In this document: positions 1 to 7,350 of the stretch, piece after piece | How positions within the stretch are numbered: the stretch's first letter is position 1 | Layout of the letters: the number at the start of each line of letters is the position of its first letter | Assembly: GCF_003334385.1 (NCBI RefSeq) | Contig: NZ_QOWN01000072.1 | Length of the DNA stretch: 7,350 bases | Strand: one strand, 5' to 3' | Origin: Escherichia coli | GTDB lineage: Bacteria > Pseudomonadota > Gammaproteobacteria > Enterobacterales > Enterobacteriaceae | Position numbers and translations under genes: made by a program | The notes under the pieces: model-generated | Told to the model about the DNA's origin: nothing | The model's input: only the letters and a program-made list of their open reading frames with translations | Database searches by the model: none

Positions 1-149
1 GCCGGATAATGTTCCAGGAATTGCCAGTGAAATTTTGCGCGGGCGCGACGTTCATCACCGGCTTCAATGGCAGTGGCCACCGCAACAGCGCTATCTTCTT
101 TTATGGCCTGTTCGTCAGGAATAGCAGCGCAAATAAAGATTTTACTCAT
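1..149 (-). CDS. hypothetical protein, 5' end only (gene continues leftward beyond the window)
   Basis: Minus-strand ATG at 149..147 with GAGG about 10 nt upstream (plus 'cctc' 160-163). Translation MSKIFICAAIPDEQAIKEDSAVAVATAIEAGDERRARAKFHWQFLEHYP stays open to the window edge. Not in the ORF track because it is partial and under 60 aa. No family recognised. Confidence 0.45.
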   Translation of the reverse strand, partial: MSKIFICAAIPDEQAIKEDSAVAVATAIEAGDERRARAKFHWQFLEHYP

Positions 150-244
150 TGTGTTTTAACCTCATTACAGATTTCAGGGTGAACGAATCCCTGCCATTGC
201 TGGCATTTTTAATCCGTTGGTATGGCGTTAATATGGCTGGCGGG

Positions 245-433
245 TTATCCAGCCGGTATTTCGTTATTCAGGTTCAGCGATACTTTTTTTAACGGGAGGC
301 ATTCACCGGGGATTTTTTGTTCGTCCCTTACCTGAATGCAGGATGACTTACTGTCATAAATTCCGGTAATCACATTTTGTGGCTCACCCGTTATAAGAAA
401 AACGGTCATCACCAGTGCAAATGCTGAAGTCAC
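245..433 (-). CDS. small hypothetical protein (62 aa), second gene of a leftward two-gene unit
   Basis: ORF track 245..433 (-). GTG start at 433..431 overlaps the upstream stop (GTGA), with GGAG 7 nt upstream. Alternative ATG start at 409 has no SD. No family recognised; position matches the small kilR/ydaE-type genes left of sieB in Rac-like prophages (inference only). Confidence 0.45.
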   Translation of the reverse strand: MTSAFALVMTVFLITGEPQNVITGIYDSKSSCIQVRDEQKIPGECLPLKKVSLNLNNEIPAG

Positions 434-618
434 TGCTGTTCTCCGATAATACCAAGTTCAAGAAGGGCAATTCTGGAAAGTATGGAATTATCATTGAGAA
501 GATAAGGTTCATATTTTCTCATCTTAATGGCATCTTCCGTAAACTCCCGGTTACTGAGCAGAACACCAATATCAAAACAACCTTCAGACGTATTAACGTT
601 TGGTAATAACGTTTCCAT
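430..618 (-). CDS. small hypothetical protein (62 aa)
   Basis: ORF track 430..618 (-). ATG at 618..616 preceded by GAGGA (plus 626-630 complement) at about 7 nt spacing. Amino-acid composition is more protein-like than the overlapping plus-strand ORFs 415..606 and 527..730. No family recognised. Confidence 0.5.
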   Translation of the reverse strand: METLLPNVNTSEGCFDIGVLLSNREFTEDAIKMRKYEPYLLNDNSILSRIALLELGIIGEQQ

Positions 619-636
619 TATCGCGTCCTCAACAAT

Positions 637-795
637 GAATTTTGTGATGCGGTGCCTGGTGCCTCCAGGTGACGTTAACCAGTTAACAATTAACGCCGGA
701 ATACAGAAGGATGCCCGTTACGCCCCGTAAAAGACCACTTTACGGTTTTAACTGTTCCGCGTGCGCATAGCCGCATTCACCGCATCACAAAATTC
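637..795. repeat. 18-bp perfect inverted repeat (arms 637-654 and 778-795) bounding a 123-bp segment rich in nested dyads
   Basis: Left arm gaattttgtgatgcggtg (637-654) is the exact reverse complement of right arm caccgcatcacaaaattc (778-795). The interior holds CCTGG-N5-CCAGG (656-670), three TTAAC repeats (675-694) and a CCGTAAA-N7-TTTACGG hairpin (724-744) followed by TTTTAA. Confidence 0.8.
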
Positions 796-1094
796 ACTTT
801 AAAAAGGGTGGCAGAGCAGTCACGGAGTAGAACTGATGCCACCAAATACTACACATGGGTATTGTGGCGGGGCTGTCACTTAAGCGTATGGTCAACCTGA
901 CGACCCGGTGCATTTTCTGGAGCAATGGAGGAAGCCCCAGCCATACTTACCGCCGCGCCATTTCGCGGACTGCCACAACCGGAAGTGCACGGTCGAAGAA
1001 ATTTAACGACAAGCCTTATATGCAAAGGAATCTCGCCGTGCGCTTTCGTGTTGTGTGCCTGCTTTTAACCACGTCAGGCGAGGTGGTTTCCGTC

Positions 1095-1123
1095 ATTCCC
1101 CAATAACAGGAAATCTGTATAAT
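1095..1123 (+). promoter_or_regulatory. candidate sigma70 promoter with extended -10 (TGTATAAT) for the rightward 1157/1322 genes
   Basis: TGTATAAT at 1116-1123, about 34 nt upstream of the ATG at 1157. No convincing -35 (attccc at 1095-1100). Sequence pattern only. Confidence 0.3.
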
Positions 1124-1156
1124 CTGGATATCCCCAACAACAGGAAGGTGTTTTAT

Positions 1157-1315
1157 ATGGTGGTTCAAAAGAATTGTTCAGGTACTGGTAAGCCTGCGGA
1201 CAGGGCGGACATTCCGAATACCAGGAAACATATACCTGAGAAAAACATTCGACCAAAACCATCTCCAGCTCCTTCAGAGGAGAGGGGGAACAGCAACAAT
1301 CAAACAAGCAGGTGA
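1157..1315 (+). CDS. small hydrophilic ORF (52 aa), possible leader or small protein upstream of the membrane-protein gene
   Basis: ATG at 1157 with AGGAAGG SD (1142-1148) at 8-nt spacing, directly downstream of the TGTATAAT element. Translation MVVQKNCSGTGKPADRADIPNTRKHIPEKNIRPKPSPAPSEERGNSNNQTSR is low complexity. Its stop lies 6 nt before the 1322 start. Confidence 0.3.
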   Translation: MVVQKNCSGTGKPADRADIPNTRKHIPEKNIRPKPSPAPSEERGNSNNQTSR

Positions 1316-1321
1316 TGATAT

Positions 1322-1768
1322 ATGGACCGGGATGATATTCTTGACAGGGTTTTATATGGTTATTTTCTTGAACAACTATTCTCTGTAGCGACTGGTCGTC
1401 TCGATAAACTTTTCTCAGTGGTGAGTATTATCCTCGGTTCATCTGTCATTGGTGGATTTATTCCTGAAGTTTCTGGAGTTCTCATTGTTGTGATAGCAAC
1501 CGTTCAAACGATTTACGGATTCGGACAAAAGTCAGGTAACGCAATGAGAAAATCCGCAGAATATCTGCAGCTTTATGATGATGCAGAAAAATATTCCGAT
1601 TCGGAATTGAAAATGCAGTTAAAGCTCCTGGAAAAAACAGATGATAATATTTGGTCGTCGCTTAAAGATATCGCAATCTTAAAAACCCAGATCAAAATAG
1701 GAATCTCCGTAGAACAACAAGAGAAACTGTCTGCAAAATCCAAATTGATGCGATTCCTTTGTGGTTAG
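1322..1768 (+). CDS. membrane protein with two predicted TM helices; SieB-like superinfection-exclusion protein by position and topology
   Basis: ORF track 1322..1768 (148 aa). Hydrophobic hairpin LFSVVSIILGSSVIGGFIPEVSGVLIVVIATVQTIYGF followed by a charged, coiled C-terminus. Transcribed opposite to the neighbouring early genes, as sieB is in Rac. AGGTGA lies 10 nt upstream of the ATG. Family assignment is not verified. Confidence 0.6.
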   Translation: MDRDDILDRVLYGYFLEQLFSVATGRLDKLFSVVSIILGSSVIGGFIPEVSGVLIVVIATVQTIYGFGQKSGNAMRKSAEYLQLYDDAEKYSDSELKMQLKLLEKTDDNIWSSLKDIAILKTQIKIGISVEQQEKLSAKSKLMRFLCG

Positions 1769-1866
1769 GAATACCCAGATTGTTAAAGAGCATGCCGAAT
1801 GCTTACCCGTGTCCGGCGAACGTATTCCACTTCGCCTGTGGAGAACTCTTTAATTACTAACCTTCA

Positions 1867-2100
1867 TCAGTCAGAGTTTCTTGCTAACCAGCGACGCGCG
1901 CCAGCTTCCGTTTTAAACGTTTTGCTTCTGGTATACGTCATCGCGGTAAACGTGCCGTCCAGGTTGGGGAATACTCCACATACCAGAGATTCGCTGTTGC
2001 CAAGATCGATAGTATCCATGTTGACCTCATTTCCCCTTAACGCCGGGGTAGCGGAACAAAAACCTGCTGCATAGTTATTAAAGTTGAACCCTGCCGTCAT
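1867..2100 (-). CDS. hypothetical protein (77 aa), first gene downstream of the pL-like promoter
   Basis: ORF track 1867..2100 (-). ATG at 2100..2098 with GAGG about 9 nt upstream. Translation MTAGFNFNNYAAGFCSATPALRGNEVNMDTIDLGNSESLVCGVFPNLDGTFTAMTYTRSKTFKTEAGARRWLARNSD. Not arginine-rich like lambda N; no family recognised. Confidence 0.55.
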   Translation of the reverse strand: MTAGFNFNNYAAGFCSATPALRGNEVNMDTIDLGNSESLVCGVFPNLDGTFTAMTYTRSKTFKTEAGARRWLARNSD

Positions 2101-2196
2101 GTTCTTACGCCTCGGGCTGGCTACTTACCCCCTGACCACTGCCTGGTAACTCGAAGTATTGCCCTGCGTTCTGTGGGGAGGGTGGGTGATGAATAA

Positions 2197-2238
2197 ACAA
2201 TAGCACTGCTATTTTATTCTGTAAATAGTAATGCTATT
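2197..2238 (-). promoter_or_regulatory. OL/pL-like unit: two operator palindromes (ATAGCA-N-TGCTAT type) overlapping a leftward promoter
   Basis: Site A aatagcactgctatt (2199-2213) is a perfect 15-bp palindrome. Site B aatagtaatgctatt (2224-2238) has one mismatch. Centres are 25 bp apart. On the minus strand, -35 TTTACA (plus 2225-2220), a 17-nt spacer and -10 TATTGT (plus 2202-2197) overlap the sites. Same half-sites and geometry as the OR region. Confidence 0.45.
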
Positions 2239-2254
2239 GTTTTTTGGAGGTAAG

Positions 2255-2278
2255 AAAAAAAACCACCCGAAGGTGGTT
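2255..2278 (-). terminator. rho-independent terminator ending the repressor-antitoxin-toxin operon
   Basis: Minus-strand RNA forms AACCACC-UUCG-GGUGGUU (7-bp stem, UUCG tetraloop; plus 2261-2278) followed by a U-tract (plus A-run 2255-2262). Sits 15 nt downstream of the toxin stop codon. Confidence 0.75.
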
Positions 2279-2292
2279 GTTGGTAGGAATGA

Positions 2293-2583
2293 TTAACAGC
2301 TTTTGTTTGGATACTGCCTTCGTGAGTGAACTACATTTACGATCTCGATGTTAGATGCTGTTACTCGGTAAAGTATTATGTAGTTAGGATGGGTCACTAT
2401 CTCACGAAGGCCTAGAGCTCTTTCGCTTGGTGGATACAGGTAAGGGTGTTCAGTAAGTGACAAAACTGATGTTTCAATGCGTATTTTTAGTCTACGTGCA
2501 GCGGGAGGGTTTTCCTTGGCAATATAGGCTACGATCTGACGCAAATCATCACGCGCAGAAGGTAGCCATAAAATGGGCAGCAT
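2293..2583 (-). CDS. parE: type II toxin, RelE/ParE family (ParE-like), 96 aa
   Basis: ORF track 2293..2583 (-). Translation MLPILWLPSARDDLRQIVAYIAKENPPAARRLKIRIETSVLSLTEHPYLYPPSE...GLREIVTHPNYIILYRVTASNIEIVNVVHSRRQYP matches the ParE/RelE pattern from memory. Its ATG overlaps the antitoxin stop (TAATG). Resembles parE of the prophage paaR-paaA-parE systems; paralog number cannot be determined. Confidence 0.85.
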   Translation of the reverse strand: MLPILWLPSARDDLRQIVAYIAKENPPAARRLKIRIETSVLSLTEHPYLYPPSERALGLREIVTHPNYIILYRVTASNIEIVNVVHSRRQYPNKSC

Positions 2584-2774
2584 TACTCACTCCTGTTCGT
2601 CGAAGCTATTTGCGCAATAAGGTTTTCCATTTCAGCCATTACTTCGTCATGCGGAATTGCAGGACGGGGGTCTGCGAGGCTTGCTGCCACTTTGGTGCGT
2701 AACCATTCGTTATAGCTGTTTTCTTGTTCGATTGTTTCAAATTCTGAAATTATCGGGGAAAGGACTGTACTCAT
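2583..2774 (-). CDS. paaA: small antitoxin (63 aa), PaaA-like partner of the ParE toxin
   Basis: ORF track 2583..2774 (-). Lies immediately upstream of, and is translationally coupled to, the ParE-family toxin. GAGGAGG SD 7 nt before the ATG at 2774. Acidic 63-aa protein, the size I recall for PaaA2. Assignment rests on context and length, not a search. Confidence 0.7.
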   Translation of the reverse strand: MSTVLSPIISEFETIEQENSYNEWLRTKVAASLADPRPAIPHDEVMAEMENLIAQIASTNRSE

Positions 2775-2791
2775 GTTCTAACCTCCTCAGA

Positions 2792-3292
2792 TTAGGCGCG
2801 ACGACCTTTTTGCGCCTCTAGCCACCGCGCAACGGTTTCTTCAATTGATTCTTTTTTCTCCTTCATTTCCTTAAGCATTTTCTCTTTGTCTTCTTTTGGG
2901 AAAGCCCTGAACGTCTGGATCAAATCTCGCTCTATAGGTTCTATATTAAACGGAAGTTCGTTTTCCGATTGTTCCATCTCTGCGGGTAAAGCGACAACAT
3001 TATCCTGCTGCAGTTCTTGGGGGTACATCCTTACAATTCGTAACAAGTCTGCCATATCTGGTCTAATTGACTCAGGCGGAACTTGTAGCAACCCAGCGAA
3101 CTTGATAACAGCCTCTAGATTTAAAGGTGTCTGACCATTTAGATAATGGCTTACTGCCCCTTGTGTCGAAAAACCCAGAATTTCTGCCGCACGCTCTTGG
3201 GTTAACCCAAGTTGAGTTTTTTTCGTCGTCCAGATTTCTTTCAGTCTCTGGGCGGCTTGCAGGTCGATCTCTGACAGGGGTTTTCTTTTCAT
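2792..3292 (-). CDS. paaR: HTH (XRE/Cro-CI family) transcriptional repressor, 166 aa; candidate prophage immunity repressor and regulator of the toxin-antitoxin operon (PaaR/RacR-like)
   Basis: ORF track 2792..3292 (-). N-terminal HTH LGLTQERAAEILGFSTQGAVSHYLNG. No LexA/S24 peptidase-like C-terminus. Divergent from the ydaS/ydaT pair across an operator-containing spacer. Stop lies 17 nt before the antitoxin start. Confidence 0.85.
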   Translation of the reverse strand: MKRKPLSEIDLQAAQRLKEIWTTKKTQLGLTQERAAEILGFSTQGAVSHYLNGQTPLNLEAVIKFAGLLQVPPESIRPDMADLLRIVRMYPQELQQDNVVALPAEMEQSENELPFNIEPIERDLIQTFRAFPKEDKEKMLKEMKEKKESIEETVARWLEAQKGRRA

Positions 3293-3399
3293 ACCTTCAA
3301 TTCTAATAAGATTATTAATCTCTTTGAAATAGCGGTGCTATTTACCTTTAAAAATAACAATGCTATTAATATTCATGGTCACATAACATGAGGTGAACA
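3293..3399. promoter_or_regulatory. OR-like divergent promoter-operator region between the repressor and ydaS
   Basis: Operator 1 aatagcggtgctatt (3328-3342) and operator 2 aataacaatgctatt (3353-3367), centres 25 bp apart. Rightward pR-like promoter: -35 TTTACC (3341-3346), 17-nt spacer, -10 TATTAA (3364-3369). The leftward repressor promoter could not be placed; GAAGG abuts the repressor ATG, so the mRNA may be short-leadered. Confidence 0.5.
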
Positions 3400-3663
3400 A
3401 TGAATCTTGGAGAATATTTGCATCATTCCCGTATAACCCAGAAAGATTTTGCTGAAATTGTTGGGGTAACCCAAGGGATGGTAAGCCATGTTATTACTGG
3501 ACGGGCGAAACTTACGGGGGGGAAAGTTTTACGCTGGTGTGAAGCAACAGGGTGGGTAGTGACCCCGCACGAGATTGATAGCAGTACTTACCCCAACCCA
3601 ACCGATGGCATACCTGTTGACTATCAGGCTAACACACAACCCACGCTGGGAGTTGATTCATGA
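3400..3663 (+). CDS. ydaS: Cro-like HTH protein YdaS (87 aa)
   Basis: ORF track 3400..3663. Motif GVTQGMVSHVITGRAKLTGGKVLRWCEATGWVV matches YdaS/Cro-like proteins paired with YdaT in Rac-type prophages. GAGGTG SD at 3390-3395. Stop overlaps the ydaT start (ATGA). Confidence 0.8.
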   Translation: MNLGEYLHHSRITQKDFAEIVGVTQGMVSHVITGRAKLTGGKVLRWCEATGWVVTPHEIDSSTYPNPTDGIPVDYQANTQPTLGVDS

Positions 3664-4085
3664 AAATCAAGCATGAACACATCCGCATGGCGATGAATGT
3701 CTGGGCGCATCCGGACGGCGAAAAAGTACCGGCTGCGAAAATTACCAAAGCGTATTTCGAGCTGGGAATGACGTTCCCGGAACTGTATGACGACAGCCAT
3801 CCGGAAGCCCTGGCCCGTAATACCCAGAAAATTTTCCGCTGGGTGGAGAAGGACACCCCTGATGCTGTTGAAAAAATTCAGGCGCTGTTACCGGCGATCG
3901 AAAAGGCGATGCCGCCTTTGCTGGTGGCCCGTATGCGCAGTCACAGTTCTGAATATTACCGGGAGATCGTCGAACGACGGGATCGGCTGGTGAAAGATGT
4001 GGATGATTTTGTCGCAGCGGCGATCGCCTGGGGCACCCTGACTAACAGTGGTGGTCAGCCTGGTAATGCTGTTGTTGTGCATTGA
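3660..4085 (+). CDS. ydaT: YdaT-family protein (141 aa), the toxic / CII-equivalent partner of YdaS
   Basis: ORF track 3660..4085. Starts MKIKHEHI and is 141 aa, matching my recollection of E. coli Rac YdaT. GGGAG SD 8 nt upstream. A Chi octamer GCTGGTGG lies at 3920-3927. Confidence 0.85.
   Translation: MKIKHEHIRMAMNVWAHPDGEKVPAAKITKAYFELGMTFPELYDDSHPEALARNTQKIFRWVEKDTPDAVEKIQALLPAIEKAMPPLLVARMRSHSSEYYREIVERRDRLVKDVDDFVAAAIAWGTLTNSGGQPGNAVVVH
3920..3927 (+). other. Chi octamer GCTGGTGG (single copy, inside ydaT)
   Basis: Exact plus-strand match to 5'-GCTGGTGG-3' at 3920-3927. No reverse-complement copy was found in the window. Confidence 0.5.
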
Positions 4086-4153
4086 CCAACAATATTTATA
4101 CCGGATTTCTTCCGGAAGTTCGTGGGTAAAGTTCGGTATCAGAAGAGGTGAGT

Positions 4154-5191
4154 ATGGCTAATGCCTGGCTCAGATTGTGGCATGACATGCCAAATGACCC
4201 CAAGTGGCGAACGATTGCCAGGGTATCAGGACAGCCAATCGCAACAGTGATGGCAGTGTATATCCACCTTCTGGTGAGCGCGTCACGAAATGTCACGACA
4301 TGTCACGGCGTGTCACTACGTGGTCACATTGATGTCACGACGGAAGATTTAGCAAGTGCGCTTGATGTGACGGAAGACGTAATTGATTCAATTTTGCATG
4401 CAATGCAGGGGCGGGTTCTGGATGGTGACCTTATTTCCGGATGGGAAAAACGTCAGGTGCTGAAAGAGGACAATGGTAACGTTTCGCAAACGGCAAAATC
4501 CCCGGCAGAGCGCAAGAGAGCGCAGCGGGAGCGCGAAAAGCTGCGGAAATATGATGCTGATTGTCACGATGAGTCACGACGTGTCACGCATCTGTCACGA
4601 CAAGTCACGACAGATAAAGATACAGATACAGAATTAAACCCCACACATAACGCGCGCATGCGCGAGAGTGCTCCAACCGGTGAGTCGCATGGTGCGCCGT
4701 TGCAGACAGCCGAACCTGAATACCTGGACGGCCTGAGCGAACCGATCGGGAAATTTTCGATGACTACTGTCTGGCAGCCGTCGTCGGATTTTCGACAACG
4801 GGCAGCAGTGTGGGGTATGGCTCTGCCTGAGCCGGAATTTACACCTGCTGAGCTTGCCGCATTCCGGGATTACTGGATGGCGGAGGGGAAGGTTTTCACG
4901 CAGGTTCAGTGGGAGCAGAAATTTGCCCGCCACGTGCAGCACGTCAGGGCACAGGTAAAACCAGTCAGCAAGGGGGTAAGCCATGCAGCATCAGGTGGCA
5001 CGGCATCACGGGCAGTTCAGGAAATCCGGGCAGCACGCGAACAGTGGGAACGTGACAACGGATTTATCAGCAACGGAAACGGCCTGGAAGCTGTGGGAGC
5101 TTATGGGGGAGGTGTATTCGAACCGCTGGACACAGAAGAACGGGGCCGCACCTTCGAAGCTCTGGATTGCCCAGATTGGCGCGATGACTGA
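4154..5191 (+). CDS. replication initiator, lambda-O-like: replisome-organizer N-terminal domain, internal iteron-encoding segments, C-terminal region resembling a DnaT-like domain (345 aa)
   Basis: ORF track 4148..5191; preferred start is ATG 4154 with GAGGTG SD at 4145-4150. N-terminus WLRLWHDMPNDPKWRTIA is typical of phage replisome organizers. C-terminal TVWQPSSDFRQRAAVWGMALPEPEFTPAELAAFRDYWMAEG looks DnaT-like (from memory). Two iteron arrays lie inside the gene. Confidence 0.85.
   Translation: MANAWLRLWHDMPNDPKWRTIARVSGQPIATVMAVYIHLLVSASRNVTTCHGVSLRGHIDVTTEDLASALDVTEDVIDSILHAMQGRVLDGDLISGWEKRQVLKEDNGNVSQTAKSPAERKRAQREREKLRKYDADCHDESRRVTHLSRQVTTDKDTDTELNPTHNARMRESAPTGESHGAPLQTAEPEYLDGLSEPIGKFSMTTVWQPSSDFRQRAAVWGMALPEPEFTPAELAAFRDYWMAEGKVFTQVQWEQKFARHVQHVRAQVKPVSKGVSHAASGGTASRAVQEIRAAREQWERDNGFISNGNGLEAVGAYGGGVFEPLDTEERGRTFEALDCPDWRDD
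4281..4342 (+). repeat. iteron array 1: six direct repeats of a TGTCACGAC-like unit at 10-11 bp spacing
   Basis: GTCAC cores at 4282, 4292, 4302, 4312, 4323 and 4334. A degenerate GTGAC copy follows at 4367-4371. The array encodes SRNVTTCHGVSLRGHIDVTT within the initiator. Confidence 0.6.
4561..4640 (+). repeat. iteron array 2 (five TGTCACGAC-like repeats) with adjacent A/T-rich GATACA repeats; candidate origin core
   Basis: GTCAC cores at 4563, 4573, 4583, 4594 and 4604, followed by gataaagatacagatacagaattaaacc (4613-4640). Layout parallels lambda ori (iterons plus an A/T-rich region inside the O gene). Confidence 0.6.
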
Positions 5192-5645
5192 ACAGCAAAT
5201 CCGGCTGGTCTGCCGTCAGTGCATGGACCGCTGCCGGGCGGGTGAAACGTGGCCCCCAGACCTGGCTGAGTTTGTTGCACTGATTTCGGAGAGTGGGGCA
5301 AATCCATTTGGTCTTACGGTGGATGCAGTGATGGAAGAGTACCGGCGCTGGCGCAATGAATCCTGGCGATACGACGGGAGTGATAAATACCCGTGGCCAC
5401 AGCCTGTGCTGTACCACATCTGCCTCGAAATGCGTACCAGAGGGATTGAGCGCCAGATGACGCAGGGTGAGTTAAAACGACTTGCGGAACGGCAACTGAC
5501 GAAATGGGCAAAGCATGTTGGTAACGGGATGAGTGTTCCGCCAGTGCGACGACAACTGGAAGGGGCGAAACACCCGCAAGGGCCAACGCCAATTGAACGG
5601 CTGAAACAGGAATACGAACGCCGGAAGGCAGCTGGTTTTATTTGA
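4983..5645 (+). CDS. replication protein, lambda-P-like helicase loader (220 aa as drawn; start uncertain)
   Basis: ORF track 4983..5645. Segments WPPDLAEFVALISE, KYPWPQPVLYHI, ELKRLAERQL and SVPPVRRQLE align with lambda P as I remember it. ATG 4983 has the best SD (AGGGGG, 6 nt) but overlaps the O-like gene by 209 nt. Alternative starts are ATG 5103 (weak SD) and ATG 5184 (ATGACTGA overlap with the O stop). Confidence 0.75.
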   Translation: MQHQVARHHGQFRKSGQHANSGNVTTDLSATETAWKLWELMGEVYSNRWTQKNGAAPSKLWIAQIGAMTEQQIRLVCRQCMDRCRAGETWPPDLAEFVALISESGANPFGLTVDAVMEEYRRWRNESWRYDGSDKYPWPQPVLYHICLEMRTRGIERQMTQGELKRLAERQLTKWAKHVGNGMSVPPVRRQLEGAKHPQGPTPIERLKQEYERRKAAGFI

Positions 5646-5678
5646 GTCTGAGAAACGATTTTGTCGGAGGAAATTTTA

Positions 5679-6395
5679 ATGGAAACCGTATTTGACGCAC
5701 TGAAAGCACTGAAAAGAGCCTCTTCACAGGTAGTGGCGGCCCGCCTTGGAATCAGCCGTGAAGATGCGGTCAACGAACTGTGGAAACTGAAGCGCCGCGG
5801 TGAAGCGGATAACAAGGGTTCGATGTGGTGGCTGATTCAGGCTGGTGAAAGTGAACCGGTGTCACCGGTACCGAAAGTGACAGCGCAAATGCTGACTGAG
5901 GCGATTGAACAACATGGCCCACAAACGGCGGATGAGCTGGCACTGATGTTCGGGATTACCTCCCGCCGGGCGAATTCATCGCTGGCCATGGCAATCAGCA
6001 AAGGGCGTCTGATTCGCGTGAATCAGGGTGGTAAATTTCGTTACTGCATACCGGGCGCTGATTTACCGGCAGAGCCGGAAGCTGCATCCGTAGCGGAAAC
6101 CGATGGTAAAGCCTTTCCTCAGCCAGCAGGTGTTGCGTTACCAGTACAGGAAATGATGGCACAGGAAGAAATGAAAACAGAAATCGTGGAAGACATTGTG
6201 AGGTTACAGCCATCGATCACCGAAATGAAAGCAGATGACCTGATTCTACCATCGCTGCATGTGGCTAACCGCGAGCTGCGCCGGGCGAAAAGTGATGTCC
6301 AGAAGTGGGAGCGAGTCTGTGCTGCGCTGCGGGAACTGAACAAACACAGGGATATTCTCCGGGATATTACCGCCACCAGAGAGCAGCAGCGGTGA
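5679..6395 (+). CDS. hypothetical protein with two tandem winged-helix-like segments (238 aa); possibly DUF1627-type prophage protein
   Basis: ORF track 5661..6395; preferred start ATG 5679 with GGAGG at 5666-5670 (8-nt spacing), since the track start is a TTG. Two repeats of a wHTH-like pattern (residues about 1-55 and 75-130) and a charged coiled C-terminus. DUF1627 assignment is from memory. Confidence 0.7.
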
Positions 6396-6709
6396 GTGGC
6401 TGGAAGAAGTGGCGCTGGGCTGAAATCCTGATACTCCGGCAGTGTGCGGGAACGATGAGAGTCGAAAGCATCGGTTATCTGATTGGTCGTAGTGAGTCAG
6501 CCGTCAGGACGAAAGCGCGGGAACTGGGTATCAGCATGATTTTACGGGGTGATTTTCACCCGTCGGCAAAATATTCACAGCGTGATATTGAGCTGGCGCG
6601 GCAACTGCATCAGCGTGGCGTACCCCGACGGGAAATTGCCGAAAAGTTTGGGATGAAGTTGGGCGCAGTGAATAACTACGTTTATTTCGACAGGAGGGTT
6701 CAGGAGTGA
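6392..6709 (+). CDS. small putative HTH DNA-binding protein (about 105 aa; start uncertain)
   Basis: Part of ORF track 6305..6709. GTG 6392 overlaps the upstream stop (GTGA); ATG 6455 is the alternative. HTH-like segments [21 protein letters not shown] and [20 protein letters not shown]. No family recognised. Confidence 0.55.
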
Positions 6710-7008
6710 GGGTGAGGATTTATATCGCCGGTCCGATGACGGGATATGAAAATTTCAACCGCGAGGCGTTTCACAGGGCGGAAGATGCGCTGAAACGGGA
6801 AGGGCATACCGTTTTAAACCCGGCAGTACTTCCGGACGGGCTGACTCAACCACACTACATGGATATTTGCATGGCAATGCTCCGTTGCGTGGATGCGGTT
6901 TACATGCTGAAAGGCTGGCAGCAGTCGGCAGGTGCAAGGGCTGAGCTGGCACTGGCGGAGAAACTGGGCCATGCGGTGATTTTTCAGGAGGTGGGCAGTG
7001 AATATTGA
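6706..7008 (+). CDS. DUF4406-like protein (nucleoside 2-deoxyribosyltransferase-like fold family), 100 aa
   Basis: ORF track 6706..7008. N-terminal RIYIAGPMTG motif typical of DUF4406 prophage proteins (from memory). GTG start overlaps the upstream stop (GTGA); GGAGGG 7 nt upstream. Confidence 0.75.
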   Translation: MRVRIYIAGPMTGYENFNREAFHRAEDALKREGHTVLNPAVLPDGLTQPHYMDICMAMLRCVDAVYMLKGWQQSAGARAELALAEKLGHAVIFQEVGSEY

Positions 7009-7216
7009 CCCGGCGATAACGATTGATATGGCCCTGAACACCGGCCTAGCACTTCTTGGTTATCTCTACATCATGTTCTGCAGCGGACGATGGCTGTCAC
7101 TGTTGTTCAAAAATGGAATAAACGCCGTAAGCAGGAGCAACGCCAGAAGGCAATGGATGCATTTTTCGAAGCCTTCGGGATTGACAGCATGGAACCAGGG
7201 GATCCAGCTCGCGTAA
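6998..7216 (+). CDS. small putative membrane protein (72 aa); reading frame uncertain after the TM segment
   Basis: ORF track 6998..7216. GTG start with AGGAGG SD (6986-6991) at 6-nt spacing. N-terminal hydrophobic helix ITIDMALNTGLALLGYLYIMF. A second small ORF in another frame (ATG 7090 to stop 7246-7248, MAVTVVQKWNKRRKQEQRQKAMDAFFEAFGIDSMEPGDPARVISRGDVVILV) overlaps it. Confidence 0.35.
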   Translation: MNIDPAITIDMALNTGLALLGYLYIMFCSGRWLSLLFKNGINAVSRSNARRQWMHFSKPSGLTAWNQGIQLA

Positions 7217-7264
7217 TTAGCAGAGGTGACGTTGTAATTCTTGTATAACGGAATGAAGAGAAAA

Positions 7265-7350
7265 ATGAGCGAGATTAACTATCAGGTACTGCGTGAAAAG
7301 GCAGAGAAAGCAACTAAAGGAAGCTACATCGTAGGGCATACATCTGTTAA
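7265..7350 (+). CDS. hypothetical protein, 5' end only (continues past the window)
   Basis: ATG at 7265 with purine-rich GAAGAGA upstream. Translation MSEINYQVLREKAEKATKGSYIVGHTSV stays open to the window edge. Confidence 0.4.
   Translation, partial: MSEINYQVLREKAEKATKGSYIVGHTSV

Follow-up and report, generated by a model that had tools for sequence, protein, structure and literature searches.

An STnc100/PasD-related RNA domain between DicF and dicB as the probable substrate of RNase III cleavage 3' of DicF

The DicF-dicB spacer and its inverted repeat

The window, the whole 7,350-nt stretch of Escherichia coli DNA that was analysed, is the early region of a lambdoid prophage and carries genes for a CI-type repressor, a Cro-type repressor, a CII-like activator and replication initiation. 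Identical DNA over positions 630-800 was found in E. coli RM10466, in a prophage whose integrase gene adjoins rspAB/ynfA. Two features frame the element studied here, both on the minus strand: the DicF small RNA gene and the dicB coding sequence (Table 1). As prophage products, DicF and DicB inhibit division of the host cell and change its metabolism, and how they are freed from one transcript decides when each is made. The gene order of the window, dicF, spacer and dicB, is that of the K-12 Qin prophage. From the positions of DicF and dicB together with the K-12 order, the element was identified as the intercistronic spacer between dicF and dicB in the leftward dicBF operon. The initial annotation had described the gap as noncoding; the gap contains the DicF gene, and the location of the element between DicF and dicB had been missed. 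Its neighbours are dicB, a small protein in the ydfD slot and proteins without assigned function. The element is present in ~85% of complete E. coli genomes, with 1-9 copies per genome.

Table 1. Features of the DicF-dicB interval, with positions numbered in the window
Feature	Position	Strand	Remarks
DicF small RNA, 53-nt form	806..858	-	Rfam RF00039 match at 806-857, 62 bits, E 3.9e-12; boundaries per MG1655 annotation
DicF terminator U-run	805-801	-	
P1 5' arm, closing helix	778..798	-	796-778 is the perfect arm, extended in the RNA by G797 (G-U) and A798 (A-U)
P2 hairpin (GCGGC...GC.CGC)	759..774	-	3 nt after P1; 99% paired, little variation within type A
P3 variable hairpin	725..745	-	hairpin plus T-run when read on the plus strand; lacking in K-12 Qin
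P4 hairpin, 10 bp	671..697	-	built from three TTAAC repeats; 98.5% paired
P5 hairpin CCUGG-AGGCA-CCAGG	655..669	-	abuts the P1 3' arm; part of the family motif UCACCNGGAGGCACCNGGCACC
P1 3' arm	634..654	-	654-636 is the perfect arm, extended to 634
dicB Shine-Dalgarno GAGGA	630-626	-	
dicB ATG	618-616	-	
dicB CDS, 62 aa	430..618	-	annotated dicB in the identical RM10466 DNA and in K-12; matches phrog_1251

The spacer is bounded by a perfect inverted repeat of 19 nt (636-654 and 778-796, 100% complementary, 123 nt between the arms), one base longer than the 18 bp first noted. When the window was shuffled 1000 times with dinucleotides preserved, no perfect inverted repeat (loop of up to 300 nt) was longer than 15 nt, in agreement with the earlier view that the repeat is improbable by chance. 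A search of the window with up to three mismatches allowed revealed no third copy of the arm (0.01 matches expected by chance). The left arm does lie close to the start of the leftward gene, at 17 nt from the dicB start codon and not the 19 nt given before. The dyad symmetries described between the arms were found as well, and the three TTAAC repeats, at 675-695, make up both strands and the loop of hairpin P4. The plus-strand hairpin and T-run at 725-745 are also present, but the pattern occurs at 1 site against 1.0 expected by chance, and K-12 and most relatives lack the hairpin; it was therefore not retained as a plus-strand terminator.

Several other features were observed around the spacer. 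On the minus strand, the dicB start codon lies within a small hairpin (AUAAUG-GAAA-CGUUAU, 598-622), which corresponds to a near-tandem repeat, GTATTAACGTTT / GTAATAACGTTT, at 590-614. At the far end of the noncoding stretch there are three direct copies of a 21-nt unit (GGATATCCCCAACAACAGGAA, 76% identity) at 1092-1112, 1126-1146 and 1207-1227, two of which fit a tighter pattern not expected by chance. The units may serve the leftward operon as operators or promoter elements, and a related sequence, GGGGAATAACCAGG, occurs in L145. Between the repressor gene and the leftward operon, two overlapping small minus-strand ORFs of 96 and 63 aa (2293-2774) resemble a RelE/ParE-type toxin and its antitoxin by sequence; in PHROGs they match only families of unknown function.

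Fold and covariation of the minus-strand transcript

Folding of the minus-strand RNA from 870 to 600 gave a minimum free energy of -95.4 kcal/mol (z -4.70), which was equalled by 0 of 200 shuffled sequences; the plus strand folded less well (z -2.46). The minus-strand fold includes a 21-bp helix, P1, and the hairpins inside it. P1 consists of the 19 Watson-Crick pairs of the inverted repeat followed by one G-U and one A-U pair, is stacked directly on the 5-bp P5, and encloses a junction from which four or five hairpins (P2 to P5) emerge. Counted from the final U of the U-run in the DicF terminator, the helix begins 7 nt downstream; its other end lies 3 nt ahead of the dicB Shine-Dalgarno sequence. 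Its duplex has the length of double-stranded RNA of an RNase III site, about two turns or ~20-22 bp.

We gathered relatives of the element by scanning viral contigs for the P5 motif. The scan yielded two groups, bona fide STnc100 loci with GGUGAAUCCCCC and a second group, type A, with GGUGAAUGCGGC, from which 26 distinct sequences were aligned. Across the four helices, 95.5% of the cells in this alignment were paired, compared with 33-42% when the partners were slid by 1-3 columns. Both sides had changed at nine pairs, and the observed covariation score was reached by 0 of 500 shuffles, although such counts overstate independence because the compared sequences are related prophages. Compensatory changes were detected in P1, P4 and P5, including double changes from G-C to U-A and from U-A to G-C in P4 and a U-A pair swapped for G-C in P5. 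P2 has no compensatory change within type A because it scarcely varies among the 26 sequences, and its covariation appears only against STnc100, in which the strands are CCCCC and GGGGG. Long closing helices of quite different sequence were found in L020, L130, L227 and L129.

The substitutions also distinguished the two strands. In the whole type-A set there were 116 G-U cells and 15 A-C cells; since G-U pairs are mismatched on the other strand and in DNA, this excess indicates that selection acts on the minus-strand transcript. Between K-12 Qin and the window, P1 differs by two substitutions, each of which yields a G-U pair. Among the possibilities raised at the outset, a regulatory stem-loop in the leftward transcript is thus the one borne out, by covariation, by the 116:15 ratio and by the better fold of the minus strand. 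These results indicate that the inverted repeat is to be understood as RNA structure, within the leftward (minus-strand) dicBF message of a Qin/Rac-type lambdoid prophage. The repeat is real and functional, yet it belongs to a processing region that had been described before, in an operon that is well studied.

Relation to the STnc100/PasD family

The Rfam STnc100 model (RF02076) matches the minus strand at 586-808 with 36.8 bits (E 2.4e-5), below its gathering cut-off of 47 bits, and the K-12 spacer, at 34.4 bits, is also below the threshold. No type-A locus is called at the gathering threshold, while the B-type, bona fide STnc100 loci score 56-161 bits. When type A and STnc100 were aligned jointly, a single consensus emerged in which P1, P2, P4 and P5 keep a common order; 11 of its 24 pairs have undergone compensatory changes. 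The shared consensus and these changes lead us to regard the spacer as a divergent relative of STnc100/PasD. Both have a closing helix that opens with GGUG and continues into AAU (GGUGAAU is conserved), and both have P2, P4 and P5 in this order with the invariant motif UCACCNGGAGGCACCNGGCACC.

The differences are equally clear. P2 reads GCGGC in the element and CCCCC in STnc100. The closing helix is a continuous 21 bp in the element but only 7-10 bp in bona fide STnc100. STnc100 has its own Rho-independent terminator, whereas the element continues to the dicB Shine-Dalgarno sequence and AUG, and the 3' hairpin of the STnc100 model aligns to the dicB start region. The element lies in the early-left operon after DicF, in contrast to STnc100, which occupies the late region near stx, tRNA or lysis genes (PMC12370729). 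As the element falls short of RF02076 in score and lacks a terminator of its own, we leave it outside the family and class it as a related domain whose closing helix is extended. Because the closing stems of most STnc100 relatives are only 7-10 bp long, the conserved core must have a function other than that of the long stem.

In previous work, the STnc100/PasD family is known from lambdoid and Stx phages, in their late regions (PMC12370729), and a 2026 survey of PasD/STnc100 does not mention DicF or dicB. Family members are expressed in EHEC, one of them verified by Northern blot, with 0 of 11 annotated copies adjoining DicF (PMC5331693), and accumulation of PasD is Hfq-dependent (PMC8550237). 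Expression and Hfq dependence, together with a helix order and conserved motifs like those of STnc100, would fit a spacer that is an independent STnc100/PasD-type sRNA gene with its own promoter, acting in trans through Hfq, in which the long stem has only a structural role. We consider this unlikely. A promoter-like site is absent from 400-1400 on both strands, and the domain begins just 7 nt beyond the terminator U-run of DicF. At its other end, where STnc100 finishes with a terminator, the dicB Shine-Dalgarno sequence and AUG come next, and the Rfam scores of both the window and the K-12 copies lie below the cut-off.

Short-stem copies of the element and copies of STnc100 were also seen inside phage tRNA gene clusters (L019 1504-1674, L043 6509-6696 and L011 7291-7478), one of them only 2 nt from a tRNA. 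Their closing stem of 7-9 bp, with a 5-bp hairpin against its 3' strand, loosely recalls, by analogy, the stack of the acceptor and T-arm of a tRNA. ManS (STnc500), an RNase III-processed sRNA, proved unrelated to the family of the element.

RNase III processing 3' of DicF

Two forms of DicF have been described for K-12. In the accounts of PMC5069750 and PMC9438474, which both cite Faubladier, Cam and Bouche 1990, the 53-nt form is attributed to Rho-independent termination and a 72-nt form to RNase III acting on the full-length dicBF mRNA. The 53-nt DicF annotated in MG1655 spans TTTCTGG to GCCGCCC. Counted from the annotated start, nucleotide 72 is the U of ...AAUUUUGU (...AAAGUGAAUUUUGU), position 254 of L237, and corresponds to window position 787 in a stretch identical to MG1655. 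This places it 12 nt into the 5' arm of P1, with 9 bp of helix above it; 787, 19 nt beyond the end of the 53-nt form, is not a mapped end but was obtained by subtracting the annotated 53 nt from the 72-nt size cited in these accounts, so it could be a few nucleotides off. With the reported 3' end placed inside the 5' arm in this way, the repeat very probably coincides with the RNase III site already known 3' of DicF. We therefore put at roughly three in four the probability that the inverted repeat is the substrate of the reported RNase III cut 3' of DicF and that the domain is a divergent STnc100/PasD relative with a lengthened stem.

The sequence of events would be as follows. After read-through of the DicF terminator, RNase III would cut ~12 bp up P1, which would release the 72-nt DicF and sever the dicB-ydfD message from it. 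The cut in the 5' arm would fall between 787 and 786 and, assuming a 2-nt 3' overhang, its partner between 644 and 643, so that the dicB mRNA would begin ~25 nt before the AUG. The excised piece would be a 143-nt core closed by a 9-bp stem. In vivo, RNase III cuts with a stagger, and the paired positions between the two cuts usually include at least one G-C or C-G pair (PMC6212723). The pairs between the predicted cuts, G788-C644 and U787-A645, are consistent with this rule. In a later study of the operon, the sole role given to RNase III is generation of the 5' end of a DicF species of 190 nt, and a full-length ydfABC-dicFB-ydfDE transcript was not detected. DicF is mentioned in the two transcriptome-wide RNase III maps as a citation only.

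The 5' end of the 190-nt species points to a separate upstream RNase III site, near 957-1087, in which the repeat arms are not involved. On the minus strand, 957-1087 can form a long irregular hairpin upstream of DicF, which folds no better than shuffled sequences (z -1.07). The reported cut, ~137 nt before DicF and near 995, would fall on the 3' side of this hairpin. A similar sequence precedes a DicF-like hairpin in Rac (L124) and also occurs in L145.

The K-12 dicBF operon has its RNase III site 3' of DicF at the same position as the element, between the dicF terminator and dicB on the coding strand of the operon. The spacer of K-12 derivatives is 86% identical over 171 bp, and the 5' arm region is identical. 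The copies differ in the P1 core, which is fully Watson-Crick over 19 bp in the window and contains two G-U pairs in K-12, and in the variable middle, where the window copy has an extra 13-nt hairpin (P3). The window copy also lies in a different prophage from K-12 Qin, with a RelE/ParE-like pair in its immunity region.

RNase III sites are well known in phage early mRNAs, among them the lambda N leader, sib and the intercistronic sites of T7. Like these, the element is a long intercistronic hairpin of an early operon, just upstream of a ribosome-binding site and proposed to be cut by the RNase III of the host. Unlike them, it is unrelated in sequence, its helix closes a junction of several hairpins where theirs is a simple hairpin, and folding lends no support here to an effect on how the downstream gene is translated.

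These results leave the current picture of the dicBF operon unchanged. They give the reported RNase III-dependent 72-nt DicF a concrete, conserved and mutable structure. What they add is modestly new: an explicit structure supported by covariation, the link to STnc100/PasD, and the testable idea that a 143-nt core is excised. The link suggests that a widespread phage RNA family is also found as an internal operon spacer. As for the excised core, double cutting by RNase III (787|786 and 644|643) might release an STnc100-type RNA as a third product of the dicBF operon, a tentative proposal that we think has the odds against it. The 9-bp stem predicted to remain on this putative RNA agrees in length with that of free-standing STnc100/PasD sRNAs, whose stems measure 7-10 bp. 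If the proposal were true, an STnc100-type regulatory RNA would arise by processing and not from its own promoter and terminator, and the phage RNA family would be a portable module with a conserved four-helix core.

The distribution of the long helix was then examined in relatives of the element. A second scan, with the 5' motif as the query and thus unbiased toward P5, yielded 120 distinct type-A copies, 114 of which were scorable. A closing helix of -20 kcal/mol or stronger was present in all 73 scored copies located immediately after a terminator-like hairpin and T-run (median -31.5) and in 13 of the 41 other scored copies (median -17.9), an association whose independence is again overstated by the relatedness of the prophages compared. 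In an intact lambdoid phage, the early-left transcript would be antiterminated and hence read past the sRNA terminator, and a cut just beyond the terminator would supply the 3' end of the sRNA and separate the downstream message. As termination cannot form the 3' end of the sRNA in an antiterminated phage transcript, processing must do so. Such processing is a sensible reading of why the long helix is found wherever the domain follows a terminator-type sRNA. The gene downstream of the element varies, from dicB to kilR in Rac, an isrK/C4 antirepressor module and small proteins of unknown function, and the element therefore goes with the sRNA slot and not with dicB.

The slot before the element is not always occupied by DicF, as seen in Rac (L124 770-830), L014, L020 and L058. 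Rac and other prophages carry a different hairpin-terminator in the slot (e.g. GGCGGCAUCAG...CUGAUGUCCGCCCUUUUU), followed by the same AAAG and the long helix. These hairpins are not called DicF by Rfam and may be DicF paralogues with other targets. A reversed order was observed in L126, L127 and L145, in which a short-stem type-A element precedes a DicF-like sRNA and terminator, a further structured stretch and an ORF.

A helix that ends 3 nt from the Shine-Dalgarno sequence could also act in cis on the translation or stability of dicB, the helix and the U-run masking the ribosome-binding site until RNase III opens them, as in the lambda N leader. In the 870-600 minimum free energy fold, GAGG pairs with CUUU of the U-run and extends the helix, and a helix of 28 pairs, interrupted by a single bulge, is possible on paper. 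Against such masking, the Shine-Dalgarno sequence is predicted to pair with the downstream coding sequence once more of dicB is included, and partition-function folding gave it a mean unpaired probability of 0.15 before and 0.16 after the modelled cut. The pairing between the U-run and the Shine-Dalgarno sequence is mostly G-U, and no variation able to test it was seen; in addition, the downstream gene differs among relatives. Control of dicB in this way is therefore improbable in our estimation, and cleavage by RNase III 3' of DicF remains the preferred account of the helix.

Readings of the repeat as a DNA-level element, namely a MITE-like insertion, a small invertible switch or paired operators for a looping regulator, have perfect 19-bp terminal inverted repeats and 1-9 copies in E. 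coli genomes in their favour, and are nevertheless highly improbable. The flanks (...CTCAACAA, element, CTTTAAAA...) have no direct repeat, hence no target-site duplication, and the copies occupy equivalent slots of lambdoid prophages, not unrelated loci as a MITE or other dispersed repeat would; 10,776 places were found with the flanks in the query and 10,383 with the element alone. When a 431-bp query spanning dicB, the element and DicF was used, 3,964 E. coli records aligned as one collinear piece and phage records did likewise; the inverted form was not seen in these records, which are assemblies and would miss a minority orientation, and there is no invertase or other recombinase gene among the neighbours of the element. 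As for looping sites, the arm changes keep RNA pairing and break DNA symmetry, the G-U pairs preserved on one strand would be meaningless for DNA sites, and the window has no further arm-like site, near the repressor genes or elsewhere. The RNA reading, with the repeat as the closing helix of a processed domain in the dicBF transcript, is preferred to all three.

Partial elements were observed in some genomes (L123 from E. coli FDAARGOS_433 and hits H58 and H94-H96). One partial copy consists of dicB, P5 and P4, followed by unrelated DNA, and another partial match starts exactly at the base of the helix (window position 636) next to a different downstream gene. Between prophage modules, the element functions as a boundary for recombination or deletion.

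Follow-up and report, generated by a model that had tools for sequence, protein, structure and literature searches.

What is the role of a pair of small genes that lie antisense to the leftward early operon of a prophage? Such a pair is found in the window analysed here, i.e. the whole stretch of 7,350 bp from Escherichia coli to which all positions refer. A preliminary description had recognized a 52-aa open reading frame (ORF) followed by a gene for a protein with two transmembrane (2TM) helices, and had proposed a SieB-like superinfection exclusion or abortive-infection cassette.

Genetic context and extent of the module

A promoter scan of the minus strand revealed a candidate leftward early promoter, pL (2197..2238 with operators), composed of TTTACA (2225-2220), a 17-nt spacer and TATTGT (2202-2197). 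It is overlapped by the candidate operator palindromes AATAGCACTGCTATT (2199-2213) and AATAGTAATGCTATT (2224-2238). These are two copies of the palindrome AATAGCnnTGCTATT; two further copies, likewise spaced by 25 bp, occur between the repressor gene and cro (3328-3367). The first gene of the leftward operon (1867..2100, minus strand), convergent with the cassette, encodes a DUF1391/YdfA-like protein (PHROG 751, E 8e-44; RefSeq ‘DUF1391 family protein’) and its DNA is 88% identical to K-12 ydfA. Past the cassette, the leftward operon continues with the DicF sRNA (806..857, minus strand; Rfam RF00039, full length, 62 bits with a gathering threshold of 48, E 4e-12) and, further on, the cell division inhibitor gene dicB (430..618, minus strand; NCBIfam CellDivInhibDicB, 111 bits with a cutoff of 100; also annotated in RefSeq). 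In K-12, DicF and DicB are produced from one DicA-repressed polycistronic transcript, and the dicBF operon is toxic and subject to layered control (PMC10448788). The proposal that the cassette is oriented opposite to a pL-like transcript was borne out by the promoter-like site on the minus strand, the repressor-type palindromes and the operon genes. A RelBE-like toxin-antitoxin pair is located in the same immunity region.

Comparison with the dicBF operon of the K-12 Qin prophage delimited the whole inserted module to positions 1056..1793 (plus strand), comprising a 5′ hairpin, a promoter region, the micro-protein gene and the SLATT-like gene. The flanks (1-1066 and 1795-1864) are homologous to Qin, as judged by blastn and alignments, and between them, in the ydfC-dicF spacer, ~30 bp in K-12 Qin take the place of ~730 bp in the window, which marks a discrete insertion. 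The conserved part of the module begins abruptly at TGCCTGC across loci with unrelated flanks. Its GC content is 0.41 (0.38 in the SLATT-like ORF), compared with 0.46-0.47 in the flanks and 0.49 in the window. Two traits of a moron were thus found, namely discrete insertion relative to a collinear sister prophage and deviant base composition, and the module is also present at other sites in other phages. No plus-strand terminator-like site was detected between 745 and 3196, including an intrinsic terminator 3′ of the large gene, and the folding of 1766-1875 is unremarkable (z -0.97). A conserved non-coding stretch at ~858-1066 was considered as a novel element and rejected: it is the ydfC-dicF spacer (DicF precursor), common to K-12 Qin. 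The anatomy gives good support for a mobile moron of two genes (~740 bp), placed antisense in the repressor-controlled early-left (dicBF-type) operon of a lambdoid prophage.

The module is carried by lambdoid, P2-like and other temperate phages, among them phages lacking dicF or dicB, where it is found e.g. in P2-like early regions and at the Q-holin junction (one relative lies between Q and the holin gene). The micro-protein gene occurs in prophages of E. coli, Salmonella, Proteus, Providencia and Arsenophonus. All contexts examined were regulatory/early regions of temperate phages or known moron slots, and the cassette is antisense to the flanking genes in 11 of 12 distinct contexts. One relative is located beside arc/ant, in the region that contains sieA on the P22 map.

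A conserved micro-protein gene

The first gene of the cassette (1157..1315, plus strand) starts with an ATG at 1157, 6 nt after the Shine-Dalgarno (SD) sequence GGAAGGTG (1143-1150), and ends at tandem stop codons TGA-TGA (1313-1318). As proposed earlier, it encodes an SD-led hydrophilic product of 52 aa with no hydrophobic segment. This micro-protein is basic (pI 10.2) and proline-rich (MVVQKNCSGTGKPADRADIPNTRKHIPEKNIRPKPSPAPSEERGNSNNQTSR). It has no match in PHROG, PADLOC or NCBIfam, its exact sequence is absent from a collection of 15 billion proteins, and its relatives are annotated only sporadically, as ‘hypothetical’.

About 17 divergent variants of the micro-protein were distinguished 5′ of members of the large-protein family. 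They are 26-52 aa long (52 aa in the window) and share a common core, (D/K)-H-x-P ... (R/K)-xx-P-rich, and a basic tail; the large proteins encoded 3′ of them are 27-100% identical to that of the window. The distance from the micro-ORF stop to the downstream ATG ranges from 6 to 24 nt among the loci, in all of which an SD is placed at or over the stop codon. Substitutions within the micro-ORF are enriched at the third codon position (111/65/152 and 97/74/226), which fits a coding sequence. Two further ideas were discarded. A read-through fusion of both ORFs is contradicted by the TGA-TGA that separates them in the window, where they share a frame, and by gaps elsewhere that are not multiples of three. 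Polyproline stalling is not a universal feature: runs of 3-8 prolines are present in 8 of ~15 variants, but the peptide of the window (RPKPSPAPS) has no PPP run.

The micro-ORF core is present in 37 of 45 IMG/VR loci, and the large ORF is intact in all 37 (because these loci share ancestry, they cannot be counted as independent observations). In the other eight the micro-ORF is deleted, and the large ORF is truncated in three and intact in five. Given these five loci, the partnership may not be obligate. In a linker-fused co-fold the micro-protein is predicted to be disordered, with residues 31-40 reaching a pLDDT of 78 versus 44-58 for their neighbours, and confidence rises in the C-terminal part of the SLATT protein. 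This co-fold is only suggestive of a linkage between the two proteins. Judged by its conservation, the 52-aa ORF is a real, previously unannotated partner gene of the large gene, and comparison of the loci strongly supports the view that both genes travel together through very divergent phages.

The 148-aa protein has a predicted SLATT fold

The second gene (1322..1768, plus strand; WP_000373333.1) is preceded by the SD AGGTGA (1310-1315), which overlaps the micro-protein stop; the start codon follows 6 nt after position 1315. Its product was correctly described as a 2TM protein of 148 aa. The loop IPEVSG connects its two hydrophobic helices (residues ~30-47 and ~50-67), and the charges on either side are consistent with an N-in/C-in topology, in agreement with the AlphaFold model. 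The AlphaFold2 model (pLDDT 87) is all-helical (helices 3-44, 48-65, 67-86, 93-105, 113-126 and 138-147). Foldseek aligned the entire model with stand-alone SLATT 2TM proteins at a TM-score of about 0.9. The conserved residues R26, Y81, L84, D107 and A118 are cytoplasmic.

The UniRef automatic name for the exact sequence is ‘SLATT domain-containing protein’. NCBIfam SLATT_4 was matched weakly (E 0.014, 15.2 bits versus a cutoff of 55; 14-19 bits for relatives), and this weak match was the recurrent top match, obtained for 6 of 11 family members. In Pfam, one of 66 relatives matched SLATT_fungal at E 0.095. Since no curated SLATT HMM threshold was reached in NCBIfam or Pfam, the assignment rests on predicted-structure similarity and the automatic UniRef name. 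The protein also matches PHROG 6315, of unknown function (E 6e-24). Comparison with the PDB by HMM search and Foldseek gave nothing meaningful, a search of the BFVD viral structures with the model gave nothing at E<1e-3, and PADLOC-DB 2.0 returned no defence family at E<=1 for either cassette protein.

The protein family comprises 87 representative relatives at 50% clustering; the pattern-based locus search was built on close relatives. In the ~14 neighbourhoods inspected, no sensor or signal gene (SMODS, SLOG, TIR, RT, RADAR) was found, and the micro-ORF was the only constant neighbour of the large gene. The modelling strongly supports a predicted protein of the inner membrane, in which a helical hairpin (N-in/C-in) is combined with a helical C-terminal half in the cytoplasm, i.e. 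the fold of stand-alone SLATT 2TM effectors.

The putative promoter region

A perfect -10 hexamer, TATAAT (1118-1123), directly preceded by TG (TGTATAAT, 1116-1123, plus strand), marks the putative cassette promoter. It had been described as an extended -10. The hexamer stands as reported, but TG abuts it and the arrangement is not the canonical TGnTATAAT; the label was dropped, as TGNTATAAT gave 0 matches and the site deviates by one base. The canonical TGGTATAAT is present in a related locus, L003. The -35 is weak (TTCCCC, 1096-1101; 3/6 matches, 16-nt spacer), and the site was therefore left unlisted by the consensus promoter scan. The hexamer is the sole TATAAT on either strand of the window, although a single occurrence in 7 kb is within chance expectation. 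It gains its weight from being retained at the same position in orthologous modules, even though the identity of their large proteins is only 43-65%. It is retained in L003, L006, L050-L053, L057 and L064, and degenerate (GCTAAT/GTTAAT) in L002 and L004.

The hexamer is situated between two direct repeats, 34 bp apart. Box 1, CCCCAATAACAGGAA (1098..1112, plus strand), overlaps the -35-like TTCCCC, and box 2, CCCCAACAACAGGAA (1132..1146, plus strand), covers ~+1 to +15 of the predicted transcript and extends into the SD. Both boxes are kept in at least 12 loci and co-vary inside each locus, their identity being 9.9/13 within loci versus 8.4/13 between loci (permutation p 0.00035, for loci that are not independent).

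A hairpin with the stem AACCAC/GTGGTT and the loop GTCAGGCGAG forms the 5′ edge of the module (1067..1088, plus strand) and is kept across loci. The stem covaries (AACCTCA/TGAGGTT in the Providencia phage L064, GGCGCG/CGCTCC in L055 and CTAC/GTAG in L002) and the loop TCAGGC is retained. The hairpin fold is thermodynamically unremarkable (z -0.55), and the 5′ UTR of the small ORF is less stably folded than shuffled sequences (z +1.4). Conservation and covariation among the loci strongly support a cassette with its own sigma-70-type putative -10 between two co-varying direct repeats, with a covarying hairpin located 5′. The segment GCCTG (1057-1061) is complementary to CAGGC in the hairpin loop (1075-1079), which would permit an alternative or pseudoknot pairing; one compensatory change (L050) and mismatches in two loci (L052 and L053) were noted, and we mention this pairing as an idea and not as a claim.

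Relationship to SieB

In phage lambda, sieB is located just downstream of N and oriented opposite to it (NC_001416 annotation). The cassette occupies the same slot, in an early-left operon and transcribed opposite to pL, and a relative with 34% identity (L008) lies directly after an N-peptide gene, beside cI/cro/cII. This shared slot and orientation, together with the small size and two N-terminal TM helices of the protein, would suit a member of the SieB family (lambda, P22, Rac; PF14163) that works like SieB. The homology searches contradict such membership. The 148-aa protein had no Pfam match at all, even at E<=10, and none of 66 family members, scanned individually, matched the SieB domain (PF14163), which all lambda-SieB relatives carry. 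Alignment of the family profile with that of the lambda-SieB family by hhalign gave a probability of 0.3% over 21 columns, and the viral structures contained no match. The protein is also shorter (148 aa) than lambda SieB (184 aa; NC_001416) and SieB relatives (179-191 aa). In P22 sieB an in-frame internal start yields an Esc-like self-immunity product. No such product is predicted here, because the family alignment shows no conservation of the internal Met residues (75, 98 and 143). A lack of SieB-family similarity is one of the outcomes that the preliminary description had itself named as refuting its proposal. With this result and a fold of the SLATT type, the assignment to the SieB family was abandoned, and a protein of SieB descent and SieB-like action seems extremely improbable. 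A further difference is the upstream partner gene of the cassette, which sieB does not have.

Other parts of that proposal are supported: the cassette is self-contained, has a conserved promoter-like region, and lies antisense, in the sieB slot. Like SieB it is probably expressed in the lysogen, and aborting superinfecting phages, the SieB phenotype (PMC10883804), is plausible by analogy. The most likely function would be a lysogen-expressed role in exclusion or abortive infection.

Possible modes of action

SLATT proteins are effectors or accessories of the CBASS, DRT10/UG17, DRT3 and RADAR defences (PMC9226505; bioRxiv 10.64898/2026.04.29.721553), and transmembrane proteins of prophages typically act as suicide effectors (PMC9122126). 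The best explanation, to which we give about even credence, is a two-gene moron that would act in abortive infection or exclusion via membrane permeabilization, with the micro-protein as an obligate partner. A predicted bicistronic message, expressed in the lysogen, would be translated into the basic micro-protein and then the 148-aa membrane protein. Once a superinfecting phage is sensed, the SLATT-like protein would oligomerize and permeabilize or depolarize the inner membrane, so that the infection is aborted or excluded. The micro-protein would be an obligate partner with a gatekeeper or sensor role, and not an essential antitoxin of the classical kind. Upon induction, convergent transcription from pL would damp the cassette. 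Several observations count against this explanation: no PADLOC match and no curated SLATT HMM hit were obtained; a linked sensor enzyme (SMODS, SLOG, RT, TIR), the normal driver of SLATT effectors, is absent; the -35 is poor, the -10 is degenerate in lineages L002 and L004, and no intrinsic terminator follows the large gene; and the large ORF is intact in five loci that lack the micro-ORF. A more specific version, possible but doubtful in our judgement, is an undescribed two-component exclusion system. Its disordered, basic, proline-rich peptide of 26-52 aa would be the sensor or gate of a minimal SLATT-like membrane pore, its promoter would comprise the covarying hairpin and the co-evolving repeats, and its antisense placement would belong to the trigger logic, the transcription of incoming or induced phage altering cassette output.

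Other functions have to be weighed against membrane permeabilization. Like P22 SieA, T4 Imm or HK97 gp15, the large protein might keep DNA from crossing the inner membrane, hindering the injection machinery or an inner-membrane receptor with no killing of the cell. SieA, a single inner-membrane protein, is sufficient against injection (PMC10883804), and the cassette likewise fills a prophage moron slot with the gene for a small, predicted inner-membrane protein. One relative lies beside arc/ant, and no sensor enzyme is linked; loci with the large ORF and no micro-ORF indicate that the protein is tolerated alone. Its fold, however, matches SLATT effectors and not any known injection blocker, a periplasmic loop of only ~4-6 residues would offer little surface for an incoming tail or ejection-protein conduit, and the conserved residues are cytoplasmic, so we consider such a block unlikely. 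The small ORF could also be a leader only, acting through translational coupling or EF-P-dependent proline stalling, with a peptide that is itself functionless. This would agree with the position of the stop codon, which in every locus lies over or directly beside the SD of the second gene, and with the proline runs in about half of the variants (8 of ~15). We nevertheless find it decidedly unlikely in view of the absence of a PPP run in the window version, the non-proline motif (D/K)-H-x-P and basic-tail composition kept across very divergent variants, and the moderate co-fold confidence at residues 31-40.

It is improbable that the cassette is a toxin-antitoxin-like addiction module, in which a SLATT-like membrane toxin and a labile micro-protein antitoxin would stabilize the prophage and have no anti-phage role. 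SLATT genes can be toxic (PMC9226505), the two genes have a translationally coupled layout with the small one first, and a RelBE-like pair is encoded in the same immunity region; yet five loci have lost the micro-ORF core and keep an intact, apparently tolerated large ORF, and the micro-protein is predicted to be disordered, with no known antitoxin fold. We attach similarly little probability to a role in the prophage's own regulation or lysis, whereby the convergent promoter would damp leaky pL expression of dicF/dicB or the membrane protein would act in lytic growth. In its favour, the insert separates pL from dicF/dicB, which belong to a toxic operon controlled at several levels (PMC10448788), and since no terminator follows the large gene the cassette transcript should run antisense into ydfA, towards pL. 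Against it, the same module is found in phages that lack dicF or dicB and in other operons, and a conserved protein pair under purifying selection is unnecessary for mere promoter interference.

Comparison with known systems

The SLATT superfamily, described in 2015 (families SLATT_1-6, DUF4231), shares with the large protein an N-terminal helix leading into a two-helix membrane hairpin and cytoplasmic C-terminal helices, and its genes are likewise found on mobile elements in a conflict context. Unlike its members, the cassette has no nucleotide cyclase, SLOG, TIR or reverse transcriptase, its sole constant partner being the micro-protein of 26-52 aa; it is an antisense moron inside phage operons, and no curated HMM was passed. 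Lambda RexA/RexB and other two-component abortive systems similarly combine a soluble partner with a membrane effector from a prophage immunity region. PANGU type II consists of a small nucleoid-associated sensor protein and a TM effector (bioRxiv 10.64898/2026.04.06.716658), and in the cassette, too, the gene for a small basic partner immediately precedes that of the effector. With all these systems the cassette shares no more than the layout. RexA and nucleoid-associated proteins are much larger than the micro-protein, which is predicted to be disordered. With phage morons in the sense of Juhala and Hendrix (e.g. HK97 gp15) the cassette shares discrete insertion, lower GC content, a promoter-like element and varied sites; it differs in having two genes, no recognizable terminator, and an unusual conserved 5′ hairpin with direct repeats. 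Should it prove to have no phage phenotype, it would be an ordinary moron of unknown function.

How SLATT proteins are switched on is an open question (bioRxiv 10.64898/2026.04.29.721553). So far they have been seen as effectors under the control of signal-producing enzymes, the signal being a nucleotide or DNA. A stand-alone SLATT-like protein with a micro-protein as its only conserved partner would be the smallest such system, and therefore a tractable model for SLATT gating. The analysis also adds a widespread, unannotated micro-protein gene to prophages of E. coli and the four genera named above, and it presents the lambdoid sieB slot as a site at which unrelated membrane-protein cassettes are swapped. 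In E. coli the insert is positioned between pL and the toxic dicF/dicB, and may therefore also affect their expression.

A mobile cassette in a lambdoid immunity region

The window comes from the immunity and early region of a lambdoid prophage and carries, inserted antisense in a repressor-controlled operon, a mobile bicistronic cassette. Its promoter-like region is conserved, and it encodes a conserved micro-protein together with an inner-membrane protein of the SLATT fold. Comparison with the dic region of the K-12 prophage Qin (blastn) revealed three blocks of homology, i.e. positions 1-1066 (75% identity), 1795-1864 (86%) and ydfA (88%), with about 30 bp of Qin in place of the window's approximately 730 bp. 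Genes ydfB and ydfC, which in Qin lie between ydfA and the spacer (L058, 4666-5042), are missing from the window (1067-1794). In loci whose left flanks are unrelated, conservation sets in abruptly at TGCCTGC (window position 1056). The GC content is 0.41 in the insert and 0.38 in the large ORF, compared with 0.46-0.47 in the flanks, and the cassette was identified in 91 of 5426 complete E. coli genomes, invariably on the chromosome. On the basis of the Qin comparison, the sharp 5′ boundary, the low GC content and the genome survey, the cassette (approximately 1056-1793, plus strand) is a discrete insertion and is assigned as a moron. In E. coli G1/2 a 901-bp region around it is 100% identical and the adjoining immunity genes differ (racR/ydaS/ydaT type), showing that mosaic exchange has taken place around it. 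A conserved non-coding stretch at 858-1066 was considered as a separate element and rejected, since it corresponds to the spacer between ydfC and dicF in the DicF precursor, which K-12 Qin also has.

Related loci (L handles) were found in E. coli Rac/Qin-like prophages, a Salmonella P2/186-like region with Cox, YdaS-type immunity regions, a lambda-like N/cI/cro/cII region, CI-S24 regions with RdgC or Bro, P2-like regions with GPA, CI and integrase, and a further element with integrase and CI-S24. An isolated temperate Providencia phage (L064) has both cassette genes annotated between the cI side and bet, while phage EKP1 (L065, 2347-2941) carries the module, micro-ORF included, in antisense between the genes for a Q-like antiterminator and a holin. 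In a P22/E217-like element (L007, 4001-4471), the module lacks the micro-ORF, lies beside arc/ant after ejection and SLT genes, and shares the orientation of its left neighbours; by analogy, this would be a sieA-like position. In 11 of the 12 distinct contexts the module runs antisense to the genes that flank it, and its slots are those where genes for lysogenic conversion or exclusion are classically found.

Leftward operon and immunity genes

The DicA/CI-like repressor gene (2792-3292, minus strand) is followed rightward by cro-like and cII-like genes and then by replication genes. On the minus strand there are also genes encoding a RelB antitoxin (2583-2774; 92 bits) and a RelE/StbE-like toxin (2293-2583; 26.9 bits, slightly below the cutoff of 27.9), with a strong intrinsic terminator 3′ of the pair (2278-2261, minus strand). 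Located between the repressor gene and the candidate leftward promoter pL, this pair is in the slot held by rexAB in lambda. A promoter scan detected a promoter-like site, TTTACA-17-TATTGT, at 2225-2197 (minus strand). The palindrome AATAGCnnTGCTATT is present in four copies, two over this site (2199-2238) and two between the repressor and cro genes (3328-3367), spaced by an identical 25 bp in both pairs, and we take the site to be a candidate pL with operators.

Leftward of pL lie DUF1391/YdfA (1867-2100), the full-length DicF sRNA gene (806-857, minus strand; Rfam RF00039, 62 bits, E = 4e-12), situated past the cassette, DicB (430-618; 111 bits) and lastly a DUF1482 gene. In K-12 Qin, a single DicA-repressed polycistronic mRNA yields DicF by processing and DicB by translation (PMC10448788), so the predicted leftward transcript must cross the cassette in antisense. 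The antisense arrangement proposed in the preliminary description is thus supported by the gene architecture (pL candidate, YdfA, DicF and DicB).

Two weak terminator-like hairpins (1554-1570 and 1593-1607, minus strand) lie within the large ORF, and the leftward transcript would need to read through both before dicF/dicB. A sub-threshold Rfam match to STnc100 (586-808, minus strand; 36.8 bits against a gathering score of 47, E = 2e-5) spans the DicF-dicB intergenic region and the dicB start.

The large protein

The large gene (ATG at 1322, end at 1768, plus strand) is preceded by a Shine-Dalgarno (SD) sequence, AGGTGA (1310-1315), that extends over the stop codon of the small ORF. Its 148-aa product is, as first described, a two-TM protein: hydrophobic helices at approximately 30-47 and 50-67 are joined by the linker IPEVSG, and positive charges on both cytoplasmic sides are compatible with an N-in/C-in hairpin. 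PADLOC gave zero matches, PHROGs placed the protein in family 6315 (unknown function), and NCBIfam returned only a weak match to SLATT_4 (E = 0.014, 15 bits against a cutoff of 55), seen also in five of ten further relatives. An exhaustive HMMER scan of 1.8 billion cluster representatives yielded 87 relatives, mostly of 145-175 aa, and residues R26, G39, Y81, L84, D107, A118 and G148 are near-invariant in a 66-sequence alignment. The AlphaFold2 model built from this alignment is all-helical and confident (pLDDT 87, pTM 0.75); Foldseek searches of AFDB50 gave full-length matches (TM of at least 0.9, E values to 1e-7), and no relatives were found among solved structures or viral predicted structures. 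The UniRef label of the identical sequence, assigned automatically, is “SLATT domain-containing protein”. Taken jointly, the anatomy of the cassette and the SLATT-like assignment are very probably correct.

The protein had also been called SieB-like. A Pfam search, SieB HMM included, gave no match even at E ≤ 10, and hhalign comparison of the new family with aligned lambda SieB (NC_001416) and its collected family, all with PF14163, gave a probability of 0.3%. The internal methionines are not conserved, and hence no Esc-like product is predicted. Membership of the SieB family was rejected on these grounds and is extremely improbable. What holds is a positional analogy: in lambda, sieB sits immediately downstream of N and runs in the opposite direction, a slot like that of the cassette, and a 34%-identical relative (L008) directly follows an N-peptide gene beside cI/cro/cII, as lambda sieB follows N.

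The micro-protein gene

The reading of 900-2000 and the ORF listing confirmed the SD-led hydrophilic ORF of 52 aa (ATG at 1157, tandem TGA-TGA at 1313-1318, plus strand; SD GGAAGGTG, 1143-1150). The encoded peptide is basic (pI 10.2) and lacks any hydrophobic segment. In every sufficiently sampled lineage, a small hydrophilic ORF stops 6-24 nt 5′ of the large gene, whose SD sits at or across the micro-ORF stop codon. The core or, depending on the locus, whole sequence of the micro-protein is ...RKHIPEKDIRTVTPPPPPPPPVTREEGK in L003, ...REHIPEKNVRPTPPPPVPTKSDSAEKK in L002, ...RKHMPEKDIRPTPAPPPEEKEKGKEQK in L004, ...NDHMPSRLIKTPPPPPP.K.GG.GKK in L006 and L050-L057, MSNDKGYREDHMPPKLPPKPLPKPSQTSTPKK in L008, MNAPKPDAHKPINERPVPPPKPQRKS in L059/L060, MSEDRKDYHRIHRPAPAEQAPPKQQQQPTEEQDKK in L061/L062, MNAAGKDSGNKPNTSQPSRKEQRDHTSNHKVEPPKKRPGQS in L063, MLKVNYASQGDIVPNHLNPKPIRPTPPPPSTPSDGGKK in Providencia phage PSTNGR2lys and ...GDSMPKG...TPTPPPPTNTSNRGKPKQ in phage EKP1. 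The large proteins paired with these variants are only 27-100% identical to that of the window. One histidine is invariant in a 14-sequence alignment; of the two phage copies outside it, that of Providencia has this residue and that of EKP1 has Ser.

Micro-ORF substitutions are in excess at the third codon position (111/65/152 and 97/74/226 by position). The exact micro-peptide of the window had no match in a collection of 15 billion proteins, and a profile search found only about 10 sporadic calls, named “hypothetical”. In a linker-fused co-fold, which gives per-residue confidence only, micro-protein residues 31-40 reach pLDDT 78 against 44-58 around them, and the C-terminal helices of the large protein gain confidence.

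Upstream architecture

Direct reading of 900-2000 located the -10 motif TGTATAAT at 1116-1123 (plus strand). TATAAT at 1118 is the sole copy in the window on both strands; a single copy is not above chance, and the case for a promoter rests on conservation across loci. The label “extended -10” proved imprecise: TGnTATAAT has no match, and TG directly abuts the perfect hexamer instead. A consensus promoter scanner missed the site because its -35, TTCCCC at a spacing of 16 nt, is weak.

The order GCCTG, hairpin, box 1 (over the -35), TATAAT, box 2, SD and ATG (5′ to 3′) is kept in 13 loci, that of the Providencia phage among them. The conserved hairpin, AACCAC-GTCAGGCGAG-GTGGTT (1067-1088), lies at the 5′ edge of the module; its stem covaries between loci (AACCTCA/TGAGGTT, GGCGCG/CGCTCC, CTAC/GTAG) and its loop, TCAGGC, is kept. 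Boxes 1 (1098-1112) and 2 (1132-1146; 34 bp past box 1) are 15-bp direct repeats, CCCCAAyAACAGGAA, bracketing the -10. Their sequence differs from locus to locus, yet both boxes tend to match inside one locus: identity is 9.9/13 within and 8.4/13 between loci (permutation p = 0.00035; loci not independent), as if a locus-specific factor read the boxes or gene conversion homogenised them. Shuffled sequences show more structure than the predicted 5′ UTR.

GCCTG, 5′ of the hairpin (1057-1088 element), is complementary to the loop, and an H-type pseudoknot or alternative pairing is possible; across loci this pairing shows one compensatory change and two mismatches.

Putative function of the cassette

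The automatic SLATT label, and SLATT effectors and sieB-slot morons as kinds, are already known. No description was found in PADLOC, PHROGs, NCBIfam, Pfam or the full-text literature of a SLATT-type protein constantly paired with a proline-rich micro-protein, of a cassette of this type that lacks an enzymatic sensor, of a promoter architecture with a conserved hairpin and direct repeats, or of systematic antisense placement. As a minimal SLATT system, the cassette is a good candidate.

The action proposed for SLATT effectors is that they oligomerise and permeabilise or depolarise the membrane (PMC9226505; PMC9122126; bioRxiv 10.64898/2026.04.29.721553). On this model, a lysogen would express the cassette from its own promoter, and the membrane protein, with the micro-protein as its gate or sensor, would oligomerise and permeabilise or depolarise the membrane, leading to abortive infection or exclusion; upon induction, convergent pL transcription would damp the cassette. 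We give this composite explanation as a whole an even chance, and defence by membrane damage, argued by analogy, slightly less than an even chance. An exclusion protein that blocks injection, after SieA, Imm or gp15, is unlikely, as the periplasmic loop has only about 5 residues and the conserved residues lie on the cytoplasmic side. Regulation of dicBF by the prophage itself, or a role in lysis, is very unlikely, and the presence of the module in phages without dicBF weakens it.

That the small ORF would be a leader only is improbable. Sequence comparison identifies it as a conserved partner gene. Its core is deleted, between CAAGCAGGTG direct repeats approximately 100 nt upstream of the large ORF, in 8 of 45 IMG/VR loci (L035-L037, L043-L046 and L049). 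Among these, the large ORF is an intact 148 aa in five and truncated (68 or 119 aa) in three, while it is intact in all 37 loci bearing the micro-ORF. Since the loci are related to one another, this pattern is no more than suggestive; it points to a joint function of the two genes and to a membrane protein that does not kill the cell when present by itself. The tolerated loss of the micro-ORF weakens the reading of the cassette as a toxin-antitoxin addiction module, which is likewise very unlikely.

In one E. coli prophage (L005, 4650-5450) the cassette is decayed: frameshifts affect the micro-ORF as well as the beginning of the large ORF, and the 148-aa product called there is chimeric.

Follow-up and report, generated by a model that had tools for sequence, protein, structure and literature searches.

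The window, a 7,350-nt stretch of Escherichia coli DNA, is the immunity region of a Rac/Qin-type lambdoid prophage, and its leftward operon is of the dicBF type, with pL, leader, ydfA, DicF, dicB, and ydfD in this order. We found that transcription of this operon opens on a folded leader RNA of about 168 nt, which is widespread and apparently undescribed. The ydfA gene that follows is already known and its protein is ordinary; the leader RNA is the new feature. The operon probably works without a lambda-N-type protein, with cis-acting RNA signals and host factors securing the passage of transcription. We know of no previous explanation of how N-less Rac and Qin transcription runs past the DicF terminator and over long untranslated RNA to dicB, kilR, recET, and xis/int, or of how Rho silences the toxic genes of these prophages.

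The distal part of the operon was assigned from profile searches and from PGAP annotation of NZ_AP045172, a genome 100% identical to the window in which the DUF1482 and DUF1391 genes are annotated. On the minus strand, 3′ of ydfA, lie the DicF small RNA with its own intrinsic terminator (806 to 857; Rfam RF00039, 62 bits against a gathering score of 48, E = 3.9e-12), then dicB (618-430; NCBIfam NF049927, 111 bits against a cutoff of 100, and PGAP) and, as the distal gene, a ydfD-like DUF1482 gene (433-245; PGAP). DicF is located within the long untranslated part of the operon; across the whole window, an Rfam scan (E ≤ 1) returned only DicF and a subthreshold STnc100. In comparison with phage Tritos, ydfB and ydfC are absent between ydfA and dicF, and an insertion of ∼740 bp (about 1053-1792) is found there instead. 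This convergent cassette includes a plus-strand ORF of 148 aa (1322 to 1768; phrog_6315; PGAP hypothetical protein WP_000373333.1) with no assigned function. PADLOC found no defense-family match for this ORF, for YdfA, or for the 118-aa protein of phage Evi discussed below. [quoted passage not shown]

A consensus scan placed a σ70-like promoter together with two operators at 2197 to 2238 on the minus strand. The promoter consists of a −35 element, TTTACA (2225-2220), a 17-nt spacer, and a TG-extended −10 element, TATTGT (2202-2197). The operator is a 15-bp palindrome, AATAGCANTGCTATT, with two copies over the promoter (2199-2213 and 2224-2238) and two more in the repressor/cro intergenic region (3328-3342 and 3353-3367), i.e., four copies in total versus 0.28 expected by chance. 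The pL-like promoter that had been proposed upstream of the ORF is thus a true pL analogue that shares its operators with the repressor/cro region, and the four copies mark it as repressor controlled. The leader begins at about +1 of the pL transcript. More generally, 105 of 126 unique leader copies are preceded by a promoter-like motif (at least 8/12), and nearly all of these motifs have the end of the −10 element 33 to 40 nt before the apical loop of the leader, despite unrelated promoter sequences.

The original prediction described the first gene as encoding 77 aa behind a 95-nt leader. The ORF exists (2100-1867, minus strand, ATG start), but only its last 50 residues are a conserved protein, and the leader is really a conserved structured RNA of about 170 nt, into which the first 27 codons of the ORF fall. 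The ORF spans 77 codons because a short upstream ORF in the leader (27 codons) is, in this variant, fused in frame to ydfA. The ydfA-type gene itself (2019 to 1867, minus strand; MDTIDLGNSES...WLARNSD) encodes 50 aa and has its own Shine-Dalgarno (SD) sequence, GAGG (2028-2025), 5 nt upstream. The Pfam DUF1391 family (PF07151) matches over its full length (model positions 1 to 48 of 48, E = 1e-26), covering only residues 29 to 76 of the 77-aa ORF, and the RefSeq/PGAP coding sequence in the identical genome, WP_087893412.1, is likewise 50 aa from the ATG at 2019. In keeping with membership in this family, the gene stands alone at ∼50 aa and is promoter proximal in a Rac/Qin-type leftward operon; curated, NCBI-named members have 50 to 51 aa, with K-12 YdfA and YdaF listed at 51 aa.

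We consider it improbable that the 77-aa ORF is the true gene, with the extra N-terminal residues as a functional part of YdfA. The internal Met is where the Pfam domain and every distant homologue begin and where PGAP sets the start. In favor of the longer form, its frame is open and has a plausible SD sequence 9 nt upstream, and phage annotations and the 70-aa profile of phrog_751 take in the extension. On the other hand, these 27 “codons” also stand ahead of unrelated genes in Evi, 640R1, and Rac, are broken by a stop in Evi or shifted elsewhere by 1-nt indels, and consist of nucleotides that covary as RNA helices. The fusion is in frame in ∼70 of ∼150 copies, among them two leader variants separated by several indels, so an N-terminally extended isoform is possible. 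In practical terms, gene callers that report “DUF1391” proteins of 77 to 86 aa are translating a leader RNA.

The YdfA protein is not an antiterminator. Its AF2 prediction (pLDDT, 79) is a small β-β-β-α domain with an AP2-like shape. The DUF1391 domain also occurs beside DarA_N in a polyvalent protein (P0181) and in two copies in another protein (P0233). The AP2-like shape and the fusion to DarA_N are the only leads to the function of YdfA; from its occurrence within DarA_N-containing polyvalent proteins, we infer that its most likely role is that of an early effector that targets the host or binds nucleic acid. The “different early function” suggested earlier for the first-gene protein seems plausible. 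The label “head decoration protein D” carried by ydfA in some phages stems from a 19-residue similarity with an E value of about 0.1 to 0.3 and is spurious.

The leader (2192-2025, minus strand) has two domains, 5′ and 3′. Its covariance model (R1) scores 186 bits and finds a single copy in the window. In a MAFFT alignment, 18 of 32 base pairs were changed on both sides, compared with 5.9 ± 1.7 after shuffling (reached in 0 of 500 shuffles) and 3 to 6 in slid-alignment controls. Among 80 model-aligned copies, 20 of 28 pairs had changed on both sides, in 201 cells. The minimum free energy (MFE) of the leader alone gives no extra stability over shuffled sequences (z = +0.5), so the case for structure rests on covariation and not on energy. 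On this evidence, the covarying helices indicate that the leader is a real RNA structure. An Rfam 15 cmscan (E ≤ 1) returned no family overlapping 2025-2192, and a literature search for the invariant 13-mer of the leader returned no relevant paper. AgvB/AsxR-type anti-sRNAs and Pas sRNAs were considered as relatives; they are unrelated and lie in the late region. No targets complementary to the invariant loops were found within the window, in trans or in cis.

The 5′ domain folds, by individual predictions and covariation, into a three-tier hairpin, P1 (2185-2128, minus strand), with an almost invariant apical loop, CAAUACNNCGAGUUA (2161-2147). Independent MFE folds recovered this architecture in 11 of 14 folded copies with differing stem sequences, and helices 1 to 3 of the leader show compensatory changes at 14 pairs. 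In the alignments, P1 is followed by a nearly invariant single-stranded core, UAAGUAGCCAGCCYGAGGCRUAHGAACAUGAMGGCA (2127-2092, minus strand), which holds an invariant small hairpin, P2 (GCC, 2121-2119; GGC, 2111-2109), an SD-like GAGG (2113-2110), and the AUG of the upstream ORF (2100-2098). We also considered coding in the 5′ domain, where a minus-strand ORF (2206-2105, “...SSQPEA*”) is open in some variants. It was ruled out since ApPE4-type copies have a stop and lack a start and since indels shift the frame. Four variable positions of the core fall in one codon phase of this ORF.

The 3′ domain (2094-2033, minus strand) comprises a variable hairpin, P3 (closing pairs 2094-2092/2071-2069), in which AU and GC pairs are exchanged in eight sequences, the conserved segments GCAGCAGGUU and GUUCCGC, and a candidate H-type pseudoknot. 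The latter would be formed by P4 (2053-2050/2044-2041) and P4′ (2048-2045/2036-2033), with the loop GGCGUUAA; 96% and 95% of the cells are paired in P4 and P4′, respectively, and compensatory variants occur (CGGCG/CGCCG, GCCG/CGGC, and GCC/GGC). By eye, the 3′ domain also resembles the type I-E CRISPR repeat, probably by chance.

The leader was found in 4,050 of 5,426 complete E. coli genomes, with no annotation among the matches listed, and also in Pectobacterium, Prodigiosinella, Superficieibacter, and Arsenophonus. The leader block is nearly identical among phages that differ in their operators and first genes: in Evi and 640R1, the same leader precedes an unrelated 118-aa gene, and in Rac it precedes ydaG. 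Each phage locus has one copy, always on the pL side and never in the rightward operon; two copies were seen only in Arsenophonus loci with tandem prophage remnants. The Arsenophonus relatives carry the 5′ domain followed by a canonical nut site (boxA-boxB-boxC) and an N-like gene. Full-length copies in our sample have the 3′ domain without nut or N, and Arsenophonus copies have the 5′ domain with both, apart from a few Arsenophonus copies that lack the 3′ domain as well as nut and N. As the 5′ domain elsewhere stands directly before a gene or before nut, its role appears to be independent of replacing N. The leader is not known to occur in K-12 Qin, where dicA and ydfA are only about 84 bp apart. 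Even so, a foreign promoter drives expression of dicBF in K-12 Qin (PMC5069750). This expression argues against the leader being an obligatory antiterminator, as do its single copy and its coexistence with nut and N in Arsenophonus.

One function to consider is that of a put-like, cis-acting processive antiterminator RNA, residing especially in the 3′ domain. The leader would bind the elongating polymerase and replace nut and N, so that transcription from pL passes the DicF terminator and Rho sites. HK022 put binds the zinc-binding domain of the RNA polymerase β′ subunit and suppresses termination without protein factors. The leader is likewise a structured RNA with invariant loops, located as putL is, right after the pL start (PMC9378689), in an operon that has no N and still has terminators ahead of its distal genes; the mutual exclusion of the 3′ domain and nut plus N in our sample fits such a role as well. 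Nevertheless, model R1 had no match in the HK022 immunity region at E ≤ 10, the paired sites past both pL and pR that typify put are missing because no second copy lies downstream of pR, and the 5′ domain has a role apart from replacing N, standing also before a gene or nut. Likenesses to put seen by eye (GAACGGC and GGCRGUGGUCA) were judged to be due to chance. Overall, we regard a put-like activity as rather unlikely.

The conserved start codon points to another possible function, a translational or attenuation device built around the upstream ORF. P1 and P2, by folding, perhaps upon sensing a ligand or factor, would control access to the SD-like GAGG, and translation of the short ORF would couple ribosome and polymerase, block Rho termination, and hand ribosomes to the first gene. 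The purine run keeps a fixed 9-nt spacing to the AUG in all lineages, and GAGG-N9-AUG-A(C/A)G-GC is invariant across genera, while the peptide is not. The ORF opened by this AUG has 6 to more than 47 codons (6, 7, 9, 12, 18, 20, 22, 23, or 25 codons, or a fusion, in relatives), and its frame flips with single-base indels. ORFs through the leader are not conserved. Any AUG would give an ORF of about such a length by chance. The stop of the upstream ORF often falls in the GGCGUUAAGGGG loop, 17 to 20 nt ahead of the following start codon. Elsewhere, this stop overlaps the SD sequence that comes next (TAAGGA in locus L018) or immediately precedes boxA (Arsenophonus), or the ORF is continuous with ydfA. 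Several lineages, on the other hand, have an ORF of 6 to 7 codons that ends inside P3, far from the next gene. One locus (L036) has lost the P2 pairing and has a purine run strengthened to GAGGAG, and the 5′ end of the leader is C/A rich and G poor, like Rho loading sites. We are doubtful about this possibility to much the same degree as about the put-like one. Only tentatively, and with slightly more confidence, do we suggest that the leader represents a new class of cis-acting regulatory RNA that controls early-left transcription in Rac/Qin-type prophages. Such an RNA might act as a processive antiterminator that needs no N and differs from put, or it might gate the coupling upstream ORF much as a riboswitch would. 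If this is true, about three of every four E. coli strains would have toxic prophage genes (dicB, DicF, kilR, and recET) under the control of host physiology.

The original prediction also held that the operon does not use lambda-N-type antitermination. This stands in every respect that could be tested, although the ORF was misdelimited, the folded leader was overlooked, and a boxA lies downstream of ydfA, beyond the part that had been inspected for such sites. As claimed, there is no nut-like site in the leader: no boxA occurs within three mismatches in 2025-2192, and there is no boxB, the short hairpin with a GNRA-like pentaloop that in a nut site comes no more than about 10 nt after boxA. 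An arginine-rich N terminus is indeed missing, with one Arg among the first 27 residues (MTAGFNFNNYAAGFCSATPALRGNEVN), and the 50-aa form, starting MDTIDLGNSES, has no arginine-rich boxB-binding motif. Profile searches with the 77-aa protein returned DUF1391 alone in Pfam, families of unknown function alone in PHROGs, and nothing in NCBIfam, hence no N family in any of the three. Using tblastn, lambda N and two Arsenophonus N-like proteins had no match in the window or in E. coli-type relatives.

Downstream of ydfA, the transcribed strand carries a perfect match to the rrn-type boxA consensus, TGCTCTTTAACAA (1792-1780, minus strand). Its core, GCTCTTTAACA (1791-1781), fits the gammaproteobacterial consensus GYTCTTTAANA (Baniulyte et al., bioRxiv 10.1101/091223), including the critical C4. 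Such a match is expected 0.03 times by chance and was present in 5 of 200 shuffles. The boxA lies 75 nt past the ydfA stop, at the border of the convergent cassette and ahead of the long untranslated region with DicF. Six further loci, seven if the window is counted, share this boxA at the corresponding position, followed by three different sequences, and it recurs ahead of two different convergent cassettes. It is absent from most relatives (Tritos, Evi, and Rac) and is therefore not essential to this type of operon. RNAfold predicts a helix in the window that would sequester boxA by pairing with UUAAAGAGU (about 1852-1844); it had seemed correlated with boxA and was ruled out as a conserved feature, being absent from other boxA-bearing variants.

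A hairpin (CCGGA...UUCGG, 1816-1795) precedes boxA, and a second one (AUUCCU-AACCACAA-AGGAAU) follows about 10 nt past it. With a perfect boxA flanked by hairpins on both sides, the operon might be thought to use N after all, with boxA (1792-1780) and a flanking hairpin acting as a nutL after the first gene, much as nutR follows cro, and with N encoded outside the window. This is very unlikely: the interval from pL to recE has no N-like ORF, either in the window or in its relatives, the boxA is the full rrn version, and the downstream hairpin has a loop of 8 nt that is not GNRA-like and is replaced by unrelated sequence in two of the loci (L089 and L092). A full rrn boxA works with host factors alone, and the complexes formed on it counter Rho and not strong intrinsic terminators such as that of DicF. 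The presence of an rrn-type boxA after the gene suggests that Nus-factor-dependent antitermination without N is likely. Protection of long untranslated transcripts by boxA has a precedent (PMC7665894).

We propose that the dicBF-type operon is transcribed without N in the following manner. Transcription would start at the repressor-controlled pL-like promoter and first produce the structured leader of ∼168 nt (2192-2025), which, at the position of nutL or putL, may set up elongation, early translation coupling, or both. The first real gene to be transcribed would be the 50-aa YdfA/DUF1391 gene (2019-1867). To reach dicB, ydfD, and recE, transcription would have to continue past ydfA through the antisense cassette, over 1 kb of RNA that is not translated, and the terminator of DicF. 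The boxA at 1792-1780 would recruit NusB/NusE with NusA, NusG, and SuhB and render the polymerase Rho resistant, an effect known from rRNA operons and CRISPR arrays. Two concrete elements, the leader and the rrn-type boxA associated with the cassette, can be mutated to test early-left transcription.

Compared with rrn-type boxA systems (rRNA operons, CRISPR arrays, and suhB), the window has the exact consensus on the transcribed strand (PMC7665894; bioRxiv 10.1101/091223), at the entry to a long untranslated, Rho-exposed stretch. It differs in being a phage early operon, with this putative Nus-factor site at the edge of an antisense-oriented moron. With lambda nutL/N, the leader shares its position in the operon; the window lacks boxB and N, however, and its boxA comes after the first gene and follows the rrn consensus, not the weaker lambda version, CGCUCUUA. 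As in HK022 putL/putR, a folded RNA directly follows the pL start in a lambdoid phage without an N-type antiterminator, and the 3′ domain of the leader is similar in size to put (PMC9378689). The leader differs from put in that it is twice as long, is confined to the pL side, and has a conserved SD-AUG.

The closest parallels are with Rac and Qin. In Rac (racR-ydaG-ydaF-sieB-kilR), the interval between racR and ydaG contains an unannotated leader of 87% identity, ydaF belongs to DUF1391 and is followed by a convergent gene, and the rightward operon is of the YdaS/YdaT type. There, the leader is followed by ydaG and then ydaF, no boxA is found, sieB occupies the position of the convergent 148-aa ORF, kilR replaces dicF/dicB, and the UAA in the pseudoknot loop closes the upstream ORF after 18 codons. 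The Qin dicBF operon of K-12 (ydfA-ydfB-ydfC-dicF-dicB-ydfD) differs in several respects: the window has the structured leader before ydfA, a boxA-preceded convergent cassette in place of ydfB and ydfC, a repressor that is not a DicA equivalog (28.7 bits against a cutoff of 101), and a RelBE module inserted after the repressor gene. The two nevertheless share a DUF1391 first gene, the DicF/dicB/ydfD-like order, a long untranslated region, and a promoter repressed by a DicA/CI-like repressor with a Cro-like partner (PMC5069750).

The window is a lambdoid immunity region, and a prophage in E. coli JNEC-KY176 (NZ_AP045172) is identical to it (100%) over the whole 7,350 bp. On the minus strand, an HTH repressor gene (3292-2792) is followed by a RelB antitoxin/RelE-ParE toxin pair (2774-2293), which lies between the repressor gene and pL, in the position that rexAB holds in lambda, and is closed by a strong intrinsic terminator (2278-2261) just upstream of pL. 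The plus strand carries a Cro-like gene (3400-3663), a YdaT/CII-like gene (3660-4085), and, after these, the replication genes. A 15-bp palindromic operator, AATAGCANTGCTATT, occurs four times (2199-2213, 2224-2238, 3328-3342, and 3353-3367), versus 0.28 matches expected by chance; one pair lies over pL and the other between the repressor and cro genes, each spaced 25 bp center to center. The promoter-like site on the minus strand (−35 at 2225-2220; −10 at 2202-2197) is a genuine pL analogue.

The first gene downstream of pL had been predicted to encode a 77-aa protein that is not N-like. The 77-codon ORF exists (2100-1867, minus strand), its N terminus lacks an arginine-rich motif, as claimed, and profile searches with Pfam, PHROGs, and NCBIfam gave no N-family match. 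Its proposed boundaries were wrong, as Pfam and PGAP support a 50-aa protein starting at 2019. Pfam DUF1391 spans only residues 29 to 76 of the 77-aa product (E = 1e-26, whole model), the internal ATG at 2019 has GAGG 5 nt upstream, and the 50-aa coding sequence is exactly the PGAP call in the 100%-identical genome. DUF1391 proteins named by NCBI measure 50 to 51 aa, and the 77- to 86-aa forms are mostly unnamed automatic calls. The 77-aa form, which is not the conserved protein, results from an upstream ORF whose frame runs into ydfA by chance in the window's variant; such in-frame fusions occur in ∼70 of ∼150 leader copies, and an N-terminally extended YdfA isoform is possible. The ydfA-type gene itself is already known.

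DUF1391 has ∼200 representatives at 50% clustering, mostly small stand-alone proteins, and is also found inside proteins of 440 to 935 aa (P0181, P0177, P0188, P0193, and P0233). In P0181, it is combined with DarA_N ("defence against restriction A"), an anti-restriction-associated domain; P0177, P0188, and P0193 also show the DarA_N motif when inspected by eye, and DUF1391 is duplicated in P0233. The DUF1391-DarA_N proteins give a clue to what YdfA, which is not an antiterminator, may do; our best guess is a small early effector that binds nucleic acid or a host protein.

The leader ahead of ydfA (2192-2025, minus strand) is not featureless: it is a conserved, covarying structured RNA. In phages Evi and vB_EcoS-640R1, a block matching ∼2030-2190 of the window at 97 to 98% identity has operators on one side and a first gene of 118 aa on the other, neither related to those of the window. 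The block stands directly before ydfA in phage Tritos and lies, unannotated, between racR and ydaG in the K-12 prophage Rac (87% identity). Conservation starts at the expected transcript start and stops just before the Shine-Dalgarno (SD) sequence of whichever gene follows. Comparison of the copies showed that reading frames across the block are not conserved: the upstream ORF has 20 codons and then TGA in Evi, carries a 1-nt deletion and stops after 18 codons in the Rac type, and stops after 6 to 12 codons in other lineages, the frame being switched by single-base indels within a U-run.

An exact-pattern scan (invariant 13-mer plus GAGG) detected leader copies in IMG/VR contigs and other genomes. 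When 14 5′ domains from several genera were folded separately, 11 formed the same three-tier hairpin P1 (P1a/P1b/P1c) with differing stem sequences (GCUGAG/CUCAGC, CAUCAGG/CUUGAUG, GCAAAG/CUUUGC, and GGCAAA/UUUGCC), and every such fold enclosed the almost invariant apical loop CAAUACNNCGAGUUA. In a MAFFT alignment of 28 full-length copies with a hand-drawn structure, 18 of 32 pairs had changed on both sides and 90.8% of cells were paired; column shuffles gave 5.9 ± 1.7 both-side changes (0/500), and sliding the 3′ partners by 1 to 3 columns gave 3 to 6. A covariance-model alignment of 80 copies, which leans towards the model, had both-side changes in 20 of 28 pairs (201 cells). The stretch 3′ of P1 is nearly invariant (UAAGUAGCCAGCCYGAGGCRUAHGAACAUGAMGGCA) and holds a 3-bp hairpin (P2) and an SD-like GAGG, followed 9 nt later by AUG (2100). 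Next comes the 3′ domain. Its hairpin P3 varies among copies, GCAGCAGGUU and GUUCCGC are conserved in it, and it has two helices of 4 bp each, P4 and P4′; compensatory variants include CGGCG/CGCCG, GCCG/CGGC, and GCC/GGC. P4 and P4′ can coexist only as an H-type pseudoknot, a candidate structure whose loop, GGCGUUAA, immediately precedes the SD of the first gene. A full-length leader in Pectobacterium polonicum (L035, 8747-9024) has a ∼110-nt insertion in P3, and this position therefore tolerates large inserts.

A promoter-like motif (at least 8/12) precedes 105 of 126 unique leader copies. The promoters themselves are unrelated, and in nearly all of these motifs the −10 ends 33 to 40 nt before the apical loop; this spacing indicates that the leader RNA is 5′ terminal. 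The leader is present in 4,050 of 5,426 complete E. coli genomes (up to seven copies each) and is annotated in none among the matches listed. Outside Escherichia, the pattern scan found copies in Pectobacterium, Prodigiosinella, Superficieibacter, and Symbiopectobacterium and many in Arsenophonus. The leader model found one copy per phage, never one on the pR side, and had no match in HK022, a phage with put RNAs. No Rfam family matched the leader, and our literature search found no paper describing it; as far as we have searched, this RNA is undescribed.

Arsenophonus prophages carry the 5′ domain and, no more than 30 nt beyond it, a canonical nut site (boxA CGCUCUUUAACA, boxB UCGCUGAAAAAGCGA, and boxC GGUGUGUG) and a 106-aa N-like gene with the arginine-rich motif NAKSRRRAKQMAFWDRKRAKYEA. 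Arsenophonus genomes hold many 5′-domain copies (L014, 99-255 and 2786-2947; L013; L016; L032), each with a nut site and an N-like gene; there are two boxB types, UCGCUGAAAAAGCGA and a longer GCUCUGAAUAAGC...AGAGC hairpin, and tandem copies represent adjacent prophage remnants. Two other Arsenophonus copies have a gene immediately after the 5′ domain, and the upstream-ORF stop codon TAA overlaps the SD of that gene. Found before nut and N or directly before a gene, the 5′ domain is therefore an autonomous module. No nut site or N homologue was found at the full-length leader copies sampled, which have the 3′ domain instead; in this sample, the 3′ domain and nut plus N behave as alternatives. 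The leader could possibly be a put-like antiterminator, a role for the 3′ domain that would fit the alternation, the argument being one of distribution. It is also possible that the leader is a coupling device that counters Rho through the upstream ORF, or that it acts as a riboswitch-like gate.

The transcribed strand carries a boxA, TGCTCTTTAACAA (1792-1780), 75 nt past the ydfA stop. This sequence is a complete rrn boxA that fits the gammaproteobacterial consensus GYTCTTTAANA perfectly (bioRxiv 10.1101/091223), with 0.03 expected per window by chance. Relative to Tritos, the window has an insertion of ∼740 bp, whose pL-proximal edge is marked by this boxA and which carries a convergent 148-aa ORF (1322-1768, plus strand; phrog_6315, function not assigned). 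The ORF had no PADLOC or NCBIfam match, and searching the phage collection did not turn up the cassette; sieB takes this slot in Rac and lambda. The same boxA stands at this relative position in seven loci, the window among them, and the sequence downstream of it is of three different kinds; in one locus (L092, boxA at ∼8352), it is followed by another convergent ORF, of 185 aa. Past boxA, the next ∼1.2 kb transcribed from pL are antisense or untranslated. In rRNA operons and CRISPR arrays, transcripts of just this kind are shielded from Rho by boxA-nucleated Nus complexes (PMC7665894), and we therefore infer by analogy an anti-Rho function for this boxA that would be N independent and rely on host factors. 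Most relatives lack this boxA, which is thus an accessory that belongs to the cassette rather than a solution used throughout this operon type. From this arrangement, it seems that moron cassettes entering pL operons in antisense orientation come with an anti-Rho signal of their own.

Between the cassette and DicF, ∼460 nt (858-1320, minus strand) are without a convincing ORF; ∼1052-860 is conserved with Tritos, and the stretch may contain further RNA elements or processing sites. The remaining features, all on the minus strand, are the DicF sRNA with its own terminator (857-806; Rfam RF00039, 62 bits), dicB (618-430; NCBIfam, 111 bits), and a DUF1482/ydfD-like gene (433-245; PGAP annotation). 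The DicF-dicB spacer (586-808, minus strand) has a full-length but subthreshold match to STnc100 (36.8 bits versus a gathering score of 47), which a 2026 preprint ties to PasD prophage sRNAs. The original prediction that the leftward operon does without lambda-N-type antitermination was incomplete, as Nus-dependent antitermination via boxA is likely, but it was right that there is no lambda-N system, which matches the known dicBF/Rac architecture. With DicF, dicB, and the DUF1482/ydfD-like gene to the left, the leftward operon is therefore of the dicBF type, like that of the K-12 prophage Qin.

Follow-up and report, generated by a model that had tools for sequence, protein, structure and literature searches.

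Predicted operators of a lysogeny switch in an Escherichia coli lambdoid prophage related to CP-933P

Two pairs of related palindromes bracket a small leftward operon in the 7,350-nucleotide stretch of Escherichia coli DNA analysed here (the window; contig NZ_QOWN01000072.1), and the question that this locus raises is which protein, if any, they serve. The window represents the immunity region of a lambdoid prophage: integrase, excisionase, exonuclease and dicB genes lie to the left and O/P-like replication genes to the right, two divergent regulatory genes are separated by a gap with operator-like sites, dyad sites overlie the predicted promoters PR and PRM, and a second set stands at a predicted leftward promoter. 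The divergent genes encode a 166-aa immunity repressor (2792..3292, − strand) and an 87-aa Cro/YdaS-like regulator (3400..3663, + strand), and the 107-bp gap between them contains the right-hand sites. The repressor operon also carries as cargo the genes of a 63-aa PaaA2-like antitoxin (2583..2774, − strand; PDB 3zbe, E=1.7e-22; 71% identical to PaaA2; RelB-family antitoxin in NCBIfam) and a 96-aa ParE2-like toxin (2293..2583, − strand; PDB 5cw7_B, E=5.7e-35; 64% identical to the ParE2 of CP-933P), and rightward there follows the gene of the CII-like activator YdaT (3660..4085, + strand; 89% identical to CP-933P YdaT; CII-like activator in PHROG). The order of regulator, PaaA2-family antitoxin and ParE2-family toxin is that of CP-933P (Sp12) of E. 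coli O157:H7, which has a paaR2-paaA2-parE2 operon, the promoters PRM, PR and PL, the operators OR and OL, and ydaS-ydaT (Jurenas et al., 2021, PMC8630535). We give a probability of roughly 85% to the reading in which these palindromes act as operators in the lysogeny switch of this lambdoid prophage.

Palindromic sites and the predicted promoters that share their bases

The left-hand pair consists of OL1 (2199..2213, AATAGCACTGCTATT), a perfect palindrome and the left candidate operator nearest the PL start, and OL2 (2224..2238, AATAGTAATGCTATT), 25 bp from it. The right-hand pair consists of OR2 (3328..3342, AATAGCGGTGCTATT) and OR1 (3353..3367, AATAACAATGCTATT). All four match the consensus AATAGCA-N-TGCTATT with at most one mismatch, and each pair is spaced 25 bp centre to centre; the positions and spacing reported in the preliminary description are confirmed by the sequence, and four separate tests rule out chance. 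Dinucleotide shuffles of the window gave an expectation of 0.03 sites with two or fewer mismatches against the four observed, and when only the AT-rich local segments were shuffled (G+C at OR is 28%), the probability of any site with one or no mismatch was about 5e-5 or less. With a weight matrix derived from 24 sites of six other loci and from none of the window, the four sites took the top four places among 7,336 window positions, with scores of 19.8-22.5 (OL1 highest at 22.5, OR1 22.2, OL2 19.8) and the next best position at 8.6. Applied to 53 kb of independent related loci, the pattern derived from the window found 21 matches, with 0.21 expected. Among close relatives, the outer arms AATAG/CTATT are invariant, as seen for OL1, and the spacers and inner bases drift, the inner bases of OR2 being the most variable. 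An Rfam scan returned nothing in the operator regions and only DicF elsewhere, and a full-text literature search for AATAGCA/TGCTATT with operator and repressor retrieved only unrelated papers.

Each pair is built into a predicted outward promoter. The leftward early promoter PL (2197..2225, − strand), found by the promoter scan, has the −35 TTTACA (2225..2220), a 17-nt spacer, TG (2205..2204) and the −10 TATTGT (2202..2197), and points toward the DUF1391 gene, DicF and dicB. A half-site of OL1 forms its extended −10 and the final two bases of OL2 start its −35, a layout also present in seven other PL units. PaaR2 and YdaS can repress its positional equivalent, PL933P, about 100-fold (PMC8630535). 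The rightward early promoter PR (3341..3369, + strand) was read from the sequence: the −35 TTTACC (3341-3346), overlapped by OR2, is followed by a 17-nt spacer, spanned by OR1, which also provides the extended −10 with TG (3361-3362) and TATTAA (3364-3369); a Shine-Dalgarno GAGGTG at 3390-3395 then precedes the cro-like ATG at 3400. PR fell below the threshold of the promoter scan owing to the missing final T of its −10; the TG extension and the conservation in relatives, where the layout is kept in eight PR units, argue for it as a promoter. Both outward promoters with 17-nt spacers are therefore as first described, with the qualification that the scan missed the right-hand one at its threshold. 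The same geometry recurs in 15 of 15 promoter-operator units, in all of which a −35 of the form TT(T/G)AC sets the outward direction: the −35 takes its TT from the end of the upstream site, and the TGCTATT half of the downstream site supplies the TGn-TAT of the extended −10. Since operator and promoter are made of the same bases, a bound repressor would directly exclude RNA polymerase. An inward extended −10 at 2232-2240, arising from the near-symmetry of OL, was considered as an antisense promoter and rejected, as it lacks both a −35 and conservation.

In the opposite direction from PR, the promoter scan found a PRM-like repressor promoter (3300..3328, − strand), with a weak −35 TTCAAA (3328..3323) adjoining OR2, a 17-nt spacer and the −10 TAGAAT (3305..3300). 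This −10 ends 7 nt before the repressor ATG at 3292, which has no usable Shine-Dalgarno, and in eight of eight aligned loci the distance is 6-7 nt. Therefore, the repressor mRNA is predicted to be leaderless, as paaR2 of CP-933P was found to be by 5′RACE and N-terminal sequencing (PMC8630535). Because OR2, centred at −43 from the repressor ATG (−42 in λ), adjoins a weak −35, repressor bound there would probably stimulate its own promoter. The PRM spacer is filled by a weak and degenerate site 23 bp from OR2, the candidate OR3 (3305..3319, AATAAGATTATTAAT), which is kept in close relatives and whose low matrix score of 5.3 puts it seventh among the 7,336 window positions. Equivalent sites score 9.3-10.7 (rank 2-6) in loci L003, L005, L008, L013 and L014, and in L007 and L011 none is evident by matrix scan; from these sequences, we regard 3305-3319 tentatively as a third right-hand operator. 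A third left-hand site was sought upstream of OL2 (2239-2265) by reading and by matrix, and none was found. Just before OL and PL, an intrinsic terminator with a 7-bp stem and T-run (2261..2278, − strand; terminator scan), kept in relatives, ends the repressor-antitoxin-toxin operon.

The repressor, the Cro-like protein and their relatives

Residues 1-90 of the repressor form the DNA-binding domain and its N-terminal arm; a disordered linker follows at 93-112, and residues 119-165 make up a helical hairpin tail like that of PaaR2. By phmmer the repressor matches the N-terminal domain of λ CI (1lmb) with E=1.6e-9 over residues 2-82, including the KKKPL-type arm. Its structural model shows five helices in the DNA-binding domain (pLDDT about 90) and a C-terminal helical hairpin, and the ten best Foldseek matches of this model in the PDB are all λ CI N-terminal domains (TM 0.83-0.93, rmsd 1.1-1.5 Å). 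Sequence and predicted fold thus both place it in the family of λ CI N-terminal DNA-binding domains. In λ CI, residues E34 and D38 contact σ, and every aligned homologue has an acidic residue, E or D, at the corresponding positions. Pfam detected HTH_3 and HTH_31 only and no S24 peptidase domain; since the repressor lacks a C-terminal domain of the S24/LexA type, no RecA-driven cleavage is expected. PF00717 is present in P0033, a distant relative. Alignment with PaaR2 is confined to residues 123-166 (44 residues, 50% identity). PaaR2 is reported to octamerise, and this common 44-residue tail is the one feature that points to possible cooperativity and OL-OR looping in our repressor. The OL-OR distance, 1.1 kb in the window, is not conserved among loci (about 0.6 to 3 kb). 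Searching a phage collection with the repressor protein gave matches at the level of the N-terminal domain and no full-length match.

The distribution of the sites follows this DNA-binding domain. All eight distinct distant loci encoding the same repressor recognition helix (47-79% identity) show the same arrangement of sites 24-27 bp apart: a pair between cro and the repressor gene, and a second pair directly beyond the repressor operon. These loci differ in their repressor C-termini and cargo. Five heteroimmune loci (24 kb) contained no site. Among the loci compared, the palindromes are therefore kept together with this domain and absent from the heteroimmune set. This immunity type was found in 72 of 5,426 complete E. 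coli genomes (about 1.3%), including O104:H4 and O145:H28.

The Cro-like protein follows the sites no less closely than the repressor: it and the operators vary together from locus to locus (44-83% identity, compared with 28% to CP-933P YdaS). No PDB relative was found for it by sequence; it has a helix-turn-helix whose recognition helix, TQGMVSHV, is nearly identical to TQGAVSHY of the repressor. Since the sites vary together with both proteins at each locus examined, the comparison cannot tell which of them binds, and an S24-bearing distant relative with a λ-type Cro (L010; 34% identity) has no clear sites and so is of no use for separating them. One may then ask whether the palindromes serve the Cro-like protein only, with the 166-aa repressor recognising something else. 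We consider this very unlikely: the near-identity of the recognition helices suggests that the Cro-like protein probably binds the same sites as the repressor, there is no other repeated motif over PR or PL for the repressor to use, both regulators act on the same operator region in λ and CP-933P (PMC8630535), and maintenance of lysogeny requires repressor action at both PL and PR.

Even less likely is that the repeats are mere duplicated promoter modules (−35, extended −10 and AT-rich upstream elements) kept for RNA polymerase rather than for a regulator. Every site does overlap a promoter element, TGCTATT includes the TGnTAT of an extended −10, and the regions are AT-rich. Nevertheless, all 30 of the 30 sites have the same promoter-distal AATA (positions 1-4), which belongs to no hexamer, the sites are dyad-symmetric, chance is excluded even when local composition is taken as the standard, and heteroimmune prophages with equivalent promoters in these places lack the sites.

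Relation to CP-933P, Rac and λ-like phages

In CP-933P, PaaR2 and YdaS both give footprints over OR and repress PR, PRM and PL, and low PaaR2 activates PRM (PMC8630535). The window resembles this prophage in gene order and orientation, in the terminator ahead of PL, and in a repressor without S24, whose mRNA in the window is predicted to be leaderless. At the DNA level, the two are 96% identical over 2030-2187, ending 12 bp before OL, and again from 3649 onwards, whereas no homology was found over 2188-2312 or 2864-3648, and these non-homologous segments are exactly where the palindromes, the repressor N-terminal domain and cro sit. The DNA-binding domain is unrelated to that of PaaR2 and matches λ CI, with no match to PDB 7NKV/8C3K; the Cro analogues are only 28% identical; and in place of AATAGCA-N-TGCTATT, CP-933P has 18-bp repeats with the half-site GTTTAGTAA and none of the sites of the window. 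Two strong sites per side are present in the window, while CP-933P is described with three OR operators and four inverted repeats. Given that its DNA-binding domain, Cro and operators differ, the window is a heteroimmune sister of CP-933P. Treating its regulator as a PaaR2 orthologue acting on GTTTAGTAA-type repeats was rejected, since N-terminal domain, operator DNA and sites all differ. In the window, repressor and Cro are tied to the predicted operators by comparative linkage; for the sister CP-933P, binding by both and a bistable switch have been shown experimentally (PMC8630535).

The comparison also bears on the toxin-antitoxin pair. The palindromes bracket the operon that contains it and might be autoregulatory operators of a PaaA2-ParE2-like complex, as in classical type II systems. 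This is barely credible, as CP-933P has homologous PaaA2/ParE2 yet none of these sites, PaaA2 is reported to have no DNA-binding domain (PMC8630535), and the same arrangement of sites occurs in loci without the pair (L007, L008, L011) or with HipA_2/DUF3037 or HigBA cargo instead. Binding by YdaT, which in Rac also binds inside the racR-ydaS intergenic region (PMC11879457), or by a host factor is just as hard to credit, because the CP-933P locus has none of these palindromes despite its closely similar YdaT (89%), the activator's own box (TTGATT-N6-AATCAA) stands separately at 3653-3670, and a host factor would not follow prophage immunity type. That YdaT box (3653..3670, TTGATTCATGAAAATCAA), an exact match to the one defined in PMC9986795 and PMC11879457, serves the CII-like activator at the start of ydaT and forms the right edge of the immunity-specific segment, where homology to CP-933P returns (3649).

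Rac of E. coli K-12 (RacR/YdaS/YdaT) is syntenic with the window and shares a conserved left flank that ends at the same point. It has its own repeats, of the TAGGC/GCCTA type, at both the OL and OR positions, and no toxin-antitoxin cargo. K-12 RacR was discarded as a homologue of the repressor, with no detectable similarity (E=3.7), and a search on paaR1/paaA1/parE1 yielded no usable sequence or operator data.

The likeness to λ lies in the homologous repressor N-terminal domain, including its arm, and in palindromic operators about 24 bp apart. Measured from the repressor start, leaderless in λ and predicted to be so in the window, the operator centres are at −19/−42/−66 in λ (annotated) and at −20/−43/−68 in the window. 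In both, cargo lies between the repressor gene and OL, rexAB in λ and paaA-parE in the window. In contrast to λ, the repressor has no S24/LexA-type C-terminal domain and has another recognition helix and operator sequence, the conserved operator core is 15 bp instead of 17 bp, and OL has two clear sites only. Moreover, the Cro of the window is a YdaS-type helix-turn-helix protein outside the λ Cro fold family, YdaT fills the role of CII, and no N/nut system is evident in the window. Among sequenced phages, the closest DNA-binding domains (about 54% identity in the N-terminal domain) are those of the CI of Stx2-converting phages, such as Lyz12581Vzw, and of the "DicA" of phage Rac-SA53. Their operators are similar in outline (ATAG-N5-CTAT, about 25 bp apart, beside a YdaS-like cro), but differ in their inner and outer bases, with no match at two or fewer mismatches, and the recognition helices differ as well (TQGAVSQL and SQGTVSQY). 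The Stx2-phage CI also has a LexA-type C-terminal domain, unlike the repressor of the window.

The predicted switch and its significance

The preliminary reading of the locus as OL/PL and OR/PR of a λ-like switch, with the palindrome as repressor operator, is supported by the gene order, the CI-like N-terminal domain, the mosaic with CP-933P, the co-occurrence of sites and domain, and the promoter-operator geometry. From this arrangement we infer repressor and Cro binding, cooperativity, activation, looping and bistability. Repressor dimers binding OR1 and OR2 through a λ-CI-type helix-turn-helix would block PR, and with it the cro-like gene, ydaT and the replication genes; dimers on OL1 and OL2 would block PL, and with it the DUF1391 gene, DicF, dicB, exo, xis and int. 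The degenerate site inside PRM may allow shut-off by high repressor levels or by Cro, and the Cro-like protein probably competes for the same sites, which would make the switch bistable. YdaT at its box may lead to more repressor synthesis, and the antitoxin and toxin genes would be carried on the repressor transcript until the terminator just ahead of OL. The candidate OR3, the repressor promoter with its predicted leaderless transcript, the matching recognition helix of the Cro-like protein, the missing self-cleaving domain and the published sister design are points beyond the preliminary description.

Almost certainly, these palindromes form the left and right operator sets of a lysogeny switch of well-known design, in an immunity type not characterised before; the earlier reading is right and the finding an ordinary one. 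A wider proposal, which we put forward tentatively and hold to be rather doubtful, is that the prophage belongs to an SOS-independent immunity group whose repressor joins a DNA-binding and σ-contact domain of the λ CI type to a PaaR2 oligomerisation tail, that repressor oligomers loop the OL and OR pairs, that the looped operon is a slot for swappable cargo (ParE/PaaA, HipA_2/DUF3037, HigBA) locked to the lysogenic state, and that the N-terminal arm sets the inner operator bases, giving rise to new immunity specificities. Locus L005, whose arm reads MNKKQL, differs in these inner bases.

Our results provide a testable map of operators and promoters for one immunity type of Rac/CP-933P-like prophages and extend the sole experimentally studied example, CP-933P. 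From the map it can be predicted which prophages share immunity; carriers of this type include the outbreak lineages O104:H4 and O145:H28. General understanding of lysogeny switches is unchanged. In this prophage family, exchange affects the repressor DNA-binding domain, cro and the operators together, as a single module; the flanks, YdaT and the oligomerisation tail do not change with it, and varied toxin or defence cargo occupies the stretch from the repressor gene to OL.

Probable operators and outward promoters around the repressor operon

The window matches a prophage of E. coli strain JNEC-KY176 at 100%, with integrase, excisionase, exonuclease, dicB and a DUF1391 gene to the left of its switch and O/P-like replication genes on the right side. 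The preliminary description placed four palindromes here as two pairs, each 25 bp centre to centre, and its exact coordinates were reproduced in the sequence: OL1 (2199-2213, AATAGCACTGCTATT, a perfect palindrome) and OL2 (2224-2238, AATAGTAATGCTATT) form the left pair, and OR2 (3328-3342, AATAGCGGTGCTATT) and OR1 (3353-3367, AATAACAATGCTATT) the right pair, all four matching the motif AATAGCA-N-TGCTATT with ≤1 mismatch. These four are the only motif matches in the window at ≤2 mismatches, against 0.03 expected from dinucleotide shuffles. To allow for the AT-rich motif and the low G+C of the right-hand gap (28%), the two local segments were also shuffled on their own, giving a probability of about 5e-5 or less for even one site with ≤1 mismatch. 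As the pattern was defined from these same window sites, two independent tests were added. A weight matrix derived from loci other than the window (six loci, 24 sites) ranked the four sites 1-4 of 7,336 positions (scores 19.8-22.5; next, 8.6), and the window-derived pattern gave 21 matches in 53 kb of related loci (0.21 expected).

Between the palindrome pairs, all on the minus strand, lie the helix-turn-helix repressor gene (166 aa, 2792-3292), genes for a PaaA2-like antitoxin (63 aa; PDB 3zbe, E=1.7e-22) and a ParE2-like toxin (96 aa; PDB 5cw7, E=5.7e-35), and an intrinsic terminator (2261-2278). To the right of the right pair, on the plus strand, are a Cro/YdaS-like gene (87 aa) and the gene for the CII-like YdaT, whose start codon is spanned by an exact match to the YdaT box (TTGATTCATGAAAATCAA, 3653-3670). 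The leftward part driven by the promoter PL also contains the antisense small RNA DicF near dicB (806-857, minus strand; Rfam RF00039, 62 bits), and a 148-aa ORF on the opposite strand inside this operon (1322-1768, plus strand; PHROG 6315) occupies the position of sieB in K-12 Rac.

The -35 element, 17-nt spacer and TATT-type -10 proposed at each pair, pointing outward, are present on both sides. PL (2225..2197, minus strand) was called by a promoter scan and consists of TTTACA (2225..2220), 17 nt, TG and TATTGT (2202..2197). PR (3341-3369, plus strand), read from the sequence as TTTACC (3341-3346), 17 nt, TG (3361-3362) and TATTAA (3364-3369), fell under the threshold of the scan, as the final T is missing from its -10. 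Read in the direction of transcription, a single design is common to all 15 units (one promoter plus its operator pair) in the window and its relatives: the -35 (TT-TACA or TT-GACA) starts with the final two T's of the upstream site, and TGn plus the first -10 bases come from the TGCTATT half of the downstream site. Therefore, a site spacing of 24-26 bp corresponds to a promoter spacer of 16-18 nt, and one unit with 27 bp between sites has a 19-nt spacer. The OL unit (2192-2245) is itself a near-palindrome (2192-2214 versus 2223-2245, 87% complementary), which accounts for a rightward-facing TGcTATTGT extended -10 at 2232-2240; this element faces the terminator, antisense to parE, has no -35 and is not kept in relatives.

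A chimeric repressor, its predicted promoter and the Cro-like protein

Over residues 2-82, the repressor matches the λ CI N-terminal domain, and the match extends to the basic N-terminal arm (1lmb, E=1.6e-9). In its AlphaFold model, which has a mean pLDDT of 77 and reaches about 90 in the N-terminal domain, five helices are followed by a disordered linker (93-112) and then by a helical hairpin (119-165). The best ten PDB matches retrieved with Foldseek are all λ CI N-terminal domains (TM 0.83-0.93, rmsd 1.1-1.5 Å). Pfam found no S24 peptidase domain, and the PDB search gave no match to 7NKV or 8C3K, the N-terminal domain structures of PaaR2, the repressor of the sister prophage CP-933P; the alignment with PaaR2 is limited to the last 44 residues (50% identity). 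Therefore, the repressor is a chimera in which a DNA-binding domain of the λ CI type is joined to a tail of the PaaR2 type.

The recognition-helix stretch TQGAVSHYLN is nearly invariant in repressor homologues with overall identities as low as about 47%, and spans proteins of 147-166 aa, proteins of 243-255 aa with a second inserted helix-turn-helix, and one with an S24 domain. In the 243-255 aa group (P0013-P0023; e.g. 4001-4735 of related locus L003), the second helix-turn-helix separates the λ-CI-like domain from the PaaR2-like tail. The Cro-like proteins carry an almost identical helix, TQGMVSHV, and vary in step with the operators: they are 44-83% identical between loci that have the same operators, against 28% to CP-933P YdaS. 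The 434 repressor and Cro read the same sites and, by analogy, the repressor and the Cro-like protein probably do so here. Binding of the palindromes by the Cro-like protein only is unlikely, given the nearly identical recognition helix of the repressor.

The repressor's own leftward promoter, PRM (3328..3300, minus strand), was also called by the scan, with TTCAAA (3328..3323), 17 nt and TAGAAT (3305..3300). Its -10 ends 7 nt before the repressor ATG (3292), with no usable Shine-Dalgarno sequence, which predicts a leaderless mRNA like that of λ cI; this spacing is 6-7 nt in 8/8 aligned loci. Gene callers misplaced the start codons of apparently leaderless repressor genes in two related loci, extending the protein at the N-terminus in L008 (4001-4031, MISKTIRMTTMKRK…) and truncating it in L011 (1860-1882), where the likely true start, MSRKMTEDDL, follows a TATGAT -10 by 6 nt.

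Within the PRM spacer, 23 bp from OR2, 3305-3319 is a tentative third right-hand site (OR3). It is weak in the window (matrix score 5.3, rank 7); in five relatives, the same matrix places the corresponding position at rank 2 to 6, but L007 and L011 show no evident site there. The three site centres lie at -20/-43/-68 from the repressor ATG, compared with -19/-42/-66 from the cI ATG for the annotated λ OR3/OR2/OR1. In addition, λ E34 and D38 contact σ in PRM activation, and the residues aligned with them are acidic in every repressor homologue, making activation of PRM from OR2 plausible by analogy.

Conservation of the sites and alternative explanations

Eight distinct loci with repressor homologues of the TQGAVSHYLN type were compared, and the scan of related prophages suggested earlier bore out the two-pair layout in 8/8 of them: one pair, 24-26 bp apart, lies in the cro/repressor gap, and the second, 24-27 bp apart, just past the repressor operon. 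Its distance downstream of the repressor stop codon varies with the cargo, between +62 and about +2,200 nt. This cargo is absent in some relatives and elsewhere is PaaA/ParE, HipA_2/DUF3037, two unknown ORFs or HigB/HigA. Bounded by the repressor gene and OL, this slot (window 2293-2774; L003 4787-6360; L005 4612-5339; L013 4093-4841) is equivalent in position to rexAB of λ and looks like an exchangeable site for toxin or defence cargo.

The arms AATAG/CTATT are unchanged across close E. coli prophages of the same immunity, while spacers and inner bases drift, OR2 most. In the Salmonella locus L005, the outer AATA/TATT bases and the two-plus-two layout are retained, but the inner operator bases differ (3926-3965 and 5438-5477, e.g. 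AATACTCAGACTATT). The L005 repressor has the same recognition helix as that of the window and an N-terminal arm reading MNKKQL instead of MKRKSL; the idea that this arm may read the central operator bases, as in λ CI, is offered by analogy.

Pure promoter conservation fails to explain the palindromes. AATA (half-site positions 1-4) is essentially invariant across 60 half-sites, including promoter-distal ones outside any hexamer, which argues for protein contact. Moreover, five heteroimmune loci (CP-933P, K-12 Rac, Rac-SA53, an Stx2 phage and an S24 form; 24 kb total) gave 0 motif matches at ≤2 mismatches. Autoregulation by the toxin-antitoxin complex fails as well, since the sites persist in loci without that cargo and PaaA2 is reported to lack a DNA-binding domain (PMC8630535). 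YdaT or a host factor as the binding protein is dismissed because CP-933P encodes a nearly identical YdaT, yet lacks the sites.

The immunity module on a shared prophage scaffold

The corresponding layout was dissected by experiment in CP-933P of E. coli O157:H7, where PaaR2, YdaS and YdaT are the CI, Cro and CII analogues, both PaaR2 and YdaS footprint the paaR2-ydaS gap and repress PR, PRM and PL (PL about 100-fold), PL sits beyond parE2, PRM is stimulated at low PaaR2, the paaR2 mRNA is leaderless and the locus is bistable (PMC8630535). Its operators are 18-bp repeats (half-site GTTTAGTAA) that differ from the motif of the window. A CP-933P locus was located via a published primer sequence; its YdaT, PaaA and ParE share 89%, 71% and 64% identity with those of the window, whereas the Cro analogues share only 28%. 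The DNA of the two prophages is 96% identical over 2030-2187, up to 12 bp before the left palindrome, and identity returns within parE, paaA and the repressor gene's 3′ end. It is absent over 2864-3648 (repressor N-terminal domain, right palindromes and cro) and is again 96% from 3649. Therefore, the palindromes fall exactly within the immunity-specific parts of the mosaic. The right edge of the immunity-specific module coincides with the YdaT box, a PRE analogue.

The proposed OL/pL and OR/pR layout, with the palindrome as probable repressor operator, is thus supported: the sites are linked to a single DNA-binding domain and a single Cro type, with a fixed promoter overlap. Repressor dimers on OR1/OR2 and OL1/OL2 would exclude RNA polymerase from PR and PL, and repressor on OR2 would stimulate PRM, which Cro or excess repressor could shut off via the weak third site. 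YdaT at its box may direct repressor synthesis from a PRE-like promoter, and the PaaR2-like tail may provide cooperativity or OL-OR looping, PaaR2 being reported to octamerise.

The switch design is already known from λ and CP-933P; the operator sequence, chimeric repressor and immunity group appear uncharacterised. A literature search on the motif retrieved no relevant report, and no full-length repressor match was found among sequenced phages, in which the nearest DNA-binding domains (about 54% identity, slightly different recognition helices) go with related but distinct operators, ATAG-N5-CTAT. Of 5,426 complete E. coli genomes, 72 carry the immunity-specific segment, O104:H4 and O145:H28 strains among them, whereas its flanks occur in 4,229. 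K-12 Rac shares the conserved left flank up to the same end point, followed by its own TAGGC/GCCTA-type repeats, which recur in the racR-ydaS gap; RacR was rejected as a homologue of the window repressor, to which it is unrelated. With shared flanks and differing repeats, the window, CP-933P and Rac therefore represent one scaffold carrying three different operator sets.

Follow-up and report, generated by a model that had tools for sequence, protein, structure and literature searches.

A PaaA–ParE toxin–antitoxin pair downstream of a lambda cI-like repressor in the probable immunity region of an Escherichia coli prophage

Gene order, terminator and conservation of the locus

The DNA analysed here (the window) is a stretch of 7,350 nt from the Escherichia coli contig NZ_QOWN01000072.1 (GCF_003334385.1). 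Three genes follow one another on its minus strand: an open reading frame (ORF) for a 166-aa repressor, an analogue of cI and PaaR (2792..3292); a PaaA-type antitoxin gene (2583..2774; 63 aa, pI 4.4); and a ParE-family toxin gene (2293..2583; 96 aa, pI 9.7). Only 17 nt (2775-2791) separate the repressor stop codon from the antitoxin ATG, and they contain a strong Shine-Dalgarno sequence, GAGGAGG. The antitoxin stop and the toxin start overlap in TAATG, through which translation of the toxin appears to be coupled to that of the antitoxin. Past the toxin gene lies the single terminator of the unit, an intrinsic one (2253..2278, minus strand) whose 7-bp stem carries a UUCG loop and is followed by a U8 tail. 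Its hairpin, AACCACC-UUCG-GGUGGUU at 2278..2261 followed by U8, has a folding energy of −10.4 kcal/mol (z = −2.87 versus shuffles), and the stem is kept in diverged relatives, one of which carries UUAG as the loop. ORF calling, Pfam searches and folding thus agreed with a preliminary description of the locus, which had listed an HTH repressor without an S24 domain, a 17-nt gap, a 63-aa acidic antitoxin, the TAATG overlap and a UUCG-loop terminator. Scanning the minus strand between the three genes called neither a promoter nor a terminator, and we infer that repressor, antitoxin and toxin are co-transcribed.

Several other signals overlap the unit. We took plus-strand ORFs lying across the three genes (2457-2702 and 2886-3134 among them) for shadow ORFs, and regarded a promoter-like site (3120-3147) and a terminator-like site (3196-3211) on the plus strand within the repressor gene as chance occurrences. 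An ORF of 148 aa gave no match in a Pfam search.

Facing the repressor on the plus strand is a Cro-like HTH gene at the position of ydaS (3400..3663; 87 aa, phrog_35), whose product has an N-terminus specific to the immunity type of the window. It is followed by the gene for the CII analogue YdaT (3660..4085, plus strand; 141 aa), which matched the CII-like activators of phrog_163 (E 2e-46) and is 83-91% identical to the YdaT of heteroimmune relatives. An exact copy of the high-affinity YdaT site, TTGATT-N6-AATCAA, lies at the cro-like/ydaT junction (3653..3670) and is invariant in four loci. This site has been published for CP-933P, where the same junction holds the PRE-equivalent promoter of the repressor-antitoxin-toxin operon (PMC9986795). 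The wider context is that of a prophage, with integrase, DicF/dicB, replication, lysis and structural genes.

The locus type is present in about 70 of 5,426 complete E. coli genomes, and immunity type and toxin–antitoxin pair were inherited together in 70 of 72. All three genes evolve under purifying selection (dN/dS of 0.05-0.21, even at saturating dS), which identifies the ORFs as real genes rather than chance ones. That they are decaying remnants of a cryptic prophage with no current function is hardly credible: the ORFs are intact at every locus examined, and the operators, the terminator stem and the YdaT site have been conserved along with them. On the side of decay, the prophage of the nearest genome contains several pseudogenes and its portal gene is frameshifted, which makes a role in a live lysis-lysogeny decision uncertain there, and the CP-933P homologue resides in a cryptic prophage.

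Operators, promoters and the repressor

We found a 15-bp palindrome, AATAGCnnnGCTATT, in pairs at both ends of the unit, to the left at 2199-2213 and 2224-2238 and to the right at 3328-3342 and 3353-3367, with a spacing of 25 bp within each pair. The window contains nine strand-matches where 1.4 are expected, a count reached in 0 of 200 shuffles. The placement of the unit between OR-like and OL-like operators, as the preliminary description had it, is borne out. The operator half-sites are unchanged in diverged relatives (91% and 80% variants), while their centres vary.

On the left, the two sites (OL1, 2199-2213; OL2, 2224-2238) accompany a minus-strand PL-like promoter (2197..2238; TTTACA, 17-nt spacer, TGcTATTGT), which is predicted to drive the leftward ydfA-like ... 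DicF ... dicB operon. Its mirror image on the right, the two together forming inverted repeat I1, is an extended −10 PR-like promoter on the plus strand (3341..3369; TTTACC, 17-nt spacer, TGcTATTAA) that is predicted to drive the Cro-like and YdaT genes; it fell below the scan threshold and was read by eye. The OR1-like operator AATAACAATGCTATT (3353..3367) extends over the spacer of this promoter and the first part of its −10. The OR2-like operator AATAGCGGTGCTATT (3328..3342) shares two bases with the PR-like −35 and, on its other side, adjoins the −35 of a PRM-like promoter on the minus strand (3300..3328; TTCAAA, 17-nt spacer, TAGAAT) that was found by the scan. This is the geometry by which lambda OR2 serves activation. 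With the PRM-like −10 ending 7 nt ahead of the A in the repressor's ATG, the mRNA is predicted to be leaderless. A similar arrangement (GATAAT, 6 nt, ATG) is seen at paaR2 of phage Evi, and a leaderless start of paaR2 has been demonstrated by 5' RACE (PMC8630535). Overall the promoter scan performed at chance level, with three promoters found and 2.7 expected; the promoter and terminator calls rest on position, on conservation and on the fact that the PL-like and PR-like promoters mirror each other.

Clear operators number only two per side. A weak third OR site at 3302..3318, containing the palindrome TAATAAGATTATTA and overlapping the PRM-like −10, is left as speculative since it agrees with OR1 at only 9/15 positions.

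The sole Pfam domain in the repressor is HTH_3 (residues 27-74). The N-terminal part of the protein (residues 1-~92), with its basic N-terminal arm MKRKPL, makes up a DNA-binding domain of the lambda cI type. Lambda cI (1lmb) was matched by this domain both in sequence (phmmer, E 1.6e-9) and in structure (Foldseek, TM 0.81-0.94, rmsd 1.1-2.1 Å, 38% identity). A disordered linker (residues 90-112) leads to a helical C-terminal domain of the PaaR/DicA type (residues 119-166), modelled with AF2 as a helical hairpin over residues 119-165. Pfam gave no match to Peptidase_S24, and because the protein has no S24/LexA-type C-terminal domain, RecA-mediated autocleavage is not expected. Its likeness to PaaR is confined to the C-terminal ~48-64 residues (58% identity, E 2e-22). 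The resemblance to paaR-paaA-parE systems put forward in the preliminary description thus holds for antitoxin, toxin and gene order, and for the regulator it is limited to this C-terminal part. Against the DicA family (NF007257) the C-terminus scored 28.7 bits (E 9e-7), with a family cut-off of 101 bits. A search of the PDB by sequence retrieved no PaaR structure.

DNA similarity to the O157 loci reaches from the toxin gene into the final ~100 nt of the repressor gene, which led us to consider a functional tie between the repressor's C-terminal domain and the toxin–antitoxin pair. This idea was rejected: the same domain in another protein (P0016) precedes HipA_2 and DUF3037. More distant repressor relatives have HigBA or an unknown gene in place of PaaA-ParE. 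For the homologous O157 system, no three-protein complex was found (PMC4803016).

The original description of paaR-paaA-parE concerned a three-component toxin–antitoxin system, and according to PMC4803016, which summarises Hallez 2010, PaaR is needed for full autorepression of the operon. By that precedent, the HTH protein could be a dedicated regulator of the pair, effectively a split antitoxin, instead of a lysogeny repressor. We regard this as very improbable. The palindromes extend beyond the upstream region of the operon to the divergent PR-like and the distant PL-like promoter; the gene occupies the cI/dicA position facing a Cro-like gene and encodes a lambda cI-like N-terminal domain; and members of the same repressor family head other cargo in related loci. 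ORF calls and the annotation of neighbouring genes revealed no other repressor (cI) candidate within the immunity region, and PaaR2 itself has been shown to repress PR and PL (PMC8630535). The window very probably represents the immunity region of a lambdoid (Qin/CP-933-like) E. coli prophage, in which the 166-aa protein is the cI-equivalent repressor and the downstream PaaA-ParE pair a passenger of its operon.

Assignment of the antitoxin and the toxin

The 63-aa protein is acidic, with 11 D+E against 4 K+R residues. It matched Pfam PF21217 PaaA2 (E 3.7e-22), the only domain found in it, PaaA2 in the PDB (3zbe, E 1.7e-22) and NCBIfam NF050103 (92 bits, cut-off 50), establishing it as PaaA-type as had been proposed; a DNA-binding domain was sought with Pfam and not found. 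Likewise, profile and sequence searches supported the earlier reading of the 96-aa protein as a RelE/ParE-fold toxin, since it matched Pfam PF05016 ParE_toxin (E 4.4e-18) and ParE2 of E. coli O157:H7 (PDB 5cw7, E 5.7e-35), with which it shares 59 of 93 residues (63%). These similarities place the toxin in the ParE branch of the fold, as a relative of ParE1/ParE2.

Within this fold a ribosome-dependent mRNase of the RelE type, instead of a ParE-type poison of DNA topology, would be the other possible activity. RelE_StbE was the top NCBIfam match of the toxin, at 26.9 bits slightly below the cut-off of 27.9; the RefSeq name is 'RelE/ParE family toxin', and PF05016 mixes RelE-type RNases with gyrase inhibitors (PMC11980606). 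An mRNase nonetheless seems distinctly unlikely given the 63% identity to ParE2 and the 85% identity to another O157 copy. The location of ParE2 at the nucleoid and its induction of SOS (PMC8630535) are more in keeping with damage to DNA than with an arrest of translation. For this ParE subfamily, the 'precise target remains to be uncovered' (PMC8630535).

Relation to known immunity regions and the role of the pair

The best-studied relative is paaR2-paaA2-parE2 of CP-933P (Sp12, E. coli O157:H7; Hallez 2010; Jurenas 2021), a module also present in phage Evi (LR597642). There, PaaR as an analogue of cI and the toxin–antitoxin pair in the place of rexAB have already been published (PMC8630535, PMC9986795). 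PaaR2 gives a footprint on OR, represses both PR and PL and, when its dose is low, activates PRM; together with YdaS it forms a bistable switch, and YdaT activates PRE (PMC8630535). One regulator was shown experimentally to act as both lysogeny repressor and toxin–antitoxin regulator (PMC8630535; PMC9986795, Fig. 1 legend). The preliminary description had suggested this double role, in the rexAB slot, for the window, and by analogy the CP-933P experiments (PMC8630535, PMC9986795) support it. As architecture, lambda analogy and regulation are known from CP-933P, the discovery value of the window in these respects is small; it is a heteroimmune relative with a different DNA-binding specificity.

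The two loci share the order of regulator, 63-aa PaaA without a DNA-binding domain and ParE, the same strand logic, the position between OR and OL facing ydaS (cro-like) and ydaT, and an identical YdaT site. The leaderless PRM geometry is similar, the C-terminal domain of the regulator is conserved and S24 is absent from both. In contrast to the 166-aa repressor with its cI-like N-terminus, however, PaaR2 has ~123 aa, starts with MQKKE and has an unrelated N-terminus. The CP-933P repeats are GTTTAGTAA as opposed to AATAGCnnnGCTATT, and the Cro-like proteins differ. Toxin and antitoxin are only 63% and 74% identical to ParE2 and PaaA2, and the C-terminal tail of the antitoxin is unlike that of PaaA2, making cross-neutralisation unlikely.

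The likeness to O157 prophages put forward in the preliminary description is correct as to family, and a second O157 locus is nearer than the PaaA2/ParE2 pair. The closest pair (toxin 85%, antitoxin 86% identical) belongs to a locus of the O157:H7 strain Xuzhou21 (L002), which shares the C-terminal tail of the antitoxin, a YdaT of 83% identity and the regulator's C-terminal domain (58% over 64 aa). Its regulator differs in having 133 aa and a 434-repressor-like N-terminal domain, and its Cro-like protein also differs. From its map position and the adjoining 'ECs1072 family' gene, this locus is probably the CP-933M/Sp4 copy, paaR1-paaA1-parE1.

With lambda cI-rexA-rexB the window has in common a homologous repressor N-terminal domain, a predicted leaderless mRNA from a PRM-type promoter adjoining an operator, operators at OR and OL, and passenger genes that follow the repressor and precede PL. 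Unlike lambda, it has two clear operators per side, 15 bp long and 25 bp apart, and a repressor without S24. The likeness of PaaA and ParE to RexA and RexB is positional only: searches of Pfam, PHROG, NCBIfam and PADLOC yielded no RexA/RexB homology for the two proteins, only PaaA2 and ParE/RelE families. Towards the left flank (ydfA-like DUF1391, DicF, dicB) and in the repressor C-terminus the window resembles DicA/DicC of the K-12 prophage Qin. Its flanks also match PPompW-type phages annotated with dicA/dicC; the features annotated under these matches, which cover 36% of the query and leave the immunity region outside, include no toxin–antitoxin pair.

These comparisons suggest the following mechanism. 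The cI-like N-terminal domain would bind the AATAGCnnnGCTATT palindromes at OR and OL, and the PaaR/DicA-type C-terminal domain would hold repressor molecules together as oligomers, making binding cooperative and perhaps looping OL to OR. Since both the DNA-binding domain and the operators are unlike those of PaaR2, binding to these sites and the order in which they fill are something we infer by analogy. Binding would silence the PR-like promoter, and with it the Cro-like and YdaT genes followed by those for replication, as well as the PL-like promoter of ydfA ... DicF ... dicB, and the site adjoining the PRM-like −35 may let the repressor stimulate its own leaderless transcript. This transcript and a YdaT-activated PRE-like one would run on into paaA-parE and end at the UUCG-loop terminator. 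The toxin–antitoxin pair would thus ride along in the repressor operon where lambda has rexAB. PaaA, an acidic protein that is presumably unstable and does not bind DNA, would neutralise ParE, a toxin that probably acts by poisoning DNA topology and triggers SOS. If the immunity region were lost or replaced, no PaaA would be made and the cell would be killed, so that prophage and immunity module would be stabilised. From the CP-933P homologue we likewise expect the transcript to start without a leader, the repressor and the Cro-like protein to form a bistable switch, and the 96-aa protein to be toxic and to be neutralised by the 63-aa one.

Addiction is most likely the function of the pair, judging from its homologue: the paaR2-paaA2-parE2 locus stabilises a mini-F plasmid, and plasmid stabilisation and addiction are the only functions demonstrated for it (PMC8630535). 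At CP-933P, ParE2 activity was detected in neither state of the switch (PMC8630535). The pair might instead act mainly in phage exclusion by abortive infection, as a functional as well as positional counterpart of rexAB. A superinfecting phage that stopped host or PRM transcription, or triggered degradation of PaaA, would free ParE, and the infected cell would die. The location is suggestive, because rexAB and BstA are both housed between cI and PL/N, an interval recognised as a hotspot (PMC8585504), and in repressor relatives the same slot holds pairs matching PADLOC defence models (PD-Lambda-2_A/B-like and PDC-M66A/B). Members of the RelE/ParE superfamily have also been reported in defence (PMC11980606). 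PADLOC models, however, matched none of the three proteins of the window, and a literature search found no report of defence by PaaA-ParE. We consider exclusion as the main function unlikely, and it would be compatible with addiction. There is a similarly small chance that PaaA-ParE is an exclusion module wired to the repressor promoter, with the repressor-PL interval a swap-in bay for defence cassettes; a ParE-type toxin would then be an abortive-infection effector whose expression reports the immune state of the prophage.

Quite apart from what the pair does, the relatives exemplify how the slot that follows the repressor serves as a cargo bay, taking up toxin–antitoxin and defence pairs. 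The paaA-parE cassette travels with at least four immunity specificities: lambda-like in the window, 434-like (L002/L003), diverged 434-like (L004) and PaaR2-like. What was observed directly at this locus is the identity of the genes, their arrangement, the operator repeats, sequence conservation and purifying selection. Its lambda cI-like N-terminus and clean 15-bp palindromes may make it easier to use than PaaR2 for studying how a repressor without S24 reads its operators and how such prophages are induced.

Operon layout and gene products

Three consecutive minus-strand genes, borne out by both the ORF list and the sequence, encode a repressor of 166 aa (3292..2792), an antitoxin of 63 aa (2774..2583) and a toxin of 96 aa (2583..2293). 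As the preliminary description had it, repressor and antitoxin genes are separated by 17 nt, the A of a TAATG stop-start overlap is common to the antitoxin and toxin genes, and a UUCG-loop terminator closes the operon (AACCACC-UUCG-GGUGGUU followed by eight U, minus strand, 2278..2261; folding energy −10.4 kcal/mol, z=−2.87). The 17-nt gap also includes a GAGGAGG ribosome-binding site. dN/dS values of 0.05–0.21 across the three genes indicate purifying selection.

The proposed RelE/ParE fold of the 96-aa protein held: this basic protein (pI 9.7) matched Pfam ParE_toxin (E 4.4e-18) and the ParE2 structure from E. coli O157:H7 (PDB 5cw7; E 5.7e-35, 59/93 identical). The antitoxin is acidic as suggested (pI 4.4), and the search against PaaA2 returned both the Pfam PaaA2 family (E 3.7e-22) and the PaaA2 structure 3zbe (E 1.7e-22). 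No domain besides PaaA2 was found in it, and it scored above cut-off in the NCBIfam model named 'RelB family antitoxin' by NCBI. Pfam ParE_toxin mixes gyrase inhibitors and RelE-type RNases (PMC11980606); for ParE2, SOS induction and nucleoid colocalisation have been reported without an established target (PMC8630535). By analogy with this homologue the toxin would be toxic, and the locus would confer addiction.

Consistent with the description of the regulator as an HTH repressor lacking an S24 peptidase domain, the Pfam search detected HTH_3 only (residues 27–74) and no S24 domain in the 166-aa protein. Residues 1 to ∼90 show homology to the N-terminal domain of lambda cI (phmmer E 1.6e-9), and the AlphaFold model of this part (pLDDT 84–92) superposes on structures of that domain with TM scores of 0.81–0.94 and an rmsd of 1.1–2.1 Å at 38% identity. 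Residues 90–112 are predicted to be disordered and residues 119–165 to form a helical hairpin. Over 64 residues, the C-terminal part shares 58% identity with an O157 regulator from a paaR-type locus; it also resembles the C-terminus of DicA. Some relatives of the repressor, 244–255 aa long (P0016 and P0020, from loci L010 and L011), carry two tandem HTH domains, the first lambda-like and the second a complete 434-like domain, followed by the PaaR-type C-terminal domain found in the window's repressor. Relative to these, the window's repressor is without the middle domain.

Operators and promoter-like sites of the proposed switch

The 15-bp palindrome AATAGCnnnGCTATT occurs twice left of the operon (2199–2213 and 2224–2238) and twice right of it (3328–3342 and 3353–3367), with a spacing of 25 bp inside each pair; the window's count was not matched in any of 200 shuffles. 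These paired sites at both ends support the placement of the operon between OR-like and OL-like operators. Relatives with 91% and 80% identity in the repressor region keep the outer OR half-sites AATAG/CTATT invariant and vary in the central bases; the terminator stem and the right-hand OL site are likewise conserved. From the homologue we infer that the repressor binds DNA.

Operator 3353–3367 lies across the spacer and −10 of a rightward PR-like promoter with an extended −10 (TTTACC-17-TGcTATTAA). This promoter mirrors the leftward PL-like one (TTTACA-17-TGcTATTGT), which has two operators of its own. Operator 3328–3342 abuts the −35 of a minus-strand PRM-like promoter (TTCAAA-17-TAGAAT). 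The two acidic residues of the lambda cI positive-control patch, E34 and D38, align with E and E in the repressor, an arrangement that would fit a repressor activating the PRM-like promoter while bound at the adjoining operator. The −10 of that promoter ends 7 nt before the repressor ATG, comparable to the module of phage Evi, where GATAAT lies 6 nt before the ATG of paaR2, a gene whose leaderless start was mapped by 5′ RACE (PMC8630535). On this comparison a leaderless repressor mRNA is the best prediction.

An exact copy of the published high-affinity site of YdaT, TTGATT-N6-AATCAA (PMC9986795), lies at 3653–3670, where the Cro-like gene meets ydaT, and is invariant in four heteroimmune loci. 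In CP-933P the PRE-equivalent promoter of the operon sits at the cro-like/ydaT junction (PMC9986795). The ∼90-nt leader that separates the ydfA-like gene from the PL-like promoter (2101–2190) is kept between heteroimmune loci including phage Evi, while the adjoining operators differ.

A heteroimmune member of the CP-933P-type module

In CP-933P, PaaR2 is a leaderless cI analogue (Jurenas et al. 2021, PMC8630535) that is octameric in solution, footprints over OR, represses PR and PL, and activates PRM at low dose; YdaS is the Cro analogue and YdaT the CII analogue activating PRE. The paaR2-paaA2-parE2 locus is bistable and stabilises an unstable plasmid, and Jurenas et al. noted that PaaR2 is without a RecA-cleavage motif (PMC8630535). 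According to the paper on the YdaT structure, parE2 and paaA2 'replace rexB and rexA' (PMC9986795). The suggestion that one regulator doubles as lysogeny repressor and toxin-antitoxin regulator in the place of rexAB is thus supported through the CP-933P homologue; it was correct but already known, since both studies published the same reading.

The suggested resemblance to paaR-paaA-parE stood for the toxin, the antitoxin and the regulator's C-terminal domain, but the regulator's N-terminal domain differs. We compared the window and three other E. coli loci (L002–L004) with phage Evi (LR597642, L006) as the published reference, usable as such because its ParE is identical to PDB ParE2 and its regulator starts with MQKKE, like the published N-terminal sequence. 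The toxin-antitoxin pair, the regulator's C-terminal domain and YdaT are conserved throughout; the differences lie in the regulator's N-terminal domain, the operators and the Cro-like protein. This gives at least four immunity types around paaA-parE: lambda-like (window), 434-like (L002/L003), a diverged relative of the latter (L004, regulator 64% identical to that of L002) and PaaR2-like. The locus thus adds a heteroimmune member to the known paaR-paaA-parE / CP-933P-type immunity module. In the Evi record parE2 (3501–3779) is unannotated.

The window's toxin-antitoxin pair is closest to that of L002 (85–86% identity), and its antitoxin tail is of the L002 type. From map position and a neighbouring gene, L002 is probably the CP-933M paralogue; the two O157 paralogues were reported not to cross-neutralise (PMC4803016). 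Of 5,426 complete E. coli genomes, 72 have the window's immunity type and 70 of these the whole repressor-antitoxin-toxin unit; at least 588 genomes hold relatives of at least part of the unit. Among 50,697 phage records, Evi was the only carrier of a ParE2-type toxin.

More distant relatives of the repressor precede different cargo: a HigB/HigA-like pair matching PADLOC PD-Lambda-2_A/B (L007, 3612–4339), a HipA_2 and DUF3037 pair matching PDC-M66A/B (L010, 3787–5360) and a 178-aa protein of unknown type (L009, 3653–4189). This variety is in line with the published picture of the cI-N interval as a mosaic hotspot for rexAB and BstA (PMC8585504), and it makes an exclusion role for PaaA-ParE conceivable. 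No PADLOC model matched repressor, antitoxin or toxin, and the literature search found no report of such a role. We dropped the idea of the PaaR-type C-terminal domain as a sensor of the toxin-antitoxin pair, since the domain also precedes cargo other than paaA-parE and is not tied to it.

Prophage context and neighbouring genes

At 99.2% identity, the window matches a prophage of ∼57 kb that sits between potB and potC in E. coli JNEC-KY176 (L005/L001, NZ_AP045172 3322000–3380000). This prophage carries integrase, excisionase and exonuclease; dicB, DicF and a ydfA-like gene on the left side; Cro-like, YdaT, replication O/P-like, lysis, head and tail genes on the right; and a frameshifted portal gene. 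Its cargo includes an S6-family autotransporter peptidase, a YadA-like adhesin and an OmpC porin gene.

In the window, the DicF antisense sRNA (806–857, minus strand; Rfam RF00039, 62 bits, full length) is followed downstream by dicB and a DUF1482 gene (430–618 and 245–433, both minus strand). This is the cell-division-inhibition operon of the Qin type, and its transcription presumably starts at the PL-like promoter. Opposed to the leftward operon, a 148-aa ORF (WP_000373333.1; 1322–1768, plus strand) encodes two hydrophobic helices and then a helical tail; it had no Pfam, NCBIfam or PADLOC match, only PHROG 6315 (unknown function), and is possibly a moron transcribed from a promoter of its own.

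Two mechanical ORFs exceed their annotation. The ydfA-like ORF (1867–2100, minus strand) encodes 77 aa, whereas the DUF1391 protein in RefSeq comprises its last 50 codons only; the longer start may be real because PHROG 751 matches residues 10–77. The replication P-like ORF (4983–5645, plus strand; annotated 5184–5645) starts 200 nt upstream and overlaps the end of the O/DnaT-like gene, probably reflecting just an upstream in-frame ATG.

Follow-up and report, generated by a model that had tools for sequence, protein, structure and literature searches.

A ydaS-ydaT-type gene pair in an Escherichia coli prophage probably encodes the Cro-like and CII-like regulators of a switch related to that of CP-933P

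Introduction

Does a pair of small genes labelled ydaS and ydaT, placed directly under the repressor-controlled rightward promoter of a prophage, threaten the host cell, or does it regulate lysogeny? The question is raised by a locus in a 7,350-nt stretch of Escherichia coli DNA (contig NZ_QOWN01000072.1), which we analysed as a whole and refer to as the window. The labels 'toxin YdaT family protein' and 'ydaS' invite a toxin reading, one that the closest experimental systems do not support. A first-pass annotation made from the window alone had proposed that a single repressor holds off two lethal outputs here, YdaT and a ParE toxin. In the O157:H7 prophage CP-933P, the PaaR2, YdaS and YdaT proteins are the analogues of CI, Cro and CII and together give a bistable switch (PMC8630535). 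We argue that the two proteins of the pair very probably (at a rough probability of 0.85) serve as the Cro and CII counterparts in a prophage switch of the ordinary lambda type, an uncharacterised one that is related to the switches of CP-933P, Rac and Qin.

Results

The two rightward genes

The pair and its immediate translation signals are as follows.

3390-3395, plus strand: Shine-Dalgarno sequence GAGGTG, 4 nt before the ATG of the 87-aa gene
3400-3663, plus strand: 87-aa HTH_3 protein, Cro analogue (open reading frame list, Pfam)
3660-3663, plus strand: ATGA stop/start overlap, read from the sequence
3660-4085, plus strand: YdaT, CII-like transcriptional activator, 141 aa (PDB, Pfam, PHROG, BLASTP)

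The second gene encodes a YdaT protein, as the first-pass annotation had held: it shares 31% identity with the YdaT of the K-12 Rac prophage (E 2e-14) and matches Pfam PF06254 (9.9e-10). Its description as a CII-like DNA-binding protein stands as well, given the match to PHROG 163, 'CII-like transcriptional activator' (2e-46). Its sequence also matches two solved structures, PDB 8bt1, the CP-933P YdaT (E 7e-82), and PDB 3c4r, likewise a YdaT (E 3e-77). The identity to CP-933P YdaT reaches 89%, with 116 of the first 120 residues the same, and the differences are mostly found in the C-terminal tail, at residues 125-141; this tail is disordered in the CP-933P crystal (PMC9986795). The CP-933P protein forms tetramers, has a POU-like HTH and binds DNA at a defined operator (PMC9986795). 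In the window protein, the Arg-Trp of the recognition helix is kept as R60 and W61 within ...QKIFRW... (R57/W58 in Rac), and residues 100-120 are identical to the core of helix alpha6 of 8bt1; judged by identity to a solved structure, both the tetramerisation helix and the recognition residues of the family are present. The translational coupling of the two genes was also correctly noted: the ATGA overlap lies at 3660-3663 and is kept in four related loci (L003, L005, L007 and L009 in our numbering). In the O104:H4 copy (L008), a 1-nt deletion before the YdaT box, described below, removes the ATGA and leaves a 17-nt overlap instead.

The first gene is a different matter. It had been taken for ydaS, an assignment that did not survive comparison, as BLASTP gave no alignment between the 87-aa protein and K-12 YdaS at E <= 100 and Pfam PF15943 did not match it at E <= 10. 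The PF15943 domain was likewise found in 0 of its 26 homologues, which form a small, enterobacterial family. The matches that we did obtain are to Pfam HTH_3 (6.9e-6) and to PHROG 35, 'transcriptional repressor' (4e-16), while a PDB search returned marginal HTH matches only; BLASTP comparisons with DicC and with a P22_Cro-family protein produced no alignment in either case. A distant relationship to YdaS can be seen in an alignment with the CP-933P protein (28% identity over 60 aa) and, at the profile level, in an hhalign comparison of the 87-aa family with two YdaS proteins, those of K-12 and CP-933P (95.7% probability, E 9e-9, 19% identity, 75 columns). These two alignments are best read as pointing to a common HTH fold class rather than to membership of the YdaS family. 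The 'ydaS' label therefore reflects position and a remote HTH relationship only, because direct similarity is lacking and the match exists at the profile level alone. The protein is of the Cro/XRE HTH type, and its position makes it a Cro analogue.

The leftward operon and its surroundings

On the other side of the intergenic region, three genes run leftward.

2792-3292, minus strand: repressor, 166 aa, HTH, with a CI-like N-terminal domain and a PaaR2/DicA-like C-terminal region
2583-2774, minus strand: PaaA2-like antitoxin, 63 aa, after a 17-bp gap from the repressor
2293-2583, minus strand: ParE2-like toxin, 96 aa, its start overlapping the antitoxin stop
2261-2278, minus strand: terminator-like hairpin and T-run after parE, between parE and the OL operators

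The repressor gene and the 87-aa gene diverge from each other across 107 bp. The repressor is composite. Its N-terminal domain is homologous to that of lambda CI (E 1.6e-9), and residues 2-90 share 54% identity with the CI of an Stx2 phage, its last 44 aa share 50% identity with PaaR2, and its C-terminus also matches that of DicA. A BLASTP comparison with RacR gave nothing meaningful. Pfam finds HTH_3 and HTH_31 only in this protein and no S24 peptidase domain; the switch is probably not SOS-inducible, because the repressor is devoid of this autocleavage domain.

The antitoxin matches PDB 3zbe (E 1.7e-22), is 71% identical to PaaA2 and scores above the curated cut-off of the NCBIfam RelB-family antitoxin model, and the toxin matches PDB 5cw7_B (E 5.7e-35) and is 64% identical to ParE2. 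The two genes are translationally coupled via TAATG. As for the PaaR2-homologous regulator expected with such a module, the regulator found 17 bp upstream is PaaR2-like in its last 44 aa only, its DNA-binding domain being CI-like. We searched the literature for PaaR1/PaaA1 identity that could be set beside this allele and found nothing usable. The hairpin that follows parE is conserved in relatives.

Over 2200-4200, the window matches at 100% identity a prophage in the chromosome of E. coli JNEC-KY176, in which integrase, excisionase, exonuclease and dicB genes lie to the left of the matching segment and replication genes to its right. The replication genes to the right of the pair are O/P-like. 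tRNA genes were looked for and none was found.

This wider view bears on whether the genes could be non-functional relics of a decaying cryptic prophage. Several pseudogenes are indeed present elsewhere in the matching prophage, and CP-933P, the closest characterised system, is itself a cryptic prophage. However, the open reading frames of both regulators, the repressor, the antitoxin and the toxin are all intact (5 of 5), the matching prophage retains its integrase, excisionase and replication genes, and the cassette recurs, 80-100% identical and with its sites conserved, in 72 complete genomes. We therefore hold the relic explanation to be very unlikely.

Operators and promoters

The intergenic region and the segment beyond parE carry the following elements, together with two genes of the left arm.

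3328-3342: operator OR-A, AATAGCGGTGCTATT, abutting the PRM-like -35 and overlapping the PR-like -35
3353-3367: operator OR-B, AATAACAATGCTATT, overlapping the PR-like spacer and -10
2199-2213 and 2224-2238: OL operator pair, overlapping the PL-like promoter, just beyond parE
3300-3328, minus strand: candidate PRM-like promoter, TTCAAA-17-TAGAAT (consensus scan)
3341-3369, plus strand: candidate PR promoter, TTTACC-17-TATTAA (proposed by eye)
2197-2225, minus strand: PL-like promoter, TTTACA-17-TATTGT with a TG extension (scan)
806-857: DicF small RNA, downstream of the PL-like promoter (Rfam, 62 bits)
430-618: DicB homologue, downstream of the PL-like promoter (61% identity)

Each operator is a 15-bp palindrome that follows the pattern AATAGC-N3-GCTATT. 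The two copies of a pair are spaced by 25 bp at OR and at OL alike, and only two clear copies are found on each side. The statement that the gene pair sits directly downstream of an operator pair is thus borne out, the palindromes lying in the 107-bp intergenic region. A search for the operator pattern with up to 2 mismatches gave 5 matches in the window where 0.23 were expected, a number reached in none of 200 shuffles (0/200); the fifth match, at 120-134, is weak and has 2 mismatches. In relatives whose cassettes are 80-96% identical, the arms AATAG/CTATT are largely kept and the central bases vary, which is the pattern that one would expect of an operator bound by a dimer.

The hexamers of the PRM-like promoter are invariant in 4 relatives. 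Its -10 ends 8 nt before the ATG of the repressor, so the repressor mRNA is probably leaderless, as are the mRNAs of paaR2 and of lambda cI (PMC8630535). The PR candidate falls below the threshold of the consensus promoter scan; it has the same geometry relative to its operators as the PL-like promoter has to its own. The locus thus shows the layout of a lambda-type immunity region: divergent repressor-type and cro-type genes, a short gap, palindromic operators over the two promoters and further operators at PL.

The YdaT box and a candidate PRE-like promoter

Two further elements lie at the junction of the two rightward genes.

3653-3670: YdaT box, TTGATTCATGAAAATCAA (TTGATT-N6-AATCAA), exact match
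3626-3634, minus strand: possible extended -10 (TGtTAGCCT) of a YdaT-dependent leftward PRE-like promoter, tentatively placed

The YdaT box, which fits the inverted repeat (T/A)TGATT-N6-AATCAA of the family, occurs once in the window, as an exact copy, and spans the stop codon of the 87-aa gene and the start codon of ydaT. The OM site footprinted with CP-933P YdaT is identical to it (PMC9986795), and its core is conserved in all related loci. The YdaT-box of Rac, also footprinted and likewise placed on the ydaT start codon, differs from the window box by one base, and CP-933P YdaT can activate the Rac box, so that cross-activation between homologues occurs (PMC11879457). Furthermore, Rac YdaT too activates leftward transcription that leads back into the repressor operon (PMC11879457).

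Could a promoter of this kind exist in the window? The 3′ ends of three unrelated cro-analogue genes each carry, on the minus strand and 21 nt downstream of the box, a -10-like hexamer: TACAAT in CP-933P, TATCCT in a P22_Cro-type locus and TAGCCT in the window. With a PRE-like -10 at 3626-3634, the centre of the YdaT box would fall at about -42. Judging from primer positions, this -10 position falls inside the CP-933P fragment that has YdaT-dependent promoter activity. The consensus promoter scan makes no call for a PRE-like promoter here, and the constant distance between the -10-like element and the box is suggestive only. As regards CP-933P, it is reported to be unclear how YdaT affects the levels of PaaR2 (PMC11879457).

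Are the outputs of the locus toxic?

The proposal of two lethal outputs under one repressor takes its model from Rac. There, cells that lose RacR die through the action of ydaS-ydaT (PMC5700373, PMC5700377), and overexpression of YdaT, which activates the host rcsA promoter, leads to filamentation and death (PMC11879457). If the same held here, the repressor would be essential as RacR is, the derepressed pair would kill the host and ParE would be a second lethal output. The YdaT of the window is homologous to that of Rac, and in CP-933P prolonged overexpression of PaaR2 and YdaS slows growth (PMC8630535).

The closest relatives tell otherwise. No toxicity was seen for CP-933P YdaT (PMC8630535), which cannot activate the rcsA promoter, the route by which the Rac protein acts on its host (PMC11879457). 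The window YdaT, at 89% identity, is of this CP-933P type, and the first protein of the pair is no YdaS orthologue. Moreover, paaR2 stop mutants of the cloned CP-933P region are viable and were analysed as growing, ydaST-on populations; the activity of ParE2 was equal between the two states, neither the switch state nor transcriptional activation activating it (PMC8630535). Two lethal outputs are consequently unsupported, as the window YdaT falls into one clade with the CP-933P protein, which showed no toxicity, and as ParE2 is indifferent to the state of the switch. Nor would parE be held off by the repressor alone, because it is co-transcribed with its antitoxin and with the repressor in a single operon. 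This part of the first-pass annotation thus lacks support, and we regard lethal derepression of the Rac kind as decidedly improbable at this locus. If loss of the repressor does prove lethal, DicF and DicB on the PL arm would be the more plausible candidates for harmful outputs.

Distribution and mosaicism

The repressor/cro cassette was found in 72 of 5426 complete E. coli genomes, O145:H28 and O104:H4 strains being among the carriers. The copies are 80-100% identical, and their open reading frames, operators, promoter hexamers and box are conserved. Gene order and homologies, like the operator and box sequences and this conservation, are direct observations. A DNA alignment with a CP-933P-type locus shows homology across parE, paaA and the 3′ end of the repressor gene; beyond this point the homology is lost, and it is regained precisely at the YdaT box.

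At least two different immunity cassettes precede a gene for the exact CP-933P YdaT protein: PaaR2/YdaS, accompanied by the toxin-antitoxin module, and S24-CI/P22_Cro, which lacks it. The window provides a third combination in which the same ydaT allele follows another repressor/cro cassette. The presence of ydaT behind three different cassettes is what would be expected of a CII-type module in mosaic lambdoid phages. In isolated phage genomes, the matches comprise only ydaT and its box and begin at the box, in three phages being limited to 37 bp around it, and several of the phage records label the matching ydaT 'activator protein cII'. The full cassette, or the full-length repressor, was present in no record of an isolated phage genome, and no named immunity type could be assigned.

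This mosaicism also speaks to the idea that the pair is a type II toxin-antitoxin system, with YdaS as the antitoxin and YdaT as the toxin. The Pfam name 'YdaT_toxin', the RefSeq product 'toxin YdaT family protein' and the overlapping two-gene arrangement would all fit such a system. However, these names go back to a prediction made by computation, which later work contradicted (Jobling letter; PMC8630535), YdaT is a tetrameric DNA-binding protein with a defined operator (PMC9986795), and ydaT occupies the cII position, before the replication genes. The same ydaT stands behind several unrelated genes, one of them of the P22_Cro family, which argues against a cognate antitoxin. On the homologue literature and on the occurrence of ydaT behind unrelated upstream genes, we reject this explanation, whose probability appears negligible.

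It is tempting to see in the alignment with CP-933P a natural domain swap, by which a CP-933P-like region exchanged its own elements for an Stx/lambda-type CI DNA-binding domain, with operators and a cro gene that were new to it, and kept its PaaR2/DicA-type C-terminal region and its PaaA/ParE genes; we offer this history as a possibility that is more doubtful than not. The breakpoints that it would need, one inside the repressor gene and one exactly at the YdaT box, are put forward just as tentatively. If the toxin-antitoxin module does select for recombinants that keep it, loci such as this one would be a direct natural test of the idea that an addiction module shapes recombination in prophage immunity regions.

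The position of the toxin-antitoxin genes inside the repressor operon suggests another role for the locus, that of an addiction device coupled to the switch. When the cro analogue is on, PRM would be shut, the labile PaaA would decay and ParE would be freed, punishing the loss of the repressor or of the immunity region. In CP-933P, YdaS represses PRM strongly, and the RAE2 locus stabilises plasmids through post-segregational killing and was proposed by its authors to protect the immunity region from replacement (PMC8630535). The window, where the module and the 3′ end of the repressor gene are retained and the N-terminal domain, operators and cro gene are exchanged, could be read in the same sense. 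Nevertheless, the CP-933P toxin-antitoxin operon is still transcribed when ydaST is on, with SOS-positive cells equally rare in both states (PMC8630535), and prophages that have the same ydaT without a toxin-antitoxin module exist (L005). We thus judge switch-coupled addiction to be unlikely.

Discussion

A proposed switch

Our analysis favors a CI/Cro/CII-type switch as the reading of the whole locus, at the same rough probability as for the gene pair. A non-cleavable repressor of the CI type would bind the AATAGC-N3-GCTATT palindromes at OR and OL and shut off the PR-like and PL-like promoters. Its transcript, PRM-like and probably leaderless, would carry the PaaA/ParE addiction module as well, and the repressor would sustain its own operon. 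Should PR fire, the 87-aa protein would act as the Cro analogue, competing at the same operators and turning PRM down. The YdaT tetramer, for its part, may bind the box that lies on its own start codon and activate a PRE-like promoter, located within the last part of the cro-analogue gene and pointing leftward, from which transcription would run back through the repressor-antitoxin-toxin operon. The combined effect would be a bistable lysogeny switch and not a toxin pair.

For the window allele, we infer which protein acts at which site, where the promoters lie and that the pair is non-toxic. In CP-933P, PaaR2 and YdaS bind shared operators with opposite preference (PMC8630535). Such a binding hierarchy, and bistability with it, are extrapolated to the window, because homology to CP-933P is lacking in its repressor N-terminal domain, its cro analogue and its operators.

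What does the locus add? Its main use is to correct the toxin reading that names in genome annotations invite. It also brings an apparently heteroimmune allele to the SOS-insensitive switches of CP-933P, Rac and Qin. [quoted passage not shown] Its clear exchange points could serve comparative work on the movement of the CII-type module and of embedded toxin-antitoxin genes between prophages.

Comparison with known systems

The closest system is CP-933P/Sp12 of O157:H7. It has in common with the window the PL/OL region, parE, paaA, a repressor without an S24 domain, divergent promoters with shared operators, a cro analogue followed by an overlapping ydaT, the replication genes and DicB on the left arm. 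The differences are concentrated in the center of the locus. PaaR2, the CP-933P repressor, has 123 aa, as against 166 aa in the window, where the N-terminal domain is of the lambda/Stx-CI type; its cro analogue is YdaS, whereas that of the window belongs to another HTH_3 family, with 87 aa and without PF15943. The CP-933P operators are repeats of the GTTTAGTAA type, in contrast to the AATAGC-N3-GCTATT pairs found here, and the intergenic region measures 97 bp instead of 107 bp. The replication genes differ too, being of the HTH_36/IstB type in CP-933P and of the O/P type in the window. Since the N-terminal domain of the repressor, the cro analogue and the operators all differ, the window allele is probably heteroimmune to CP-933P.

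The Rac prophage of K-12 likewise carries a cro-analogue/YdaT pair, placed before replication genes and divergent from a repressor gene, as well as a DUF1391 gene to the left of the repressor. Its ydaS and ydaT are separated by a 22-bp gap, whereas the two genes of the window overlap, and it lacks a toxin-antitoxin module where the window has PaaA/ParE. The two also part on toxicity: Rac YdaT is toxic via rcsA, an activity that YdaT of the CP-933P type does not have (PMC11879457).

The Qin prophage (dicA/dicC, ydfABC-dicF-dicB) resembles the window in its DUF1391 gene and in the DicF and DicB that follow a repressor-controlled promoter. The C-terminal region of DicA resembles that of the window repressor, but DicC is unrelated to the window cro analogue. 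Beyond dicC, the K-12 prophage carries ydfX and ydfW in the place that ydaT takes in the window, and, unlike the window, it has no toxin-antitoxin module between dicA and the dicB operon.

Phage lambda, finally, has the same general plan, with operators at two sites (about 1.1 kb apart in the window) and the site of a CII-type activator at the cro/cII junction. Its CII is unrelated in sequence to the YdaT of the window, and its CI carries the S24 autocleavage domain that the window repressor lacks. In the place of rexAB, the window has its toxin-antitoxin genes.

Mosaic junctions and the repressor

The YdaT box (TTGATT-N6-AATCAA, 3653-3670) is a mosaic junction. Homology with the CP-933P-type loci and with ten phage genomes begins at this box, and in three phages (genome matches H73-H75) the match is confined to 37 bp (3647-3683, 97% identity) that correspond to the surroundings of the box and the initial ydaT codons. 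In the related locus of E. coli O104:H4 2009EL-2071 (L008, 2109-2384 of that locus), one nucleotide is deleted immediately 5′ of the box, which extends the ORF of the cro analogue to 91 aa and leaves a 17-nt overlap with ydaT in place of the ATGA overlap. Translational coupling by ATGA is therefore not strictly conserved.

The repressor (2792-3292, minus strand) looks chimeric. Its residues 2-90 are similar to CI of Stx2-phage and lambda, its final 44 residues to PaaR2 and DicA (the CP-933P and Qin repressors), and the CP-933P DNA homology stops within its gene.

We also noticed that TCTAATAAGATTATT, at 3302-3316, matches the operator OR-B at 9 of 15 positions and overlaps the −10 of the PRM-like promoter. 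This element, unchanged in three of four relatives, is possibly a weak third operator; it could be an analogue of OR3 or else a chance resemblance.

Replication region

4148-5191, plus strand: O-like replication initiator gene
4282-4327: iteron array, inside the O-like gene
4562-4611: iteron array, inside the O-like gene
4983-5645, plus strand: 220-aa ORF as listed

Both arrays consist of units of about 10 bp (consensus GTCACGACNT, 3.5-4.8 copies), and together they are probably the replication origin of the prophage. The 220-aa ORF shares about 200 bp with the 3′ end of the O-like gene; RefSeq has instead a 153-aa "replication protein P" starting at 5184. The longer version is probably artefactual, produced by calling the ORF from the first in-frame start.

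Left arm

430-618, minus strand: homologue of the cell-division inhibitor DicB (RefSeq annotation dicB)
806-857, minus strand: DicF antisense sRNA (Rfam RF00039)
1322-1768, plus strand: 148-aa ORF (PHROG 6315)

The 148-aa ORF, whose neighbours lie on the other strand, has the position held by sieB in Rac. The RF00039 match to DicF is full length (62 bits versus a gathering score of 48), and the PL-like promoter lies upstream of DicF on this leftward arm. The DicB homologue is 61% identical to K-12 DicB. DicF and DicB are the more plausible candidates for harmful outputs upon loss of the repressor; together they make up a dicB operon of the type known from Qin.

Follow-up and report, generated by a model that had tools for sequence, protein, structure and literature searches.

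The initiator gene, its repeats and their surroundings

The window analyzed here, a 7,350-nucleotide stretch of Escherichia coli DNA, shares 99.2% identity with a prophage in E. coli JNEC-KY176 and has the gene order of a Rac/CP-933P-like lambdoid early region. To the left of the initiator gene lie dicB and an exonuclease gene, together with a minus-strand RelE/RelB toxin-antitoxin pair and a CI-like repressor gene; a Cro-like gene, a CII/YdaT-like gene, the initiator gene, a P-like helicase loader gene and then DUF1627 and further genes follow in that order. The initiator gene is in the expected early-right context, preceded by CI-like, Cro-like and CII/YdaT-like genes and followed by the P-like loader gene. 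The RelE/ParE-RelB pair (window 2293-3292, minus strand) is directly downstream of the CI-like repressor gene, an order matched by the paaR2-paaA2-parE2 arrangement of CP-933P (PMC8630535). The features of the initiator region are listed in Table 1.

Table 1. Features of the initiator gene and its immediate neighborhood (window coordinates)
Feature	Position	Strand	Remarks
Replication initiator gene, 345 aa	4154..5191	+	ORF; PHROGs 'replication initiation protein' (phrog_1408, phrog_3729)
Initiator domains			winged-helix aa ~11-100; basic helix aa ~117-142; DnaT-like aa 201-267
Array 1	4281..4342	+	six direct 10-11-bp units, core GTCAC(G); encodes aa 43-63
Inverted iteron unit	4364..4374	-	GTGAC at 4367-4371 on the + strand
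Basic helix codons A-E-R120-K121-R122-A-Q124-R125	4502..4543	+	K121 codon 4514-4516; candidate iteron-reading helix
Array 2	4561..4611	+	five direct 10-11-bp units, core GTCACG(A/C); encodes interdomain linker; proposed origin-proximal initiator-binding array
A-rich tract GATAAAGATACAGATACAGAATTAAACCCC	4612..4642	+	purine-skewed, low GC; proposed DNA-unwinding element; mosaic junction of N- and C-terminal modules
GC-rich palindrome CGCGCATGCGCG	4653..4664	.	directly past the A-rich tract
P-like helicase loader gene	5184..5645	+	start overlaps initiator stop codon; PGAP 'replication protein P'; phrog_109 'P-like helicase loader'

The PGAP name for the initiator is 'DnaT-like ssDNA-binding domain-containing protein', and Pfam identified DnaT (PF17948; E=9e-17) alone, at aa 201-267. 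The NCBIfam DnaT model PRK02854 scored 94.6 bits against a cutoff of 201 and covered aa 194-269 only; a score below the cutoff, taken with the Pfam domain, indicates that the initiator contains a DnaT domain and is not a DnaT orthologue. The N-terminal 160 aa matched no Pfam family, either here or in 73 diverse relatives. Phage_rep_org_N (PF09681) gave no match at E≤0.001 among the 73 members, the best being E=0.03 in 1 of them, and some GenBank and PGAP records nonetheless carry the name 'replisome organizer'. The initiator was ruled out as a lambda O homologue by BLASTP (E=2.1), by hhalign against the O N-domain (probability, 0.2%) and by Pfam (no Phage_rep_O match). The term 'O-like' therefore denotes functional analogy, not homology. 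The loader is a distant homologue of lambda P (25% identical, E=1e-6).

An AlphaFold2 model built on the 73-sequence alignment had a mean pLDDT of 79.8. The winged-helix core (aa 11-100) was confident, with pLDDT above 90 outside aa 41-60, and was followed by a flexible linker and then by a helix (aa 117-142; pLDDT 86) carrying an R-K-R-x-Q-R motif. Array 1 encodes a loop or beta-hairpin between helix 3 and the HTH, modeled with lower confidence (aa 46-58; pLDDT 78-80 over the array 1 segment), which agrees with the placement of the first array in the coding region of the N-terminal DNA-binding domain by the first-pass annotation. The residues encoded by array 2 and the A-rich tract, aa 136-163, separate the N-domain/basic helix from the DnaT-like domain. 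A PDB sequence search with the initiator returned no match. A fold search of the first model against the PDB returned weak winged-helix matches (CRP/FNR/MarR; best E=0.17), which support the label 'wHTH-like' and no closer assignment.

On the plus strand, the GTCAC(G) cores of array 1 lie at 4282, 4292, 4302, 4312, 4323 and 4334 (spacing, 10, 10, 10, 11 and 11 bp) and those of array 2 at 4563, 4573, 4583, 4594 and 4604 (10, 10, 11 and 10 bp). The distance from the first unit of array 1 to the first unit of array 2 is 281 bp, and the gap between the arrays places array 1 229 bp upstream of array 2; a single inverted copy, GTGAC, is found 33 bp past the last direct unit of array 1. The earlier description of six and then five direct repeats, with its coordinates, was accurate. 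A motif count across the window identified GTCAC as the longest periodic chain of any 5-mer at 9- to 12-bp spacing, with six units. In 1000 first-order Markov simulations, the longest such chain had 2 units in 912, 3 in 86 and 4 in 2, and none reached 5. The periodic arrays are thus far beyond chance. A third binding site elsewhere in the phage was considered and rejected, as the complete 40-kb genome of phage Evi, including its immunity region, contains no periodic GTCAC chain of at least two units beyond the two arrays.

The A-rich sequence AGATAAAGATACAGATACAGAATTAAACC (4612-4640) runs straight on from array 2. GC content over 4600-4639 is 0.325, the lowest in the gene, and A strongly outnumbers T on the top strand there (AT skew, +0.56), so the A/T-rich stretch noticed earlier after the second array was borne out. 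Array 2, the tract and the gene that carries them have the generic layout of an iteron origin, that is, at least three phased direct repeats adjoining an unwinding-prone tract, with the initiator encoded in cis. The 36 bp past array 1 are neither low in GC nor purine rich (0.53 for each). An AAACCCC box is present after the purine tract (4636-4642), and an A[CT]CCCC box, usually encoding N-T/P-P, occurs within 90 bp past array 2 (median, ~44 bp) in 19 of 75 relatives. DnaA boxes were not enriched and none was found at the proposed origin, nor did any other host-factor site back the assignment. Counts of promoters and terminators in the region were at chance level, and no promoter was associated with array 1. 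On the minus strand, each TGTCAC iteron reads as a -35-like GTGACA, and one promoter-like match (4560-4587), which was not significant, is made of array 2 sequence.

Selection on the repeats and their distribution among relatives

A period of 10 bp does not divide evenly into codons, and the reading frame therefore changes from one unit to the next. The six units of array 1 encode S-R, V-T, C-H, S-L, G-H and V-T, in all three frames, and those of array 2 encode C-H, S-R, V-T, S-R and V-T. It had been suggested that the repeats impose repeated VTT-type motifs on the protein; that they shape the protein is upheld, but not as a repeated motif, since the core is read as SR, VT, CH, SL and GH. A peptide-repeat reading was accordingly rejected, as the reading frames rotate along the array. 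Among 80 close relatives, unit 3 of array 2 begins at gene position 429 or 430, a register shift that converts RVTH to ICHD and keeps GTCAC.

Synonymous sites were compared in 12 dereplicated genes of the GTCAC clade (Escherichia, Pseudomonas and Aeromonas phages and uncultured viral contigs), using homologous columns with a conserved amino acid. Of the eight array 1 core codons (GCG, TCA, GTC, ACG, GGT, CAC, GTC and ACG), seven were fixed in 12/12 genes and the first ACG in 11/12; the GTG codon of the inverted unit was likewise fixed in 12/12. Elsewhere, the major synonymous codon usually accounted for a fraction of 0.25 to 0.75 (array 1 cores versus the rest, Mann-Whitney p=1e-6). Judged by these comparisons, the arrays are conserved as DNA rather than as protein.

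Relatives were collected by tblastn and two IMG/VR scans, which yielded 160 loci. Array 2 was searched for as de novo periodic 5-mers in the 70 codons after a conserved W..RQPKRED motif, with zones defined by MAFFT. It was present in about 72 of 78 dereplicated loci, with the core GTCAC, GCAAC, GTGAC, GAAAC, GTAAC, CGAAC or NAACGCCA. Together with a polypurine, low-GC tract, it was found in nearly all of ~75 diverse relatives; across the family, the sequence past array 2 often reads ...TAGAGAAGAG..., and the 36 bp past the array have medians of 78% purine and 42% GC versus 55% and 61% for the genes. This near universality suggests that array 2 marks the origin proper. Array 1 is restricted to some clades and is absent from many that keep array 2, and would thus be dispensable for origin function as such. 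On this comparative evidence the two arrays are not equivalent, one being family-wide with a tract and the other clade-specific without one.

Phages of Pseudomonas, Aeromonas and Ralstonia, as well as uncultured phages, carry both arrays at homologous positions. When the cores of arrays 1 and 2 were classified independently and de novo, they agreed in 32 of 33 loci. The apparent exception, L155 (IMG/VR; zone 1, peptide FGFDASVTLRDMSVTT), lacks array 1 at the usual loop and instead carries three inverted cognate GTGAC units at ~11-bp spacing after the first HTH helix; with L155 counted as a match, agreement is 33/33 across four G-NN-AC types (TC, CA, TG and AA, i.e., GTCAC, GCAAC, GTGAC and GAAAC). 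In sequence, the L155 array looks like an independent gain of a cognate accessory array. Both arrays also match in L007, which in the 5-mer analysis has a fifth type, CGAAC. The inverted unit is at +33 bp in 13/13 GTCAC-clade loci and covaries with the cores, being GTTGC instead of GTGAC in the GCAAC-type Ralstonia phage Hennie. The Hennie peptide differs just as expected from the altered core in each frame (VT to AT, GH to GN, CH to CN and SR to QR).

Unit number varies by slippage, with 4 or 6 units in array 1 and 3 to 6 in array 2. Array 1 is expanded in five IMG/VR loci (L115-L118 and L124), to as many as 9 direct and 5 inverted GTGAC units, with a loop ~20 aa longer, and L124 has palindromic GTGACGTCAC units in both arrays. 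In two close relatives from IMG/VR (L041 and L047), a sixth 10-bp unit in array 2 (gene positions ~409-465) shifts the frame and leaves a 157-aa product (...QVTTSHDR*), so iteron slippage also inactivates the gene in some prophages. The 12-bp GATAAAGATACA unit (DKDT; window 4612-4632) is present in 1 to 4 copies among near-identical relatives (L026, L028 and L031-L034), making the putative unwinding tract length-polymorphic. The N-domain with both arrays was found in 2197 of 5426 complete E. coli genomes (~40%), including O157:H7 and UTI89; most of these copies are of the Evi type, a variant with four units that is shorter by 21 nt.

The N-domain and both arrays are homologous to those of the Evi, Tritos and 689R5 phages, up to ~4632, and from ~4612 onward the sequence is homologous to Rac-SA53 ydaU-ydaV. 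In Rac-SA53 the N-domain is of another type (DUF1376) and GTCAC repeats are absent, and the GATACAGATACAGA...AATTAAACCCC...GCGCG tract is the same; the palindrome CGCGCATGCGCG has the counterpart GCGCGCGTGCGCG there. These two boundaries place a recombination joint within the A-rich tract. As far as the homology boundaries indicate, the iterons travel with the N-domain and the basic helix. Mosaic joints are classically seen at lambdoid origins.

Covariation of initiator residue 121 with the iteron core

All alignment columns were tested against iteron class (G-NN-AC) in 64 dereplicated sequences. The K121 column was the most informative (MI/H, 0.91), and the next best was Q124, three residues on. 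Lys at residue 121 accompanied a central TC in 27/27 sequences, Ser accompanied CA in 16/16, Thr accompanied TG in 9/9 and Val accompanied AA or TA in 10/10; Gln occurred twice, once with TC and once with TA. This pairing lends indirect support to binding of the repeats by the initiator. All 73 sequences have R120, and almost all have R125. Within each class the residues around position 121 have diverged deeply, while the class-specific residue itself is kept.

A crude neighbor-joining tree was built from columns excluding the basic helix and the arrays. On this tree iteron class switches at least 17 times, each time together with residue 121, a count of independent co-switches that block recombination could inflate, as codon 121 is only ~40 bp upstream of array 2. 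A possible interpretation, which we hold tentatively, is that this initiator family reads its iterons via a single basic alpha-helix in which residue 121 sets the dinucleotide of G-NN-ACG (K, TC; S, CA; T, TG; V, AA/TA), assisted by the +3 position (Q/H/Y/F), and that some clades carry an accessory array within the coding sequence of their own DNA-binding domain, where the site dictates the loop sequence. If true, recognition would follow a simple, reprogrammable code. Such a one-residue rule of protein-DNA specificity could be of use in orthogonal origin/initiator pairs and in predicting replication incompatibility between coresident prophages.

Candidate origin, competing readings and known systems

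We consider it likely that 4281-4642 is the replication origin of this Rac-like lambdoid E. coli prophage, located inside the initiator gene, with array 1 as an accessory array for the same protein. The initiator-binding iterons suggested at first pass thereby gain comparative support from arrays at homologous positions, cores that switch in lockstep and frozen synonymous sites. We infer initiator binding, tract unwinding, DnaB loading and the sign of array 1 action as follows. Initiator protomers would sit side by side on one helix face of the phased 10- to 11-bp repeats, which are probably read by the basic alpha-helix R120-K121-R122-x-Q124-R125 attached to the winged-helix domain. Array 2 would form the origin-proximal platform, and the adjoining purine-rich, low-GC tract is the likely site of unwinding. 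Host DnaB would be recruited there by the DnaT-like domain at the C terminus together with the neighboring P-like loader, in the manner of lambda O and P. Array 1, with its six direct units and one inverted unit, may serve as an accessory platform that works together with array 2, either through looping or through a higher local concentration of initiator.

Alternatively, array 2 could be the origin and array 1 a negative-control site that holds back production of the initiator or firing of the origin, for instance while the phage is a prophage. Bound initiator could pair the two arrays (handcuffing, as in P1 incA and F incC), be titrated by array 1 or block pR transcription through the replication genes. 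As a whole, this alternative is unlikely but deserves serious consideration. The core of array 1 is that of array 2, yet no low-GC, polypurine tract adjoins it; array 1 is clade-specific and dispensable; and proteins bound along it, in the 5' portion of the initiator gene, could stand in the way of RNA polymerase. There is also precedent in plasmids P1 (oriR/incA) and F (ori2/incC), which have two arrays of one iteron, an initiator encoded in cis and one array adjoining the unwinding region. The second array, outside the minimal origin, has been shown to be inhibitory in these plasmids. Array 1 has the layout of incA and incC, being composed of the same iteron, outside the minimal origin and without its own unwinding element. 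The plasmid arrays differ in that they flank the initiator gene and have 19- to 22-bp iterons, whereas both arrays of the window are inside coding sequence. Against negative control, limiting copy number is of no obvious use to a phage that replicates lytically, and no promoter is associated with array 1. As roles for array 1, helper and negative control carry roughly comparable weight.

The accessory-array reading treats the repeats as sites for the initiator itself. It is very unlikely that they are instead operators for another protein, such as the Cro-like, CII/YdaT-like or CI-like regulator or a host factor. Regulator genes do lie directly upstream, but the arrays move with the initiator N-domain among differing neighbors and into Pseudomonas, Aeromonas and Ralstonia hosts, the core type covaries with the initiator's own residue 121, and the repeats are found nowhere else in a complete related genome, its immunity region included. 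Highly improbable, too, is that the arrays are two independent origins. Five or six iterons per array would be enough for an origin in other systems, but a conserved low-GC polypurine tract follows array 2 only and many relatives keep array 2 without array 1; we rejected this reading on the lack of such a tract at array 1. It is hardly credible that the repeats lack any function as DNA and are peptide repeats, slippage-generated or protein-driven, which the loop and linker tolerate: slippage does change unit number, to the point of frameshifts in L041 and L047, and the encoded segments are modeled with lower confidence, but one DNA core encodes different peptides in three frames, synonymous positions are fixed at the cores, a register shift alters the peptide and keeps the DNA, and both arrays and the inverted unit switch core type together.

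The likeness to the lambda arrangement of ori inside O, proposed at first pass, stands for layout, with array 2 and the tract at the linker, a P-like loader gene next and two arrays instead of one, and fails for homology to O. As in lambda, the candidate origin is inside the initiator gene, at the linker between a DNA-binding N-domain and a loader-recruiting C-domain; an A-rich, purine-skewed tract comes after the iterons (in lambda, by inspection of the sequence); the P-like helicase loader gene is immediately downstream; and the N-domain-plus-iteron module is swapped as a unit, with the joint at the origin. Lambda differs in its nonhomologous initiator and in its iterons, of which there are four, each of 18 bp with internal dyad symmetry, ~20-24 bp apart, compared with the 10- to 11-bp direct units of the window. 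The second array in the N-domain coding region and the DnaT-like C-terminal domain are features of the window. The best reading is therefore of a putative lambda-like origin inside the gene of a different initiator family, with an accessory second array.

Two other phage systems offer partial parallels. Satellite phage P4 has two separated clusters of a short repeat, ori and crr, that are bound by one initiator, a primase-helicase, and both contribute to one origin; these clusters are kilobases apart and outside the DNA-binding-domain coding region of the alpha gene, whereas both arrays of the window are within one gene. In Bacillus phage SPP1, oriL lies in gene 38, with repeated AB boxes and an AT-rich unwinding element within the organizer gene, and the organizer G38P also binds a second site with the same boxes, oriR (PMC5737612). 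An origin embedded in the organizer gene and a second site for the organizer (both predicted in the window), as well as an organizer without an AAA+ domain, are common to SPP1 and the window. The two systems differ in that oriR is in a discrete, distant region of the genome and array 1 is ~230 bp upstream in the same gene; the window's initiator has no significant Phage_rep_org_N match, and host clade and partner proteins differ as well.

None of the GenBank records inspected annotates an origin here, and a literature search (oriJ/Rac, iterons and replisome organizer, DnaT-like prophage replication, non-lambdoid Stx phages, and Burkholderia and Pf-5 prophages) yielded no description of this origin, although one in older subscription papers is possible. 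If our preferred reading is right, it would identify both origin and specificity determinants of a prophage replication module that ranks among the commonest in enterobacteria and pseudomonads, account for where mosaic joints form in these initiator genes and provide a clean case of a DNA site overriding protein-coding constraint in three reading frames.

In Rac-SA53 ydaU (L002, 2441-2473), whose C-terminal half is shared with the initiator described here, a perfect 10-bp inverted repeat, TGTTCAAACA / TGTTTGAACA, occupies the place of array 2; from its sequence and position it is a candidate binding site for the DUF1376-type initiator, possibly relevant to Rac oriJ. The Evi initiator (L003/L171, 22368-23438) shares the N-domain and both arrays and has an unrelated C-terminal half; LygF comes next, and there is no P-like loader gene. 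In Pseudomonas and Ralstonia relatives, primase/helicase or DnaB genes come after the initiator. Because the C-terminal half and the neighbors differ in the Evi type, the same putative origin module appears to be coupled to different solutions for helicase recruitment.

Follow-up and report, generated by a model that had tools for sequence, protein, structure and literature searches.

Classic same-strand, out-of-frame gene overlaps in phages are the overlapping genes of phiX174 and lambda Rz/Rz1, in which two proteins are read from one stretch of DNA in different frames. In the replication module of lambda, the C-terminus of the O protein contacts the N-terminal part of its partner P, as known from the older literature on lambda hybrid phages, and the two genes overlap by 4 nt (ATGA); where lambda-type P genes occur with O-type initiators, the overlap is 17 nt. 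The P protein has a disordered N-terminal lasso (residues 1 to 29) and a compact domain II (residues ~30 to 119), which forms a spiral on DnaB (PMC12661323). DopC/DopE, described by Brezellec et al. (2017, PMC5509034), is a lambda-like helicase matchmaker pair that has been domesticated; in it, an O-like protein with a DnaT C-terminal motif is paired with a P-like protein of the PF06992 family, and the combination of DnaT-motif initiator and P-like loader is thus already known. The word "overlap" has 0 occurrences in that paper, and a full-text search of the literature found no description of the overlap analyzed here.

The window analyzed here, a stretch of 7,350 nt from an Escherichia coli contig (NZ_QOWN01000072.1), is the early-right region of a lambdoid (Rac/PPompW-like) prophage, with a repressor gene on the minus strand (2792 to 3292), a Cro-like gene (3400 to 3663), a CII/YdaT-like gene (3660 to 4085), a replication initiator gene on the plus strand (4148 to 5191; 347 aa as the listed ORF, stop TGA at 5189 to 5191), and a lambda P-like helicase loader gene on the plus strand (4983 to 5645; 220 aa from the proposed start, ATG 4983), which is followed by a DUF1627 gene. 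The initiator and loader ORFs share 209 nt, the loader ORF being shifted to +1 with respect to the initiator ORF, and the coordinates that the original prediction gave for this out-of-frame overlap are correct to the base. The P-like frame is open from 4980, its first ATG lies at 4983, and more in-frame ATGs are found at 5103 and 5184. As in the lambda O-P module, the gene for an origin-binding initiator with internal iterons (both features putative here) directly precedes a PF06992 loader gene on the same strand, and the loader is collinear with lambda P in length (220 versus 233 aa) and in predicted domain order. The locus differs from lambda in the size of the overlap, which is 209 nt out of frame instead of 4 or 17 nt, and in the initiator, which has a DnaT-type domain and a long tail in place of the lambda O C-terminal domain. 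We consider it probable (roughly 0.78) that the loader starts at ATG 4983 and that the 209-nt overlap is genuinely dual-coding, which would be a further case of an already known type of gene overlap, accompanied by a widespread misannotation of the start codon.

With respect to the initiator, we observe matches to PHROG replication-initiation families with E values down to 1e-119 (PHROG 1408 and 3729, "replication initiation protein") and a DnaT-type domain at residues 203 to 269 (nt 4754 to 4954; Pfam PF17948, DnaT, E = 9e-17). The score against the DnaT model NF002770 is 94.6 bits with a cut-off of 201, indicating that the protein is not DnaT itself. Its true start is probably ATG 4154, preceded by the Shine-Dalgarno (SD) sequence GAGGTGAGT at −7.1 kcal/mol; the starts given by PGAP are at other positions. 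Two clusters of GTCACG repeats, phased at 10 nt, lie inside the gene (4282 to 4341 and 4553 to 4619) and are putative iterons. Compared by description, DopC/DopE differs in being chromosomal and domesticated, with no iterons found there (PMC5509034). A prophage of Pantoea brenneri (L050) also has a DnaT-domain initiator directly before a PF06992 loader gene, but that initiator is without the ~70-residue tail and ends in a lambda O-like NNTDWI motif, the loader is lambda-type, and the junction is a 4-nt ATGA. This indicates that the long overlap is confined to one subfamily and does not belong to the pairing of DnaT-type initiators with P-like loaders as such.

Modules from Brenneria, Salmonella, and Enterobacter were collected by exact-protein look-ups, and a scan of one genome per species added 27 loci. 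The detailed set comprises 20 diverged loci with a DnaT-domain initiator (P identity, 46 to 96%) from Escherichia, Salmonella, Citrobacter, Klebsiella, Enterobacter, Pluralibacter, Phytobacter, Kluyvera, Pectobacterium, Brenneria, Prodigiosinella, Erwinia, Samsonia, and Limnobaculum; a search with the C-terminal half of the initiator returned mostly partial proteins and only a few extra diverged tails. All 20 loci have an ATG 32 to 42 codons upstream of the equivalent of the internal ATG at 5103 to 5105 (plus strand), which encodes Met41 of the long-form loader, and in all of them the P frame is open from this upstream ATG, always in +1 relative to the initiator, with an overlap of 149 to 224 nt. 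An SD core (GGAGGT, GAGGT, or GGGGG) stands a few bases before the upstream ATG in 19/20 loci, and the initiator stop lies 53 to 113 nt downstream of the Met41 equivalent (89 to 113 nt in 18 of the 20). In the initiator frame, the upstream ATG is always read as xAT Gxx and the SD always as [K/R/G]-Gly, and the motif [K/R/G]-G-x-x-[H/N/Y/D]-[A/V/E] over the SD and the ATG makes up the sole fixed positions in an otherwise variable initiator linker. As dual coding would require, both frames are open and motif-conserved in the 20 diverged loci and in 17 close ones, and the signal for starting translation of the internal gene is conserved. Judged from these sequence comparisons, the overlap architecture is ancient and conserved across enterobacterial prophages.

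The initiator tail (residues 279 to 347) is coded within the overlap, and in the AF2 model of the initiator the confident DnaT domain is followed by a weak helix (~residues 285 to 303, RAVQEIRAAREQW) and then a disordered acidic end. The original prediction had allowed for this tail being a frameshifted artefact; in such a case, the last ~70 residues would stem from a frameshift or sequencing error, and the real initiator would either stop close to 4983 or run on into the P frame as a fusion. PHROG 15931 (482 positions), which matches both the initiator (positions 1 to 347) and the P ORF (279 to 482) as if some members were fused, is in line with this, as is one Leclercia locus (L036) with a frameshift inside the overlap, although the latter looks like a pseudogene or a sequencing error. 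However, the same frame relation, stop position, and tail motifs (TASRAVQxIRAAR ... EPLDxEERG ... DxxDW/R.DD) recur across genera in the 20 diverged and 17 close loci, and the first part of the overlap evolves initiator-synonymously (see below). A fusion or a programmed frameshift, as the match to PHROG 15931 might suggest, was rejected, since the fused database proteins that we inspected are internal deletions or assembly chimeras with the downstream DUF1627 gene. Because the tail motifs recur in diverged homologs, the artefact reading fails, and we regard it as almost certainly wrong; as far as the alignments go, the tail is real and conserved as drawn.

We further considered whether the open P frame could be due to chance. 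Upstream of the overlap, the initiator's +1 frame contains 4.3 stops per 100 codons, which makes a stop-free run of 67 codons unlikely, though this is not decisive alone. When the initiator is resampled synonymously, the 40 codons from M1 to M41 stay open in 30 to 90% of trials per locus, and the product over the 20 loci is ~1e-6 if they are taken as independent, which they are only in part; the resampling is thus weak per locus and informative only as a product over lineages.

The start signals of the loader differ strongly among the in-frame ATGs. The SD site AAGGGGGT (4970 to 4977, plus strand) lies 5 nt upstream of ATG 4983, inside initiator linker codons (Lys-Gly-Val), and its anti-SD pairing of −11.8 kcal/mol is the strongest anywhere in the initiator gene, compared with −6.5 kcal/mol at ATG 5103 and −1.5 kcal/mol (no SD) at ATG 5184, which bears out the original prediction that ATG 4983 has the best SD. 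Local folding revealed no RNA structure hiding this SD (z = +0.62). Across the 20 loci, mean anti-SD pairing is −9.0 kcal/mol at the upstream ATG and −5.6 at Met41, with a background of −2.6. Two GTG codons were rejected as starts: GTG 4995 has no SD (−0.4 kcal/mol), and GTG 5052 has no SD either (−3.4 kcal/mol) and encodes a residue that is not conserved in the homolog alignment.

Membership of the 220-aa ORF in the lambda P-type loader family is indicated by significant profile matches to Pfam PF06992 (E = 1.7e-15; residues 58 to 187, model positions 31 to 161 of 162, beginning at nt 5154) and to PHROG 109, "P-like helicase loader" (E = 1e-62; residues 14 to 220, 213 bits, versus 185 bits, 28 fewer, for the 153-aa form), and lambda P in the PDB is matched via the family profile (E = 6e-6). 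There was no NCBIfam model matching any form of the P-like protein. The original prediction had homology to lambda P starting upstream of the initiator stop, and this holds by family profiles only (from residue 58 in PF06992 and residue 14 in PHROG 109). Direct alignment to lambda P (BLASTP and hhalign) is confident only from residue 76 to 85 (nt 5208 to 5235), downstream of the initiator stop, with a confidence of 0 to 3 in the N-terminal columns, so that the basis for this part of the prediction is weak. The family profiles and the fold comparison are nonetheless collinear with lambda P. In the AF2 model of the loader, built on a 35-sequence alignment (mean pLDDT, 79.5), residues 1 to 25 have low confidence and are predicted to be disordered, and a helix at residues 26 to 45 (block pLDDT of about 87) spans Met41 and is followed by helices at 47 to 53, 59 to 66, and 70 to 85. 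The best PDB match of this model in Foldseek is full-length lambda P (9oa1_Z; 218 columns, E = 7e-6, TM = 0.47), and the predicted domain order is that of lambda P, with an N-terminal lasso, domain II, domain III, and a C-terminal lasso (domain limits from PMC12661323). The stretches MQHQVARHHGQFRK and SGQHANSGNVTTDLSATETAWK lie within residues 1 to 40 of the 220-aa loader.

Of 5426 complete E. coli genomes, 1261 carry copies of the region that are near-identical to 85% identical; O157:H7 prophages are among them. In 14/14 E. coli RefSeq genomes inspected, one of them E. coli C7 (99.6% identical), the PGAP "replication protein P" begins at the equivalent of 5184 (153 aa, 8-nt overlap); two phage records share this start, and one starts even later. 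Protein databases list the family at ~220, ~180, 153, and 140 aa, reflecting different start choices. Under the RefSeq/PGAP model, the loader would start at ATG 5184 by stop-start coupling at ATGACTGA (5184 to 5191, plus strand), which contains this ATG and the initiator stop TGA (5189 to 5191), and the upstream open frame would be fortuitous; besides the uniform annotation, the resemblance of the 8-nt overlap to the 4-nt ATGA junction of lambda speaks for it. The alignment of homologs down to 51% identity argues otherwise, with strong conservation from AW..W..MGEIYSNRW (residues 35 to 49 of the long form), a nearly invariant Met41, a Met68 (nt 5184) that is often Leu, and residues 1 to 34 variable with indels. 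Among the 20 diverged loci, Met68 is replaced by Leu (CTG or TTG) in 7, and the 27 codons upstream of it show higher P-frame conservation than any other stretch of the region (12:1 P-synonymous), in addition to the lack of an SD. The Pfam match also begins before this position, and a loader beginning at 5184 would lack the predicted helices in residues 26 to 66, the counterpart of the first half of domain II in lambda P. We therefore consider ATG 5184 very unlikely as the conserved start, and this option of the original prediction is effectively refuted. In the alignments of both proteins with homologs that had been proposed as a check, conservation of P begins upstream of 5184; these alignments do not place the P start at or after 5184, which would have spoken for a mere stop-start junction, although the initiator tail is conserved as drawn.

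To compare the constraint on the two frames, single-base variants among 17 close homologs (85 to 99.6% identity) were classed by their effect in each frame. The initiator-only region (4700 to 4982) contains 60 initiator-synonymous variants, 17 P-synonymous ones, 42 that are non-synonymous in both frames, and 2 that are synonymous in both, and the corresponding counts for the P-only region (5192 to 5642) are 11, 106, 38, and 3. Within the overlap, segment A (variants at 4986 to 5057) shows 9 initiator-synonymous, 2 P-synonymous, 4 non-synonymous in both, and 0 synonymous in both, and segment B (variants at 5058 to 5183) shows 3, 18, 0, and 0, respectively, which is significantly different from the initiator-only region (Fisher, p = 1.5e-7). 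Selection switches at ~nt 5058, being on the initiator frame before this point and on the P frame after it, and the P-synonymous excess is already seen in 5058 to 5102, upstream of Met41 (P-synonymous:initiator-synonymous, 6:2; p = 0.004). Across the 20 diverged loci, segment B has 53% identity in the P frame versus 32% in the initiator frame. Variants per nt are lower in the overlap than in the flanks (0.18 versus 0.38; p = 7.5e-8). As in phiX174 and lambda Rz/Rz1, variation in the shared stretch is lowered and the less constrained partner is predicted to be disordered; the present case differs from them in being a terminal overlap of two partner replication proteins and not an embedded gene, and in that neither frame has the look of a recent invention across the entire overlap.

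No P-frame purifying selection is seen among the 17 close homologs in codons 2 to 25 of the long form (2 P-synonymous versus 9 initiator-synonymous variants), so that the translation of these codons rests on the conserved ATG, SD, and open frame. This is among the points in favor of a loader that starts at ATG 5103 (Met41; 180 aa), with an overlap of 89 nt, or, in a softer version, of the use of both 4983 and 5103 to give long and short isoforms. Met41 is nearly invariant and is the start chosen in many database entries of ~180 aa (Salmonella, Citrobacter, Klebsiella, and Brenneria, with the Brenneria gene call giving the 89-nt overlap), and an SD-like TGGGAG stands 3 nt upstream of ATG 5103 (−6.5 kcal/mol), weak and closely spaced. 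On the other hand, the P-synonymous bias sets in ahead of Met41, in 5058 to 5102, and so does the AW..W motif, with a Trp codon (TGG) two codons upstream of Met41 that is invariant in 20/20 loci and whose overlying initiator residues vary only within xTG Gxx. The bases after this TGG often form no SD, which points to the TGG being a constrained Trp and not a start signal for Met41. A core SD at Met41, with a spacing that is too short, is found in only 8/20 loci. Met41 also falls in the middle of the confident predicted helix at residues 26 to 45, so that the first helix would be cut, and the upstream ATG in 20/20 loci with its SD in 19/20 would be left unexplained. Of the internal starts put forward in the original prediction, 5103 thus stays as a minority possibility or second isoform, which we hold to be unlikely. 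Best supported is its alternative that the two proteins share 209 nt in different frames, given the ATG in 20/20 loci, the SD in 19/20, the P-frame selection from ~5058, and the predicted helix spanning Met41.

We propose that the loader would begin at ATG 4983 inside the initiator gene, in the +1 frame, in which case bases 4983 to 5191 would be read twice, one reading giving the last 69 initiator residues and the other giving the first 67 to 69 loader residues. Ribosomes would start the loader at the strong SD AAGGGGGT (4970 to 4977), written into the variable linker of the initiator. Constraint would be divided between the two readings. In segment A (4983 to 5057, plus strand), it would lie on the weakly predicted initiator tail helix (RAVQEIRAAREQW), and the N-terminus of the loader (residues 1 to 25) would be a tolerant, predicted disordered "lasso"; in segment B (5058 to 5191, plus strand), it would lie on the first confident, folded helices of the loader (residues 26 to 67), over the acidic end of the initiator (residues 304 to 347), which is predicted to be disordered. 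According to the AF2 models of both proteins, each protein's ordered element overlies the other's predicted disordered element. The alternation of order and disorder in the two predicted proteins agrees with the switch in selection at ~nt 5058. The ORFs, their conservation, the selection pattern, and the predicted folds are observations; the use of ATG 4983 as the start in vivo and the synthesis of both proteins are inferred.

A further, more speculative reading, which we think is rather doubtful, is that the shared ~200 bases encode mutual recognition surfaces, formed by the C-terminal tail of the initiator and by the N-terminal lasso and the start of domain II of the loader. It draws on the lambda O-P contact, on the tail-less Pantoea initiator, whose lambda-type P comes without the long overlap, and on the structured-over-disordered arrangement. 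Partner specificity would then be one indivisible DNA cassette, co-evolving and exchanged whole among mosaic lambdoid prophages, and the finding would gain interest if this were so.

If the long form is real, the 153-aa RefSeq form is without 67 N-terminal residues, including predicted helices of the lambda P domain II equivalent, and studies of prophage replication at the structural, functional, or pangenome level would be misled by the truncated annotation. The locus would also be a clean and deeply conserved case of a long out-of-frame overlap in a bacterial virus, with constraint handed over half-way, and would be useful for testing gene finders and models of how overlapping genes evolve. 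Since the two overlapping genes encode proteins that have to cooperate, the locus would, with the same proviso, offer a tractable system for asking whether an overlap enforces the co-inheritance or co-expression of partners.

In the locus from Leclercia adecarboxylata NCTC13032 (L036, 1441-1692), a frameshift lies within the overlap between the replication initiator gene and the lambda-P-like helicase loader gene (P ORF), such that the P frame passes into the reading of the initiator tail (...VMGGNILEPVDAEEWGRTFGALDSPDRFDD) and the initiator reading is shortened; either this prophage has decayed or a homopolymer was misread in sequencing. With respect to profile matches, PHROG 15931 (482 positions) is matched both by the initiator (window 4148-5188), at profile positions 1-347, and by the P ORF (window 4983-5642), at profile positions 279-482. 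This family seems to contain initiators together with either fusions of initiator and loader or gene calls that carry a frameshift.

The initiator protein ends in LDCPDWRDD (window 5160-5188), which resembles both the end of lambda O, LDLTNTDWIYGVDL, found in one of the compared loci (L022), and the end of the initiator from a Pantoea brenneri prophage module, LDFNNTDWIHSI (L050). Within the initiator family, the Trp of this terminal motif is often replaced by Arg, the underlying substitution being synonymous in the P frame, and the likeness to the lambda O and Pantoea ends may therefore be coincidental.

Downstream of the P ORF, the DUF1627 gene is listed at 5661-6395 with a TTG start at 5661, and its ATG at 5679, which has a GGAGG site (Shine-Dalgarno [SD] pairing energy of -9.5 kcal/mol), is the start chosen by the RefSeq annotation (PGAP) in homologs. 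As listed, the next ORF (6305-6709, GTG start at 6305) shares 91 nt with the end of the DUF1627 gene. Since its PHROG match starts only at residue 33, this ORF likely starts internally and overlaps the DUF1627 gene barely or not at all, in contrast to the conserved initiator-loader overlap. Elsewhere in the window, between the repressor gene and the upstream region, two small minus-strand ORFs of 96 aa (2293-2583) and 63 aa (2583-2774) adjoin with a 1-nt overlap and match PHROGs 2455 and 3936, both of unknown function; their layout resembles that of a toxin-antitoxin pair.

The start of the initiator gene is ambiguous between 4148 and 4178, with three different start choices: GTG 4148, as in the ORF list, ATG 4154, which has a stronger SD (GAGGTGAGT; -7.1 versus -3.0 kcal/mol for GTG 4148), and the equivalent of TTG 4175, which is the PGAP start in a 99.6%-identical genome (338 aa). 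Within the gene, repeats of GTCACG(A/G)C, phased at 10 nt, form two clusters, one of about five repeats at 4282-4341 and one of about six at 4553-4619 that includes a 12-nt inverted pair (4590-4615), and an A/T-rich stretch, GATAAAGATACAGATACAGAATTAAA (4613-4638), comes after them. These clusters look like candidate origin iterons, and their placement inside the initiator gene is the same as that of the lambda ori inside O.

Follow-up and report, generated by a model that had tools for sequence, protein, structure and literature searches.

Three small genes and a pseudogene in the nin-equivalent region of an Escherichia coli prophage, including a putative nucleotide N-glycosidase of the DUF4406 family

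Related phage regions and the position of the locus

The nin region of phage lambda, together with ren, contains small, dense genes with stop-start overlaps; these genes look dispensable and they are highly mosaic. The locus analyzed here resembles the lambda region in all of these properties. It is part of a window of 7,350 nucleotides (the whole stretch of DNA that was analyzed, from E. coli contig NZ_QOWN01000072.1) and it has the same position and strand as its lambda counterpart, after the gene of a P-like helicase loader and before RusA/antiterminator genes. In contrast to the lambda region, none of its four genes, g1 to g4, is homologous to ninA-ninI. The g1 protein is also more than twice the size of lambda Ren, which it exceeds by a winged helix and a C-terminal helix.

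A second described system, Rac-SA53, carries the same module family, with ydaU/ydaV (replication), ydaW (DUF1627), lygF, rac19 (DUF4406) and ead. Its rac19 product is 89% identical to that of g3. The gene lygF occupies a slot that is held by Ren-like genes in sister prophages; in the window this slot contains g2, which encodes a protein with two helix-turn-helix (HTH) motifs. Unlike g1, ydaW from the Rac prophage of E. coli K-12 lacks the C-terminal half, and the genes that follow it are deleted. The fourth gene has its relative in the Stx phage VT2-Sakai, where orf78 is 91% identical to g4 in DNA and has the same ead/Ea22-like gene after it. In the Stx phages, however, the orf78-ead pair belongs to the leftward (exo-xis) operon, and the gene upstream of it is a different one. 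VT2-Sakai and the window are homologous from the ribosome-binding site of g4 onwards, and the copy in the window is frameshifted.

The genes g1 to g4 are situated between O/P-like replication genes and the RusA/antiterminator region, i.e., in the nin-equivalent segment. This confirms the preliminary description of the locus, which had placed them in the position that lambda uses for its nin-region genes. The locus likely belongs to a Rac/Qin-type lambdoid prophage of E. coli, in which it would be the beginning of the delayed-early accessory region that is equivalent to nin. We likewise consider it likely that its three intact small genes and one broken gene form a mosaic accessory ("nin-like") region of the ordinary, catalogued kind, which is composed of separable cassettes and is not an obligate machine. 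The region is already known; its families are catalogued, and they are annotated in RefSeq with the same names. The whole stretch is found in RefSeq genomes with up to 100% identity, and close copies with the same family names are present in hundreds of them. An E. coli prophage in NZ_AP045172 is 99.9% identical to the window, and the RefSeq/PGAP annotation has the same three coding sequences g1, g2 and g3.

No promoter-like site was found in positions 5400-7350, and terminator-like sites occurred there without excess (3 found versus 1.9 expected). The stretch would form one transcription unit; transcripts initiated at the rightward early promoter would cross the cro-like, YdaT/CII-like, O-like and P-like genes before they reach g1 to g4. 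An RNA element within the stretch was dropped as a candidate; the sole Rfam match was DicF, which is located far upstream.

The earlier statement that none of the genes has an assigned function also holds. The families are DUF1627, 'hypothetical/DNA-binding protein', DUF4406 and DUF4752, and a literature search for DUF4406, PF14359 and DUF1627 returned a handful of incidental mentions, none of them of function. No protein of the stretch scored above the NCBIfam cut-off, and none of the four proteins matched a PADLOC defence-system model at E ≤ 0.001.

The genes and their overlaps

The features of the locus, all on the + strand, are the following:

5679-6395, +: g1, DUF1627/YdaW family, 238 aa, with an ATG start and GGAGG 8 nt upstream
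Domains of g1: winged helices at about residues 1-52 and 68-123; acidic/Pro-rich disordered linker at 131-187; long C-terminal helix at 181-237
6392-6709, +: g2, 105 aa, two HTH motifs, with a GTG start within the GTGA overlap with the g1 stop
6706-7008, +: g3, DUF4406, 100 aa, with a GTG start in the GTGA overlap with the g2 stop and AGGAGG 8 nt upstream
Putative catalytic residues of g3: Y6, D63 and E80; residue at the phosphate position: S74
6998-7216, +: 5' part of g4, with a GTG start, the DUF4752 N-terminal frame, a hydrophobic segment and then a frameshifted tail
7090-7248, +: 3' part of g4, the DUF4752 C-terminal frame, a 52-aa open reading frame
7108-7110, +: 4-bp deletion (ATGA/TGAA) in g4, from the alignment with the intact orf78 of VT2-Sakai

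The g1 protein matches Pfam DUF1627 (PF07789) over the complete model (1-155 of 155, aligned to residues 76-230; E 8.9e-82), and RefSeq likewise uses the name DUF1627. The YdaW protein of K-12 aligns to residues 1-139 with 58% identity, which corresponds to the two-winged-helix part of g1. The structure model and a fold search both show two winged helices, as anticipated in the initial reading of g1 as a tandem winged-helix protein. The matches in the fold search were generic winged-helix proteins and provided no functional lead; a comparison of the g1 sequence with PDB chains gave no informative match. The second winged helix is weakly Ren-like, in that the Ren-like profile phrog_142 matches residues 71-120 only (E 6.4e-5) and not the full length. 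The C-terminal helix probably mediates oligomerisation.

The g2 protein matches phrog_323 ('transcriptional regulator, D5-like') with E 2.3e-25. Pfam yields only weak HTH_7 and Sigma70_r4_2 matches for g2 itself, and its homologs carry precomputed HTH_23 and Sigma70_r4_2 assignments with the label 'DNA-binding protein'. The profile of the g2 family matches the 105-residue PDB chain 2lvs twice, and the better of the two matches is to the C-terminal half (E 7e-4). The GTG start of g2 is supported because the N-terminal 20 residues are invariant across 29 homologs and because the same start with its 4-nt overlap recurs behind a different upstream gene in one contig (L243). From these motifs we infer DNA binding for g1 as well as for g2.

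The fourth gene is a pseudogene in the window; as judged from the alignment, this DUF4752 gene is inactivated by the 4-bp deletion. The intact orf78 of VT2-Sakai encodes 94 aa and matches Pfam DUF4752 (PF15944) with E 2e-39. Such a continuous reading frame is absent in g4, which consists of two frames around the deletion. The 5' frame matches positions 1-54 of phrog_667 (E 2.5e-13); the 3' frame matches positions 36-84 of the same profile (E 3.5e-20) and also phrog_29388 (E 2.2e-39). The frameshift is the reason why 7090-7248 can be read as a separate open reading frame. RefSeq annotates window positions 7028-7248 as a pseudogene, 'DUF4752 family protein, frameshifted'. The same deletion allele occurs in NZ_AP045172 and in 11 IMG/VR contigs. 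About 24 other contigs have an intact junction at this site; five of these and JE86-ST05 appear to have a separate 1-bp deletion further downstream. A programmed frameshift in g4 was rejected. The intact homologs are encoded in a single frame, the window has a plain 4-bp deletion, and the sister lineage has the other, 1-bp deletion. The hydrophobic segment is only moderately hydrophobic (19-residue Kyte-Doolittle mean of 1.4), so that a transmembrane (TM) protein is no more than plausible as the product of the DUF4752 gene.

The preliminary description had listed four consecutive genes that are linked by GTGA or near overlaps and had concluded from the overlaps that the genes share a function. 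For g1 to g3 the first part is correct. These genes lie on the + strand with exactly the coordinates given and in agreement with PGAP, and 4-nt GTGA overlaps are present between g1 and g2 (6392-6395) and between g2 and g3 (6706-6709). It fails for the fourth gene, which is broken into two frames. The overlap between g3 and g4 is 11 nt long (GTG at 6998, TGA at 7006-7008) and leads into the pseudogene; the small TM protein of the preliminary description does not correspond to one open reading frame from 6998 to 7248, since the frame from 6998 stops at 7216 and the stop at 7248 is in another frame. The conclusion on function is not supported either. Of the 79 pairs of neighbouring genes in seven related phage early operons, 25 have a 4-nt overlap and 9 a 1-nt overlap. 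Stop-start overlaps are hence generic, because 34 of 79 neighbouring pairs have them, and they carry no implication of a shared function because identical overlaps join unrelated neighbours throughout such operons. They may be understood as the usual compact packing, which would let ribosomes reinitiate at weak starts such as the GTG of g2. Translation of g1, g2 and g3 is probably coupled.

The DUF4406 protein

The best functional prediction in the locus concerns g3. Its product matches Pfam DUF4406 (PF14359) over positions 2-91 of 91 with E 2.6e-36. The match to PF05014 (nucleoside 2-deoxyribosyltransferase, NDT) is not significant (E 0.055, score 14.1), and a comparison of the g3 sequence with PDB chains resulted in noise or in the DUF1937 chain 1t1j (PA1492) only. 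The latter provides no functional information on g3 because DUF1937 is itself uncharacterised and the identity is 19%. The DUF4406 profile, on the other hand, reaches the NDT of T. brucei with E 5.5e-5. The structure model of g3 is confident (pLDDT 94.4) and has NDT, MilB and DNPH1 as its top structural matches, which places the protein in the NDT superfamily at the level of the fold. Its flavodoxin-like parallel beta/alpha fold can be superposed on NDT, Rcl and MilB.

The catalytic role of the Tyr, Asp and Glu residues in this superfamily is established from the enzymology of NDT and DNPH1. NMP N-glycosidases convert a (d)NMP into the base and (deoxy)ribose 5-phosphate, and they act as dimers with a shared active site; a Ser six residues before the catalytic Glu binds the 5'-phosphate in DNPH1/Rcl, MilB and BcmB. 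The C-terminal segment of NDT and DNPH1 completes the active site of the neighbouring subunit. In the alignment, the T. brucei NDT (chain 2a0k) has the same residues as g3 at the positions of Y6, D63, G76 and E80, so that the Glu nucleophile and the positioning Tyr and Asp of the superfamily all have a counterpart in g3. The CMP N-glycosidase BcmB (chain 4jen) shares S74, G76 and E80 with g3. The position of S74 is an Asp in NDT and a Ser in BcmB; six residues before its putative catalytic Glu, g3 thus has the Ser of the NMP N-glycosidases and not the Asp of NDT. Among 87 DUF4406 representatives, S74 is conserved in all 87 and E80 in 85; the position of Y6 is Y or F in 85, and that of D63 is D, E or N in 77. 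The fold matches, the aligned catalytic residues and the profile match to the T. brucei enzyme bear out the resemblance to NDTs that had been suggested for DUF4406.

These comparisons and the structure model support only one biochemical prediction for the locus, namely that DUF4406 is a putative (deoxy)nucleoside-monophosphate N-glycosidase. The protein may be regarded as a stripped-down member of the NDT superfamily that, like DNPH1, MilB and BcmB, would split (deoxy)nucleoside 5'-monophosphates at the N-glycosidic bond via a covalent glutamyl intermediate. With this putative activity it would therefore act on the nucleotide pool during replication of the phage DNA. There are also differences to the known enzymes. 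The g3 protein has 100 aa, compared with about 125-165 in DNPH1/Rcl, MilB, BcmB and the NDTs, and it is without their C-terminal element that completes the active site of the partner; its substrate could therefore be another one, including a nucleotide in a polymer. It also has invariant motifs of its own (N18, F22, NPAxLPxGL, Y51 and GW).

The DUF4406 family comprises 12,366 clusters at 50% identity, and its members occur in 625 phage genomes including actinophages, vibriophages and roseophages. Their labels in phage records are inconsistent (unknown, deoxyribosyltransferase, hydrolase, MazG-like, dCMP deaminase). Fusions of DUF4406 to a 'MazG-like pyrophosphatase' or a 'deoxycytidylate deaminase' were rejected since the proteins with these labels are single-domain proteins of about 125 aa. 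When 30 long DUF4406 proteins were screened for domain fusions, one had an XRE-type HTH and the rest had no other domain.

Gene order across prophages and alternative explanations

Among 5426 complete E. coli genomes, g1 is present in 1912, g2 in 770 and g3 in 1110. Contiguous g2 and g3 occur in 557 of these genomes, contiguous g1 to g3 in 507 and the whole stretch in 376. A similar picture emerges from 75 IMG/VR loci with a DUF4406 gene of ≥88% identity: 60 have g1-g2-g3 with identical junctions, 8 have g1 and a Ren-like gene (phrog_142, E 4e-41, full length) in the slot of g2, and 7 have neither. In the 76 IMG/VR loci with a g2 of ≥82% identity, g1 is upstream in all 76 and g3 is downstream in 63; 13 of the 76 have no DUF4406 gene within 3 kb. 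The gene g4 follows DUF4406 in 30 of 78 IMG/VR loci. In Salmonella the order DUF977, DUF4406, DUF4752 is found behind three different replication modules.

The conserved order in close relatives could reflect a true functional module, in which the DNA-binding proteins g1 and g2 act as partners to recruit DUF4406 or to regulate it, for example for an action on DNA bases or a modification of DNA, and in which tight translational coupling sets the stoichiometry. The identical junctions of the trio and the constant position of g1 upstream of g2 favor this explanation. Furthermore, DUF4406 is always preceded by a winged-helix/HTH gene (g2 or a Ren-like/DUF977 gene) in pR-type lambdoid contexts, and the adjacency of g2 and DUF4406 is rebuilt in reversed order in phage D6 and in six IMG/VR contigs (L222, L229, L240 and L243-245), where DUF4406 is only 62% identical. 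We still consider a module of this kind unlikely. The trio stays together among close relatives only, and most contexts at 60-70% identity have lost the adjacency. At 60-67% identity most DUF4406 genes lack the partner genes and belong to early operons of the recT/xis/int type or to P2-like ones, and at 63-68% identity the homologs of g2 are mostly in exo/recT...xis-int operons, again without partners. Even in close relatives an unrelated Ren-like gene can replace g2 while g1 and g3 remain, DUF4406 can be missing next to g1-g2, and of the 1110 E. coli genomes that carry g3 only 557 have g2 next to it. The DUF4406 family is also spread far more widely than the enterobacterial g1 and g2, and the overlaps are generic. 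Co-occurrence across prophages, which had been proposed as a check, thus gives a mixed picture: the linkage is kept among close relatives, although g2 is sometimes swapped or g3 missing there, and it decays with divergence, while the adjacency of g2 and DUF4406 recurs in reversed order. Two distant DUF4406 proteins, each used singly to scan IMG/VR, had almost no matches. A less strict functional link of g2 with g3 is possible because g1 precedes g2 in all 76 loci and because of the reversed g2-DUF4406 adjacency. Together, these results are best explained by separable cassettes, and phages would shuffle the families of g1 to g4 largely independently.

A different explanation for g1 and g3 comes from work on retrons. 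An over-expression screen (bioRxiv 10.1101/2020.06.22.160242) named the ydaW gene of K-12 among the prophage genes that block RcaT, the toxin of retron-Sen2, and the effectors of type II-A retrons combine an NDT-like domain with a winged HTH (PMC7736814). Phage Dam or Dcm-like methyltransferases switch the NDT-type effectors on, and the effectors then deplete adenine nucleosides. DUF1627/YdaW and/or the mini-NDT DUF4406 might thus be an anti-defence pair that neutralises such effectors, with DUF4406 as a decoy subunit poisoning effector dimers or filaments or as an enzyme that repairs the nucleotide pool. In favor of this is the fact that the RcaT blocker ydaW corresponds to the two-winged-helix part of g1. 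In addition, several unrelated contexts have a DUF4406 homolog at most one gene away from a methyltransferase of the Dam, C5 or MT-A70 type; by analogy with the linked pair recE-racC this recurrent placement could be read as a pairing of trigger and blocker in counter-defence against type II-A retrons. We regard the anti-defence pair as very improbable, and the same applies to this interpretation of the methyltransferase placement.

The linkage to methyltransferases is striking in hand-picked contexts, but we regard it as an observation and not as a finding. In a broader sample of 57 DUF4406 context clusters, a candidate methyltransferase was within 250 bp in 7, two of which are weak 'DPPH' calls, and within 4 kb in 16. 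This adjacency in about 12% of the contexts stems from a small number of independent arrangements and is about what the local density of methyltransferase genes would give. No methyltransferase is adjacent to DUF4406 in the window, and in one contig (L001) the nearest is about 6 kb downstream. The contigs of three distant DUF4406 representatives showed no methyltransferase, two of these contigs being too short to be informative, and a search for literature linking NDT, prophage and methyltransferase found nothing relevant. DUF4406 itself gives no direct support to an anti-retron role: its nearest structural relatives are the enzymes NDT, DNPH1 and MilB, no retron effector is among the best structural matches listed, and its catalytic residues are conserved as in a working enzyme. 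The ydaW result, finally, was obtained by over-expression of a truncated gene and was reported in a preprint. If the anti-retron idea were true, it might add a widespread counter-defence family and might explain the presence of these genes beside phage methyltransferases.

The frameshifts in g4 raise the question whether the entire segment is non-catalytic or decaying cargo, i.e., neutral hitch-hikers of a defective prophage that, like g4, have no current function. Two independent frameshift alleles of g4 in closely related prophages and further pseudogenes downstream in the same prophage are compatible with such a decay. It is the least probable of the alternatives, however, because hundreds of genomes have intact copies of g1, g2 and g3; moreover, the invariant residues of g2 and those of DUF4406 (S74, E80, F22 and P43 across 87 clusters) indicate purifying selection.

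As it stands, the result matters little; in its behavior the segment does not differ from other mosaic accessory regions in lambdoid prophages. The residue pattern of DUF4406, with its invariant Ser-x-Gly-x-x-x-Glu, provides a hypothesis that is cheap to test, namely that the members of this family may be NMP/dNMP N-glycosidases.

Setting and junctions of the four-gene stretch

The window represents the early region of an E. coli prophage of lambdoid (Rac/Qin) type. ORF calls, PHROG matches and the way RefSeq annotates a near-identical prophage gave its gene order.

Features of the window; those from 5679 onward are PGAP calls in the E. coli JNEC-KY176 prophage
430-618, minus strand: dicB, adjoining DicF
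806-857, minus strand: DicF antisense RNA (Rfam RF00039, 62 bits, full length)
2293-2583 and 2583-2774, minus strand: toxin-antitoxin pair, RelE/ParE-family toxin with RelB (so annotated by RefSeq in the near-identical prophage NZ_AP045172)
minus strand: cI-like repressor
plus strand, in this order: cro-like gene, YdaT/CII-like gene, O-like/DnaT-like initiator, P-like helicase loader
5679-6395, plus strand: DUF1627 protein
6392-6709, plus strand: hypothetical protein
6706-7008, plus strand: DUF4406 protein
ending at 7248, plus strand: pseudogene 'DUF4752 family protein, frameshifted'
starting at 7265: ead/Ea22-like gene

DicF with the adjoining dicB indicates that the prophage has a Qin-type cell-division inhibition cassette. 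The toxin-antitoxin pair is an insertion that separates the dicB side from the cI-like repressor. On the plus strand, the O-like ORF (4148-5191) shares 209 nt, read in a different frame, with the P-like ORF in its long form (4983-5645); in RefSeq, P begins at 5184. One PHROG profile, phrog_15931 (482 positions), covers both ORFs, which may reflect fused or misannotated PHROG members or a frameshift relationship.

Positions 5600-7350 are 99.9% identical to the JNEC-KY176 prophage, in which the PGAP CDS calls coincide exactly with those of the window. The four-gene stretch begins directly 3' of the P-like gene, and farther downstream that prophage carries DUF551, hokD, DUF968, RusA and DUF1133 genes. 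The stretch therefore takes the place of the ren/nin region of lambda, the position that the preliminary description had given it. The prophage is a common one and this mosaic accessory region of it is already catalogued; none of it falls outside known kinds.

The first gene matches DUF1627 (E 9e-82), and its AlphaFold model confidently shows the proposed pair of winged-helix domains (residues 1-52 and 68-123), together with a 55-residue disordered linker and, at the C terminus, a helix almost 60 residues long. The second has no family in Pfam or NCBIfam; it matches phrog_323 (E 2e-25) and contains two HTH motifs, in line with its earlier description as a small HTH protein. It is still the case that none of the genes has a known function.

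The fourth gene is not a single ORF: the frame that opens at 6998 closes at 7216, and 7248 is the stop of a different frame. Alignment with the intact VT2-Sakai orf78 (94 aa, Pfam DUF4752, E 2e-39) places a 4-bp deletion at 7108-7110. Since 11 IMG/VR contigs carry the identical allele, it is inherited and not a sequencing error. A separate 1-bp deletion farther downstream is apparently present in close-relative prophages. Of the small transmembrane protein expected here, the hydrophobic segment is found, with only moderate hydrophobicity, but the intact reading frame is not.

GTGA stop-start overlaps join the first three genes, and the third junction is an 11-nt overlap. The proposed run of four overlapping genes thus reduces to three with two GTGA overlaps, followed by the frameshifted pseudogene. 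Shine-Dalgarno sequences are good for the first, third and fourth genes; that of the second is weak, which fits reinitiation once DUF1627 translation terminates. The upstream GTG start of the second gene is supported, because residues 1-20 are invariant in 29 homologs and a homolog with a GTG start and a 4-nt overlap also lies behind a different upstream gene. No promoter-like sites were found in the stretch, and terminator-like sites there show no excess over expectation. Among the 79 pairs of adjacent genes in seven related early operons, 25 have a 4-nt and 9 a 1-nt overlap, independently of the neighbours' identity; two GTGA junctions in three are therefore expected for such an operon, and these overlaps do not sustain the shared function that had been read from them.

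Co-occurrence and mosaicism

We counted DNA matches in 5426 complete E. coli genomes. Any match to the DUF1627 gene was present in 1912, the two-HTH gene in 770 and the DUF4406 gene in 1110; the latter two were contiguous in 557, all three in 507, and the whole stretch 5600-7350 occurred in 376. The three-gene order was kept in 60 of 75 IMG/VR loci with DUF4406 at ≥88% identity. In eight, a Ren-like gene (phrog_142, E 4e-41) occupied the second slot behind DUF1627, the layout of ydaW-lygF-rac19 in phage Rac-SA53, and seven had neither arrangement. The DUF4752 gene followed in 30 of 78 loci. Among 76 IMG/VR loci with the two-HTH gene at ≥82% identity, DUF1627 lay upstream in all, DUF4406 downstream in only 63.

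In Salmonella the order is DUF977 (Ren-like), DUF4406, DUF4752, behind three different replication modules. DUF4406 genes at 60-67% identity are located in recT...xis-int or P2-like early operons. Two-HTH genes at 63-68% identity occur in exo/recT...xis-int operons of Salmonella, Pantoea and Citrobacter, each time with the partner genes absent. A counter-example is the plasmid-prophage D6 with six IMG/VR contigs, where a long DUF4406 gene (62% identical) directly precedes a two-HTH homolog (75-78% identical), the reverse of the window order. These long versions have 203-212 aa and overlap the homolog by 4 nt (D6, L172, 2486-3411; L243 3953-4905; also L222, L229, L240, L244 and L245). In D6, ead/Ea22-like and DUF4752 genes also lie within 2.5 kb, so the same accessory gene set recurs in another phage type. 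Taken together, the first three genes are cassettes that can separate, though within one phage clade they often move as a group; the two-HTH and DUF4406 genes possibly have a weak affinity.

DUF1627 genes are also internally mosaic, with N-terminal winged helix, central part and C-terminal tail variously combined (window 5679-6395; compared loci L019 2159-2902 and L148 3243-4004). The tail variant was linked to the identity of the downstream gene (two-HTH or Ren-like) in both cases read, which places a recombination joint within the 3' end of DUF1627. K-12 ydaW (Rac, L275, 4753-5313) equals only the two winged-helix domains, with 58% identity to residues 1-139. Window 6985-7350 is homologous to Stx-phage exo-xis regions (VT2-Sakai, L003, 1418-1788), and this homology sets in where the DUF4752 gene has its ribosome-binding site and GTG start. 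This edge is a gene-boundary mosaic joint, by which a leftward-operon cassette moved into a rightward operon.

Fold, neighbours and predicted activity of DUF4406

DUF4406 comprises 12,366 clusters at 50% identity (E 1e-3 or better) and is found under inconsistent names in 625 sequenced phages, among them actinophages, vibriophages, phages of pseudomonads and N4-like roseophages. In the long versions of the family, no second domain was informative. The window protein (DUF4406, E 2.6e-36) reaches only E 0.055 against the PF05014 model and is not filed as a member. Its very confident structure model (pLDDT 94.4) best matches DUF1937 1t1j, MilB, several nucleoside 2-deoxyribosyltransferases (NDTs) and Rcl/DNPH1, then TIR domains, which upholds the suggested NDT resemblance.

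In a profile of 87 family representatives, Y6, D63, G76 and E80 align with identical residues of T. brucei NDT, and S74, G76 and E80 correspond to S, G and E of BcmB, a CMP N-glycosidase. Throughout DUF4406, S74 does not vary and E80 hardly does. Enzymes of this superfamily use the Glu as covalent nucleophile, held in position, like the sugar, by Tyr and Asp. Six residues ahead of the Glu, nucleoside-specific transferases have Asp and 5'-phosphate-binding hydrolases have Ser. Given this enzymology, the Ser/Glu/Tyr/Asp pattern predicts that DUF4406 is most likely an N-glycosidase of nucleoside monophosphates, working like DNPH1 or MilB. The small window protein lacks the C-terminal element of NDT superfamily enzymes, which leaves a range of possible substrates.

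An anti-defence role against NDT-type (type II-A) retrons is hinted at by the literature and by some gene contexts, but appears very unlikely. K-12 ydaW, the two-winged-helix part of DUF1627, is named in a preprint among the prophage genes whose over-expression blocks RcaT, the NDT-like toxin of retron-Sen2 (bioRxiv 10.1101/2020.06.22.160242). RcaT-type effectors fuse NDT-like domains to a winged helix (PMC7736814). Their triggers are phage Dam or Dcm-like methylases, and their effect is a depletion of adenine nucleosides. Several divergent DUF4406 genes lie at most one gene from a Dam, C5 or MT-A70 methyltransferase, as this role would favour. However, the closest structural relatives of DUF4406 are ordinary enzymes, and no retron effector is among the best structural matches listed. 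In 80 diverse DUF4406 loci forming 57 context clusters, a candidate methyltransferase lay within 4 kb in 16 clusters and within 250 bp in 7. These clusters represent few independent arrangements, and their rate is near that expected from the local density of methyltransferase genes; the adjacency is suggestive without clearly exceeding that density. The types near DUF4406 comprise a C5+Dam fusion, D12, C5, MT-A70 and Dam (compared loci L155-L157, L158-L160, L161-L162, L177 and L175; IMG/VR L238, L252, L254, L268 and L270).

In practical terms, the analysis yields a specific prediction for DUF4406 that can be put to the test, an N-glycosidase activity on nucleoside monophosphates.

Follow-up and report, generated by a model that had tools for sequence, protein, structure and literature searches.

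The two small open reading frames (ORFs) that overlap near the end of the window, by which we mean the whole stretch of 7,350 nucleotides of Escherichia coli DNA that was analysed, are very probably one DUF4752 gene, not two, inactivated by a real 4-bp deletion; we put the probability of this reading at about 0.93. The deletion is present, it is inherited, and the gene that carries it belongs to DUF4752; we infer that the truncated product is non-functional. The locus is an ordinary pseudogene, already flagged as such by RefSeq/PGAP at the identical locus.

The ORF list of the window gives one ORF at 6998..7216 (plus strand, GTG start, 72 aa) and another at 7090..7248 (plus strand, ATG start, 52 aa). 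The second lies in the −1 frame relative to the first and the two overlap, just as a preliminary description of this DNA had reported, with the translations that it quoted. The features of the locus and its surroundings are as follows.

6706..7008, plus strand: DUF4406 gene, the upstream neighbour, whose stop overlaps the DUF4752 start by 11 nt.
6987..6992, plus strand: Shine-Dalgarno sequence AGGAGG, 5 nt 5' of GTG 6998, as read from the sequence.
6998..7248, plus strand: DUF4752-family pseudogene, full extent in the window; RefSeq labels the identical locus 'DUF4752 family protein, frameshifted'.
6998..7108, plus strand: authentic codons 1-37 (MNIDPAITIDMALNTGLALLGYLYIMFCSGRWLSLLF), identified from alignments, hydropathy and the AF2 helix.
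7090..7092, plus strand: out-of-frame ATG inside codons R-W-L of the true frame; the start is not conserved.
Within 7090-7130: window sequence across the deletion junction, GTTCAAAAATGG.
7108..7109, plus strand: site of the 4-nt deletion, ancestral GTTC-ATGA-AAAAATGG versus GTTC-AAAAATGG in the window.
7109..7216, plus strand: out-of-frame tail of the 6998 ORF (KNGINAVSRSNARRQWMHFSKPSGLTAWNQGIQLA, then stop); the protein is not conserved, and intact alleles have here only a stop-rich alternative frame.
7111..7245, plus strand: genuine coding sequence of the C-terminal part (KWNKRRKQEQRQKAMDAFFEAFGIDSMEPGDPARVISRGDVVILV), which the deletion has put in the −1 frame, identified from alignments and the third-position excess across the junction.
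7246..7248, plus strand: private nonsense codon TAA, which is TAC (Tyr) in Eco889, VT2-Sakai and the metagenome contig.
7265..7350, plus strand: ead/Ea22-like gene, downstream, of which only the start is present before it runs off the window (locus position 1866 is window position 7265).
L008:10772-13518 (NZ_AP045172.1 3345771-3348517), outside the window: the frameshifted portal gene and other pseudogenes of the same prophage.

We aligned the window with intact references, namely VT2-Sakai orf78 (94 aa) and the alleles of E. coli strains 472, 214-4 and THO-003. Relative to the intact alleles of VT2-Sakai (orf78) and strain 472, the sole indel is the absence of ATGA (4 nt) between 7108 and 7109, a placement that is ambiguous by one base (ATGA or TGAA). 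When the four nucleotides are put back, the result is an 84-aa protein, MNIDPAITIDMALNTGLALLGYLYIMFCSGRWLSLLFMKKWNKRRKQEQRQKAMDAFFEAFGIDSMEPGDPARVISRGDVVILV, which matches the Pfam model PF15944 (DUF4752; residues 7-84 on model positions 1-78 of 84, E 8.1e-38) and PHROG 667 (positions 1-84 of 94, E 1.6e-38). Each half also matches PHROG 667 when searched alone, the N-terminal half at positions 1-54 (E 2.5e-13) and the C-terminal half at positions 36-84 (E 3.5e-20), which shows that their likeness to two parts of one protein is no coincidence. The intact homologues fuse both reading frames into a single protein of 91-105 aa; one named example, VT2-Sakai orf78 (BAA84361; H128), is 88% identical to the repaired protein over all 84 residues, and E. 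coli WP_001017965.1 (105 aa) is another. These results bear out the earlier proposal that a frame change splits one small protein. That proposal placed the shift near 7080-7095; the frame change does fall within the overlap of the ORFs, but its true site, between 7108 and 7109, is about 15-25 nt further downstream.

The joined frame is the conserved one. In a tblastn search with the repaired protein, 93 of 103 matching phage records carried one unbroken frame over residues 1-84, at identities down to 31%, and the hosts of these phages span six genera: Escherichia, Shigella, Salmonella (ST64T Orf-90, BTP1, L), Klebsiella, Erwinia and Hafnia. A search of 1.84 billion representative proteins yielded just 40 relatives. 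All 28 homologues that we aligned (82-111 aa; 23 from the representative search and 5 from the first homologue search) span the junction. Among the E. coli alleles, read in the joined frame, the numbers of variable sites at the first, second and third codon positions were 12, 9 and 24 before the junction and 8, 5 and 20 after it, and this third-position excess carries across the junction only in the repaired frame. No protein-level counterpart of the tail of the 6998 ORF (KNGINAVSRS...) was found in the intact homologues; this tail had initially been described as poor-looking. The comparison with homologues suggested at that stage thus shows the sequence of the 7090 frame to be conserved, which is the opposite of a 6998 frame conserved at full length beside a second frame without similarity to homologues.

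The intact gene of strain 472 has its PGAP start at the equivalent GTG (locus position 309, window position 6998); in close relatives the DUF4752 ORF extends to a TAA at 7276-7278 in window numbering, and in intact alleles its stop overlaps the start of the ead/Ea22-like gene. The window shares with members of PF15944/PHROG 667 such as VT2-Sakai orf78 and WP_001017965.1 the start codon, the Shine-Dalgarno sequence and the neighbours (DUF4406 upstream, Ea22-like downstream), and differs from them in the 4-nt deletion after codon 37 and in a nonsense codon at position 85. Because of these two lesions, the window copy cannot make the family protein. Whereas a DUF4752 gene is one uninterrupted ORF of about 80-110 codons, the copy in the window is broken by the deletion and by TAA 7246, and we therefore classify it as a pseudogene member of DUF4752, not a functional one. 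Orf-90 of Salmonella phage ST64T (NP_720304.1) belongs to the same family at 45% identity. This protein and the homologues from BTP1, phage L and Klebsiella, Erwinia and Hafnia phages share the hydrophobic segment, the W-KRRK basic stretch, the helix and the beta-hairpin, and their genes occupy the same place, directly behind the replication genes in the early-right operon; they differ from the window copy in being intact, divergent in sequence and set in other mosaic contexts.

The deletion is not confined to this record. A 60-nt query across the junction was 100% identical in 84 complete E. coli records, and the span with the additional four nucleotides, the intact form, was present in 423. 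None of the 52 matching phage records carried the deletion, and all of them keep the longer form; both sets in this comparison (84 of 507 genomes and 0 of 52 phages) show strong clonality, and their counts cannot be treated as independent. Given the same junction in 84 complete genomes and in none of the 52 phage records, we conclude that the deletion is a genuine mutation that has been inherited, rather than an error of sequencing. The C-terminal ORF is open in all 84 genomes with the deletion and could conceivably retain some residual function; in 83 sister genomes it is 62 aa long and intact. The second lesion is of narrower distribution: the change of TAC to TAA is private to the strain among 5,426 complete genomes, and it cuts off the final 10 codons, among them those for a widely conserved Arg and the C-terminal YR...E residues. 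Over 6990-7260, one of 590 matching E. coli records reaches an identity of at least 99%. The same deletion is found in strain Eco889, whose prophage occupies the same potC site but has a different immunity and replication module, which indicates that the deleted allele persisted through at least one mosaic exchange.

The preliminary description allowed for either a real frameshift or a sequencing error. In the latter case the gene would be intact in the cell, with the four nucleotides missing only from the record, and DUF4752 variants resembling homopolymer errors do exist in the databases, such as the T5-to-T4 change in NCTC9112 and the double shifts at G-runs in P0036, P0057 and P0019. However, inspection of the homopolymer context, as had been advised, showed that the lesion is the loss of ATGA with homopolymer length unchanged. 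Moreover, the identical junction is shared by 84 complete genomes, which come from many different laboratories and sources, and it recurs independently in a metagenome contig; the 62-aa ORF made by the deletion is likewise repeated in protein databases (P0051-53), where it even has a family of its own, PHROG 29388. These observations make an error extremely improbable. The frames might also be rejoined during translation, by programmed or leaky −1 frameshifting at UUC-AAA-AAU, which would yield a near-native protein minus only Met38 (LLF-KKWNK): a −1 slip of tRNA-Lys after AAA 7109-7111 would restore the native downstream sequence exactly, and the deleted allele persists in 84 genomes with the C-terminal frame open. 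Yet an X XXY YYZ heptamer is absent from the 6998 frame over 6998-7216, the run of A is only 5 nt long, and the predicted fold of 7100-7200 (−23.5 kcal/mol, z −0.37) was equalled by 63 of 200 shuffled sequences. The two-frame layout occurs in no homologue, the ancestral state is a single frame, and the window has since acquired a premature stop in the second frame. With neither a slippery heptamer, nor downstream RNA structure, nor a two-frame homologue, programmed frameshifting is unsupported, and we hold it to be exceedingly unlikely. A search of 6600-7350 against Rfam gave only a chance snoRNA match (E 0.98), and a scan of 6300-7350 for promoters and terminators gave no promoter and one terminator-like site at 7080-7097, no more than in shuffled sequences.

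A division of the gene into two working parts, in which an anchor peptide from the 6998 ORF and a soluble C-terminal peptide from the 7090 ORF are both made and act together or separately, would agree with the open state of both ORFs and with the intact 62-aa C-terminal ORF of the 83 sister genomes. Against this, ATG 7090 lies within the upstream ORF, and a search for a good Shine-Dalgarno sequence 5' of it found none (the upstream sequence is gcagcggacgATG). Nor is this ATG a conserved start: in intact alleles the equivalent codon opens just an 11-codon ORF (MAVTVVHEKME, then stop), and for this reason we regard it as an ATG that lies out of frame by chance. The first ORF ends in 35 residues that are not conserved, and the nonsense change has removed the conserved C-terminal YR...E residues from the window allele. 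We consider such a division very unlikely. The 7090 ORF does match a family of its own, PHROG 29388, a 62-position profile whose positions 1-52 align with the ORF from its first residue (E 2.2e-39); judging from the 62-aa proteins P0051-53, this family is probably an annotation artefact built from the C-terminal fragment of the same deleted allele.

Under the preferred reading, one gene broken by a deletion, the course of inactivation was very probably as follows. Loss of ATGA after codon 37 inactivated the DUF4752 gene in a lambdoid prophage adjoining potC. Translation from GTG 6998, with its good Shine-Dalgarno sequence, would still produce the N-terminal tail and the hydrophobic anchor, after which the ribosome would be in the wrong frame from 7109 until the stop at 7214-7216; the product would be 72 aa long, its last 35 residues being nonsense. 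Stranded in the −1 frame are the conserved basic stretch, the helix and the beta-hairpin, which the chance ATG at 7090 makes look like a separate 52-aa ORF. The private change of TAC to TAA at 7246 fits ongoing decay.

The family alignment indicates what the intact protein looks like. The N-terminus is short and either acidic or neutral. It leads into a hydrophobic segment (LNxGLALxGYxYI...GxW), followed by a basic stretch (WxKRRKxxxRQKA) and then by a helix (NxFxDAFxLD); beyond these come a PG turn and a beta-hairpin, which ends in a conserved Arg. The part encoded by the 6998 frame, MNIDPAITIDMALNTGLALLGYLYIMFCSGRWLSLLF, comprises the N-terminal tail followed by the hydrophobic anchor, at about residues 11-37. 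Its hydrophobic segment, residues 11-29, has a Kyte-Doolittle 19-residue mean of 1.46; the family has a median of 1.55, with 12 of 29 members at 1.6 or above. The 'clean TM helix' read from this frame at the outset is a plausible reading, but the hydrophobicity of the segment is only moderate. The basic segment said to follow it in the 7090 frame, KWNKRRKQEQRQK, is indeed there. The net charge of the repaired protein is −2 before the hydrophobic segment and +6 after it, and the same positive-inside bias is found in 29 of 29 aligned proteins (net charge from −2 to 0 on the N-terminal side of the segment, and from +2 to +7 over the 20 residues that follow it, with +3 or more in all but one). An AF2 model based on the family alignment places residues 5-61 in one unbroken helix and residues 72-84 in a hairpin, with a mean pLDDT of 75.5. 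Taken together, these sequence features suggest that the intact protein is a small N-out/C-in bitopic inner-membrane protein of the early accessory region. Searches with the repaired protein or either half gave no match in NCBIfam, and the defence models of PADLOC gave none; a sequence-profile search of the PDB returned nothing below E 0.37. A Foldseek comparison of the AF2 model with the PDB returned nothing below E 4.9, and for this reason no function can be assigned by fold. Our literature search found DUF4752 mentioned in no paper, and a modelling paper on the exo-xis region (PMC8614690) contains neither 'transmembrane' nor 'DUF'; the passages of it consulted describe no protein of this kind.

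The window covers the immunity, replication and early-accessory region of an E. coli lambdoid prophage and is 100% identical to part of NZ_AP045172.1 (strain JNEC-KY176; GCF_055661405.1), in which the prophage adjoins potC and spans integrase to tail genes. The DUF4752 gene sits in the nin/ea-type early accessory region, 3' of the replication genes and between DUF4406 and the Ea22-like gene. Comparable contexts occur in ST64T, PhiR46_1, phiEt88 and VT2-Sakai: DUF4752 follows the replication genes in the window, ST64T and phiEt88, and lies beside Ea22 in Stx phages and PhiR46_1. In P22, the slot of the ST64T DUF4752 gene holds just the 26-codon ninA; since P22 does without the gene, DUF4752 looks like a dispensable early accessory gene of the phage. 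The P22 ninA was also considered as a named DUF4752 homologue and was rejected, being only 26 codons long. Other pseudogenes in the same prophage include the portal gene (frameshifted), YdfR, DUF551 (in two pieces) and a small hypothetical gene, and the prophage is probably defective, unless the assembly has indel errors.

Several further features of the prophage may be recorded here. A RelE/ParE toxin gene (2293-2583, minus strand) and a RelB antitoxin gene (2583-2774, minus strand) adjoin a gene for an HTH-domain protein in the repressor position (2792-3292, minus strand). Eco889 has a LexA-family repressor and no RelBE, and immunity modules thus differ at the same potC site. The cII-like slot holds a 'toxin YdaT family' protein (3660-4085, plus strand), followed by a DnaT-like-domain replication protein (4154-5191, plus strand) and a short 153-aa replication protein P (5184-5645, plus strand). 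The early-left operon includes DUF1482 and the cell-division inhibitor DicB (window 245-433 and 430-618, both minus strand), and between dicB and the immunity region the opposite strand (1322-1768, plus strand) codes for a hypothetical protein of 148 aa that contains a hydrophobic segment.

Other damaged alleles of the gene are found among its relatives. The metagenome contig L009:126-401 (ENA SUEZ18-1 scaffold_2395) agrees with the Eco889 allele over the ~300 nt that were aligned, the 4-nt deletion among them, and carries a further deletion of 5 nt between two AAT repeats, at the window equivalent of about 7112-7118. The net change of −9 restores the frame (…LLFKNKRRKQ…, 91 aa, P0001). In this single metagenome contig, the sequence looks like second-site frame restoration, and it may hint that the function is sometimes selected back. 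E. coli NCTC9112 (L004:339-625) has a separate frameshift at a T5 run, shortened to T4, at the window equivalent of 7162-7166; the 79-aa truncated product of this type (…MDAFSKPSELTAWNQGIQLAQSAEGV) recurs in the database proteins P0029, P0033 and P0043. P0050 (79 aa, …MNAFPKPSELTAWNQ…) shows a comparable T-run shift in another allele background, and in P0048 (79 aa) the shift lies further upstream. These frameshifts may stem from sequencing errors at homopolymers or from genuine mutations that recur. Double shifts at G-runs occur in P0036, P0057 and P0019. The last of these (72 aa, 'Uncharacterised protein' at NCBI) has the window-like GYLYIMF haplotype, but reads GRWL/VTVVQKWNK…EPG/IQLA (slashes mark the shifts), which implies a +1 insertion upstream of the −4 deletion that partly restores the frame, followed by another shift at a G4 run. 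P0084 (111 aa) is chimeric, with an N-terminal half from DUF4752 (anchor plus KRRK) and a C-terminal half that resembles the neighbour DUF4406 (…LNPAILPGGLEQREYMDICCAM…); it probably arose by recombination or deletion, with the two adjacent genes fused in reverse order.

Several lesions look independent, among them the −4 deletion of the 84 genomes, the frameshifts at T-runs on two different allele backgrounds, and the nonsense codon private to the window. One might speculate that DUF4752 encodes a small membrane protein, made early, that burdens the lysogen and is hence repeatedly knocked out in resident prophages; if so, the frame restoration of the L009 type would represent selection in both directions. 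We consider this unlikely, and the multiple lesions could equally reflect sequencing noise and clonal sampling.

Beyond correct annotation, the significance of the finding is small. The two small ORFs should not be called separate genes, and the 4-nt deletion provides a convenient lineage marker for the potC-adjacent prophage module common to 84 complete E. coli genomes.
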